Assembly: GCA_964016885.1 (NCBI GenBank) | Contig: OZ024747.1 | Span: 58,094,001 to 58,158,000 of the forward strand | Direction of reading: 5' to 3' | Source: Eledone cirrhosa | Taxonomy: Eukaryota | Length of the DNA stretch: 64,000 bases | Shown: positions 1-64,000 of the stretch, piece after piece | Layout: every line of letters starts with the position of its first letter | Position numbering within the stretch: position 1 is the stretch's first letter | The notes under the pieces: generated by a model | Databases searched by the model: none | Told to the model about the DNA's origin: nothing | The model's input: the letters and a program-made list of their open reading frames with translations, nothing else | Translations under genes and position numbers: made by a program

Positions 1-1053
1 GGTGATCAGGTGTGGTCTCCGTTTGCTAGACACGTCTTTCCCCAGCTCGTCTCCTTGCCGGAGCTGCAGTCCTGGGTCAAGCGAAGACCGAGAGGGAGCG
101 CTTGGAGACTGGAATGTCTTCAGGCGCTCACAGCCCTCGACCAATCGGGCAATGTGATCGGTGGAAATTCCACCTTGGCGTTCTATAGAGGATTAGTGGA
201 GGGGAAGAGCGACGACGTACTTGGAGAAACTCTAGGCGTCGACGAAAATCAACTAGCCTATCTCTTCGGAAGGACTTGCGGGCCGGGACCTAAGGACAAC
301 TTCCAGAAATCCATGGCCTGGCAGTGCTACCGAGGAGCTTTGCCAGTTCGGGATAAACTCTACAGGCATGGTGGTGCCGTCAGCCAGGCATGTCTATGCT
401 TGCAGGGTGACGAAACCGTCCTGCACGCACTCGTCCAGTGTCCGAGCATTGCTGACTTGTGGGTTTATGTCGAACACCTGCTGTCACGTGTAGGACGGAT
501 CTGGCTATCAGATGAGTCCATCGTGAGGATTGCCCCGCCCTCTTCCTTTAGCCGGGAAGGGCAGGCAGTTTCTATCTGTCTGGTGGCCATGGCGAAAGAG
601 ATTATATGGTGGACACGTTTGAAAGGGCTGAAGACGAGCACTTACCTATTCGGTTATGCCCTGATTAACTTTTTCAAATTTCATTTGAAAATGAAAATCA
701 GGGTAGAGAGGGAAGTGCTCTGCTCCCAGCATTTTGTTGAAAGATGGGTGAGAGAAGCAAGTATGGCCCGAGTGAATGGGCCTACTCTGAGTATGTGTCT
801 GTAAATTAAAGGTGGAAAACTGGGAGAGGGCACTTGCCCTGGTGGTCAGGGTCACTGTGGCCTTTTAATGAGCTTTCTCCACAAATGTCCCTGGGAAGTC
901 TCCCTCCTATTGGGGAATTTTTCATTGTTATTTTTTATTACATCGTCTGTTTTTTTTTTTACACGCAGAAATGCCCATTTGTACCGTCCTGTATTTTCGT
1001 GTACACTCCTTAATTTCTACTTTATGTAAACCCTTGTGGTTAATAAAGAAAGA
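1..1053 (+). mobile_element. 3' portion of L1/Tx1-clade non-LTR retrotransposon (ORF2 C-terminus with zf-RVT-like region, 3' UTR); continues off the window edge
   Basis: ORF 10-804 contains W..YRGALPVRDKL...C.C..GDETVLHALVQCP, typical of the C-terminal Zn-binding region of L1/Tx1 ORF2. AATAAA at 1042 is followed by (ATT)n(AGT)n. Homologous to 58181-58890. Confidence 0.85.
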
Positions 1054-1139
<86 letters not shown>

Positions 1140-1142
1140 GAC

Positions 1143-1330
1143 AGTGGATTGGCAGTCTCGAATGAGCATAGGCTATGTCCCAATATGTTATGAGTTACAT
1201 CCCGCCAAGGTTAAATTTGCATTTCATCCTTACGAAGTCTATATATTAAAGTACCAGTAACCAAATAGTTTACTCGACTTACCTCTCCCCGAAAAGTGTT
1301 GGCCTTGTACCTAAATCAGAAGCCACCATT
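1143..1330 (+). mobile_element. degenerate tRNA-derived SINE (family S1)
   Basis: GTGGATTGGCAG head, CCCGCCAAGGTTAA..TTTCATCCTTACG..AAAGTACCAGT core and GGCCTTGT end, shared with the copies at 2947, 17555 and 63220. Confidence 0.7.
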
Positions 1331-1989
1331 TGTCTGATTCTAGCCACCATTTTCCTAGTCACGTGTCTGAAATGCTTTATATTAGATGGGAGATATGTGG
1401 TTAATACATCATATGAGCCTCGGTGAAGAGGTCACCCTAGATCTAACTTAACTGAAGTCAATTTTCACTTCCTTTATTCCGTGATTAATTAAAGTACTAT
1501 TCTAGTGTAGTGGTAAACATTGTACAACAATATTACGGATACATACTGACACTTTTCTATTAGTTCACGCGACAAGTCAATCTATGGCTTTCGAGGCTAA
1601 AGCAATCGCCGATTAAAATCAGCTCAGCCGACCACATATTTGCATTTGAATCTTAATGAAGGGTAAATGTTGATACCTTTAACGCACTGAGGAGGTTTCA
1701 TTTCTCAGTCATTAAAACCTGTTGAGTTTCATCTGTTTATATTAATGCAACCAAGAATTGTTAATCACTGTTTTGAAGGTTTGAAATCTCTGAACGTTTT
1801 GTCTTTCAGCAAACACATATTCTCGATCTTTGCAGGAGCAATCCGTTTTGTCTGTATTATGATATATACTTACGACTATCAAATATGATTTTTTTCCTCA
1901 CCCTTTTCGCGAGGTAAACTCAGCAGTAGTAGGTGTGAAATGTTCTTTACACATTTCTATTTTATCATTCTTATTCCTGATAGGGAAGT

Positions 1990-2200
1990 GTATTGGCAGG
2001 TAGTTGAGCGTTGGACAATATGCTTTATGACGCAGGATTACACTCATTACGATCTGATTTCAAATGCTGCCGAGGTAAGGTTTGCTTTTCATCCTTACAG
2101 GGTCGATCAAGTAAAGAACCATTAATGCATTGGGGTCAATTTAATCGACTTTCCCCTTCCGCTATAATTGTTGGCCATGTATCTAAATCAGAAACCATTA
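1990..2200 (+). mobile_element. degenerate SINE S1
   Basis: TTGGCAG..; GATTTCAAATGCTGCCGAGGT..TTTCATCCTTACAGGGTCGATC core. Confidence 0.7.
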
Positions 2201-2684
2201 TTCTTATTCTTGTTGCATCACTGGTTGGTTACATGAAACATTTTTTTCCCAATGTTGTTAAAGAGGATTTTCAATACAAACTAAATTTGACTATCTCTAC
2301 CAGATAGGTTTTTTTCTCTATTCCCATTAGTAAGTGTTGATTTATCAATGTCAAATCCGTTTTACTTTCATTGTTTTCTACTTCTTACGTTACAGTAGCT
2401 GAAATAGTTTTAAATGAAGAGCAGCACTGCGCTCTCATTTGGGCAAATTCGTATAGCACACGTGTATATTTTGTTGTTTTTCATTTTCAGATGGTTTCAA
2501 GTTTCTTTTTTTATTTCTATCAGCATGATGAGGGATATTTTATTAAGCCACTCACGTATGATCAAGTTTGTTTACTAGAAAACAGCGTAAATAAAGTTTA
2601 AATCACAATTTCGTTGTTTAAGATCCCATACAGATCCCGCGAAAGAGAACCACAGAATCAATATTGATTATTATATACGAAAGT

Positions 2685-2688
<4 letters not shown>

Positions 2689-2723
<35 letters not shown>

Positions 2724-2730
2724 CTCTCTC

Positions 2731-2796
<66 letters not shown>

Positions 2797-2822
2797 GTGT
2801 GTGTGTGTGTGTTCGTGTGTGT
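2689..2822. repeat. compound (CT)n(GT)n microsatellite
   Basis: Read directly from the sequence. Confidence 0.95.
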
Positions 2823-2946
2823 GTTCGTATGTGTTGTTTATTTAATATTTAAAAACACAATCCAAGCACATGTGGTGGCTGTACACATTTTCATGCCATA
2901 ATTCGAACACCATTTGACTTTATTTCAAATTATTATTACATCTCAA

Positions 2947-3135
2947 GGGCGGTGAATTGGCAGTATCGGTAGAGGGTCGGACATGTTTTCCAGCATAGTT
3001 ACGTCCCTTTACGATCTGAGTTCAAATCCCGCCGAGGTTAACTTTGCCTTTCAGCATTACTAGGTCGATAAAATAAAGTACCAGTTTTGTACTGGGTAAT
3101 TGCTGGCCTTGTGCCGAAGGTAGAAACAATTATTA
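2947..3135 (+). mobile_element. tRNA-derived SINE S1
   Basis: A-box-like TGGCAGTATCGG, B-box GAGTTCAAATCC and central GCCTTTCA..GTCGATAAAATAAAGTACCAGT; flanked by ATTATTACAT direct repeats. Confidence 0.85.
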
Positions 3136-3557
3136 CATTTCAGCATTTATGTAACTGCATTTGAAACATTTTCAATACTATATGTCAAACCTCTAACAAC
3201 TATATGTTTTGAAATATAAGTGAAACTTATTTACGTTGGAAATTAATCCTTTGATTTGTATACATATTAACCAGAATAGTAGAGAGGTTTATGACACCAC
3301 CCGGTAGAAAGCAGAATATTTTATTAGCCAATTTCATGCGAAAACAACCTCGCAACATAAATATGTTAATATAAAGTATAATATATTCATTTCCACATTC
3401 CTCTCGGTCGTTGAAGATGGAAAGAATATTGGAGAATAAAACAAATCAGAATAGAACACGTTTTCAGAATCGTGGCCTTTAGCAATAACAAGCAAGGGAA
3501 TATGTGTCAGTAATTCGTTGTGTATTATGAACAGACACACAATCGCTATTTACATGC

Positions 3558-3665
<108 letters not shown>

Positions 3666-3679
3666 TTAAAAAAATATAC

Positions 3680-3741
<62 letters not shown>

Positions 3742-4157
3742 GAGAGGTATAGAGATTGTTTTAGCAAGAAGCTAACGGTATTCTATAACATATATGCGAC
3801 TATAACGTCAAGATGGGAAAAGTAGTTAACGAAAGATTTAGGAAAAATAACTCAAACTCATCTCAAAAGAGAATCAGGATATAAATTCATCCACAGAATT
3901 TAGTAAAATCCAAGGAAAAATCTATAGACCTTTAACTCATGATAAAATAAAGTTTGAAACACTTATCCTTCAATTTGGAATAACATCAAATGCTCTGTAT
4001 AGTCTTAAAAGACTATTTCATGAAAACTTTCAGTGGAGATGGTCACGGTTGGATATATATATATGTGTGTGTATATATATATATATACATATATAAACAT
4101 ATTTGTGTGTATATATAAATTATAAATATAAATATATAAATTATATTTATATATATA

Positions 4158-4980
4158 CTAGGTGACGTACCCAGCTTCGCCCGGGTAAACGGATGATAAG
4201 AGAAGACAGGTAAAAGAGAAAATGAGGCGGGTCCGTGGCGTCTGTGTGATACAAAAAACAGTATAAAAAATATTCCAGATATACCAGATTCTTCATTGTA
4301 CCATTTGTGCATAGTATATGAACAATTCTAGGTGCTCCCATCTAGAATAGTGACCTCTAGGAGATGGTTCATCTTCTGTCTGACTGTAAAACGTGTATCA
4401 TTGCATAGGCGTGGTTGTTCCACGTTTCTCAAAAGGATGATGGAAGTTCCAATCTTTTATATTATATGTAGATATACATATAGATAATTAATATAAAAGA
4501 TGATGCTCAACCAGTTCGTCTTCAACCATCGCAGCACGCCGTCGCTGCTTGGCACCAGTGTTTCGTTGGCGTTGTTCAGCCAGCACCTCTTCATTTATGG
4601 CGGCACGTCTTCGCCTCTGAAATTCGGCGTTGCGATGTCGCTGTTCGGCCCGTTTTTCTTCATTCCTGGCTGCACGCCGTCGCCGCTGTAGTTCACTGTT
4701 TGATAAAGTCGAATTGTTTTTAGTTTCAGTCTAACGCTGCACGCACGCACACACACATTAACATACGCGCACGTACATACACACGCAACCATGGTAATAG
4801 TTACAGTGTTCATTTTGCCTCTGTTTCTTACTCTCCCCTCTCACTCCCTCATTGGTATTATGCATATTAATTTAAGTTTGGCGTCGTTGTGGTGGGCGGA
4901 GTCGTTTGAAACCTACAAGCCAATGACAATCGAGAACTATGACACACGGAATACTGACATTGTTGAAATTAATATATAGA
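4158..4980 (-). mobile_element. non-autonomous Helitron remnant with Pif1-helicase fragment
   Basis: The minus strand ends in a GC-rich hairpin-like CCCGGGCGAAGCTGGG about 8 nt before CTAG|T (4158-4185). 4379-4456 minus reads KIGTSIILLRNVEQPRLCNDTRFTVR, matching the Helitron helicase motif KVGxPIMLLRNxxPPxLCNGTRL. Candidate A|TC 5' ends are at 4500 or 4980; the extent is uncertain. Confidence 0.7.
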
Positions 4981-4995
4981 TATATAGATAAATAT

Positions 4996-5106
<111 letters not shown>

Positions 5107-5362
5107 CACAGAAAAAAAGAGAATGGAATTTATTGGACACATTACAATCGTTTCTCTGGCGACCAGCTCGAGGCACAATCGATGTGACGATCGAACCCGA
5201 CTCTGAAATTTGCAAGGACCTCAGATACGCCTTCATTCTACGAAGCAGATTTTGTGTGATATCATACACTGCTTTATGAGAGCATCGAGTGCTCATACGG
5301 ACTACCGTATACGGACGCTTGAAGCATCCAACACGAATTATATATATAAATATATATGTATG

Positions 5363-5564
<202 letters not shown>

Positions 5565-5679
5565 CACATATTAATTAGATATATATTTATAAATATATAA
5601 ATTATATATATTTATATATATATATATATATACATATGTGTGTGTTTGTGGGTATGTTGGTATGCCTGTGCACACACAC

Positions 5680-5736
<57 letters not shown>

Positions 5737-5902
5737 GCACATATTACTCATAGTCTCTCTTCAGTCACGTGGTTAGGATTAGATGAGGGTCTACCTAGAA
5801 GATTAACAAAAACGTTGACAACAATATCAATAACACTGCTAACAATGATAATTATTTTTTTTCTGTATGTGTGTGTGTGAGGGGGAGGGGGATTTTCGAT
5901 AA

Positions 5903-5952
5903 GTTTGCCGGATGACCCTTTGATGAACAGACGAAACTCTAGAGTAACAAGA
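5903..5952 (+). ncRNA. degenerate minimal hammerhead ribozyme motif, probably a PLE terminal-repeat remnant
   Basis: CGGATGA (core U4 mutated) ... GAAA CTCTAGAG TA, with a perfectly palindromic stem III (ACTCTAGAGT) and weak stem I TTTG/CAAG. Stem II is degraded. Confidence 0.4.
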
Positions 5953-6648
5953 CACACATGTTAGCATTTATATAAATGAATATTAAAGCCCTACTTATTC
6001 AGTACACCTTTCTCTCAGCTGTCAACCACATACGGATATACATATGTGTATATATATATATAATCCTTATCGTGCCCTTTTCGTATTTTAGTTTTCACAT
6101 GTATTATATAGATATATACAAGTTTGACCATCAGGCAGATAAAGTTGACTATATAAATAATCAATTAAAACGGAGCAAGTTTGGAATGTAGGTTTGAAGA
6201 AAAAATAGATAAATGTTTACAAACGTTTTTCTCCCGCTCTCTCTCTCTCTCTATATATATATGTATATATATATAGGAAAAAGTATGACCCCGCGGGCAG
6301 AGCTCAAGCCGTTTCGACGGCTATTTCTGGACTAAATTAGAACTTTTAGCCTGGTGAATAAATAGCCGAACTTTTCAAGGGCGTACTTCCTTATATGGGA
6401 ATATTGTAGTTGTCAAGAGGATTGGTTAAAATTTGTTGTAAACACAAATAAGTCTATCATGGCATTTGGTGGGAGGTAGGAGTGGGTAAAAACTTGCCTG
6501 TAGAACAATAGGGGAGTGAGTGGAGCGGTCAAGCGTTGAAAGTGATATGTATACAGCAGATTATAAGGATAGTGTATGAAGTGGAGGAGGGAGGTTATAG
6601 AATAGGTAAATCGAATGAGAGTAGGAGACAATAAAAGATAATTGAAGT

Positions 6649-6745
6649 ACCCCCTTGAAAAGTTCGGCTATTTATTCACCAGGCTAAACATTCTAATTTA
6701 GTCCAGAAATAGCCGTCGAAACAGCTTGAGCTCTGTCGTCGGCGT
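6649..6745 (+). ncRNA. type I hammerhead ribozyme in 5' pLTR (U3-A8 core variant; stems partly mutated)
   Basis: CCCC-TTGAAAA-(long stem II CGGCTATTT/AAATAGCCG)-GAAA-stem III-GTC-GGCGT. Confidence 0.65.
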
Positions 6746-6930
6746 CATACGTTTTCCCATTTACCACTCTACTACCCTAAGTATTGAGTACTCTGGTGCA
6801 TTATGGTCCATCTGGTTCCTTACCACAATTGCTTTGTTATTTAGCTCCTATCTCTGTAGTAGAGCACTTTCCGACTCTACCACGCCATATCCTGACTTTT
6901 CCAATCAGCTCAAGTTTCTTCAACCGCACG

Positions 6931-9060
6931 ATGCAAAAACACAACATCGACTTCTCCACCAAGAACATCCCAGTTCCACCGAGAAAACTTTACCTTCGGA
7001 TGCTCACGCAAAAAATCGACCCTTTTGCGAAAAGAATAAGATGGAGAACCTTTTTCTACTATGGATACCGCGACAATCAGGATTTCGACACCAAGGAGAG
7101 ATTCGGATTCAATACCTACAAATCTCCCCCTCCGAACCCTATGCTCTCACCATTCAAGAACGACCTTTTTTGCACCTGGTCAAGAACATTCAATTCAAAC
7201 CCAGACACAACAGATTTCTACAACAACTCCGTAGCAAAATAACAGAGTATGAAAACACCAACGACATCATGGTGCACTCGGACAAAACAGGAAACCTCTA
7301 TTTCGTCAACCCTGACAGATACCACACACTGATCAGGAGCAGCCTAAACTCCACCTATAAAAAGTCTAACCATTCAATTATCGAGGACATAAATCGAGAT
7401 GGACAACAAATTACCTACAGCCTCGGGGTCGCCGACCGCACTGAACCCCAAGACCCATGGACTCCCTACTTCACACTGAAGGACCACAAATCCGACTTCG
7501 ACCGCAGACCATCCATTAGGCATATAAACCCAACGAAGTCGGACATAGGGAGAATCAATAAAAAGATCCTAGACCGAGTTATAGCACAAGTTAAGCTAAA
7601 CGTGTGACTTAGCCTATGGGTCAGCACTCAGGAAGTAATCTCATGGTTCAGGAATATGGCGGACAAACGAGACACATAATTCATCCAGTTTGACATACAG
7701 AGTTACTATGCATCTATTACCTTACCCCTCCTTACGGCCGCCTTGGACTTTGCCGAAACACTCACACCCATCACTGACCAGGAAAGAAATATCATTCTCC
7801 ACGCCAGGAAGAGAGTCCTACTTTTCGACAACTCTAAGTGGATAAAGAGAGCTCCCGACTCCCCCTTCGACGTCAGTATGGGCGCGACGGATCCGGCGGA
7901 GGTCACAGATCTTATAGGATTATTCCTACTATTTAAACTCACCGAAATGTTTCCTGCATTCGCCGGTGGATTGTACCGGGATGATGGGCTCCTCACCCTC
8001 AAAGGGAACAACCCCAGTAGTACAGACCGGGTCCGTAAACAACTAATCAACTTCTTCCGAGACTTGGGATTTAAAATCACACTACAAACGTCCCTAACCC
8101 GAGTCAATTTCCTGGACGTTACCTTTAACCTCCAAAATGCTCTGTACTACCCATACAGGAAACCAAACGACAACATGCACTACATCCACAGCCGCTCTAA
8201 CCATCCTAGAAACATCACCAATAACCTGGTTGAAAACATCTCCCTCCGCATATCTCGTTTGTCCGCTAATAAGCTGATTTTCGACGAACACGCGACTCAT
8301 TACAACCAAGCCCTCGGGCGGAGTGGTTTCCGGGAGGAAATATCCTTTTATCCAGCTTCCCTTAGCGGATCCAGCAGGCGACACCGTCGCTCATGCAACG
8401 TAACGTAGTTCAATCTTCCCCATAATGCCGAGGTGGCAACACCTATCAGGAAAATCTTCTTTAGACTCCTCGAAAAACATTTCCCACTACAACACCGCTA
8501 CCACAACATAATCAACAAAAACACCATGAAACTCTCCTACAGCACCACACCTAACTTCGCACGAAAAATCATCTCCTCAAACATCAACAAAAATCAATAC
8601 CTATGGAAGAAATAACCTAGACATCAGTGGAGAGCCGACCAGGAGGTGTATCTGCCCTGATAGATCTACGTGCCCTCTCAACAACAAATGCCGAAAACGT
8701 AACGTGATCTACCAGTGCAATGTGAGGACGGACACCTCCAACAAAGCTTATATAGGATTAACCGCGTGTGACTTCAAGACCCGGCTCTACCAACACCGAC
8801 ATACTTTCCGAAGCCCGGTTCGGCGACATGCCACTACACTCTCGGGCCACATCTGGGACCTCCAAGATAATAATATAACCTACAATCTCACTTGGAGCTT
8901 ACTGTCCAAAGCTAACTCTTACACGGGAGGACGTCGTCCGTGTAACCTATGCTCGGAGGTAACATTACAAATGTTGTTTTCGAAGGACCAACTCCTAAAC
9001 AAGAAAGACGAACTGGTAACCGCATGCAAACACAGATTGCGTAGGACTTACTCAATAACG
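6931..9060 (+). pseudogene. disrupted PLE polyprotein (reverse transcriptase + C-terminal GIY-YIG endonuclease)
   Basis: ATG 6931 MQKHNIDFSTKNIPVP..RIRWRTFF; RT motifs DKTGN, FIQFDI..YYASI, FDVSMGA.D.AEV..LIG, GLYRDDGL, NFLDVTF, YRKPN..SNHP; GIY-YIG region VIYQC..AYIGLT..FKTRLYQH..CNLC..LN..CKH. Frameshifts near 7170 and 8610; stops at 7605, ~7678 and 8406. Confidence 0.9.
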
Positions 9061-9749
9061 ACCCGGGTGGGTAGACAAGGGCTGATACCCTCCTACTTGC
9101 CGAATAAGTTAGGGGAAACCCCAGCTTACTTAGGTAGATGTATCTCTTTTCTTTTCCTCTTTGTCTTCTTCTTCCCCGTCTCATCCTATCACTTCCTTCC
9201 ACCCCTATTTTCTTCCACGTCTGCTTTTCCCTTTCGCCTACCCCGATGCAGCCCATCGGGCCTCTGTAGCATCAGTTCCCCCACCCCTGTAATTTTAAGA
9301 TAGAATTGGCCGAATACGTTTTACTGACTACGTATAGCAGACGTGTTAAACCCCTTTAATTCTGTATCAGTTCTGGTACTACCCAATTTCTACAAGTTTT
9401 TTTCTATTATCAACTTATTAACCTGTAATTGTAAGATAGCATTGTGATTTTTTTTCATTTCTCACTATCTAATTTTTTTTTTTTCTTCTTTCTATTATCT
9501 TTTATTGCCTCCTACTCTCATTCGATTTACCTATTCTATAACCTCCCTCCTCCACTTCATACACTACCCTTAGAATCTGCTATATACATATCACATTCAA
9601 CGCTTGACCGCTCCACTCACTCCCCTATTGTTCTACAGGCAAGTTCCGCCACACCTACCTCCCACCAAATACTATGATAGACTTATTTGTGTTTACAACA
9701 CATTTTAACCAATCCTCTTGACAACTACAATCTTCCCATATAAAGAAGT

Positions 9750-9846
9750 ACCCCCTTGAAAAGTTCGGCTATTTATTCACCAGGCTAAAAATTCTAATTT
9801 AGTCCAGAAATAGCCGTCGAAACGGCTTGAGCTCTGCCGTTGGGGT
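9750..9846 (+). ncRNA. type I hammerhead ribozyme in 3' pLTR (U3-A8 core variant)
   Basis: Stem I CCCC/GGGG; core TTGAAAA 9756-9762; stem II CGGCTATTT/AAATAGCCG with nested GGCTAAA/TTTAGTC; GAAA 9819-9822; stem III ACGGC/GCCGT; predicted cleavage after GUU at 9841. Confidence 0.75.
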
Positions 9847-10167
9847 CATACTTTTTCCTATTTACCACTCTACTACCCTAAGTATTGAGTACTCTGGTGC
9901 ATTATGGTCCATCTGGTTCCTTACCACAATTCCTTTGTTATATATATATATATATATATATGAATTTCAAAAACAGTTCTGCGTTTTCAGCAACCGGTAA
10001 AACAGTTTAAATACTCCAGTTAATATTATTATTATTACTACTATGATATATATATATATGATATATTTGTTGTTTTGCAATGTTTTTGATATGAAATCGT
10101 GTATTGAAACAAATATTTTTATATTTGGGGTGGGTCATATTGTTATAATATTGCTAGAAATGATAAT

Positions 10168-10346
10168 TGTTTCTACTTTTGGCACAAGACCAGTAATTAC
10201 TCATTACTGGTACTTTATTTTATCGACCCCGTAAGGATAAAAGGCAAGGTTAACCTCGACGGGATTTGAAATCAGACCGTAAAGGGACGTAACTATGCTG
10301 GAAAGCATGGCGTCCGACCCGCTACCGATACTGCTAATCCACCGCC
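10168..10346 (-). mobile_element. SINE S1 with target-site duplication
   Basis: Reverse complement of the S1 consensus. TSD GCTAGAAATRATAAT at 10153-10167 and 10347-10361. Confidence 0.85.
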
Positions 10347-10464
10347 GCTAGAAATAATAATAAAACACTCACTGTTTGGTTTGGCTTTTGCTTCTGTATC
10401 TTTTATATTTGCATAGTTATTTCATCTGAGAATCAAGTTTCTCATTGATTGAAAAACCGTTAAA

Positions 10465-10559
<95 letters not shown>

Positions 10560-10821
10560 TGTCTATCAAAGTTCTTTCATAACACACGTGTGGCATCATA
10601 AGTGTTACCATTAAGTTTCCTCCCGTTGTTTGCAATGTCTACGCCATTTTTTGTCGTAGATATTACAATAAAGTTCTCATAACATATTTCGCGACAGTCG
10701 CCTATCAGAGAATATTACTATCCATTTTAATATTAAAAAACAGGATTTAAATTTTAGGTATACTCACGGAAATATTTAAACCGAGTCTTTAAAACTAAAG
10801 AAAGAATAATTAAAGAGACTT

Positions 10822-11000
10822 GGAGAGGCAGTATCGGTAAAGCGTCGGACAACATGCTTTACAGCATCGCATTATTGCACTTTACGTTCAAATCCCGCTG
10901 GTACTAGCTTCACCTTACATCATTACAAGGCGATAAAAAAATCTGTAACGCACTTTACTCTCCCCCAAAATGTTTGTCCTTGCCCTAAATCAGAAAACAT
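10822..11000 (+). mobile_element. degenerate SINE S1
   Basis: GGCAGTATCGGTAAAGCGTCGGAC..GTTCAAATCCCGCT. Confidence 0.65.
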
Positions 11001-12224
11001 TATCTTGTGTATTGCTTCTGCTACATAAAGCATTACAATATATTGATACTTACACAGCTAGCTACATTGGTCTTGTGAAATTGTTAATGTCGTATAAATT
11101 TAACTGACAAACGAATACGATTTTCATATAATTGACATATTTACTGTTAGTTAGACATCTGACCTATTCAGGTATTTACTTCACTGTTAAATGAATTTAA
11201 ATGTTTATAACTTAGATTTCAACATAATATAAATGAAGATAATTCGTATTGTTTGCACAGTCTTAGACAATGATATTGATTCCGGTGTGCAGCGTACTTT
11301 TGAATATATCTGTAGAACTTTCTACAGTAATGAAATTGTGTAATAATGTTACTGATAAATGCCTTTAGCTATTCGTTATAAATGTAACTTTACAGTACGT
11401 GTTAATAAAATACCATATAGCTAGCTTCACATAGAAGTGAAAGCCATGTTTTTCATCAAATTCGATTACATTTAAATAATAATCTAACTAAATTACGTTA
11501 ACGCAATCTCAGTGAAGTCTTTTCCTAGAAATACCCATCAGGATGATGTTTTCGCAGCATAAATTTCGCTTAGGGTAAGAGCTCTGCTCAACATTAATTT
11601 AGATCTTATATCTTTAATATTCAAACAAGTTCGATGATTGAAAGCTTTCTGCCAACATTCCCCAGTTTCGCCTTTAGAAATATATAAAGAATATATGAAG
11701 TAGATACAATTTCCTACATGAGTCGGAAACGCTGATTGACACATCCGGAAATTTTCTCCCTGGTCAATCAAATAAGTATTGCTACATAATACACATGTAT
11801 TGAATAAAGTTTCTTAATTAGATAGGCTTTCAGCAAATCGTTTGGCGACTTCAATATTAGCGATGTTGATGAAGAGTTGGCCTTACAACATTAACATCAT
11901 AAATCATGAATTCAAAATATAAAACATTTACATGCCCCTCTCCATCGACATATTGCTGACGTTGCTCTATCCATGTTAACAATATTAATAAATCTTAACG
12001 TATTCCATATGTTATAGCTAGTTTTATGTTACATCATGTTCTACAATAGCGTTCTTGAATCATTCTAACATATCTGAACTGTGTTTCCTCATATTAACAC
12101 TCAGGAACCTCCTTCAATGTCGATGCATTAAATGAGATTTTCGAAGGAATGTCATGAAACAAAAATAGTTGAACACCTCTGATTCTTCATGCTCTTCTTG
12201 TGTCCACGAGAATGTCGGCTTCAA

Positions 12225-12560
12225 AGCTTGGCTAGATGTGGTTCTGCCACAGATGAACATATTGCTGTCCTTTCTCATTAAATTCTGCCAAGTCCAACGC
12301 TGTACAGTGGTGTTCTAGCAGTGGGCATATCAGGAGGTACTGCGTAGTCTTTGGTTCGATGCCGCAGTCACACACAACATCCCAATCATTTAAATAATCA
12401 CATTTTGCCAGATTGGCTTTTGCACGACCAACACAAGATCTTATTCGGTTGAGGCATTTCCACACTTCATAGTTTGTATCTACTCCGTGGTCAGTGCCTC
12501 GCCCGCCTTTAGTTTCATTGTTGTTACAAATGGGAGATTGTTAAGTTTTTCTTCCCAGCG
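12225..12560 (-). mobile_element. 3' fragment of Ingi/Vingi-like LINE
   Basis: Translation WKCLNRIRSCVGRAKANL.K..Y.....CDCG...TTQYLL.CP matches the W..LNR.R.GVGR....L.KW...C.CG..QT..H...CP C-terminus of Ingi/I-group RTs. Confidence 0.7.
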
Positions 12561-12719
12561 AATGACACTTTCACTAAGTATGCTCTTGATGTTCCAAGCA
12601 CAGGAATCCCATGGTCGGGACAGGTTAGTGAACTATATCGATTAAGGTTTAGAGTCTTCATCTAAATTAACTTACTTCACAAAATATTTTATATCTAGTT
12701 TCCAAATTATAGGATAATG

Positions 12720-12985
12720 GTGAAAACACCCTTCGACCATGAATGACCATGGGATTTGAACCTAAACGTTCCCCCTCCGAGACACGTCCGGGCAAGTTTA
12801 TTTTTGGAAGACCAGCTGTCACCCATGCATACTAGACTCCTTTCTCCGCGCCACTGATGTTATCCAAGGGAAATGCAAAGTCCGATGTAGCTTTACGCAA
12901 GTGACGTTGCAACTCATTTCTACAACCGAGTAAACTGGAGCGACATGAAATAAATTGCCCTGCTGAAGACAATGTGGGTTGAAGA
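12720..12985 (-). mobile_element. second SINE family (S2), degenerate
   Basis: GAGTAAACTGGAGCGACATGAAATAAATTGCCCTGCTGAAG is the reverse complement of the CTTGAGCAAAAACTTAATTTCACGTTGCTCCAGTATACTC block at ~60633. Confidence 0.55.
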
Positions 12986-13614
12986 CTATCTCCGAGGATG
13001 TCAGAGAGGACTTCTATGTTCCCCTGTATGATTTGTGTTGGAGTTATAACTGATTGAAATTCGACAGAGGTTAGGTAGCAAGTGATAGACTGTAGGCTGA
13101 TAATAGTAACTTGATGAATGTGGCAGGTTGCAATACGGGGAATCTCCGGTGTTGACTGCATATCACAAAGATATATTTATTGCTCTCTTTATTTGGTGGT
13201 TTGGCCCTTTGTCTTGGTTGTTTATACCGATCTTGTCTCATTTACTTGTTTGTATACCTGACCGAGATAAATTAACCAGAGTATTAAACTCCTTTCCACT
13301 TTGTTGCTGATAGATGGTATCATTTGTTTCATGAAAATGTCAAGTTTGATCCACAGGCATTGTGGGATTAGCTGGTGTCGAGTGATCTGCGTTTAAGTTG
13401 ATCCGATGTTGTCATGTGATGTGTTGTTACGTTTGGTCGAAGAAGTGAAAGAACACTTTGTTGACGATAATAGAGTTAGTTGTCGAGGTGGTAGGTGGGG
13501 AATTTGATATTGGTTATTGTGGTGTTGCTAGTTTTGGTAGAGATGATGGTGGACAGCTACTTGTGTTGGTACTATTTTCTGCACACATTATATATATATA
13601 TATATACATATATT

Positions 13615-13647
<33 letters not shown>

Positions 13648-13714
13648 GTGTGTGTGTGTCTGTGTCAAAATAGCTGGAGCTCAGCCGTTGGAGTCTTGAA
13701 TATTTTTATATATA

Positions 13715-13764
<50 letters not shown>

Positions 13765-13899
13765 ATAATACATTTGAAGACTAAAATCCAAAGCGAGCTC
13801 GATAAAGATAAATATATATCAGATACATAAGAACCGTAGAGCAAATATTTACTAAAATAACAGATTAAAGTTTAAGCAAAGAATCGCTGCTTTCACCCT
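13765..13899 (-). mobile_element. PLE-type terminal repeat fragment (family B) in (TA)n
   Basis: Near-identical to 18430-18563 and to the reverse complement of 32210-32320. Carries the 3' half of the family B hammerhead. Confidence 0.7.
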
Positions 13900-15874
13900 A
13901 GCAAATGAGTTTTGCAAGCCATATATATGTGAGTTTATCAGAGGAAATCCATAGAAACCAAATCAGCTACTCCACCGATAGACTACAGCGGACAAAGAAG
14001 CATAACAAACATAAGCATTAACTCCCCTCGTTGTTTGCCCCTACATCAATCACTAAGAATACGACACACAAGTCATTATAGTTACTGTTAAGCAATATAT
14101 CAGTAGTTATAATAACATATCTCCTGTAGTAATGTTAGTATTTACAATGAAACCAATTATAATGATAGAATAAACATAAATTATATAGAGAAACGTCTTA
14201 CCTCTACTTGGCAGGTAATAGGAAGACACAAATAATAGGATTTTGACTTGTAGTTTGGGCAGTGATATAAGGCTGGATAGAATTAGTTAATTTTAGAATG
14301 TTGTCTCAGAACAATATGAGGAAGTGACGTCAAATGGAATCTGTGTGCATTGTGGTGCTGTAATTGGAACCCAAGAACCAAAGAGAGATAAAGAGAGAAT
14401 ATAGAGATAGTATGTTACTGGATTGCAGGACAACGAAATAATTCAGTTCAGTATAACAAGCGAGATGTCTTCGGAATGTATGCCTATGACAACATTTGCA
14501 CGAGTCTTAAGAAAAAGACAGAAAAAGAACTACAAGCACAGAGAACGAGGGACGAAACAGGTTAGATATAAAAATCGACCTCTCTCTTATTATTAAATCT
14601 AACTCACGCAGGTCTATCTTTTTGTGACGACTTGAAACATATTTCATATATCATTGTTTATAAACTGATTCTCTCAAAATTGTGGTAAAACAAAATATAT
14701 TACCCATTTGTCTCAAGGTTTAAATTCAATCTGCAAGTTTGCGACATATTATTAACATTCGTCGTTCTTAAATTAATCTAAAATATTCTAAACATGTCTT
14801 GAACTCCACTTTAACATTAGTCTATTTATATTTTATTACTGCAATTCATCTCTTTTAATTTAATTTAAATTCTTAATCGCACATGTAAAACCCAACATTT
14901 AAATCGTATTTATACGTTTATGTTATTACATAGTACAACATAAATATTTATACAACAGTGCATAATCCATTCGGTTAAATCATCAAACTTGAATTTGGAA
15001 ACTATAGTGAAATTTCGACTACTGATATTTAAGAAATTACTCTTGTTTCAAAATCTTTTATATATACATTATTATATTTTAATACAAGCCTCACAACTGG
15101 AATGTGTGTATATCAAGTAAACCTATGCTACTTCCATGTCATGATTTCGAGCTCACATGATTTATGCGACCAATTTATTTAGGAAGGTAGTGAACATTAT
15201 ATTTCACATAGTTGAGAAGATCGGATCATAGAAAAATCTATGTAAATGTAGGACACATCCATTAAAATCTTAATAAGTTTACAATAACTTAAACGAAAAC
15301 TGACATTTGAAACATTTCAATTTTTAACATCTCTTTTAATTTTTACCCTATATTCTTAGAGAATTTTAATTCTAGACACTTGAAATACAAATTTATACAT
15401 TATGATGAGAAATACTAATACGTAAGTAAATCAAAAATGCAAGACCAGGATACAAACATAGTGTTTGATACTTAAAATTATTATATTTTTTAACTTTTAA
15501 CTTCTGAAGTTCACTATATTTTCAACGGAAAGTCATTTATTTGAAAATGGATACACAAAGCCAGAATTTGAAACCATCAGTCAACTTTCAATTGGTGAGT
15601 ACAACATTTTTTTTTCAAAGCCATATGGGTCTCACATATCAATTCAAATTTTAATTACTACTGCAAGTTATTGTCATCTATGAAAGTCATATTAATGTAT
15701 CGTGACGATTTCGAAGTTAAGCGAAGTTGCCTATTATCAAACTATTCTAGTAACCTTTTGAGGACCAGTTGACTGCACATAACATAATACATAGTTCTGG
15801 AGACAGAGATGATTTCTTCGTATCGCATCAATTTAATGAATTAGAGGACATGTGCAAAATAATGCCATTATGAC

Positions 15875-16035
15875 ATACGAGTATTATGATCTAAGTTCAA
15901 ATCCCGCCGAGTTTAACTTTACCTTTCATACTTACGGGGTCGATAAAAGAAAGAACCTCCCACGCACTGGGGTCGATTTAAACGATTTTCGCCTCCCCCA
16001 AAATTTCTGGCTTTGTGCCTATATGAGAAACCATT
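15875..16035 (+). mobile_element. SINE S1, 5' degenerate
   Basis: AAGTTCAAATCCCGCCGAG..TTTCATACTTACGGGGTCGATAAAA..ACTGGGGTCGAT. Confidence 0.7.
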
Positions 16036-16745
16036 ATGACATACAAGTCTATGTTTTTATATTTGAAGCATTTGTTCAAAGAAATGCATCATCTTAGTTC
16101 TTAATCTTAAAATCAAAATGTCTATCTTTAATTCATATTCTTATTGTATATACTTAGTGACATTTTATTCCCAAACTTCCGAGTATTCAAATTGATAACA
16201 TTTATATTTCACACATTTAATGAAACCTTAATATAATATATGCAATATTTAAAATGAAAAAAAAAAAAATCCTAGACCAAGTTTTAAATCCATAATTATG
16301 TTTCGAGATAACTGTTAATTTTAGTTTTAACTTCTATTGTAAAATCAGAAATTGATTGGTTCTAAAATTAAAATGTATTTCTCTATAATTCATATATCAT
16401 TAAGTATGAAGTTATATATATCTTTCATATATTTAATTTTTAATTTTTGTCAATTATACAAGTGAAATATCTATTTATCTTACGAAATATTTCAATATTT
16501 TCTTTCAGTCTTTCAAATTATAATGTGATTTTAACGCGTCTAATCTTGTTATTTCACAATCATAACCTGCAGCCCTATTTTCATTTGTCCCCTTCTAACA
16601 CGTAGACCTCGCATCTCTGGTTTATATAAATGACAATCTTACAAAGGGTTTGTATTTCAATTTTGATAACGCGAAATATGTAATCCAGATTATATATCTA
16701 TATAGATATGTTTTATTGTCTCTCTATTTCACTCTTTCACTCAAA

Positions 16746-17026
<281 letters not shown>

Positions 17027-17028
17027 AA

Positions 17029-17445
17029 GAAAAGATGAACTTGGAAATAGCACAGGAGATATGTTTAATAGTCTGTTTTTCTTTTTTAATTCGTCAAAGT
17101 GACATTATTGGAAAGATACTGTTATTAAAAAGATAGTGTTATTAAGAAAAGAGGGACAATTCTTTTTTTGAAAATGTTTTTATGGAGTATATATAGTGTA
17201 TGGAAAAATTACTGGTTTCGATGTATTAAAATCCATCTTGTCAAATTTTAATACATTGAAACCGGTAATGTTTCCATACACTTTATATACTCCATAAAAA
17301 AAATTTCAAAAAAGAATTGTCTCTTTTTAATAACATTATATTTTTAATAACACTATCTTTTCAATAATGTCACTTTGACGAATCAAGAAAGAAAAACAGA
17401 CCCTTAAACATATCTCCCGTGCTATTTCCAACTTCATCTTTTCTC
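17029..17445. repeat. ~200-bp-arm imperfect inverted repeat (foldback/MITE-like)
   Basis: GAAAAGATGAACTTGGAAATAGCAC..GATGTATTAAAAT pairs with ATTTTAATACATTG..GTGCTATTTCCAACTTCATCTTTTC; spacer about 11 nt at 17232-17243. Confidence 0.85.
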
Positions 17446-17554
17446 TATACCTACTGTTTTGTATAGAACCGCACTTCCCTTTTCTAATATATATATATAT
17501 ATGTATGTATATATAACCGTCTGTAATAGCAATATATGTGGATATTATATATCG

Positions 17555-17741
17555 CGTGGTGGATTGGCAATATCGGTAGAGGGTCGGACGCCATGCTTTG
17601 ATGCATAGAGTTACGACCCTTGTCATTCTGAGTTCAAACCCCGCCAAGGTTGACATTGCCTTTCATCCTTACGGGGTAGATAAAATAAAGTACCAGTAAT
17701 GCACTGGGATAATTGGTGGCCTAGTGCCAAAAGTAGAAACA
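17555..17741 (+). mobile_element. SINE S1 with TSD
   Basis: A box, B box GAGTTCAAACCC and conserved core; ATTATATATCG direct repeats on both sides. Confidence 0.88.
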
Positions 17742-18343
17742 ATTATATATCGTTATTTCAGCGCTTTCTGGGGTATAATTATACGTAAACTGAGAACTTA
17801 ACACTATTGGCAGAGGATAGCAATAATTGTATATATCATTGCGTTGGTGTGAATTATAGGAATGATACCGAAGAAATCTTCAGAGACACCTCTCCTTTAG
17901 TATGACACATTTATAAATGAATGTCTTCTCATAAATTAACCTGACATAGGTGTCAAGGCATTTGTATGCGTATCGAAATACCTATACAAACACGTACACT
18001 CATATACACACTCTCACACACAGACACATTCACAGACTTATGTATACAATCACACACACACATGTATGTGGATCTCCGTGGATATACGTGGAGGTGTGTT
18101 CTTGGTTGTTTTATCAGCCGAATAGCAATGCATAGGAAATTAACGTATACCTGGCTGCGTATTCTTTACATACGTGTACCCTTAATGTTATTCCCAGGGA
18201 GATTGATAGTGACTCACTGTATGACAAGGCATGCCTTTTGAATTAGAGATACAACACATTTTTACCAACTGAATCGACTGCAGCAGCGTATAAAAGCCGT
18301 GTTGCTCCTAGACAAAACGCGCTGCAACACTGAAAATCCAACG

Positions 18344-18416
<73 letters not shown>

Positions 18417-18424
18417 ATAATAAT

Positions 18425-18638
18425 AATAATAATAAATTTGAAGACTAAAATCCAAAGAGGGCTCGATAATGATAAATATATATCAAATATATAAGAACCG
18501 TAGAGCAAATATTTATTAAAATAACAGATTAAAGTTTAAGCAAAGAATCGCTGCTTTCACCCTTAACGGGATCTTCTGAAGATCCCGTTAAGGGTGAAAG
18601 CAGCGATTCTTTGCTTAAACTTTAATCTGTTATTTTAA

Positions 18639-18640
<2 letters not shown>
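18425..18640. mobile_element. family B PLE-type terminal repeat forming a perfect palindrome, with hammerhead core
   Basis: Palindrome ~18514-18640 centred at 18577. Plus strand reads CTGAAGA(18576) TCCC-GTTAA-GGGT GAAA GCA..TGC TT AAAC. Confidence 0.75.
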
Positions 18641-18712
<72 letters not shown>

Positions 18713-18902
18713 TATATATATATATGTAAGAATATTTTCGAAATAGCGAGTGTGTTTGAAATTATTAGAAATGTAAGCTATCGCCGTATTTTGAGTAAAG
18801 AAATTAAAGAAATTATTTAGCCTGGTAGTGGGGTTAATAACTCTCGGAGAAATGGAAAAAGGGTTCTTAACCCCACTATCAGGCTAAATAATTTATATAA
18901 TA

Positions 18903-18945
<43 letters not shown>

Positions 18946-19051
18946 GATGGCTGCCCCCTCGTTATCGAATATGGCCATTGCACGATATACCATTATTAAT
19001 TAATTCTATCGTACAATGACTGTGCGTGAAGATATTTTTTAAAGTGAGGAA

Positions 19052-19112
<61 letters not shown>

Positions 19113-19355
19113 GTGTATGTGTGTCTGTATATATATATAGGTATGTGTGAGTTTGTGTTTGTTGCTGCGTGTGTGTGTGTGTGTCGGGTTCAGTTGGGGG
19201 TAACCAAATTAAGTAAGATACTCAATACATTAGTAGAGTGTAAACCAACAGGTGCGTTTTATTTCTTGGAAACATGACCCACCCAAAGTATAACAACATC
19301 TGTGTGAACTCATGTTTTCAGATACGAAATCTAGCAAAGCAAATTCAAAAACGGA

Positions 19356-19397
<42 letters not shown>

Positions 19398-20799
19398 TTA
19401 TATCAAAAAGTTTCTGACTACTTCGAATAGCAATTACCATGGATGTCGGTCTCATCCTTGTTATAGTTCCCTTGTTTACATCTGTATTCGATTATTTTTG
19501 TTGGTGTGTTTTATAGCATTGTTACTATTAATATTGTTATCATTAACATCATCCTCATAACAATCAGTATCAACATTATCTCTTCTGCCGTCTTAAATGG
19601 AAAGAAGCATTAAATATATTAGTAAATCGCTTACCAAGATAAATAATATACTGAAGTTTTAATACTGAGTTTCGTAAATGAAATCACATTTCTTCCTTCC
19701 TATATAAGTCTGCTTCCACCAACATCACCACCACAACCAGCTCCATTCTTTTCTAGATCTGGTCTGATTCTGTATCTTTCATTATTATATTATATCCATT
19801 TCCACCATTCCATTTGCTGAAACTATCAGCCAATACGTCCAACATGTAGTTATGGCCGAATATTAAATTTAGATACGAAAAAGATTTCTGTATTCGTCAG
19901 AAATTAAATTTATCGCCTTCTGATTCAATTCAACTAATATCCAGTCGATAGGCGAATTACGTGAAGTTCCTTATAAATAATTGCCATTATATTGCTTGCT
20001 TAATGGCATCAGACATTTCCGTGGAGTTTTCATTAGCATACACGCAATAAATGCGCTTCTTAATATTCTTTAAAATCATAAAGACGCTCTATTTCTGGAA
20101 TAAAATAAAAATAAAGTATGAAATTTTATATAGAATGTGGAGATATAATATAGCTATATTGGGTCTTAATTTCTGTAACTGTATTCAGTGAAAGCACTAG
20201 ATAATTAACGACTGCATGCCTCACTTGTCTCACTAAGTTCAGATAGCATCTAAAGTGGGAGAAATCTACCTAGGAGAAAGAATACTGTAAATCTTAACAT
20301 ATTGGTTATAAAAGATTTATTTTCCCTAGATACGCTGCACAGAAATATGTTCTCTTCTTCAGCTTTTATATCCCTCAATGCCAGAAGGTGTTGTTGCAAA
20401 GCATTTTAGGACTACAATGCTATCGATCGTGTCAATGCTGAAATCATTTTCAGTTTAGGAAGCAGATTCCTTAACACTGACATTCCTGGCCATCAGACCC
20501 TTGACATAAATGCGGCTGATGTTCAGTTTGATGTTCTGAAACTGAATCTTGTAGGGAAAAAACGTAAATAAACCTGAGGAAGATTGACCTTTCCAATATT
20601 ATGGAGTAAGGAATGAGTAAAGTGAATATTGTAGGGTAGGAGAAAGAAACTCGGTATGAGTAATGAAATTTACTGGACAAATGTACACTGGGTGTCTTTT
20701 ATCAGATCTTGGTAGTCGGCAGTTTATAGCACGGAACATGTGATTACTGGGATTGGTTATTTTCTTTCAAACCATTCTTGGAATGAATGAAGACCCTTC

Positions 20800-21140
20800 G
20801 CGGCAATAATTTGCTGGGAAGGAAGAGCTGCGAAAATCATGGAATGAGTCCCAATTTGCCAACATAGACCACGTCCAGGAAATCACATGTAACCCAGCCG
20901 GCGTTGACTTTCCTGGAAAACATCGGATGTTTACAGAATATGCCAGGACAACACATGATCTCCATCGATGGAAAATGAAAGACAACACGGCATTTGGTTG
21001 TGGGGACACTGGCCAAACAGTACTGTATATTGTTCGGGATTGCACCCCTCATACCTTTACCCGATGGCCTGGAGACAATCTGATATACTACAATTGACGC
21101 CTTAATCCCTCTCACCAATCTCTATCTCTATCTCTAACCA
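20800..21140 (+). mobile_element. old Ingi/Vingi-like LINE 3' fragment
   Basis: A plus-strand frame reads PAGVDFPGK...ARTTHDLHRWKMKDNTAFGCGDTGQTVLYIVRDC, resembling the PPGFDLPR..L.KW....C.CG...QT..HI..EC C-terminus. Confidence 0.55.
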
Positions 21141-22339
21141 CTCTGCATATGTTATAGCACAAGAAGAACATTTCACATATTTAATCAAAGTAATGAACTG
21201 TACAAGAATATTATTTTAATAATATTCTTCCTTCTTTGTTCTCCTTCTTCAACAATAAGCTTATTATTGCCTATTCTGTAAATTCCATGCATCAGTAATC
21301 CACTTTCTGCATTGTAATTTTGTATTATGTTGACGTTTCCTCTTATTCCGTAACACTGGAGAATACATATTCCAGTAATTAACTCCGGGATGTTGAATCG
21401 ATTGTACACAGGACAGAAATAGATGACTTTATGATAAATCAATGTCAAAGTAAATCCGTTATGATCGTTTCATTCAGTTACCATCATAAGAATATTTAAA
21501 TAGAAGCTTTTATATAATGCGAAACAAGATAACCATTACTGAGAAAACAACCAGACAGCTACCTTCCTATATAAAATTCATTCACTGATTCATGCTAAGC
21601 ACAAACATACACGCATGTAAGTCTGACAATAAAATCCTTTCATTTTTTCCTGAAACCTATAATCTGGTCTTTTCAGTGTATAATAAACATAATTATACGG
21701 TAGACCAAATCATAATTTGTTTATGGACATATATATAAATGACCAGTAACATTGATGTCTAGATTTAAATCTATGAGACATTTGTTGCTTCTGGAACCAC
21801 AAAAATATATATAGCTGCTGGAAATAGATATTTAGATATTTAGCCAAGTAGCGTTAGTTAAAATAATGCTTAGGGAAGCAACGCTCCGTTGTTTATTTCC
21901 ACTACAATTGCAATTATTGACAATCAATATATGATTAGGTCCATTATATATATATATATATATATATATATTGGTAAACGGAATAGAAAATGCTGACAAA
22001 TTGTTCACAGTTGAAAAATGGTTTAATTAGGAATATAAGAGTATTAGTGATTGTATGGGTTAGTATTCAGTTGTGGTTTTAAGTTTTTAAGTTTTTACCG
22101 GTTGCGCATTTCTAAATGCTTTTCAAAAATAATTTTGAGATAGAGTGTCCGTGCTGTTTGCTCTGATCTGATTAGTTTTGGGAATTCTACCTGTTTTGAT
22201 GTTAAAAAAGTGGCTCCAGCGTTACTTTGGTGTTGCAAAATTTCTTGTGGTCAAAACAATGTTGATTGGTCGGTAGAGGTCATGTGAGTGTAAAAAATTG
22301 ATTTTGCGCCAAGATTGAGAAATGACTCTTTCACAACAA

Positions 22340-22409
<70 letters not shown>

Positions 22410-23283
22410 TAATAAGGTGTTCGATGTTGTCATATATATATATATATATATATATATGAGTGTGCATGTATGTATATATATATTTACTACCTGTGTGTAG
22501 TATATCACATGGACACACGCACCTTCTGCTGTACCTCCCCCCGTTTTTTTTATTTTACCACTTTTTTATTTTACCCATTTTTTTCTTGTACCTATTTATG
22601 CAGTTACATACAGATTTTAATGTACCCTAAAATATTGTAAATTTATTTATTTATTTTATTTTATTATCATATTGTGTTTATATTCGCGTGTTTTTATGTG
22701 TGGACCTGTGCGTGGGTATATGTACGTGTGTGTGTGTGTAGATGTGTATATATATATATATATATACGTGGGTGGGTGCGGGGGGTGTATGGGCATGGGT
22801 GCGTGTGTGCATGAGCATATATGTGTATGTGCAGACATGTGCATGTATGTACATATGTAGCGGAATGTGGGTGTATGTGTGTATATATATATACGTGTGT
22901 ATATATGAATATATATATGTATCTATGTCTATATATGTGTGCGTATGTACGTATGGCCACGTATGAGTAGATGTGTGTGTGTGAGGGTGAGTAAGTGTGT
23001 ATATATATATATATGTGTATATATATATATATATGTGTATATATATATATAGAGATATATGTGTGGATGCGGGTGCATGCTAATATGGGCCTTTATATGT
23101 GTGTATATGTATTTGTGGATACATGTATGTTTATGTGCATCTCATAGGAATGTGTGCGGATTATTATATATGGAGTATATATGCTTTTTATTATTACTAT
23201 TATTCTTGTTGTATTACTTTATCACATATCCTTTATATATATATCCGTATATATCCCTATATGTATGTATGAATCTGTGCACA

Positions 23284-23317
<34 letters not shown>

Positions 23318-23647
23318 AGGGGAGATATATATATAAAAATATATATCATATTGTATATTATATTGTATATTGTATGTTACGGTAATTTACCGTTATTTTA
23401 TGGTATATTGTGTTTTTTTATTGCATAATGTATATTTAACTTTTAATTTACGGTTTTGATTATATATGTATATGTAGAAGCACATGTGTGTGTAGGCAAA
23501 TATGCATATCTTCAGGTAAATGCATGTGAGTAGCACGTGAATGTATGCATATGTAGATGTATATATGTCGGCATATGCGTAGGTATATGTATGTATATAT
23601 GTGGCTGTGCGTATGCATGTTAAGTTGTCGTTTTTTTTGTGTATATA

Positions 23648-23678
<31 letters not shown>

Positions 23679-23778
23679 GTGTGTGTGTATGTACGTGTGT
23701 ATGTAATGTTTATGTACGTATGTGTATTTGTATGTATGTGTGGGCATGTGTGAGTATATATATATATATGTGTATGTA

Positions 23779-23841
<63 letters not shown>

Positions 23842-25119
23842 ACATGTGTATACACATGCGTGTGCATATGTATGTATGTGTATGTATGTGTGTATGTATA
23901 TATGTGTGTGTATGAGTGTGTATATATATATACATAATTGTATATAAGGCTGGGCGTATGTATGTGTGCGCGCGTATATATGTATATATGTGTATGTTTG
24001 AGTAGGCCATGCTTATCCCACCGAATACATGGCGCGAATTAAGCAACCGTCATAAGGCTTGTGGCGATATGTATCTACAAGTGAGTGTGACTGTGTCCGT
24101 GGAAGTGAGGGAGAGAGTCTCTGTGTATATATACATTTATGTATGTATGTGGGTGGGTGTGTGTCTGCGCATGTAGGCGTACGTGTATGTATGCATAAAT
24201 ATATCTGTGTCTGCATGTGTGTGTGTGTATGTGTGTGTATATTAGTATGTGTGGGTGCTTACTCTGAAGTGTGAACAGACGTGTGAAATACTGAACCCAG
24301 CATGACTCCATCGAAATATGTCGGACGGAAAATGGCTGATGACCCGTGTGGCAGTAAATACTGACCAGAACTTGTGATGACGTGGATTAAAAATAGCCAA
24401 TGGCCTGACAAGAGTTGAAATAGGTTTTTTTTAGGGTGTTTTTTGGTGATAATACCCCAGTGATAAAATTTTCTCCAGACGAAACACCCGTGTCTGAAAG
24501 AACCTGCAGAAGTAGAATCAGCCAGATCCATACAAGGACCATGTCTCGAACTACCTGCCGGCGAAACAATCGTAACGCGCAATAAATTAAGTCCAGATGC
24601 ATCACTGATTTTTCGTTTTCATTATACTATATATATATATATATATAAATATATATATGCAAGTGTGTAAATGTGTGCATTTATATGCAGGAATCATACA
24701 CGCCTCTAAACAGACAACTGATGAAGTATGTATATACATATAGACATCAAATTATGAATGCACGCGCATGGGTGTAGTCCTATGCCACACAACTACCATT
24801 GCAATCCCAATGACAAGTTGACAAGTTGACAAGTTGACAAGTTTCGAGTACAATCGCTCTTTTGTTGCTAAAGTTCAGATCAATTATCTCGACAATATAA
24901 AAGGAGCGATGATGTAACATGTTTTTCACTACAAATGGCACTCGACAGCCACAATCTCGGTTTCATAGGCGCTCATTAGTGATTTTTCTTTATTCATTCT
25001 GGGATCGTAAGCCAGGTATCTGGAACGTCACAAACTTAGGCACGTTCCCTGATGCCAGTATCATGGCTTCGGCCCAAACCATGGGCACAGAAGAAGAGAA
25101 GATAGGTACAAAGCAGAAT

Positions 25120-25497
25120 TTAAGTTAACATTAAGAACCCTACTGTTCTCCTTCTCTGGAATGTCAATTTTGTACCTGTTGCCATTAAGAGCGCCGGTGT
25201 CCTCCATCTTTGCACTATTACTTTTGAAACAGGTGCCATTAAGAGCGTCGGTGTCTTTCATCTCTGTTGTGTCAATTTTGCTCCAGGTGCCATTAAGAGA
25301 GTCAGGGTCCTCCGTCTCTGGAGTGTCTATTTTGCACCAGGTGCCACTAAGAGCTATGCCGCCCTCCATTTCTGCAGTGTCAATTTTGTAGCGGGTGCCA
25401 CTAAGAGCTATGCTGCCCTCCATCTCTGCAGTGTTCAATTTTGTACCGGGTGCCAGTAAGAGCTCAGGTGCCCTCTGTCTCTGGCGTATCTATTTCC
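25120..25497 (-). repeat. 54-bp tandem repeat (~7 units), reading as an 18-aa repeat on the minus strand
   Basis: GCCA(T/C)TAAGAG at 25181, 25235, 25289, 25343, 25397 and (variant) 25452; translation LNGTWSKIDTTEMKDTDA-like. Confidence 0.9.
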
Positions 25498-26301
25498 TCT
25501 GAACAGTCGGGATGAGAGAATCTCACCATGATAAGAGATCACCGGTACCGCAGTGTGTATTATATCGCTGGTGTCGCTGTTTGTTCGCCAACGCAATGTT
25601 TAAGCGATCTAGTCCGGAGATTGTAGCTGAGATATTCTATTCAGCAAAGCGTCTAAACTTAGAATCCTCTCTAGTTAATTTTTTCTTATTTAGTTTTTCT
25701 CCGTATCTCATTATTTTTCCTTATTTTTGCATTTTGCTTGTTTGTAAATCTATATAACTGAATATGAAAATGTTTAACAAATATATATCTTCTTTTCTTT
25801 TACAACCAGGAATCGTAGACACAATATAAACCGAATAAAAACCTCAGCAGGTTATATAAATATATAGATGAAATGTCTAATTTCTAAACCAGTACTAAAT
25901 CCAACACAAATGCTAGCGATAGCCTTTGCAGAAAATACAATTGGTTGCAATAAAAGAAACAATGTAGGTCGGTATCGACGTCGAGTGTTAGAGATCAGTC
26001 GATTAGTGTAAAGACATTGCTAGTGAAATTAATATGTTACTGGTTGAACATTTCAGAGACGTCGGCAAACTTAATATACTTCTCGGGGATTCATCGTGTA
26101 TTCGGTGTAGGAGTTTCAAGTTGATTGTTTCCCATCCTAGACGTTGTATCTGTCATGTCTTGTATACAACAATAATATAGAAATGGATTCTATGTGAATG
26201 GAACTGTTTCATTGGAAGGACATAATCGACGATTTCTTCCGGCTGAAGCCATGCCCCAGTATGGCCACAGCCGGATGGCTGGAACAAGTAAAAGAGTAAT
26301 A

Positions 26302-26348
<47 letters not shown>

Positions 26349-26702
26349 CTCTGTGTGTGTGTGTCTGTGTGTGTGTACATGTGTGTGTGTGCGAGCGTGT
26401 GTCTGTGTGTATGTGTGTGTACATATATATGTATGTATGTATGTTGGTATGTATGTATATACACACACCCGTAGGGATCTCTACGCGCTGAAGCATATAC
26501 ATCCGTACACACCCAAGCGAAAAAATACTCAAATTTCAGCAATGACCACAAACACTTTATTCCTTAATTTTTTGTTGAAATCTCAGTCTGACAAACAGAT
26601 CGATACTGAGTGATCTTGAGCCAATCATCTGCAAAACGAGCATAACGTGTCGATACCAAATAAAGATAGTAATATATATATATATATATGATTGTGTATA
26701 TG

Positions 26703-26766
<64 letters not shown>

Positions 26767-26796
26767 CATATACACAATCATATATATATATATATA

Positions 26797-27036
<240 letters not shown>

Positions 27037-27084
27037 GACGTAAAATAAGAAAATTATAAAAATTAAATTACTTACTAAAGTTTC

Positions 27085-27165
27085 ACTCCAACTAATTAAT
27101 TTCTGAAAGGGAATAAACATGGTTTCCGATGGAAAGCACGGAGAAACCTTTCGTCCTCAGGAAGT
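27085..27165 (-). ncRNA. type I hammerhead ribozyme with expanded stem II
   Basis: Minus strand: ACTTC CTGAGGA cGAAAGG..CCTTTCa GAAA TTAATTAG TT GGAGT. Stem I is ACUUC/GGAGU and stem II is GAAAGG/CCUUUC. Confidence 0.7.
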
Positions 27166-27596
27166 TCGTTCTCAGCTAAGTTACCAGGCGATGCGTGGAC
27201 ACAGGGAACTTATACAAAAATAATTCAGTGGATGGAAAAAAGCAAGCGTGGACTAAATTTTAAGACATTGAAAAAATCACTGCCTACTTGGACGGTGGCA
27301 AATTCAAAAGAATCAATCACGTGACATCGAGGTTAATCAGTGAGGAGTGAGGTGTTAAAAAGACAGTGGCCGAGCCATTACTATGAACTATAGTAGCAGT
27401 TTTGGCAAATTTTTGCTCAACAAAATAATTTGGAGTTAATTATAAAGAATTAGTATATCTACCAACATATATATACAAGTGCATACCTATGCTAGCAAAT
27501 ATATAGGTTTGTCTTAGTAACTTTGTGGTTCAATGCAATTATATGAAAGACGTAAAATAAGAAAATTATAAAAATTAACTTACTTACTAAAATTTC

Positions 27597-27678
27597 ACTC
27601 CAACTAATTAGTTTCTGAAAGGGAATAAACATGGTTTCCGAATGGAAAGCACGGAGAAACCTTTTGTCATCAGGAAGT
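27597..27678 (-). ncRNA. type I hammerhead ribozyme with expanded stem II (second copy)
   Basis: Minus strand: ACTTC CTGATGA CAAAAGG..CCTTTCA GAAA CTAATTAG TT GGAGT, with palindromic stem III ACTAATTAGT. Confidence 0.72.
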
Positions 27679-27841
27679 TCGTTCTCAGCTAAGTTATAAT
27701 TTTCTTATTTTACGTCTTTCATATAATTGTTCTGCATCCCCTTGCATTGAACCACAAAGTTACTAAGACAAACATATATATTTGCTAACATAGGTATGCA
27801 TCTGTATATATATGTTGGTAGGTATACTAATTCTTTTTATA

Positions 27842-27921
<80 letters not shown>

Positions 27922-29249
27922 GTAATGTGTATGTGTGTAACACTTCTTATATTAGCAGGTACCATGGGTTTGCCATGATTTACACACATGCACACCAGAA
28001 AAACTTATACATGCACTTATATACTAATATTATACTGTGTAATCTATGCAAGCAAAGCGAAATATAATTACCTATATTTACGCCCAACCACAACACATCA
28101 ACGCCTTTACAATCAAGCATAAAGAATGATATGTCAGTGGACTTGATGTGTGTGTAAACGTTACATATATATGTTCATTTATGTGAATGTCTTGCACAAT
28201 GAATACGTATAGGCATCGTTATATCTCTTCTGCATTAAATACATGTTTATATCTAGAGTAGACATTATAAGAATTAACAAGTATATATAATGATGTTAAT
28301 GGTCTGAATGTTGGTAGTTATAGTGTTTGACTTAATGTGAAAAAGTAGATAAGAAGAATATATTTAACGGTATATGTAAGGAAATATAAATATACACAGG
28401 TTATGAGACTAGGCTTCACAGCATCTGCCTTTACAAAAGTATATATTTGTTTTGTTTTATCTTTTCCGTCGCTAAATATTAAATGATCGAAGTCTAATAT
28501 TTTTATGAAAATTGTTCACGTGTAAAACTAAACTCTTGCTATAAATGTGTGTTTGTGTGAGTATTCGACCTACGTCAGTTGTAACGACGAGTGTTACAAA
28601 TGACTCTATCGATGCTGTAACCTGTTCTTAAAATTAACTTGCAAATAGCTAAGCATTCTGCAGACATCTGTGCCCGTATTGTGAAGGTGTGATATTTAGT
28701 CTGCAATATAAGATGAAGAACATTACCTTGACCGCACGTCTACAGTGTTTCCCTACTAAATTCACTCAGAAAGTTTTTCCCACCTCCATGCTATGCTGGA
28801 GGTAATATTCTCTAAATTAATCCTCCTTGAAACTGAACCAGTACATGGATCGTAACAAAATGAACCTCTTAACCATACAACTGTATCACATACATACACA
28901 CAAATCATTAGGTGATTAATATATTAGCGGAACTAAAGGTGTTAGTTTAAAGCAGGTATGTTGAGGATTTTGACGGTTTGGTGTAATACAAATAATTCTT
29001 TGGTGTGAGAGAAATACATATTTTACCTCCTTTGTTTTCTGTATTTGCTGTTTAATGGCGGTAAAATATTCTACGAGATTAGAATAGGAAATTAGACGGA
29101 CTATTGTTCTTAATTAGTCTCTGGAGAGTCACGTCAAACTCATCTTGGTTAATGACACACCAGTCATAACTGTATCGAATCTTTGATTCATATTTTATTG
29201 AGAACTAGCTAATGACTCGGTAGAATCGTTCTAAAAAGTATATAACGAC

Positions 29250-29435
29250 TCCTCCCTGGACAGAACGCCAGTCCATTACAGGGTTAAACCCAGGACTATT
29301 GCTGGTACTCTTTTTTTCTTTTCAACTGAGTATACTGTAGCAACCTGAAATGAAGTGTTTTGCTCAAGAGAACAAAACGCAACCCAGCCCAGTAATCTAA
29401 CCCACGAAATTACGACTAGGCCAGGCGCCTCCATG
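29250..29435 (-). mobile_element. SINE S2 (V-domain-like)
   Basis: CCCTGGACAGAACGCCAGTCCATTACAGG..TGAAATGAAGTGTTTTGCTCAAG is the reverse complement of ~60630-60740. Confidence 0.75.
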
Positions 29436-30390
29436 GTAGAGTCGTTAGAACGCAATATTGAATAATTTGCTGTATTTCATCTGGCTTACAATACAATCAT
29501 TTCAAATCCTGCTGTATACAACTTTGCATTTCATCCATTCGTGGTCAATAAAGTACAACTCCAACGTGATAGATTGGCATACTTGGTAGAAGGGTAAGCG
29601 AGATAACTTTGCACATCCACTGCATATCACCGACATTATTTTTGGTGGAGAATAGAATTTGACATATCTCCGTCGTACCAATGAACAAGTGAACCACGCA
29701 CCAGACGAGAATAAACATTGTATGTATAGTACATTGTCATGGAATAGATCATTTTCTTCTACTCATAAGTATAGAGATTATTCTAAGAATGTTTGGCTCA
29801 CATTTCATTCAAGTCGAATTAAGATGGTCACGACTAACACAATATTTATATATTGGCATTCCGAGTATCTGGAAACCAAATCAACGGCATATGAAATACC
29901 TAAATTAAAGAAGACACACGATCTCTCCATATAACATTCGGGCGTTTTTACTAAATCCAAACTTGAACTTTACAATAATAGGTATCTGGTCGTATATAAC
30001 AGCTGCTACAATTAAGATTTACCAAAAATACGCAAGCTTCTTCCTCATTGGTATGACCACATACTGTATGAGAATAGTTCTGAACCCAGTGGGAGTGTAT
30101 TATATGATATGACATCTAAAGCCACGAATGTTTATTACATAATATACACCATCAATACAAACACAAGTCACTAGTGTGAATTCCTTTGAAGTTGTAGGAA
30201 GGTTCTGTTGTTTCGGCAACACATTGCACCCTTTTGTTTACATAGTTCTATGTTACATTGGGAGTTCATTACTATAAGTAAAATTTCCTCTTCTACATAT
30301 GAGAGATGTAATGGGATACCTACACAGAAACAAACATGTACGCCGTTTTCTGCCTGTCAATCAATATATACACACGCACACACACACACA

Positions 30391-30454
<64 letters not shown>

Positions 30455-30809
30455 ACACATGCATATATACACATACATACATAAATATGTATATACATAC
30501 ACGCATATATATTTATATATATATATATATATATATACAGTGTATATATATATATATATATACACTGTGTGTGTATATTTATATATATATATATATATAC
30601 AGTCATGTTTGCAATTTTCAGTTGAAAATTGCAAACTTGACTGTCACCACCGAATATGAACCTGAAGATTGCGAAAGTATGAAAGTACTTGTTCAATTAA
30701 CACTTACAATTTAATATTCTACCATACTATATCATTATAATATCATTATCATTTTAAAGGATTGTAAATAAAACGAGTAAATCAGACAAAGTTGGAATTC
30801 CTTTTATTA

Positions 30810-30847
<38 letters not shown>

Positions 30848-30937
30848 GTATGTAAAAGGTAAACAGAAATAACAACACAATAGGTACAGGATGTGGAAGA
30901 TATATATTAGGTTAACGCTTGATATAGCAGGAAAGGG

Positions 30938-30976
30938 TCTTAACGGCGTTTCGGACAGTAGTTCTTCATCAGAAGA
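30938..30976 (-). ncRNA. minimal type I hammerhead (family C) in a PLE-type terminal repeat (~30800-31100)
   Basis: Minus strand: TCTT CTGATGA AGAAC-TACT-GTCC GAAA C-GCC-G TT AAGA; stem I UCUU/AAGA. Confidence 0.6.
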
Positions 30977-31109
30977 AAAATGAGAAATAAAATAGATTAA
31001 GGAGACGAGCGGGATGGAATTGGAAAAAATGTCTTTGGCGACACCATTAGCTAAGATCTTTCTCTCCCTTATTATGAAGCATTCCCCCAGCACATAAATA
31101 TAATAACAT

Positions 31110-32320
31110 TTTTAATAGAAATACCATTAAAAGGAATATGACGTCACTTTTAGCTTATATCTGGAGTCTAAAAGACAACCACATCCAATATAGGTTACAC
31201 TGGGAGATCCTAGCTAAGGCTAGATCGTATAACGGAAATAAAAGACCATGCGACCTCTGCGCCGCTGAAGCCCTGGAAATACTCTACCCCAATGACCACA
31301 TCTAAAATAAAAGAAATCTGATGCAATTTCGGCTTGTAAACATAAATTGCGCAAAACGTTCCTACATATTACAGCCCCACATTATATCCTAACGGATAGT
31401 ACGAACTATACGCAGATAATCTACGTCTTGGTGTGGTAGCTTAGTATATTTCATGTGTATACCATTGCTTATTTGTATAGGTAAGTATATATTACCTGTA
31501 CGTTTTGTGAAGGTACGTATACATTCGCGTACGTATATTTGCTTGTGTTTGTTATGGGCGTATATATTATATCATATATACAGGTACATGTGTATATGCT
31601 TATGTGTATACGTCAGTTCTGCGTTTGTGTGTATGTCTACTTTGTGTTTTGGTTGTACGTTTAGCGAACATATGTTTATTATGGCGGGTGTGTTCACGTA
31701 TGTATGTGTATGTACGAATATGGATACGTGCATGTATATATTTAATTATTGTTGATTTCAATAACCTCTGTAATTCTTTTACATTATTTTAAACTCTGAA
31801 GCCGAGAATTATTCGTTTTCTTAAATAGAACTTTAGTCTATGACTTCATTTATACAATAAACGTGGTTTTGTCTTTGCATGTATTTATTCTCACGCTCCA
31901 CATAATGACTTATTATCTTCGTTTTTTCCGTTCTTTTCCAGGGAACGTTTCCACGAACCACCTAAATAGAATATTAGTCTAGGACTTCATTTATACCATA
32001 AACGTGGTTTTGTCTTTGCGTGTAATTGTTCTCACCGATGCAAATAACGACGTATTACGTTGGTTTTTTTTCGTTCTTTGCCTGGGAACGTCTCCAGGAA
32101 CAAAAGTATCGTCTTCCTGTCTTCCTCCGGTTGCAACGTTTTTCGAAATATTTTCTTCTGCGTTCATCGATAGATTTTTTTTAGTTTCAGAAGATCCTGT
32201 TAAGGGTGAGTGAAAGCAGCGATTCTTTTCTTAAACTTTAATCTGTTATTTTAATAAATATTTGCTCTAGGGTTCTTAACGAGCTCTCTTTGGATTTTAG
32301 TCTTCAAATTTTATATTATT
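31110..32320 (+). mobile_element. 5'-truncated second PLE: GIY-YIG C-terminal remnant, AT-rich 3' region with 141-bp duplication, family B terminal repeat
   Basis: 31155-31300 reads YIWSLKDNHIQYRLHWEILAKARSYNGNKRPCDLCAAEALEIL, aligning with HIWDLQDNNITYNLTWSLLSKANSYTGGRRPCNLCSEVTLQML at 8850-8975. Duplication at 31820/31961; mutated HHR (CAGAAGA) at 32188. Linkage of all parts into one element is inferred. Confidence 0.65.
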
Positions 32321-32322
32321 AC

Positions 32323-32384
<62 letters not shown>

Positions 32385-32785
32385 TATAATATATATATAT
32401 ATAATTATATATATATATATATATGCATATATATGTATATATATATACATATATATATAAAAGTATATATGTATATATATATGTATATATATATACATAT
32501 ATATATGTATATATATATGTATATATATATATATATATACATATATATATGTATATATATATGTATATATATAAATATGTATATATATATGTATATATAT
32601 ATACATATATATATATGTATATATGTATATGTATGTATATTTATATACATATATATTTATATATAGGTATATATATATATATATATGAAGTAATTCCGTC
32701 GGAATTCTGATGATTGAAAGCAAAATTTGTATGCTTTCAAGAAACCACTGGTAAATGAAATAATTGCCTTATGTTGTTTATTACA

Positions 32786-32825
<40 letters not shown>

Positions 32826-32906
32826 GAGTAATAATATAAAATTTGAAGACTAAAATTAAAAGAGAGAATACATATATATGTATATATATGTATATACATA
32901 TGTATG

Positions 32907-32938
<32 letters not shown>

Positions 32939-32939
32939 T

Positions 32940-34075
32940 AAATTAATATTTGATGAACATTTACATGTTATAGTTGCAATTGACTAATAAGATCGCTAGA
33001 GTGAAAAATCTTAATTCAACAACATAAGGTCTGCCTGTACGATCTAGAAAATAATAAATCAATACTCACAGACTCATATGGGCAAAAAGCCTTGGTAACT
33101 AGAGACGTTTAAAATTCAAAATACAAACTTTTTCCGCAGATCGGTCAGAACTTCAAACTTCAAACATGTTTCACAAAGGATGGTATAATAGTAAAATAAT
33201 TAACTAATTAGCAGTGAGTTAATCAACTTTTTCTGTGTTTATCAATAGGCACCCAGATAAAAATAAAATAACTCAACTTTAGAGAAATATCTTTTTGCCC
33301 ATATGAGTCTGTGAGTATTGATTTATTATTTTCTAGATCGTACAGGCAGACCTTATGTTGTTGAATTAAGATTTTTCACTCTAGCGATCTTATTAGTCAA
33401 TTGCAACTATAACATGTAAATGTTTATCAAATATTAATTTATACTGCTCAGAAGCAATTCCTAGAGCTGAAATGATTGTAAATGACCTCTCTGAGTCTAA
33501 ACTCTAAGCTATTTATCACTGCTCCCCAAGGTGAGCTGAATTTTGTAATCCCATACAAACGGCTGTTATTTCTAGCACTATGTGTGGGACGTTAGAGGAC
33601 TGGAATAAGCCGTGTGCAAAACCTCGTGTATTTTCGCTACGCTAACCAGACCTTAGATATTTCTCTAAGGTTGAGTTATTTTATTTTTATCTGGGTGCCT
33701 ATTGATAAACACAGAAAAAGTTGATTAACTCACTGCTAATTAGTTAATTATTTTACTATTATACCATCCTTTGTGAAACATGTTTGAAGTTTGAAGTTCT
33801 GACTGATCTGCGGAAAAAGTTTGTATTTTGAATTTTAAACGTGTCTAGGTACCAAGGCTTTTTGCCCATATGAGTCTGTGAGTATTGATTTATTATTTTC
33901 TAGATCGTACAGGCAGACCTTATGTTGTTGAATTAAGATTTTTCACTCTAGCGATCTTATTAGTCAATTGCAACTATAACATGTAAATGTTCATCAAATA
34001 TTACTTTATACTGCTCAGAAGCAATTCCTAGAGCTGAAATGATTGTAAATGACCTCTCTGAGTCTAAACTCTAAG

Positions 34076-34079
<4 letters not shown>
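32940..34079 (+). mobile_element. non-coding element with PLE architecture (inverted arm + 567-bp-spaced direct repeats)
   Basis: 32940-33291 is the reverse complement of ~33656-34005; 33292-33512 repeats almost identically at 33859-34079; flanked by (TA)n. Confidence 0.8.
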
Positions 34080-34121
<42 letters not shown>

Positions 34122-34125
<4 letters not shown>

Positions 34126-34425
34126 GGAAAACATTAAAATTCTATTTTTCACTCTTAGTACGGCTGATACTTAAATATAAGTATGTATACGTACATACAT
34201 ATATGTATACAGTAGTATGTATATACATACATACTTGCACCCGTATATGGTATCGATGGTTGCTGAACACTGTAAGGTTACTAATTCGGGTTGTTTGTTT
34301 GCAAACAAACCGAGCATTATAGTAAATGTTCGGTAAACCCAGAAGTACATATATATATATGTCTGCATGTATGTTTGTATATACATAGTACTGTACATAT
34401 ATGTATGTACGTATAAATACTTATA
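34122..34425 (-). mobile_element. diverged palindromic relic of the 467-bp retrozyme family
   Basis: TTTCACTCTTAGTACGGCTGATACTTAAATATAAGTATGTATACGTACATACATATATGTATACAGTAG resembles 60881-60965; inverted arms ~34170-34225 and ~34345-34423. Confidence 0.6.
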
Positions 34426-34429
34426 TATA

Positions 34430-34454
34430 TATATATAAATGAAAAAAAAATTAC

Positions 34455-34486
<32 letters not shown>

Positions 34487-34551
34487 ATACATGTATTTAT
34501 ATATAGATATATATAGATATATGTATATATAAATATGTATATATATATATG

Positions 34552-34596
<45 letters not shown>

Positions 34597-34955
34597 GTAT
34601 AAATATATGTATGTATATATGTATCTATATATGAATATATGTATAAATATATATATGTATATATGTATCTATATATGGATATATATATATATATATATAT
34701 GGATATATATATGTTTATATATATATATATATGTGTATGTATATATATATATGTTTATATATATATATATATGTGTATGTATATATATATATATGTTTAT
34801 ATATATATATATATGTGTATGTATATATATATATATGTTTATATATATATATATGTGTGTATATATATATATATGTATATATATATATTTATATATTTGT
34901 ACATATATGTATATATATGTATATATATATATCTATATATATATGTATATATATG

Positions 34956-35004
<49 letters not shown>

Positions 35005-35005
35005 G

Positions 35006-35036
<31 letters not shown>

Positions 35037-35037
35037 G

Positions 35038-35068
<31 letters not shown>

Positions 35069-35099
35069 GTATATATATATGTATATATATATATGTATA

Positions 35100-35144
<45 letters not shown>

Positions 35145-35231
35145 GTATATATATATGTATATATATATGTGTATATATATATGTATATATATATATGTAT
35201 ATATATGTATATATATATATGTATATATATG

Positions 35232-35264
<33 letters not shown>

Positions 35265-35930
35265 TTATATATATATATATGTATATATATGTATATATAT
35301 ATGTATATATATGTATATATATATGTATATATATATGTATATGTATATATATATGTATATATATATGTATATATATATGTATATGTATATGTATATATAT
35401 ATGTATATGTATATATATATGTATATATATATGTATATATATATGTACATATGTATGTGGATATGTATATGTATATGTATATATGTATGTATATATATGT
35501 ATATATATGTATATATATATGTATATATATGTATATATATATGTGTATATATATATGTATATATATATGTGTATATATATATGTATATATATATGTGTAT
35601 ATATATATGTATATATATATGTGTATATATATATGTATATATATGTATATATATATGTGTATATATATATGTGTATATATATATGTGTATATATATATGT
35701 GTATATATATATGTGTATATATATATGTATATATATATATGTGTATATATATATGTATATATATATATGTGTATATATATATGTATATATATATGTGTAT
35801 ATATATATGTATATATATATGTGTATATATATATGTGTATATATATATGTATATATATATATATGTAAATATATATATATATATATATATATGTAAATAT
35901 ATATGTATATATATATATATATGTATATAT
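34430..35930. repeat. 1.5-kb degenerate (TA)n/(TATATATG)n tract
   Basis: Read directly from the sequence; it is the source of the long spurious YI/YM ORFs. Confidence 0.95.
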
Positions 35931-36341
35931 GGATATGCAGTTGAGCATTTGAAGTATAAGGACGTGTTTTTACTTCTCTCCCCGAGTAAGCAGCAAGTCA
36001 CACAGCCACAAAACAAAACCACAAAACAAAACAAAACCAAACAAACAAAAATTGACCGGTTAATACATTTACATACATCTATATTATTATATATTTGAAA
36101 CCACGTGTTTTCCAACTTGTGAGTACATTTTCCTTTAACTACAAATTATTATTATATACTTTCGTCTTTTCATTAATTTAATTAATTTCAAATAACCAGA
36201 ATATACATATATATATATATACTCATATTTATATGTATACTCTTCTCACTCACACACAAGAAAAACAAAAATCAAAAAAAAATAAAAAAAAATATATATA
36301 TATTGAAATACTTAACTAAAACAGACACACTCAAAACTAGA

Positions 36342-36878
36342 ATGGCTAACCAGCAAAAATCCAAACAGAACTGGTCTGATAATGAAATCGACATTCTAAT
36401 AAACACATGGCATTGCCTTACCCAAACAGAAGACATAGATGCTTCATGTCTGAACGACATTGCTAAACGTACAGTTCAACTTTTGAAAACTCGAGCTGAA
36501 CAACAGATTCAAAATAAATTAAAGCAAATCGAAATTGCTTTTAAATTAATCAATAAACATTTGGATAAACTACGGTGTGTTTTTTCTTCGAATGCTGTCC
36601 AGCAGCAACAACAACAACAGCAGCTACAACGGCAACAACAACAACAGCTACAACAACAACAGCAACAACAACATCAACGGCAACAACAACAACGACAGCA
36701 ACAACAACAACGACAGCAACAACAACAGTGTGAACCACTCCTTGATTCATCAACAATGGCCGATCTACTAAATGAAATTATTGACCTCCCAGTAGCCTCT
36801 GTCTCACAGCAGGAAACGCCACATCTTTCTCTGGCCCAGCAGTCCAATCATCACCACTGCCAACATCTTCTTCTCTGC

Positions 36879-36912
<34 letters not shown>

Positions 36913-37534
36913 ATCTTTGGCTACTGCTATCTCAAGGAATTTACCTTCTAATACCAGTACAAGAACTCTCCCTCCCACAGTCCACAAAGGTCGTCAAATC
37001 CTACTCAAACCATCATCTACACCTCTCACAACACACACACCCACATACCCACCCACTCGAAACCCCATCATTTGCCGCTACTCTCTACGCTATAGAATAT
37101 GTACGGATAGTGGCTGCAAATTCACCCATTTATCTAGGACAAAACGATCTATCCCCACAAACAGCCACCACCATAATACATACTCTAATTTAACACCAAC
37201 ACAACCACCAATAGCTCAAACAAGGAATCCACAAATCTGCCGCTTTTCCCTGCGAGACAGATTGTGTTTAGACCGGGATTGTCCCTTTACCCATCTCCCG
37301 GGGACCCGTCGGACAAATGAAAATAAAATTAAAAATAAAAGCAAAAACAAAAACCATAACCTACATAAAAATAACCACTACCACAGTCACCAACAGTCTT
37401 CTAAACAGGAAAATTCTTCCTCTTTTTTAGCCATAATAAATCATGCAAAAGAACTGGAAAAAAACATTCGAGCTATCACCCAGCACCACCCTCCACTATC
37501 ACCCCACTGCACAAACTCCCATTGCTGCCATTAA
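36342..37534 (+). CDS. LINE ORF1 (Myb/SANT-like N-terminus, polyQ, poly-Thr, two CCCH-type zinc fingers), split by a -1 frame change at ~36785-36880
   Basis: ATG 36342 MANQQKSKQNWSDNEIDILINTW and Q-rich tract; the second frame has CRYSLRYRICTDSGCKFTH and CRFSLRDRLCLDRDCPFTH (C-x8-C-x4-C-x3-H). Confidence 0.7.
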
Positions 37535-40533
37535 CAAACAAACAAATTAACAACACACCAAAACAATTAAAACCATCCACTCTCGCCTCTACATTTTTGC
37601 TTAACGCCCAAGGCATCAGCCCTTCCACCAATACTCAAAAATGGAAGATCAAATTCCTGGAGGACTGGATTGATGTCCATCCAAACCACATCCCTTTCTT
37701 CGTCCTCACTGAAACCCATCTCAGTAACCTCGACTTGGAAGCCGAGGTGAAAGTGAAAAATTTCAAAGCCATCCGTGCTGATCGCGCTGGCAGAAGAAAG
37801 GGCGGGACTGTCATTTATGTCCATAATTCTTTCTCAACAGAGGCTATGAACATATTCACTAATGGATACTGTGAAGCAGTCACTGTATTCAGTCAAACCA
37901 GCAACCTAATAGTAGTTGGGCTCTATAGGCCACCCCAAACGCCTGTACCATGCTTCAAGGAATGCCTCAACAGCATAAAGTGTTTTATCCAAGAGTGTCA
38001 CCCTGACAACATCTTAATGATGGGGGACTTCAACCTCCCCGGAGTTGACTGGTCCACAAACAGCCTGCCACCAGGTTCTTCTGCCTCAACCTCTGACAGG
38101 GAAGTAGTGGAATCGCTTCTTGACTTCATGGATGATTTCTTCCTATCCCAACTGGTGCTCGAACCAACGAGGTGCCACAAAAACGTCCTAGACTTAATTT
38201 TCAGCAATCACACTGACAATATCCACAATATTGCAGTGGAGAAAACTCTACTCTCTGATCATGACATGGTTCTCTGTGATCTGAGATTCCACCGTCCAAT
38301 ATACAAACCCAATGTCATCTCTCCTGTCCATCCGTTTGACGCTATGGATTTCCACAATGCAAACTGGGAAGCGATCAGTCATGATCTTGCACATGTCGAC
38401 TGGTCCTTCACGCACACTCATACACCCACTAACATCAAAAAGTCCTGGCAGACATTTGTGGACACTGTTACAAACATATGTGCAAAACACACCCCATTAA
38501 GAACTATAAACAAATCTAAGAGCAGAATCCCTAGAAATAGAAAAACGCTCATCAGAAAAATTAAGAGAACGAACAAAAAAATCAACAAGCTGAAATACTG
38601 TCAGCAGCAACACATCAACTTGACTGCCATTTCATCACTAGAGATTAAAAAACATAACCTCCAAAACAACATAATGTCCCTCATCAACAATCAGAGAAGA
38701 GCTGAAGAGGCCTGGGCTATTGAGAAGATCAAACTCAATCCCAAAGTGTTCTTTTCATTTGCAAAAAAACACAAAATCACTGGCTCTACTGTTGGCCCTC
38801 TAATTGATGAAAATGGCACTCTTCAAGACAATGCTAAAACCAAGGGTGAGATACTGCAGAAACAATACTGCTCTGTTTTCAACAATCCTGATATGGCCGA
38901 TCTGAGCTGTATCGGCGATGTTACTCCCCATTACACCTTATCGGACATAACGTTTGGCGCCCCTGATGTCTTAGCGGCAATAAAGGAAATCAAGCATAAT
39001 TCAGCAGTAGGTCCCGATATGTTCCCTGCTTGTGTCTTGAAGGCGTGTCAACACCAACTTGCATCTGCTCTTGCCAATCTGTGGCGGAACTCACTGGATG
39101 CTGGATATGTGCCAGAAAACCTTCTATCCCAGTCTGTTGTCCCAGTTTTCAAAAAGGGAAACAAATCCCTTGCCGTGAATTACCGTCCAATCTCACTCAC
39201 CTCTCATATCATTAAGGTATTTGAGAGAGTGGTGAGATCGCGAATGACCCACTTCCTTGAGAGTAACAATATGCTGAACTCCAACCAGCATGGATTCCGT
39301 AATGGAAGGGATTGCCTGACGCAGCTACTGCATCACTTTGATGACATTTTGAGAGCCTTGGGAGAGGGTTCCAACACTGATGTTATCTACCTTGATTTCA
39401 GCAATGCCTTTGATCATAACATTCTACTGAGAAAGCTGTCCAATATTGGTGTCACTGGAAAGCTGCTGCAGTGGATCAAGAGCTTCCTGTCAAATAGAAC
39501 CCAACATGTTGTAGTTGAAGGAGTCAAATCCAGCCCAGCCAAAGTCAGTAGTGGGGTCCCACAAGGCACTGTGTTGGGCCCACTTCTCTTCATCATCTAT
39601 TTTAATGACATCACTGACATCATCAAACACAGCAACATTAAAATTTTCGCTGATGATTCCAAGCTCCAAAAGGTCATCAATGGCGTGGATGACCGGATAA
39701 GCCTTCAGTCAGACCTACTGGCTGTTACCCAATGGGCGGAAAAGAACAACATGTTACTGAACGAAGACAAATTCGAACTGATCCACTTTGGAAAAGAGGA
39801 TGCTCTGAAACTCCCGTACTCCCTTCCCTCCGGGGAAACTCTCGTGGCATCTAACAACATCAGAGACTTGGGAGTAACCGTGGACAGCAACATAAGCTGG
39901 GCCACGCATATAAGCAGCAAAGTTGACATGGCCCGCAGAATGTGTTCCTGGATCCTCAGAACCTTCCAGTCGAGAGATTCCCACACCATTATCCTTCTCT
40001 TCTCTACTTTTGCCCGACCACACCTTGAATACTGTTGTCCACTGTGGTCTCCCCACACGAAACAAAGTATCATGAAACTTGAAGCTCCTCAAAGGGCAAT
40101 CACGAAAAAGATAGATGGCATGTCAGACCTTGACTACTGGGGTCGACTAGAAAACCTGAAACTTTACTCACTCCAACGTCGCCGTGAGCGTTATATTATC
40201 TGCATGATGTGGAAAATGTTCCATCATCACTGCCCAAATGATGTTGGCATCGCCTTCAAGATACACCCAAGGCTTGGGCCCCGTGCTATCCGTCCCATTC
40301 AAAAATCTAAATCGCAACTCATAACAACAATACGGCACAATTATTTCACCTCAATCGGCCCTGCTCTCTTCAACATCACACCAGGACATGTCAAAACAGA
40401 AACTGACCACACAAAATTCAAGAAGTCTTTGGACAAATTCCTCCAAGTAATCCCGGACAAACCACCCACACCCGGATATGTCTCCGCAAACAGTAATTCT
40501 CTTCTCGAATATGCCATGGTGCCCAAATCCTGA
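37405..40533 (+). CDS. LINE ORF2: AP endonuclease + reverse transcriptase (stop-to-stop; no ATG before the APE motifs)
   Basis: APE motifs LNAQG, LTETHL, GLYRPP, MGDFN, LDLIF, SDH; RT motifs [40 protein letters not shown]; C-terminal [10 protein letters not shown] typical of the CR1/L2 group. Uninterrupted for more than 1000 codons. Confidence 0.93.
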
Positions 40534-40620
40534 ATTGAAAGACTTCGCCAGGTGGTGCTATTAAGTTAGACATGGCCTGGGCCAATACTAGCCAAAACAT
40601 TTCAAAGTTATTCAAAGTTA

Positions 40621-41540
<920 letters not shown>

Positions 41541-41755
41541 TATGTGCGCGTGTGTGACACTGCTAGCAAATGGATATGGAGAAATGCATGCAGGAGAGTA
41601 AATATCAAAGACTGTTTGTTTTACTTCTCTGATACACTGCCTCAAAGAAACTCTCTATCTTGCTTGTTTATTTCTTTAAGATCTTGCCTTTTTAGTAGCT
41701 CATCCTCATTTTTATCACGCACCGGTATTTATGCATTCATACACTCCTATATACA

Positions 41756-41819
<64 letters not shown>

Positions 41820-44375
41820 TACATAGAGTAAGAGAGAGATAGAGACAGAGATGCACATACATAGACATTACATTTAATTACGCTCCCGCACCGCACGCAC
41901 ACAAACTCAGACATACACATACAGATAGCTATATGATAGGAAGTATGAAATGTCTGAGATTGTGTTCCGCCTAATGCTGTTTATAGTGAATGTATCATTT
42001 ATGTATTATATTATTTTGGTGTGTGTATCTGAATATTTGAAATGATACTTTGATATTTACAAGTTTATAGGCCAGCTCTATGAAAACGTTTCCTTATCTC
42101 ACTTGGCGGAACGTTGCATTTTGAAGACTGCTGTTGTTGATGTTATTGTTATTGTTGAGAATATTATATCATTCAATGTTAGTGTTTTAATGTTTAGTAT
42201 TTCTTGTTTTTTCAGCTATTCTTTTGTTGTTTCTTGTATTTCTTTCTTCCACTCCTTTCTTCGTATTTGCTGCTACTGTTGTTGTTATTGTATGTTGTTG
42301 CTGTTATGTAACTCCACTTGAACTATGAACGGTATTCCCCCTGGTTAAATACCTTTTGGAGGTGTAGATTAAATCTTGATTTAAGATAATTTGCATCCAG
42401 ATCTACAACATACTCTTTTGTTCTATTTCGACTAAAATTAGTAAGATGAGATTTAAAGTGTGATTTTTTTCGTGCTATTTCTAGCATCTCAAGTAACTTC
42501 ACATTATGACCCTTCTTCCTCTACTGTATATTTTATCCACAGAATAGTATGTGCGTAGGCCTACATGCCAACTACATAAATACTCATCAAATGGACTTTG
42601 GCCATTCCAGGGAAGAAACGCAAGGAGTTAGAAGACTGATTTTTTATTTACCGGGTGGGTGCGTTTCTCATAAAGTTCAAGGGTGCTGTGTGTATTTTGA
42701 TGAAGATGTGAGGCGGTTAGATATTCTCATAATAACTAGCAGTATTTTTTCTGCTCCTGACTTTTTACTTTCTGACTTCAAGTCCCACCGAGGGTATGAT
42801 GCCTTTTATTCATTCGACTTCGATGAAATAAAGTACCATTTAAATTGCTAGCCTTCTGCTAAAATTCGAAATCCTAATTTCTCCTCTCAGATAATTGTGT
42901 CAGGGTTGTTTTATTTAGTTTTGAAGTTCTCTTCCTCTGCTAAATCTATTACTATTGCAGCATGAATACATATAAAATAGGTAAGTTCCTTGAAAAGATA
43001 AAAGGCGAAGTTTATTTCAGTGTTATTGGAATTCAAAGGACAGAGAACCTTAGTATCCATTTATCCGAATTTCTAACGACTCTTATTATTTCAGTATATA
43101 CAAGTCAGAAAATCTATTCCAAATAGAAATTAATATAACATTTTATTCATTGTCCGTTACCACTCCCATACATTTTCCAGTCTTTATAGAAACGAATCAA
43201 TTATGGAATCCATCTCCACAATTTCCTCCAATGTTTTCAGGAAAATAAATTGTTTCATAATATGAATAATATTTCAAATGTTGTAGAAAAGCCTTTTTTC
43301 AAATTGCTTCAAGTAAAATAGGGTCGATAAACACACATACAAACATAAAAGTATAATAAATTGTCATCCGTCGTTTTCAAAGATGAGTATTTCAGTTAAC
43401 CGTTCACCTGAGCTGCATATTAATTATTGAAATATAATTTAGCGACTGGGTTGGTATTCCGTATAAAGTAACGAATGTGTCGATATTTGTAGAAGATCAG
43501 AGACAGGGTGGCATATTTCGTAAAAAATGATCCTAGTGTCACTTACTCTTCAATGACTTCATATATGCCCGCATAATATAAAATACACACACGCACACAC
43601 ACACACAAAACATTCACTAGTGCTTATTTTATCGACCCCTTAAGGGTGGAAGGCAAAATTTAAATTTGGTGGAATTTCAACTTAGAACTTCAAGTTGCAA
43701 ATCATGTTGTCCGAAACTCTACGCATACTGCCTTAACTAATAAATGAAACACTATCAAGGATCCATATGAAGCAGTTTTAGTGAGTATGAATCCAGTGAA
43801 TGAAGCAGAGGCCTATCAATATCTCACAGTGACCATTCTAAAGCTCCTCCAACCCCTCATATTTTGTGAGGCCCTATCCGATCTTTGCGTTCGGAAGGCA
43901 ACTGTCTTACACCTTGCAAACGTTTACAATGGAACCTTACATATGTCACCCTTATCTTGTCGAAGGTGGACATTTTATGTCGTCCTTCGGCTTGCTTGTA
44001 ATAGTCACGTAACCTCCTTAATTTGACACACCCATACACCCTTATCAGCTAAAGAAAACATTAGGTAATGCAATAACTCTATATACATTATGTGATCATA
44101 AAATATGGTTGGTGAATCGTGGATGATTTTAATTATAGCTGAGTTTGTTTCTATGAAGTTTGACCCGGAGCTAAACAAGAAATGCTTAGTCGCAAATAAA
44201 ACTTCTTTATAATACACAACCCTAGACGAATGCACTAACGCGCTGATGGATCTTATTTGTAATTCGAGGTGAGGCTATATCACTGCAGCCCACTAATATC
44301 AGCATTCTTGTCATCAGTAGCAGGAACCGAATATCACTCCCATCACTATCACATACAACAACATTTACCGCCATC

Positions 44376-44520
44376 TGGATCGGCAGTATCGGTAGAGGGT
44401 CGGACGCCATGGTTTTCAGCAAAAAGTTACGTCCCTTTATGATCTGAGTTCAAATCCCGTCGAGGTGGATGAAATAATGCACCAGTAATACACTGGGATA
44501 ATTGCTGGCCTTGTGCCAAC
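44376..44520 (+). mobile_element. SINE S1 with internal deletion
   Basis: GGCAGTATCGGTAGAGGGTCGGACGCCATG..GAGTTCAAATCCCG..CCAGTAATACACTGGGATAATTGCTGGCCTTGTGCC. Confidence 0.85.
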
Positions 44521-45080
44521 AATAAAGAAAATCAACATTAAAAACATCATCAACAACAACAACTTTTTCACCGCCAGACAAGAATGTCACCATCGTTAAT
44601 ACGAACCTCCACAGCAATACCGATTCTTAACACGCTCTTGTGATCACCGCCATCATCTTCACTCTCATCATTATCTGCGCACCACCACCACCACCATGAC
44701 AAATATCATAGGCAACAGTAACATTACTGCGACCAACAACGGCCCCAACATGTTCACCCACCTCCTCCAAAAGCCCACCAGCACCAGCACCGCTACAACA
44801 AGCTCCAACATGTATGCCACCACCGCCATTAGTAACAACATTGCCATGTCAGTCAGCTCGGTTATGTCTATGTAGAATATCTTCTATAAGACAATATTTC
44901 ATCATAAATATCAACACAATCGCTACTAGACTCAGCAGGGAATATACCCCAAACAGTGAGTACTTAGCTTTCATATTCTGTTTCTTCCCACACACCTTCT
45001 CTCCGTCTCCCCCATATGTATATACATATATATATATGTGTGTGTGTTGTGTGTGTGTGTGTGTGTCTGTGTGTGCGTCA

Positions 45081-45141
<61 letters not shown>

Positions 45142-45913
45142 TAAGGTTATATGATTAATGTTGTCTTTGCGTATACTTATGAATAGTTATTAAGCCCCTC
45201 TCTCACCGCATATTTGTCAATTTTAGTCTTGTAAGAGTGTGTGTATATTAATTTATTGGCTCTCCGTCTTCTCTTATTAAATCATTGTTTTTATTCATTT
45301 TTGCATTTTTTACGTCTACACTGCTAACAAGATCACTTTAGCATCAGGGAGGACTTGTTAAGTAGGTAAGTTTAACATCCGTGAAAAACGACTTACTGAA
45401 CATCAGCGATCTATGCTGAGCTGCAGTGAGCTATGAATCTTCTGGGTAATGCCGAAATGCCCTGAGCAGACGATATTTTTGCTGATTCAGCTGAGAGATG
45501 TATAACTACAGTAATTCGAAATGAGAACTTAGTGCAAAACGATTACCTAATCTATTTGGTGTGAGATTAAGGATTTAAAAATGAAGCTTTATGGCTTACA
45601 ATTAGGGATAGCAATTTTAAAATGAGGCTAACAAATTTGCCTGTGATATTTTGAAAGGTGAACTGAGAGTTTAAAGTAATGTTGCCAGAGTATTTGTAAT
45701 GTCAACAATGTGAACGTACCTTCATTGATTACAAGTTTTTACCACTCAAGTAATGAGGCAAAAATGTATCAAGCGAGTGTATAACCCCCCCCCCCCCCCA
45801 CCCCCTTGTTCAGGATAAGTTACAGGTTTGTGTGGATGGCCGTAGTCTAAACGTGCACCAAACTCTATAACCTGACAAGGAATTGCAATACTGTTGCAGA
45901 GTTTGCAGCCATC

Positions 45914-45960
<47 letters not shown>

Positions 45961-45963
<3 letters not shown>

Positions 45964-46073
45964 CGAAGGAAATGTGGTAAGGAACCAAGTGGACCATAAC
46001 GCACCAAAGTACTCTTCAGTCCAGAATTAGCCGTCGAAACGGCTTGAGCTCAGCCGTCGGGGTCTTATTTGTT

Positions 46074-46078
<5 letters not shown>
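45961..46078. mobile_element. family A pLTR fragments joined in opposite orientation
   Basis: 45961-46014 is the reverse complement of the pLTR 3' end; 46015-46078 is the HHR 3' half, GAAACGGCTTGAGCTCAGCCGTCGGGG. Confidence 0.8.
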
Positions 46079-46125
<47 letters not shown>

Positions 46126-46129
46126 GTGT

Positions 46130-46244
<115 letters not shown>

Positions 46245-46252
46245 ATTGCCTA

Positions 46253-46295
46253 TACAGGTAACCAAAGTGTGTATACATTTTTGGGGACACCGTGT
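46253..46295 (-). mobile_element. Tc1/mariner-type TIR remnant
   Basis: Minus strand reads TA|CACGGTGTCCCCAAAAATGTATACACACTTT, resembling CAGGGTGTCCC TIRs with a TA target. Very short. Confidence 0.4.
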
Positions 46296-46519
46296 ATATA
46301 TATATATATATATATATTTGTATGTATTGTCCTGCAACTCCCGATTGAGTCGTAGGAGTATCGTGTTGACATACGCCTTTCTTGAGCATTTTAACCCTGG
46401 CAGAGCTCAGCCCTCTCCAGCCTGAGTACAACACAATTCCTCCAGAGAAAGTGAGAGAGAGGGAATGAGAAATAGATATAGAGGGAGTATTGAACACAGT
46501 ACTAGTCAGGTACTTTATT

Positions 46520-46678
46520 CATTGACCACCGCAGTATTACTGGCATGTTTTCATCGATCTCTGAAGGAAAAGAGAAAAAGTTGATCACAGCGGGATTTGA
46601 AACCATATCGCCTAAGCCGAAACGTATACCGCAAAAATCCTAACCAACGTTCAAACGATTCTGCAAATACGCCGCCCT
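46520..46678 (-). mobile_element. degenerate SINE S1
   Basis: AGTATTACTGG..TCATCGATC..CAGCGGGATTTGAA..CGATTCTGC. Confidence 0.6.
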
Positions 46679-47386
46679 ATCAATAGCATATAAATCCTAG
46701 TCAATTTCAACGACGAAAGAGTAGAAAAACTGTCTACAATGCATGTATTATATACATATATGATCAAGCGCCAGTCTTATACAATCGAACTGTAGTTTAA
46801 CAATATGGGGTCGATAGGTTTTCTTCTAGCTTTCAGTAAATTACTATAAGAATGTGGCTTCCAGTGATAGCTATAGAGGTCTAAACATTATAGAACAACA
46901 GTTGGTATTCTTCTACATTTATCAGTATGATAGGGAAAACATGGTATTTCGGTAATATTATGAGACGAGATAAAGAATATTAAAAAAATAAAACGCAGAA
47001 TAAAACCCTCATAATTTATGATTCTTTATGTATAGATAGCTAGTTGTAATATAATACTATATCGGAAGATGGCGCCGTGCTTTCAGTAGACTGAGCTAAT
47101 GTAAAGTAAGGTGTTGCTGTTACAAAACAACAAATAAACATCATAACACTGAACTGAAGTGAAATGAATTTAAGTACATCAAGTAGGCACAATTCATCCC
47201 ACAGCGTCTCTTTACATATCTCACATTGCTAAAGAACTGAGATACTATGAACAAAGGTCGCAGCTAATGTCAACACTATTGGGTGAGGTGGAGGAGGCGA
47301 GGAAGAGAGCTAGTAGGTTGAAGAATGCTGGAATCCTACCTAATTGTATGTGCGTGTGTATATATATACATATATATCTGTGTGTG

Positions 47387-47426
<40 letters not shown>

Positions 47427-47468
47427 ATAATAATAAATTGAAGACTAAAATCCAAAGATAATCTGTTA

Positions 47469-47505
<37 letters not shown>

Positions 47506-47584
47506 GCAGTGAGTTATTTAATTTGTTGATTATTCAACAAATTTAGTTTGGAGTATAATATCAATGATATTAATAAATATTAAT

Positions 47585-47767
47585 TGTTTCTACTTTTGGC
47601 ACAAGGCCAGCAATTTACCAGTGTATTACTGGTACTTTATTTTATCGACCCCGTAAGGATGAAAGGCAAAGTTAACCTCGGCGGGATTTGAACTCAGCAA
47701 GGGCCGTAACTCTATGCGTCAAAGCATGGCGTCCGACCCTCTACCGATACTGCCAATTCACCGCCAT
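47585..47767 (-). mobile_element. young SINE S1 with 20-bp TSD
   Basis: TSD TGATATTAATAAATATTAAT at 47565-47584 and 47768-47787; intact A and B boxes. Confidence 0.92.
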
Positions 47768-47883
47768 TGATATTAATAAATATTAATAAATGGAAACTAG
47801 CTTTATAAAACCATATTTATTTTATTAAAATAAATATGCTTTTAAAGTAGTTTCCATTTATTAATATTTATTAATATTATTGA

Positions 47884-48216
<333 letters not shown>

Positions 48217-48430
48217 CTTAGATAATAGAAAAATGAGAGTAGCTAGAGTGGTTATTCATTAAATATTCATTCCGACGCTGGTTGAGTTGTATCGTGCTTG
48301 GTATTATTGGTGGTGTGGCTGGTGTTGTTTTTGTTGTTGTTTCTTATGCTGTTGTTCCGGTGATGTTGATTTTAATTTACTCTAATTCTCCCTATACATT
48401 ACTCTCGCTCTCTTTCTCTTTATTTCACAT

Positions 48431-48496
<66 letters not shown>

Positions 48497-50278
48497 TCTC
48501 TCTCTCTCTCTCTACTATCTATCTATCTACCTCCCTCTGTCCCTCTCTCTTAATCCTCTATATCCCCATCTTGCTTGCGAATTGGTTAGTATACATATAT
48601 GTATGCATGTAATGTATATATATACACATACACACATATATGCACAGACACACACACACATATATATATATATGAGTGTATAGAATATTATATATATATG
48701 CAAACATGGAAATGCACATACATACACACACACACATGTGTGTGTGTGTCTGTGTGTGTGTTTCCATCTATGCTTATATATATAATATCAGTACACGTAC
48801 AAACACGTATGTTTGTTTTATATATACCTAATGTTAAGCTATATTACATACACGTAGACAATACATCTACGTACATGTATACGTAGATGTACACAAATCT
48901 GTCCATCTACCTCCTCTATATCAAGCTAAACAATTCAACATCCAACTTAACCATTATGTTACACACATAATCTCCATGTCCTCTTCTACCTTCAACCACC
49001 AACTTCCAACATAATCTATTTATTCTATTGTTTTGTTTTATTTTCTAGATTTGATTCCGTGTTGTCAATACAATACATTCGATATATTGATTTTGGTTGT
49101 TGATTAGGTGTTCTGATAATATTTGACGGAGAGTGGTATTGTCATTTTTATTGAACCAATGCTATTATCATTACAACTAACACCAATACCACCACGGCAA
49201 CTTTCACGATATTTCTACCATCGCCACGTCTACCATCAACACATCCCTCTGCAACATACCTATCACCAACTCCATTATCTCAAACCACTACGATTCTGTT
49301 TTACAATTACTTATTTCATTCTCTTCGGGGTTTGAAAGATAAATATGTTCCCTATAGGTTATATAGAATATATTTAATTATGATTACCATTTGGCTATAA
49401 AAGATAAGGTGAAAATACTTATGCTAATAATAGTAATTATTTCACATAAATATGTCTGCTGTACTCCTTTTAAACACTTCATCATCTCTAGTGGCTAGAA
49501 TTTGTTTTGTGTTATTTGTTTTTTCACTATATATAAAATACTTGTATCGAATAAATATTTTGCTGTTACAATATCTAGGGAATATGGAGATTTTCAGAGC
49601 AGAATGATAACTCTTATTGATATTTCATATTAAATGCGTTTTTGTTTTAGTTTTGATGGGGTTATTTATACATGTATTTATTTATTGTGTTACATCGTCT
49701 ATATTTGAATTTTATCAGGGTATTGTAATAGTGCATATAATAATACGACCGGTCGCAACATGGCCGAATGTTTAAAAAGTTCGCTTGGCAATCATTATAC
49801 ATCAGGATCGATGCCACTGTAAAGTAACTGAAAGCCGGTCGAATTGACTGTAACTATGTTTAAACGGACAAGCTTTGTCACATTCTCTGTGATACTGGAT
49901 TTGAGAATTTCCTTTGTGTTACAAGTCGATGGAATGAAGGATAACCATGTTCACCGAGAAACATGAAAGGAAGTACCGAAATAAACCTGATAAATAGATA
50001 TAGCAGAATTATTGGGCGTATCCAGCTTGCCGTTTCGTCAACTCGAAAAACTATTAAGAGTGTCCAGAGGAGAAATGATTTGACTGTTGATTGCCTTCTT
50101 TGAAGGCATAAAGATCAGCAAAAAGCTACAACGAAGCCAGTGAACTTGAGGCTATAACCTTTGAAACACAAGCCCAAGACCGTACCAACTAGCAGCGATC
50201 CATCTCAGTCGGAACCAAATGTTCGAAGCCACTTGAAGTGAAAAGGACGAAATCCTGTGTATGTGTGTGTGAGAGAGT

Positions 50279-50323
<45 letters not shown>

Positions 50324-50558
50324 CAGAATCGTAAAGAAGGCACTAAAATCAAAATAGATTTAGATGTGATCGCGTGATATTTATATGCATATTTTTTTCC
50401 TTGTTACTTGCTTCTGCTTGCTACGGCCATCTTAATTCTATATAAGTTGACCTTTCGAATCATCACGATATTTCATCAATCCTTATTCAATTTTGCCTCA
50501 AGTGTGCTTGGCAAAAGCATTCAATCAGGTAATAAAGATTATATCAACATCGTTTCAA

Positions 50559-50602
<44 letters not shown>

Positions 50603-50607
<5 letters not shown>

Positions 50608-50837
50608 AACAAGTAAGACCCCGACGGCTGAGCTCAAGCCGTTTCGACGGCTAATTCTGGTCTGGCTAATTCAGTGGGCTAATTCTGGACGGCTAATTCA
50701 GTCCAGAATTAGCCGTCGAAACGGCTTGAGCTCAGCCGTCGGGGTCTTACTTGTTCCTATTACCCACTCTACTACCCTAGGTATTGAGTACTTACGTGCG
50801 TTATGGTCCACCTGGTTCCTTACCACATTTCCTTCGT

Positions 50838-50840
<3 letters not shown>
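50603..50840 (+). mobile_element. solo family A pLTR with inverted arm and reiterated junction
   Basis: 50603-50657 is inverted against 50703-50760; GGCTAATTC occurs four times across the junction; canonical GUC site; flanked by (TA)n. Confidence 0.85.
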
Positions 50841-50889
<49 letters not shown>

Positions 50890-50912
50890 AGACAGAGAGA
50901 GAGAGAGAGAAA

Positions 50913-50993
<81 letters not shown>

Positions 50994-51256
50994 CAATAAT
51001 CAAAGTTCAGTTTAAATCATTTATTTGCTTTCAATTGTTTCCTCCAAACCGAGGTTTGGATTCTTCGGAGCAACTATTTAGTGATCTATAACATACTTGA
51101 CCTCCTTTTCTACACAAGAGACATATAAAAACATATGCATATATTGACCCAATAAGATAGTAATAAATGGCTATCTTTCACTATTTGGGGTTTGTATAAA
51201 AAATATATAACCATAAAAGGTTTTATTATATACATAACCATAAATAGTATCCTTAA

Positions 51257-51318
<62 letters not shown>

Positions 51319-51580
51319 GTTCAGTTTTGTAAATTCCAGGGAAGATTCTGTCTTTTATTTGTTTCCTGGTCAAATAAAACGAATAAATTCTTGTTTATGG
51401 TCGTGAAATTTACCATCGTTTTGTCATATTCGTAATGATAAGTAAATCTGTAATATTGTAGTGTCTACTTAGTCCTTTATACAAATCTCGGTCAAGTGTG
51501 ACGTTAAACATCTGATCTATAAGATAACATCGCTTTCGTTCATCAAATGCTTATATCGCTCGTACTTCCTGAAAGTGTCA

Positions 51581-51652
<72 letters not shown>

Positions 51653-51977
51653 AGACACACACATGCAGAGGTTCTCAAACATAGCAAGTCATCCACTGAC
51701 ACATACACATAACATATGCATATATGTATATATATATATATATATATTCGTTGGTGAATCTCAAGCAAAATGTTTATGTATAGTAGGTTGTGTGCAGTTC
51801 AGGGCAACGTAAGAAATGTGAGCTACAGGGAACTGGGAGGGAGAAGCTAAAATAGAACGAACAAAAACTTGTCTTTTATTATTCGCTTCTGCTTTGTGTA
51901 TGAACATTAATATACGATTTAATACATATATAACCACACACACTCACTCAAACAAACACACATACATATTTATATAT

Positions 51978-52052
<75 letters not shown>

Positions 52053-52560
52053 CACACAAACACACACGCATATATATATATAAATATATACACACACACA
52101 CACACACACACTCACACACGCACACATATATATACATACATTCATGCGTGATTTCCTTCATTTATCATACTTCTTAAAATAGCTATATCTAAACTGGCTT
52201 TTGTTCACTATATAAGCCCCATTTCCACTAGAAGTTCAAAACCAATTTAATCTACAAAATTACACATCAAAGTCGCCATCATATATTGTACTACTTTTTC
52301 TAATTATCTATTTTGTTTTTCAATTTTGTTTTTCATAATTTCTTTTCACATTTGTCATGTTTTTATTAGTTTTCTTTGTGCTTTTTGCCCCAACCTCTCC
52401 ATCATTCCGTTTTTATTCTTTCTCAATTATTTAATATATGCAATATTATTTAGCGAAACAAGAGTAAAACCATTTAGATGTATGGCAGTTATAATAATTC
52501 AGCTTGTTATGCTATTAATGTTTTCTGCTATTGACACGAAACCATTATATATATATATAT

Positions 52561-52592
<32 letters not shown>

Positions 52593-53084
52593 GTGTGTGA
52601 GTGTGTGTGTGTTATATAAATGTATATATAACATATATATATATATATGTATGTATATATATTGATGTATGTACGTACGTATGTATGTATGTATACATTT
52701 AAAAGGTTGTTTGATTAAATCGACCCAACAGAACGTATTTACCTTTAATTCATTGATTAAAAGAAAACGTTACATAAACATACTTGTAGGTAGAAGATTT
52801 TTTTTAGATCGATTCCGAACTGGATGTTTACTCAAAATGTAAAGAAGGGCATAACTTGATTGCAAAGTTATATTTTTCTTCTTTGTTTCTACACCACGAG
52901 TCATGTTGGTGGGGATTGTCATCATAGATGCACCAGTCGTTCCCATCCTAATCCTCTATACATATAATTATTGATACGGTTTCGAATGTGTTGTTCAATT
53001 ATATTTATGTAAAATGGTGATGTCGTAAGAATCACCTAAAAATGGTATGCTACCATTTAAGGCATTCAATATAAAGGACAGTTT

Positions 53085-54055
53085 TAAAATCTCCCTAGTT
53101 TGAATAAGTTGTCATAAGCCCCACATAATTTAAATGTGCCTAGCATGAGTAACGTCCATGAGAAACACAACACATCTGTGTCTCTATTAGCTTTATATAC
53201 TCAACAAATCCAAAAAATCTTCTACCTACATCTTTCATATGCAAAAAGCTAAAGCTGTATTTGTTGCGCTTTTAGTTTTCGTCCCTAGCATCTGAAAGGT
53301 ATCTTGAAACCCACAAGACTTACATCTCCCTAGTAGTGTAAACTGTCATGAGGCCATAGGACTTAAATCTCTCTAGCATGTGTAAAGGGTCATGAGCCCA
53401 CAATACCTAAATCTCCCTAGGATGTGTAAAATATATGAGCCCAAAGGACTTAAATCTCCCTAGGATGTGTAAAGGGTCATGAGACCCACAATACTTAAAT
53501 TTCCCTAGGATGTTTAAAGGGTCATGAGCCCACAAGACTTAAATCTCCCTAGTATGTGTAAAATGTCATGAGACCCACAATATTTTAATTTCCCTAGGAT
53601 GTGTAAAGGGTCATGCCCACAGGACTTAAATCCCCATAGGATACGTAATGGGTCATGAGCCCATAGGACTTAAATCTCCATAGGATGTATAATGGGTCAT
53701 GAGCCCATAGGACTTAAATATCCCTAGGATAAAGCGTCTTGGGCTCCCGAAGACTTAAATTTCTCTATGTTTCTTAAGGCCTCATAAGTTCCACAAGTAA
53801 GGTGTCATGAGACCGAAATGACATAAATGTACCTAGCATGTACAAGGCGCCATAAGGCCCACAAGACATAAATTTCCCTAGGATAAGTAAAGCGCCATGA
53901 GCCTAACAAGACTTCAATCGCCTTAGATTTAGTAAGGTTTCACGTGTCATACACGCCTTAAATGTCCCTAGGATGTGTAAGGCATCATACGTACCACAAG
54001 AATTAAATATGGCTCGATTAAGTACGGTATCACGAGTCCCACAAGACTTAAATCG
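53085..54055. repeat. ~41-bp minisatellite, about 20 degenerate units
   Basis: Unit approximately GACTTAAATCTCCCTAGGATGTGTAAAGGGTCATGAGCCCACAA; most homogeneous at 53310-53730. Confidence 0.9.
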
Positions 54056-54109
54056 CATTGTTATTTTCGTTATTTTTGTCGCTGTTACTCTTTGTTTTAT
54101 TTTTATTTG

Positions 54110-54490
54110 CCATGATGGTGCTATGGATCGGTGGTTGTTGTGGTTGTAGAGCTGTTGTATTGGTGGTTGTTTTGGCTGTGGTGGTGGTGATAGAGTGCTA
54201 GTGGTGCTGGTGATGCAGATGATTGTGTTGGTAATGATTGTGGATGTGGTGCTGCTGGTGGTGTAGGTTTTTGTTTTGGTGGTGGTGCTGGGATTGGTAG
54301 TTGTGTTAGTGATGTAGGTGTGTGTGGTGCTGTGGGTGTAAGTGTTTGTGGTGGCGTTGATGGTGTTGATGTATATGTCTTCAGGTTGTGTTGAGGTGGC
54401 TGGTGGTGTATGTGTTTCTGGTTATGGTGATGCTACTGGTGGTGTAGGTGTTTGTAGGTGGTCGTGGAGATCGTGGTGAGGGTGATATGA
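54110..54490. repeat. (GGT/GTT)-rich low-complexity tract
   Basis: Read directly from the sequence; a complementary C/A-rich tract lies at ~44540-44850. Confidence 0.75.
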
Positions 54491-57400
54491 TAAAACGTTG
54501 GATGCTACCTTTTAGTTATTGGTTCATAACGTTTCTCACCGGAAACGTATTTTGTTTCTGATGAGGTACCTATGCCTGTGAAATAGGGACAAATACAGTA
54601 TTATAATTATTCATATCTTTCTGCTAAATGAAAATCTTTCCGGTGTTGAGTATAAAATTCAACTTACTTTGCTGGAAATAAGCATCTATCATGTACTGGA
54701 ATTAATTTAATAAACTGCTCCAGTCCTTACAGATGTGTGGATCCGGCCTATGAACATTGGAGTATGTTAAACAGATGTAAATGGGAAATATAATCAGTTA
54801 ATTCACTTTCTTAGATTTGATTTCTTAAGCTTCTGCTCAGTTCCAATAAATATTTGTTAATTTTATAACCGTTCAAATATGCACGGAATTCACTAGTACT
54901 TTATCAAACTGTTTAATTATACATACCATGAAGTACAGTACCAGCTACACAACAGAGTTGTTATATAGTTTCTTGTTTGCATATCTAAACATGATAACAT
55001 TTGTAGATGAGATTGGTTTCGTTTAGAACAAATATTAATGAGATCTGGTCACGAGTAATGAATTCCAGAATATCACTGTCGCATTCTCCCCCGATTAAGT
55101 GTAAACATTCTTTAAAGTAGCTGATTTATTATTCAACGACTGTATCCAATATCGACTACCATAGTAGTTGAAACTTGGATAAATCTTGAATATTAATTTA
55201 AAACACATTAAATAAAACTCATCAGATGTGTGTTTCCAACAAATTAGATGACAGGAGTATGGTTATTAGTTAAAGGTGAGCAGTGTATATCTGATAAGCG
55301 AAGTGAAACGTTTCCTGTTTCCACAGTATTTGTGTCTTTGCTAGCTTTACATACTCAACAAATGCAAATATCTTCTACCTACAACTTTCATATTCAAGAG
55401 GCTAAAGCTCTATTTATTTATTTATTGCACTTTTAGTTTTTGTTTGACATTTTCTACTTTTCTTTTCTTTCCGTTTGGTAGATAAAGTGAAGATAATGAG
55501 ATGGAGCTAAAAATAATGCCTCGTTTATCATCTGCTATAGAGACACGGATGTAAGTGGCATCTCCCGAGAATTATTGTTTCTATGGCATTAATAATCAAA
55601 AGCACCGCATCCATCAGTTATCTTTAAACCTAAACATTCAGTTGTTCCCCTGGCTCTTTTTAAGTCATTTAGAATTTCTCCACGACGAATTAGGCAGATA
55701 AAACATAAACGAATCGTATATCTAACTGCCTTTTAGTTCTAAGCAGCATTCAAAGTATGTTATAAACTACATAATCCTTCTATTGAAGTTCCTCTCAAGA
55801 TAGAAAAAGCAAGCTAAGAATGTGCCAGAGCGAAAACAGAATGAACTATATTTGAGAAATATTTGATATATAAAAAGTATTGAATATTCTGTCCTATGGA
55901 AATATTATGATATTATTTATTTATTTTAACTATAATTTTGTTCAATAAATGATAAATATCCCAACAACAAAAGATTCATATTGTAGTTATAATGGAATTA
56001 CTTCAGAGAGCGGGTCGCAAAGAGCGCGACAAATAATTTGAGACAAAGAAATAAAGTCGAGTATGCAGTGTTTGTGCAATTCTGACTGAGTAAAATGACT
56101 TTTCCGCGAAGTAATTGATTTAGTTTCAACACACGGACTCGAATCAAGTCACTTATCAGACAAGTGCAAATTGAGTGATGCATTTAATACGCATACAATT
56201 AGAAAATTACAAATAAAGATAACTTGGTCTTAAAAGAAAGGTTCGGTCCGGCTATTTCAATCGGTCCGGCTATTTCAATCTCTTTTCAGCAGGTGAAAGT
56301 TAGAAATCACCAATATTGTCTGAAAGCAGTGAAGTTATGTTTAACCGGATACATCAACGCATCATAATGGAACTAAAATATCTAAAAGTGATGTGAATCA
56401 CAAAACATTTCCCTACACTTGTATCTTTGATCTTTCTGCTTATCTTTAGTTCATATGATTTCGCAACCTCTTCTATAAACAAGATGCAATAACAATGAAT
56501 ATATTATGTATATAGAATTAGAATAGCGAAAGAAACGAAACACTACATATTTTTTATCTATCTCGAAACAAGGCCATAAAATGGCTGTCAGAAATTTCTA
56601 ATGGCCACAACATGTGAATATTTTGAAAAGAAAATCTGCAAATTCACGACAGGAACGCAACAACGATCGTATAAAAATACGAAGAAGTGTTGATGCCCTG
56701 TTATATATATCTGTCATTGTTCAATGTGAATAGAAAGAGGGTGAATTGGAAAAGGTGTATATAACAGAGTTTAGATTTTGATTCAATTGTTATGCGGAGG
56801 AGAAAACGATTGCTTGCGGTCGCTAAAACAAGATAAACTACTGCAATTTTAGAACACTAGACAGAGGAATAGAAACCTGTAACGATGTATTGGGTAACGC
56901 TGTGAATTGATGGCCATTCTATTAGCTGCACTCTACTACATATGTATAGCTGCCGGGTGTCTTTTTGAGGCATAACAACTACATGCATTTTAAGTGGCAT
57001 CCAATCGTATTTGATGCACACAAGAAATGTTAGTCATCAGATATAAGGAAACTTGACATTAAAAAGAAGGTTAAGGTATTTTTGTATCTTGTTAACCTCC
57101 CCGTAAACATTGGATATTTTATGTTAGTCTGAATTAAAAGAATATTTTATATTCAAATCGACAGAGTGGAAAGAGCACCAGACTGAATGCCTTAAAATAT
57201 ATTTTCTCCATGTATATTCCTACCACGTTATTAGTAGTCATGGCAGTGGTACTGCTTGGTTTAATATCACGCGTTTTCTAATGCTGCCAATAAAATATAA
57301 TTCATGAGATCTGTGCAAGCGTTTGTTTTTGTATCATCAAAATATATCTCAAACTCTTATGGCCTAGCAGATATAACATTATTGCTTACGTAAGAGATAT

Positions 57401-57854
57401 CTTTGTTTTGCAAAACATTCTGTATAATTTTCTTTAGCCACAAAAGTATTCAATGATATCAAAACTAAACTCTAGAGAATCAGGTAAATCTATTACCGTA
57501 TATCTCATTACAAAGTGGATATATGATTATAATTCACATTTGGCTTTTACTCTGGATGATGTTTAAGCAAGCATATTTTGGATTTTATCTAGATTTCAGT
57601 GTTATATTTTCCGTGTGATTCAAGATGTACTCTTTTATGATTGGTTTCTTTGCATTGCTGTTATGGTAGTTTGTTATATGTGGTTTCAATCCAGTGTAGT
57701 TGATTATATATATTTGGAGAAACAACATCAAACTTAAAATATGAAGATCTCCGTGTGTACATATGACAGAACTAGATGATTTTATATTCCTATAGAAGTA
57801 GAAATAATATGGGTGTGCGAGCGCAGAGATATCAAAATGTGTATATATCTATCT

Positions 57855-58132
57855 AATGGCCCGAGTGATTGGGCCTTCTCTGTATATAGACCTGTAGGTT
57901 GAAGAAGAGAGCAACAGGAACAAGAGAGCACTTGCACAACACGCTCCTGAAGTTGAGGCTTGTTCTATCGACGGGGTTTTAAACAGCCCATTTGTGGCGC
58001 CTCCCCCCTATTGGGGATTTCGATTGTTAAATTTGTTTGTTTCAATATTTTTACACGACTGTATGTAAAATACCCGGTATGTGTCTTTGTTTTGTCCTCT
58101 TTTCTTGTGCGCCCTTGTGGCAAATAAAGAAA
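57855..58132 (+). mobile_element. heavily 5'-truncated Tx1-type LINE 3' end
   Basis: Direct, diverged repeat of 58611-58890; AATAAA at 58123 followed by (TCTA)n. Confidence 0.8.
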
Positions 58133-58180
58133 TCTATCTATCTATCTATCTCACTACCTATCTATCTATTCAACTAACTA

Positions 58181-58890
58181 CCGAGGAGCTCGAGACAAGA
58201 TTTACAGGCACGGACAGGGATCCTTCCAAGAAGACATGTCCAAGATGTGAGCAGGACATTGAAACCGTCTTGCACGGAATTGTACACTGCCCGGGCGTAA
58301 CCGACCTGTGTAGCTACGCAGAACAACTGCTGTCACGTATGGGACAAATCCAGTTGACTGCCGAGTCGATAGTAAGGATCAAACCGCCAACTTCTTTCAA
58401 ACACGAACGAGAGGCGGTTTTCCTCTGTACAGTGGCTATGGTAAAATATTATTATATGGTGGTCGAGATTGAGAGGACTGAGGACGATGCCTTTCTCTCC
58501 GGACAACAACTCATTCCCTTCTCTAGGTACCACTTTAGAAGGAGAATCAGAGTGGAGAGAGAGGCACTGCACCCCAGTAAATTTACTGAAAGGTGGGTGA
58601 ATGTAGCAAAAATGGCCCGAGTGATTGGGCCTTCTCTGTATATAAACCTGTAGGTTGAAGATGAAAGCAAAAGGAAGAAAGGGGCACTTGCATAACACGC
58701 TCCTAGAGTTGAGGGTTGTTCTATCTACGGGGTATTAAACAACCCATTTGTAACGCCTCCCCACTATTGGGGATTTCGGTTGTTGAATTTGTTTGTTTAA
58801 AAATCTTTTACACGATTGTATGCAAAATCCCCGGCATATGGCGTCGTATTGTGCCCTTTTTTGTGCGCCCTTGTGGCAAATAAAGAAATA
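58181..58890 (+). mobile_element. 5'-truncated Tx1-type LINE (ORF2 C-terminus + 3' UTR)
   Basis: CPRCEQDIETVLHGIVHCP..EQLLSRMG..ESIVRI.PP.SF..RVEREAL...F.ERWV...MARV.GP aligns with ORF 10-804; stop at 58653; AATAAA at 58879. Confidence 0.85.
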
Positions 58891-58948
58891 TATCTGCATA
58901 GATATCTACCTATTTATCTATGCATCTCTCTCTTTCTATCTATCTGTC

Positions 58949-59061
<113 letters not shown>

Positions 59062-59708
59062 TGTGTGTGCGCCTGAGTCTTTCTCTCTGTATGAGTGTGT
59101 ACGCGTGTACACATGTGTGTTTCTGTTAAAATTATGATGGATATATCATTCAAAGTGTACAAATCGCTGTCAATATGAATATTGTTTTCTAAATAATATC
59201 TCAAACTAAAATATTATCTGAAGTTTTCTTGATAAAAGATATATAATATAATTGTTATCACATGCGACCGCCACACATGAACAATGAAATATCATCTGAT
59301 ATTCTATTACAAGATAGATACCATTCATTGATAATTTCTTTGTCGAATAAGAGACCTGTGCAGATTTGTTATGATTTTCCATATCTGTTATGACGTTTCT
59401 GGAACATTTTTGATCGTTATTGTATATGATTTGAAAATGAAAAATAGAATCTACTCATTGATAATTGATGTGATGTTGTGCTTTGTGATCACATCTGACA
59501 TATGACAAATGATTATCGATATCTGCCGCCGTCTGATGCGTTTAGTAACAATAGTGGATACTGTTTATGGGATTTACATATTAGTTGAAAGGCAGAGGGG
59601 AAGAAGTGAGCATATAAAGTTAAGTGAGAAATTATAGAATTCATACCTCCTTCGATTCATAGTCGCTCTGACATTGCCTTTGTGCCCCATCTCGCTATAC
59701 ACATATAT

Positions 59709-59883
<175 letters not shown>

Positions 59884-60189
59884 ACGTTGAAAGAGATAGA
59901 ATGTTAAACAATGCAAAATGGACTGTAAGATGAGGTGACGAAATGGAAGTTACCTGGTAATCTTTGTTTTTTATTTTGATGTTGTTCTCTTTTTCTGTCA
60001 AATATTTTGGAACCTAAAAGTCCCTTCTTCAGGGTTTAAGGAACTTACAGTGGATAATGATCGGATTCCTCTCTTTGGTATATATTCTTATTTAAGTTTT
60101 TCCAAGTCGTTTTCAAGCGTTTTGTTGATGGTTATGTCGCTTATATATATATATATATAATCCCTCATCTATAAATGAAAAAACGATCC

Positions 60190-60370
60190 ATAAAAAGTTC
60201 GAGATGCCAGCTGACGCCTCTCTTGAAAATCTACCAACTGAGGATGAGGGTCCACAACCCAACATTTTCTCCCCTCGCTGTACTCGGCTATTCAAAGCAA
60301 AAATTGGCTTAACGAATCGTCTTTGGACAGAACACTCCTTTTTCATCTGTCATCTTTTCATCTAACGTCT
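60190..60370 (+). mobile_element. RTE-clade LINE 3' fragment
   Basis: Reads PRCTRLFKAKIGLTNRLWTEH, a degenerate form of the CPxCxRxFxAxIGLxSHxRTH terminal zinc finger of RTE/BovB, followed by GTCATCTT as in RTE 3' UTRs. Confidence 0.55.
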
Positions 60371-60475
60371 AGCAGCTAGACGTTGAGCTACACTCTAGCT
60401 CACCTTCAGTAATAATATTATATACACATACATAAATATATATATATATACATACATAAATATATATATACGTAC

Positions 60476-60506
<31 letters not shown>

Positions 60507-60519
60507 CATATATATATAC

Positions 60520-60549
<30 letters not shown>

Positions 60550-60550
<1 letters not shown>

Positions 60551-60822
60551 GAGGCACGTGGACTAGTGGTAAGGGTGTTGGACTTACGATCATAATGTCG
60601 TGGGCTCGATTTCTGGGTTGCGTGTTATATTCTTGAGCAAAAACTTAATTTCACGTTGCTCCAGTATACTCAGCTGAAAATGACTACCAGCAATAGCTGG
60701 AGGTTTAAACCTGCGATGGACTGGCGTCCTGTCCAGAGGGGGGTCTTGTACTTTCAGTCGCTTCACGCCATGAAACCGGGATATGCACCGGCCAAATGAG
60801 CCTTCTGGCTTATGACAGACTT
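60550..60822 (+). mobile_element. tRNA-derived SINE S2 (V-domain-like)
   Basis: A box GTGGACTAGTGG, B-box-like GGCTCGATTTC, and CCTGCGATGGACTGGCGTCCTGTCCAG resembling the V-SINE domain (from memory). Confidence 0.75.
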
Positions 60823-61382
60823 TAGACTTTATATATATATATATATATATAAATTGAAACAAAATGAAAACGAAATTTCATTTCTCACTCTTAGTATGGC
60901 ACTTACTTAAATGTAAGTATGCATGTATACGTACATACATATATGTATACAGACGTACAGTAGCATGCACATATATATATATATATACATATGCATACAG
61001 GTACACATACATATATGCACGTATCAGTTTAGCGTATCTTACAAACGAACAAAGCGACGTTAGCGCCGCTAAACTGATACGTGCATATATGTATGTGTAC
61101 CTGTATGCATATGTATATATATATGTATATATATATATATATGTGCATGCTACTGTACGTCTGTATACATATATGTATGTACGTATACATGCATACTTAC
61201 ATTTAAGTAAGTGCCATACTAAGAGTGAGAAATGAAATTTCGTTTTCATTTTGTTTCAATTTATCGTTTTCGGTATGCCTGACCGATTTAACTCACTCAA
61301 TATGCAAATTAGGCTGCTCAGCCGTTAATTTTCATAAGGAAAGTATATACTTTCGAACGTTCAACTATCTGGCAGATGGGTA

Positions 61383-61427
61383 AACGGTGCTGATGATAGC
61401 TAACAAGCTTGAAACTAGTACATCGTT
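61383..61427 (+). ncRNA. minimal type I hammerhead ribozyme
   Basis: AACGGTG CTGATGA T-AGC-TAACAA-GCT-T GAAA CTAG TA CATCGTT: intact core, 7-bp stem I, palindromic stem III ACTAGT, predicted cleavage after GUA at 61420. Confidence 0.9.
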
Positions 61428-61849
61428 CCTGTGTCAGTGTTGAACAAAAAAGGTGACGTGGTTGCCTTAACACCGTATGGCATAAATTCAGGCTGTTCAG
61501 TTTGTTTACAAACGAACAAAGCGACGTTAGCGCCGCTAAACTGATACGTGCATATATGTATGTGTACCTGTATGCATATGTATATATATATGTATATATA
61601 TATATATATGTGCATGCTACTGTACGTCTGTATACATATATGTATGTACGTATACATGCATACTTACATTTAAGTAAGTGCCATACTAAGAGTGAGAAAT
61701 GAAATTTCGTTTTCATTTTGTTTCAATTTATCGTTTTCGGTATGCCTGACCGATTTAACTCACTCAATATGCAAATTAGGCTGCTCAGCCGTTAATTTTC
61801 ATAAGGAAAGTATATACTTTCGAACGTTCAACTATCTGGCAGATGGGTA

Positions 61850-61894
61850 AACGGTGCTGATGATAGCTAACAAGCTTGAAACTAGTACATCGTT
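61850..61894 (+). ncRNA. minimal type I hammerhead ribozyme (second copy)
   Basis: Identical to 61383-61427; predicted cleavage after 61887. Confidence 0.9.
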
Positions 61895-62604
61895 CCTGTG
61901 TCAGTGTTGAACAAAAAAGGTGACGTGGTTGCCTTAACACCGTATGGCATAAATTCAGGCTGTTCAGTTTGTTTACAAACGAACAAAGCGACGTTAGCGC
62001 CGCTAAACTGATACGTGCATATATGTATGTGTACCTGTATGCATATGTATATATATATGTATATATATATATATATGTGCATGCTACTGTACGTCTGTAT
62101 ACATATATGTATGTACGTATACATGCATACTTACATATATATATATATATATACATGTACTGACACAAGAGCAAGAATGAGGGGCTCATTCTACTGACAC
62201 GGCTTTACAAATGAGGCCATTGCATAATTGCAAATGAGTCGAATATTATTATTTATATTCGAAAAACTCAGATTACATTTTTATATATATATATATATGC
62301 ATGTTTGTATGTATGTGAGTGTGTGTGTGTATATATATATATGGTGTATTACACTTTACAATAAATGTGATTCTTAACATATGTAAGATACACATTTATT
62401 TTAATGTAATGCATATTAATATTACTCTCAACGTCTAGCCCAGTCCTGTGCTGTTTAATTTAATGTGTCGTCTGGTTTACATGTAATCGTTCATATATGT
62501 ATATGTATATATAAATATGTGTATGTGTGTGTGTATGTGTATACATACATCCATATATAAGTATATCACATATATGAATGAACATATGTATGTATATATA
62601 TATT

Positions 62605-62639
<35 letters not shown>

Positions 62640-63218
62640 TAATGTGAGAGATTTTGCATTTCTATGTGTGTGTTAGTCTGTAACTATGAGTATGTACTGT
62701 ATGTGATTATATGTTCAGTCGAGTATTAGATTGTGTAACTGTTAAGAATAATCATTGTTGATAATTCATCTTAGAGTGTAATATATGATATCTTATATGT
62801 TGATGTACATGATTACATCTTTTATACTGAATCTAAATTAAATTACATGCCACTAAATTTGAAATGTTCTCAACCTACGTAATTTATGGTCCTGACAGTC
62901 ATGTCAGTCCTGTCTAACAGCGGTGCCACTGCAAAAACATGCGCTTCATACGGATGCCCAATTTACTAAAATGAACAGTGAAATCAACTTCAATTTTCAC
63001 ACAACGCCTTGAAATAGTATGGACACATTGGTTGATATACTCCAAGAAGAATTCGTAAGAGAAAATAAATAGAAAGCATAATGTCTGAAATAACGTTCCA
63101 CCTATGTATGCCTGATCAAGCCTATCCTGTATCTAAATAGCAACCGTGAACATGTTTAAAATCTCCTGCAAATAAACAAAATATATATATATATTTCTCA
63201 TACGTTATTACACTTATA

Positions 63219-63413
63219 GACGGTGGATTGTGGATTGGCAGTATTGGTAGAGGGTCGGACGCCATGCTTTGATGCATAGAGTTACGGCCCTTGCCATTCT
63301 GAGTTCAAATCCCGCCGAGGTTAACCTTTGCCTTTCATTCTTACGGGGTCTATAAAATAAAGTACCAGTAATGCACTGGTTAATTCCTGGTCTTGTGCCA
63401 AAATATAGAAACA
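63219..63413 (+). mobile_element. young SINE S1 with 15-bp TSD
   Basis: TSD GTTATTACACTTATA at 63204-63218 and 63414-63428; B box GAGTTCAAATCC. Confidence 0.92.
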
Positions 63414-63516
63414 GTTATTACACTTATACCACTCGTTGTTTTTCTTGTCTGCAAGAACGAAATCATTTAGGCGCATCTTACAATATGCAGAGATATGGTT
63501 TAGCTCTTCTAAAAAG

Positions 63517-63576
<60 letters not shown>

Positions 63577-64000
63577 TATTCTTGTTTTATTGTACTATTT
63601 ACATTACTATCTGACAAATAATAGAAATTTTGAAGACATTTTCAGTGAGTTGTACACAATAACTTAAATTATTTATTCACATATACTTCTCTACCTTTCG
63701 TCGATTTCCATCGAAATCAACCCTGACTTTCATCTCTATCTGAACGATAACGTTTGTACTAAAGATATATATCTATATCAATTTTCATTCGTACACTTTC
63801 GTTATGATATAATTTGCTTTCATTACTAATCTATAAAGATTTAACGACATTTATATACATTTCAATCAAAGAGATAAAATAACACAAATAATGTCTCCAT
63901 CTAATAATTCATGTTTGAAGTTAATTTCGATGCTGGTTTTGATTTGGTTCACACCACTAATCTTCTTGAAAATAGATTGAATATATCAAACTCTCAAATG

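Follow-up and report, generated by a model that had tools for sequence, protein, structure and literature searches.

A non-LTR retrozyme of Eledone cirrhosa with a long-stemmed type I hammerhead motif of non-canonical core

The insertion at 32937-34083 of the window (the whole stretch of 64,000 nucleotides of Eledone cirrhosa DNA analysed here) is, by the sequence tests applied, a non-LTR retrozyme. Each of its 567-nt units has one predicted type I hammerhead motif, located at 33694-33853 on the plus strand, and by the look of this motif, long-stemmed and of the monomer type with a non-canonical core, the element departs from known retrozymes. It is very probable that we are dealing with a non-coding tandem retroelement whose variant hammerhead likely cuts tandem transcripts and whose units are likely copied into (TA)n sites by the reverse transcriptase of a Penelope-like element (PLE). 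An earlier note on this DNA had reported no hammerhead core on either strand and had suggested a different processing signal, possibly an undescribed ribozyme. The first statement was overturned by a relaxed descriptor and an alignment of relatives, and the second is dispensable since a hammerhead motif is already contained in the unit and no separate processing signal is needed.

Layout, copies and ends of the element

The insertion comprises the following features:

32937..34083, no strand: entire insertion, bounded by (TA)n tracts and made up of an inverted arm and 1.4 units in sense orientation
32937..33292, minus strand: inverted, 5'-truncated arm; carries a second hammerhead copy with two changes, which fails the descriptor
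33291..33857, plus strand: one unit of 567 nt with a GC content of 34% and no stop-free frame beyond 47 codons
33858..34083, plus strand: partial second unit (direct repeat), stops at copy end 2
33443 (also 34010), plus strand: copy end 1, putative first reverse-transcription start
33516 (also 34083), plus strand: copy end 2, putative second start

The layout described in the earlier note (inverted arm, direct repeats 567 bp apart, TA flanks, near-identical copies) was recovered in every part by self-comparison and genome search. The arm (32937-33292) is 98.6% identical to 33655-34010 in inverted orientation, the direct repeats 33291-33516 and 33858-34083 are 98.7% identical at an offset of 567 nt, and (TA)n tracts lie on both sides. 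The element exists as hundreds of young copies of a non-coding 567-nt unit. A 181-nt query against the species' own 3.0-Gb assembly yielded 505 first-look candidates, from which 40 copies were scored, all of them 98-100% identical, and one end motif has 344 exact matches in the genome.

Segments of 49 family loci had their 3' ends at end 1 or end 2 in 72 of 85 cases, and the 73 nt between the two ends correspond to the 'tail' of PLEs. According to PMC8557442, PLEs are recognized by a pair of neighbouring ends, incomplete tandems, an inverted arm that is truncated, and insertion into microsatellites. The element has an inverted 5' arm, a partial tandem, two fixed 3' ends and a microsatellite target, which agrees with the PLE-type architecture proposed before. 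At least six of the 49 family loci contain two or more hammerhead cores on the same strand; the window copy, with only one hammerhead in sense orientation, would be unable to set a unit free by itself. At 32700-32870 and 34124-34420, the element is bordered by ends of three or more further families that target (TA)n, an insertion nest in one microsatellite.

The type I hammerhead motif

The following parts were assigned to the motif, all on the plus strand:

33694..33701, plus strand: stem I, 5' strand, 8 bp with 33846..33853
33702..33708, plus strand: first core box UUGAUAA, U3-A8 covariant
33709..33774, plus strand: long stem-loop II, 66 nt (32-92 nt across families), three core-proximal pairs conserved
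33775..33778, plus strand: second core box GAAA
33778..33844, plus strand: stem III, 20 bp with six G.U and no mismatch, opened by A15.1-U16.1
33843..33845, plus strand: GUC triplet, predicted cleavage after 33845
33846..33853, plus strand: stem I, 3' strand

The first box (33702-33708) does not have the letters of the canonical CUGAnGA, and a pattern for the canonical core (CUGAnGA..GAAA) is absent from both strands of the element. The 3-8 base pair is kept as U3-A8 together with G5, A6 and A9, and the GAAA box, the A15.1-U16.1 pair (A-U in 26 of 26 alignment rows) and an NUH site are in place. There are three stems with stem I open, as well as covariation, and the non-coding, low-GC tandem unit with one type I hammerhead is that of a non-LTR retrozyme. 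The motif had been missed because of the box UUGAUAA instead of CUGAnGA and because stems II and III are about 66 nt each. The Rfam search proposed by the earlier note gave no ribozyme match for the window or for the unit, and thereby also missed the hammerhead.

A descriptor permitting the U3-A8 pair and long stems detected three of four controls, missing the decayed PLE repeat of the window. It matched the element on the plus strand only, with 31 paired positions, a value reached by none of 1000 shuffles (maximum 15; 12 shuffles with any match), and was passed by 48 of 56 regions of families A and B. A strict version was passed by only 18 of 59 units, owing to a stem III mismatch in relatives. 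The structure of lowest predicted energy for 33691-33856 is the three-way junction, with z -3.2 as against z +1.5 on the minus strand.

Diverged relatives provided variation that is absent from the near-identical copies. They were found in the own genome by short patterns (242 and 200 exact matches, none in the control) and are 53-69% identical to the window unit; further families were recovered later. Parts of the hammerhead were counted in 59 units of families A-E, pairing in a 26-row alignment. All parts are present in 51 of the 59 units; a hammerhead in the family is the finding by which, in its own terms, the earlier note's proposal of a new ribozyme is refuted. The triplet is GUC in 47 of the 51 complete units, and stem I is paired at 8 of 8 positions in 49 of the 50 locus rows listed. 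In the alignment, 96.2% of the cells are paired (stem I 100%, stem II 93.6%, stem III 95%), compared to 12-54% in slid controls. Stem I covaries across related families: two-sided changes occur in the 26 related rows at seven of the 31 hammerhead pairs, three of them in stem I, a total count that was reached by 58 of 500 shuffles.

Two other hammerhead candidates were discarded. A CUGA-CC-GA..GAAA match that caps stem III (33799-33822) is not conserved among relatives, its genome pattern gave three matches against one in the control and no canonical version, and the initial descriptor that yielded it missed all three positive controls. Loci with a minimal hammerhead GAAA-CAUG-U and a far upstream box turned out to be other elements without homology.

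Natural variation of the core

A degenerate pattern of stem I and core gave 1636 genome matches and one match in the control. By hand tally, the 100 matches listed of these 1636 comprise 60 with U3-A8, nine with U3.G8 and 31 with C3-G8, the latter with C4 (14) or A4 (17). The 3-8 pair is kept in all 100 matches listed although the pattern permitted C3.A8, a mismatch found in none of them. Canonical CUGAnGA occurs neither in the 59 units nor among the 100 matches listed of 1636. In a tree calculated without the core letters, C3-G8 with C4 appears in two clades, with starred branches with U3-A8 between them, the tree being midpoint-rooted and recombination being possible. U3-A8 is a known natural covariant with activity in vitro (PMC3088659; PMC4209133), and U4C is known as a slower natural hammerhead variant (PMC3088659).

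A second retrozyme family, G, has a unit of about 546-575 nt and a type I hammerhead with a 9-bp stem I and an 8-bp stem III, situated about 150 nt 3' of the 17-nt block treated below. Its core is GUGACCA, a natural G3-C8, in nine of 21 complete copies and U3-A8 in five (one branch), while none is canonical (loci L179, L189, L191, L231, L236, L247, L254, L255 and L257). A description of a natural G3-C8 or of rate data was not found in the literature searched, which lay mostly outside the subscription journals. The same holds for a prior description of the core variants and of the end hairpin in the main texts searched, where the supplements of PMC4209133 and PMC8557442 are the places that list hammerhead variants.

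A stem III of 20 bp enables monomer folding of the ribozyme, and the likely role of the non-canonical core is therefore to hold back cleavage, which would allow the circle to survive. In a rival reading, the element would be a retrozyme-derived parasite of PLEs, with the hammerhead kept as a structure, cleavage too slow to matter and uncut tandem transcripts as the templates. Besides the missing canonical core in the 100 matches listed of 1636, this is suggested by predicted folds in which the active form lies above the ground state. The active core is 3.7 kcal/mol above the predicted minimum in the window unit and 0-4.6 kcal/mol in four relatives, the consensus fold of the alignment pairs G5-A8 over the cleavage site, and the ensemble predicted for the circle assigns a probability of 0 to the three pairs of stem II next to the core, due to a shifted register that takes up G12. 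Insertion by the PLE PAc in vitro is independent of cleavage (PMC11167929), and eight of nine Xenopus retrozyme dimers remained uncleaved in vitro (10.64898/2026.07.22.740005). Nevertheless, we regard such a parasite as unlikely. The 3-8 pair is restored in three ways (U-A, U.G and C-G), and GAAA, A15.1-U16.1 and NUH are fixed across families that are 60-70% identical, a pattern difficult to account for unless catalysis is under selection. A hammerhead that likely cuts, though slowly, remains the preferred reading.

Hairpins beyond the copy ends

Two similar hairpins follow the copy ends:

33446..33467, plus strand: GCUC..GAGC hairpin 3' of end 1
33521..33536, plus strand: GCUC..GAGC hairpin 3' of end 2

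The GCUC..GAGC hairpin begins 3-5 nt past both ends, with predicted pair probabilities of 0.96-0.98. To put it into context, 44 clusters of (TA)n-joined ends, each used at least twice in the loci sampled, were inspected. A RCTC..GAGY hairpin 2-14 nt past the end was present in 14 of them, compared to one at each of four control offsets and a shuffle mean of 0.35; in the other 30 clusters the full hairpin is missing by the test used. Six of the 14 belong to the superfamily of the window element and eight lie outside it, including both ends of the PLE of the window. Within the window, the hairpin occurs at 6757-6790 and 6843-6870. The two strands agree in all 14 clusters, ACTC going with GAGT (5) and GCTC with GAGC (9). 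The purified PLE PAc uses two internal reverse-transcription starts, to which the two copy ends correspond, and requires RNA 3' of these starts for activity (PMC11167929). The RCUC..GAGY hairpin is a candidate for a reverse-transcription start signal common to PLE-type families. A description of the window element's family or of its end hairpin was not found in the literature searched, in which subscription journals were mostly out of reach.

The fold at 33549-33612 and the 17-nt block

Downstream of copy end 2, three structural features were distinguished:

33549..33589, plus strand: helix P1 (33549-57 with 33581-89), 9 bp with one G.U, covaries across families
33560..33576, plus strand: 17-nt block conserved within the loop of P1, with GYUA-UUUC-UAGC as inner hairpin
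33600..33649, plus strand: hairpin P4 (CUGG 33600-03 with CCAG 33646-49), competes with the long second helix proposed before

In this region, the earlier note had drawn two crossing helices closed by TTTTGTA/TGCAAAA and had called for a covariation check. Both helices can be drawn, but only P1 passed this check. For P1, copies were aligned by anchors because the automatic alignment misplaces this helix in family A; 70 copies were counted, three of 73 segments having no anchor and being left out, and the invariance of the 5' strands is a consequence of how they were found. Eight pairs are each held in 63-69 of the 70 copies, and pairs change between A-U, G-C and G.U, between U.G, U-A and C-G, or between U-A, U.G and C-G. 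ADAR editing might account for single G.U pairs, but the two-sided changes indicate selection on pairing. The second helix can be drawn as two 6-bp pieces (ACGGCU/AGCCGU and UUCUAG/CUGGAA) around an internal loop. Its outer part, CGGCU/AGCCG, is limited to families A and B and broken in about 40 of the 70 copies, its third and fourth pairs being held in only 30 and 27. In 63-65 of 65 copies, CUGG has its partner in a downstream YCAG rather than in the second helix. The closing helix is altered in subfamily B and absent in families C-E (by eye).

The preference for the plus strand that had been noted before is borne out by the circular unit fold (z -2.5 on the plus strand, -0.5 on the minus strand). 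By a crude stacking score, the best crossing pair beats 299 of 300 segment shuffles and all 40 unit shuffles, although the nested fold of 33530-33640 has z = -0.36. An alternative 5-bp crossing helix, CUAGC/GYUAG with 33591-33595, is held in 66-70 of 70 copies per pair with one-sided changes only, and uses the same strand as the inner hairpin. It is possible that CUAGC of the block forms a pseudoknot or a two-state switch with 33591-33595.

The suggestion that 33549-33612 is an undescribed ribozyme or a ligase beside the hammerhead appears very remote to us. It could draw on the covariation of P1, the well-kept alternative crossing helix, the missing Rfam match and the conservation of the block, which in DNA runs from another sample is conserved better than any other stretch (depth peak on the unit at 33540-33577, the loose ends belonging to a diverged family) and lies within three changes in 15 of 21 copies found via the hammerhead, the other six having junctions or other DNA upstream. 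Cleavage, on the other hand, is already predicted for the hammerhead, the alternative crossing helix lacks two-sided changes and competes for its strand with the inner hairpin, and no copy end maps to 33549-33612. Moreover, crossing pairs beat the shuffles (at most 3 of 60) in seven of eight representatives of families A-E but in none of eight from F, G, H and L182. The earlier note had found no fit to twister, pistol or HDV, and this still stands. The Rfam models for twister, pistol, hatchet and twister-sister gave no match at 33549-33612, and a search over 33280-34085 returned three matches with E 3.8-6.9, all of them snoRNA noise, though a method that also missed the hammerhead is a weak test. 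HDV-like ribozymes form a nested double pseudoknot in which P3 adjoins P1, with a catalytic C in J4/2. At 33549-33612, the 5-7 nt before the P1 3' strand are variable, the outer helix is not maintained and no conserved C box is visible (by eye), and there is no Rfam match.

The main rival to a role in RNA concerns the flagged fold and not the hammerhead. The block might act at the DNA level as a promoter or factor-binding site, or be a splice acceptor, with the surrounding helices as general structure of a circular RNA. The block sits about 40 nt 3' of copy end 2 and also in unrelated repeats; a one-letter variant has 896 exact genome matches (0 in the control), in contexts that include a distant relative, family G, a non-autonomous LTR element and nine others of 61 distinct contexts. 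Within the LTR element it is not enclosed by P1, and contexts without P1 of this kind favor a site in DNA, as do the promoters contained in terminal repeats of PLEs (PMC6765202). None of the 61 distinct contexts is an autonomous PLE. The block is missing from both autonomous PLEs examined, which also points to DNA; a pyrimidine run followed by UAG at the end of the block would suit a splice acceptor. Against a site in DNA, the commonest change of the block (C/U) leaves its pairing to G intact within the inner hairpin, and across short families that are unrelated the distance from block to end hairpin stays at 36-39 nt (by eye). It was not found within five changes in the 130 nt upstream of six distinct U2 and three correctly oriented U6 genes, the remaining seven of ten U6 rows being on the wrong strand and left out, and an snRNA-type promoter element was discarded on these grounds. 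Overall, a DNA-level site seems possible, yet distinctly less likely than a role in RNA. Rfam detected microsatellite noise only in ten block-bearing loci. The LTR-type element (L176:286-2417 and eight similar loci) has 372-bp LTRs and a primer-binding site.

PAc depends on RNA located beyond its starts, and the flagged fold occupies the corresponding place 3' of the copy ends, not that of the ribozyme. By this analogy, it is most likely part of a candidate protein-docking region rather than a catalyst.

Candidate PLE partners and mode of propagation

It is likely that the mobilising partner is a PLE, without an individual PLE being pinned down. A piece of family C directly adjoins, without any gap, the RT frame of the young intact L172-type PLE (L146:5499-5534), a family A fragment lies between the arms of this PLE (L148:4737-5026), and relatives are joined to other PLEs at L147:1896 and L239:~745. 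The gapless joins, which involve coding or UTR sequence of PLEs, suggest template switches during insertion, and all these elements crowd the same microsatellites. Significant homology of the unit to the two autonomous PLEs examined was not detected, the best match having 16 nt and E 0.32, and both of these PLEs lack the 17-nt block. A hammerhead-less partner of the Naiad type became unnecessary once the hammerhead was found.

The very young intact PLE L172 (minus strand, G000:C3:215051000-215060900) has an 813-aa ORF in a 6.47-kb tandem unit with a 4-kb microsatellite-rich UTR; 1436 candidates were obtained, and 40 of 40 scored copies were identical. [quoted passage not shown] RCTC follows both of its ends, and a possible 5' UTR intron would close a GCTC/GAGC hairpin (by eye). 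Pfam recovered no families in three PLE frames.

Further elements were noticed. The window contains a decayed PLE at 6276-9944; it has an inverted arm, its ends are at 9858 and 9944, and its type I hammerhead at about 9755-9835 is degenerate and has a long stem II. Two other retrozyme-like elements lie at 60852-62135 and 27000-27840, the former with a canonical minimal hammerhead, a palindromic loop 3 and no RCTC hairpin past its ends. An apparently intact LINE (by eye), with a 1042-aa open frame showing endonuclease and RT motifs, extends over 37405-40533. Many solitary diverged CUGAnGA..GAAACAUGUH cores with unique-looking flanks occur elsewhere in the genome (L033-L062; 85 matches, 20 in the control).

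The propagation of the retrozyme may be pictured as follows. Copies with several units would be transcribed, and the hammerhead would cut once per unit after the GUC at 33845, yielding unit-length RNA. A host ligase may then close this RNA into a circle, as happens with other retrozymes of animals (PMC7229834). A PLE RT-endonuclease would bind 3' of the ends and nick (TA)n, and cDNA started internally at either end, as for PAc (PMC11167929), would account for the 73-nt tail, tandem read-through and inverted arm.

Relation to known elements

The non-LTR retrozymes of animals (Cervera and de la Pena 2020, PMC7229834; Li et al. 2026, preprint 10.64898/2026.07.22.740005) are similar in having non-coding, low-GC tandem units with one type I hammerhead each, in their dispersal as monomers to multimers and in their likely mobilisation by PLEs. 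The unit of 567 nt compares with RNAs of 170-400 nt in PMC7229834 and units of 51-972 bp in 10.64898/2026.07.22.740005. The differences lie in the hammerhead. Non-LTR retrozymes, as characterized in these sources, have a palindromic helix III of 1-2 bp, whereas here stem III has 20 bp and stem-loop II 66 nt, and in contrast to them the superfamily of the window element has no canonical core among the sequences surveyed (59 units and the 100 matches listed of 1636).

The U3-A8 variant of the Schistosoma PLE Cercyon (PMC4209133) and core variants in PMC3088659 share the type I topology, U3-A8 and the place upstream of the 3' ends. As reported there, hammerhead variants of animal PLEs are minimal and dimer-dependent, a large helix III being reported for fungal and protist PLEs (PMC4209133; PMC3088659). 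Unlike in the animal PLE variants, long stems are here combined with U3-A8, U3.G8 or C3-G8 plus C4 or A4.

PAc, a Poseidon element of Anolis (PMC11167929), likewise has two adjacent 3' ends, AT-rich targets, an upstream hammerhead and required RNA downstream of the starts. Its starts are in an AC-rich stem-loop within the ORF and its tail has 30-40 bp (PMC11167929), while in the window element the tail measures 73 nt and an RCUC..GAGY hairpin common to several families comes after each end. Naiad, Chlamys and the non-autonomous MRC1, which are hammerhead-less (PMC8557442), also show tandem and inverted insertions at microsatellites. Unlike these, the window family has a hammerhead, and PLEs beside its copies carry a C-terminal GIY-YIG domain.

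Implications

With the hammerhead motif, the candidate new ribozyme is removed from the list. What takes its place are more than 1000 hammerhead motifs in one animal genome (1636 pattern matches) that escape Rfam and descriptors based on CUGAnGA. The core-only search described in PMC8557442 uses a spacer of 7-17 nt and a CUGANGA box, and would miss the long-stemmed UUGAUAA motif of the window element. Counts of retrozymes and lists of 'hammerhead-less' PLE types may therefore be off.

In its widest form, the interpretation would be that the RCUC..GAGY hairpin and the P1 stem-loop, switchable to a pseudoknot, constitute a general RNA module recruiting and positioning the telomerase-like RT of PLEs, comparable to what template boundary and pseudoknot are in telomerase RNA, and that these retrozymes are a class of monomer-folding hammerheads throttled by their core (U3-A8, U3.G8, C4/A4; G3-C8 in the second family) and invisible to standard descriptors. 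We put this forward tentatively and consider it doubtful as a whole. In PMC11167929, the internal start sites of PLE reverse transcription are mapped, not the signal that sets them. With a short covarying hairpin past the ends of many families and a young intact PLE in the same genome, the idea of a start signal is directly testable, and the natural series of 3-8 pairs offers a ready test of how slow the ribozyme of a retrozyme must be.

Follow-up and report, generated by a model that had tools for sequence, protein, structure and literature searches.

Architecture of the insertion

The insertion lies within a 64,000-nucleotide stretch of Eledone cirrhosa DNA, hereafter the window, and is composed of a head-to-tail array on the forward strand (61039–62136) preceded by a shorter copy in the opposite orientation. 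The array follows an exact 467-bp period over 1098 bp, as found both with Tandem Repeats Finder and by a direct scan, and holds 2.35 copies of the unit with 100% matches and no indels; its 631 duplicated bases are free of mismatches. It is 5′-truncated at 61039 and closes at 62134–62136 with what is here called the short 3′ end. The inverted arm, likewise 5′-truncated, occupies 186 nt on the reverse strand (60849–61034), its outer end being the long, tailed 3′ end, and is the reverse complement of 61067–61264, from which it differs by a single 12-nt deletion within the TA tract and by no substitution. This TA/TG-rich, self-complementary tract (61077–61200, forward strand) is found in each unit. 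At the inversion joint there is a 4-nt filler (61035–61038), which repeats bases located 12 nt upstream within the arm. The insertion is bounded by (TA)n on both sides, at 60830–60851 on the left, where the end of the element itself reads AT and leaves the boundary uncertain by 2–3 nt, and at 62135–62153 on the right. The original prediction of about 2.3 identical 467-bp units, a 5′ inverted arm and (TA)n on both flanks is thus accurate in each of these points.

The unit has a GC content of 0.36, its longest sense frame on the circle amounts to 48 codons, and it encodes no transposition protein, nor the reverse transcriptase (RT) plus GIY-YIG frame of an autonomous Penelope-like element (PLE). 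The earlier statement that there is no coding capacity therefore holds for the sense strand and needs amending for the other, where an ATG frame of 132 codons and low complexity is present at 61318–61716, of a length reached by 14 of 1000 shuffles. A 1-nt deletion crosses this frame in other copies of the family, at 29% of the depth in sequencing run X1 and also in run X2; as a gene the frame was rejected, and it is probably incidental.

The array insertion is real, and it is young, with 817 aligned bases lacking any substitution as compared with approximately 94–96% identity inside neighbouring PLE-type insertions, in agreement with the recent insertion originally proposed. Perfect identity would be equally expected if a 1.35-unit or single-unit PLE-type insertion had very recently grown by local duplication (unequal crossover), or if the copy number were an assembly error; satellite-like local amplification has been proposed for retrozymes (bioRxiv 2026.07.22.740005), and no locus-spanning piece is found among the run contigs aligned to 61670–62280. 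Such later growth is nevertheless improbable, since the array and the arm are equally free of substitutions and therefore both date from the insertion, and since a second, unrelated family at 27033–27837 shows the same combination of partial tandem and inverted arm at about 96% identity.

Staggered ends and integration footprint

When read in the hammerhead sense, the insertion terminates on either side in an element 3′ end. The right, short end corresponds to unit position 61200–61202, about 218 nt upstream of the predicted ribozyme cut site, whereas the left, long end corresponds to 61262–61264, about 156 nt upstream of it; the two are thus approximately 61 nt apart on the unit. The intervening segment (61203–61264, forward strand), found at the insertion's left end and not at its right, constitutes a tail of about 61 nt between two putative reverse-transcription start sites. 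The window contains one diverged relative of the family at 34123–34421, which consists of two inverted arms in (TA)n, is truncated before the hammerhead, and ends at the same long (left) and short (right) 3′ sites with a tail of 57 nt; among the non-self matches in the window its tail ranks first, with a local score of 46 against 28 for the next. In this sample of two loci, the 3′ ends of the family look fixed rather than permuted, which goes against the permuted end points initially expected.

Among eight double-ended (TA)n insertions in the window, chosen by eye and with a ninth near 32.3 kb left out, six have a measurable tail (57, 61, 80, 80, 95 and 117 nt), the arms of the remaining two being too short to align. 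Partial tandems, an inverted 5′-truncated copy, a one-sided tail and (TA)n targets are described as hallmarks of PLEs (PMC8557442), and the 467-bp array displays an inverted 5′-truncated copy, a partial tandem, a tail at one end and a microsatellite target. A purified PLE protein is reported to cut AT-rich DNA in vitro, to extend both strands, and to use two internal start sites whose spacing equals the tail (PMC11167929), behaviour that explains why the array has its arm, its stagger and its target. We therefore consider it very probable that the array was put in by PLE-type insertion. The original prediction had noticed the arm, but had missed arm, tail and (TA)n target as a pointer to Penelope-like machinery.

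In the corresponding model, PLE protein would nick both strands of the (TA)n tract and prime cDNA from each; the long internal site, approximately 156 nt upstream of the ribozyme cut, would serve as the start for one cDNA, and the short one, approximately 218 nt upstream of it, for the other; and the two cDNAs would meet 5′-to-5′ to give the inverted arm. All three steps are proposed with high confidence.

Penelope-like elements and other neighbours in the window

A broken Hydra-type PLE on the forward strand (6276–9938) serves for comparison. It encodes an RT followed by GIY-YIG, has an inverted arm, a pLTR and an 80-nt tail, lies in (TA)n, and thus has the same layout as the array insertion. 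The RWR, DKT, CxCX5C, CxxC and CxH motifs are present amid frameshifts and stop codons, and the Hydra-clade motifs found correspond to those given in section 11 of PMC8557442; the assignment is based on motifs, Atlas leads and tblastn, and Pfam searches of the PLE fragments together with six homologues returned nothing at useful scores. The 467-bp unit has no detectable similarity to the ends or pLTR of this one Hydra-type PLE family of the window, and the element is therefore regarded as a comparator and not as a proven partner. The Hydra clade is said to carry a hammerhead; in contrast, the type I descriptor finds no intact one in this copy.

Coding-free end fragments related to the pLTR of this PLE are present at 45963–46075, 50606–50837, approximately 26800–26928 and approximately 13660–13695, all in (TA)n, and two of them are double-ended, pairing a short end with a long one. 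The element at 27033–27837 (reverse strand) is older and non-coding, with a 512–513-bp partial tandem, two degenerate hammerhead-like cores, an inverted arm, a 117-nt tail and a (TA)n target, and is unrelated in sequence to the 467-bp unit. A third family comprises short double-ended or single-arm (TA)n insertions at 18417–18642, 47424–47473, approximately 13760–13900 and approximately 32190–32320, and its 18.4-kb copy has a perfect palindrome at the joint and a 95-nt tail. A GIY-YIG fragment similar to PLE endonucleases is found at 31129–31284 (forward strand), adjoined by a hammerhead-like core at about 30940–30980 (reverse strand), and another degenerate hammerhead-like core with paired flanks is located at 54550–54605.

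A SINE-like sequence with a tRNA-like head recognised by eye (60550–60829) lies directly upstream of the array insertion, which occupies the (TA)n that terminates this sequence; a read-through transcript would form an RNA hairpin of 186 bp involving the arm. The SINE-like repeats of the window presumably resemble octopus ones. An unbroken stop-to-stop frame of 1042 codons with AP endonuclease and RT domains at 37405–40533 looks like an intact LINE ORF2; its closest named match, at 62%, comes from Argonauta hians, which is compatible with an octopod host but does not prove one. Degenerate minisatellites with 54-bp and 44-bp periods lie at 25148–25495 and 53282–53730, respectively.

The hammerhead motifs

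The array contains two type I hammerhead motifs on the forward strand, at 61383–61427, with the core starting at 61390 and a predicted cut after A61420, and at 61850–61894, with the core starting at 61857 and a predicted cut after A61887. In both, stem I has 7 bp including one G-U pair, as originally described except for the nature of that pair, and continues beyond a small bulge; stem II consists of a U-U mismatch followed by 4 bp; and stem III is formed by a 6-nt palindrome, again in accordance with the original description. In a monomer, the 2-bp stem III would have to be closed by a loop of 2 nt. None of the 12 invariant core positions is altered. The core had been called perfect, which is correct for these positions and incorrect for the G10.1-C11.1 pair, which is replaced by the U-U mismatch in both motifs.

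The canonical type I hammerhead is described as having 12 invariant core positions, a helix I of about 6 bp, a helix II of 4 bp and a short palindromic helix III, and the minimal form as having a helix II of 7–8 bp, a helix I of 4–5 bp and no helix III (PMC4209133). The helix sizes and invariant core found here agree with the former, apart from the missing G10.1-C11.1 pair, and do not agree with the minimal form; judged from its sequence, the hammerhead is canonical-shaped and not of the minimal PLE type, and the term minimal, used at first for the hammerheads of this class, does not fit the helix sizes as given in that source.

The type I descriptor matches these two sites and no other within the 64-kb window, and has no match in 200 block-shuffled windows. 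The Rfam match is weak, with Hammerhead_HH9 at 18.5 bits against a gathering score of 52 (E 0.022), and across 59000–64000 none of 132 Rfam matches attains its gathering score. Those ranked highest are to microRNA models and fall on TA tracts; they were dismissed as spurious and arising from the TA/TG-rich self-complementary tract.

In the energy model, the double hammerhead of a two-unit transcript gains 10.8 kcal/mol over a pair of monomer hammerheads, while the predicted minimum-energy fold of the same transcript hides the core and is a further 4.4 kcal/mol better than the double hammerhead. The hammerhead is thus predicted to need a dimer and to be slow.

Predicted RNA structure and family variation

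Cleavage at the two sites would release a 467-nt monomer (61421–61887), the candidate circle. Its predicted circular fold has an energy of −152 kcal/mol, with 67% of bases paired and a z-score of −10 relative to 60 shuffles; with the TA tract removed the z-score is −4.4 and none of 100 shuffles folds as well. These values bear on whether the locus holds a retroelement at all, or a hammerhead-like motif that arose by chance within a fold-back artefact or a DNA-level, MITE-like inverted repeat. The Rfam match below the gathering score and the self-complementarity of a TA-rich unit by composition alone would suit such a coincidence, yet it is very improbable, given the empty shuffled windows, the two ends that are staggered and do not form terminal inverted repeats, the diverged relative at 34123–34421 with the same layout, and a structure signal that persists after removal of the TA tract.

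The variation of the family was followed in sequencing runs. Of 24 listed runs, none of them on record as RNA, 20, in 15 studies, contain part of the unit and 14 contain half of its words or more. Four runs were aligned at 82% likeness to one unit plus the right flank (61670–62280, skipping 62030–62166). This alignment shows no accumulation of ends and speaks neither for nor against fixed 3′ ends, and an unoccupied target site is not seen. Run X1 yielded 6079 contigs matching the unit (1061, 1682, 2435 and 901 by likeness band), and the 467-bp family is accordingly large, varied and dispersed; together with the relative at 34123–34421 this substantiates the dispersed family that had been anticipated. 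The right flank is itself repeated, so the depth ratio of unit to flank is unusable for copy number. X14 gave 12 shallow contigs with the alleles of X1, and X2 gave five contigs that lack the family variety seen in X1; a shallow one of 470 nt matches 61670–62029 over 359 bases with one 1-nt gap and no other letter, and may represent either RNA from an active master or trace DNA. Raw reads of run X24, which has the same organism label as X10, one of the runs containing the unit, have no match in 1938 million letters, a zero that does not amount to a test. Horizontal transfer across organisms was considered and set aside, as only X1 among the four aligned runs has a deep and varied family, and trace DNA of a high-copy repeat is a simpler reading of the shallow runs than a wide host range. 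Exact family patterns have no occurrence in metagenome_contigs or viral_contigs, and the eight loci returned by a looser pattern share no similarity beyond the motif and were attributed to chance.

A position of the unit was counted as a variant site if a different letter reached at least 4% in X1. In the circular fold, which is derived from this very copy, 15 of the 20 sites are unpaired against an expectation of 35%, the share of unpaired bases among the covered positions (binomial P = 3 × 10⁻⁴), none of 359 rotations reaches 15, and four of the five paired variants break their pair. The minus-strand fold leaves 14 of the 20 unpaired, and the test accordingly does not tell the strand. Family variants thus avoid positions predicted to be paired, which suggests that the RNA structure of the 467-nt unit may be under selection. 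Within the hammerhead, variants occur at N7 (42% of depth), in loop II (52%), at the outermost stem I base (43%) and at the G-U position (5.5%), and none falls on the 12 invariant core positions, where approximately 0.7 would be expected, a difference that is not significant.

Mechanism and choice of template

Taken as a whole, the array is most likely a PLE-mobilised retrozyme. The leading overall reading, which we regard as reasonably likely, is that of a non-LTR retrozyme acting as a non-autonomous PLE, with a self-cutting dimer and a circle as the likely template. The original class call, a young non-LTR retrozyme with a dimer-type hammerhead, agrees with every sequence-level feature tested. 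In the proposed scheme, the two hammerheads would cut as a double hammerhead via the palindromic stem III; such dimer cutting is probable on the folding model. A host ligase would then close the 467-nt monomer, and the long cDNA would run 2.35 times round one circle, and these two steps are only slightly more likely than not.

The non-integer array had been taken as the footprint of reverse transcription around a circle, but the same array would be expected from an uncut multimer. PLE protein is reported to start internally on uncut linear RNA, ribozyme mutants insert normally, and hammerhead cutting is dispensable for insertion in vitro, where uncut RNA is the main substrate (PMC11167929); a non-integer array is therefore no proof of a circle. 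The same PLE-mobilised element could accordingly have been copied from an uncut linear multimeric transcript of a tandem source locus, with the hammerhead as a weak motif or a passenger and with no circle needed. Such a template would be in line with the U-U at 10.1-11.1 and the competing inactive fold, with the report that only one of nine Xenopus retrozyme dimers tested was cut in vitro (bioRxiv 2026.07.22.740005), the other eight remaining uncut, and with Chlamys non-autonomous elements that have no hammerhead and also give multicopy head-to-tail insertions (PMC8557442). Several observations make it rather unlikely all the same. The units are identical over 631 bases including the slippage-prone TA tract, as repeated reading of one circle gives, and copies of the family vary whereas the units at this locus do not; the hammerhead variants seen are the tolerated ones, a weak argument; and circles were obtained from the retrozymes of coral, mussel and axolotl alike (PMC7229834).

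Relation to known elements

Metazoan non-LTR retrozymes have been described as tandem repeats of 150–450 bp with type I hammerheads, for which PLEs were named as likely partners (Cervera and de la Peña 2020, PMC7229834). A 2020 review states that retrozyme repeats show no motif revealing the partner (PMC7761336), while a recent preprint reports units of 51–972 bp and ties retrozymes to PLE pLTRs by homology and co-occurrence (Li, Clavereau and Pollet 2026, bioRxiv 10.64898/2026.07.22.740005). The present element resembles these retrozymes in its non-coding head-to-tail unit measuring a few hundred bp, its 36% GC, the single type I hammerhead per unit with two complete motifs in tandem, the well-paired predicted circle and the PLEs in the same genome stretch. 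At 467 bp it slightly exceeds the range of the 2020 study and lies within that of the preprint, and to call it large, as was done at first, is not justified by these published sizes. It differs in its TA/TG tract and in the inverted arm and tail, which are absent from the main-text accounts of insertions in these two sources, and here both cutting and circle are predictions, whereas circles have been demonstrated in coral, mussel and axolotl (PMC7229834). Compared by features, the very short palindromic helix III recalls axolotl HHR_Amex1 and helix II, with a U-U mismatch at its base, recalls HHR_Amex2, both of them predicted to need a dimer; an axolotl retrozyme hammerhead with U-U at this position is reported to cut and to be circularised (PMC7229834). 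In the present motif, unlike in the axolotl ones, both weak features fall together.

With the EN+ PLEs, above all those of the Hydra clade that target (TA)n (PMC8557442) and Poseidon PAc (PMC11167929), the insertion shares the partial tandem, the inverted 5′-truncated copy, the one-sided tail between two start sites, the AT-rich microsatellite target and the lack of a readable target duplication. In contrast to them, the unit has neither an RT nor an endonuclease frame, its tail is about 61 nt as opposed to 30–40 nt, and its hammerhead is canonical-shaped while theirs is of the minimal pLTR type. The Chlamys MRC1-like elements are similarly non-autonomous PLE derivatives with multicopy head-to-tail insertions in microsatellites, but belong to green algae, mostly have no hammerhead and target (CA)n or (C)n (PMC8557442).

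The retrozyme class and its link to PLEs are already published, and the point added here is the integration footprint; the literature searched, mostly non-subscription, yielded no paper on tails at retrozyme insertions. The same literature, covering PMC7229834 and the 2026 preprint by their main texts, contained no cephalopod or octopod retrozyme, in line with the original remark that the family is undescribed in cephalopods, and the main text of an Octopus vulgaris repeat paper treats PLE families with no mention of hammerhead, ribozyme or retrozyme (PMC13282606). A view of how retrozymes insert has been missing so far, and the 467-bp copy shows the PLE signature directly. It names two candidate start sites, offers a substrate for asking which template, circle or uncut multimer, is favoured by a PLE enzyme, and probably extends retrozymes to octopods. 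We tentatively raise the further idea that the locus might be a fresh and complete record of a PLE enzyme copying a ribozyme-made RNA circle, with this haplotype as a currently active master. If a circle was indeed copied, the insertion would be a direct footprint of animal retrozymes being carried by PLE machinery in circular form, in this case within an octopod.
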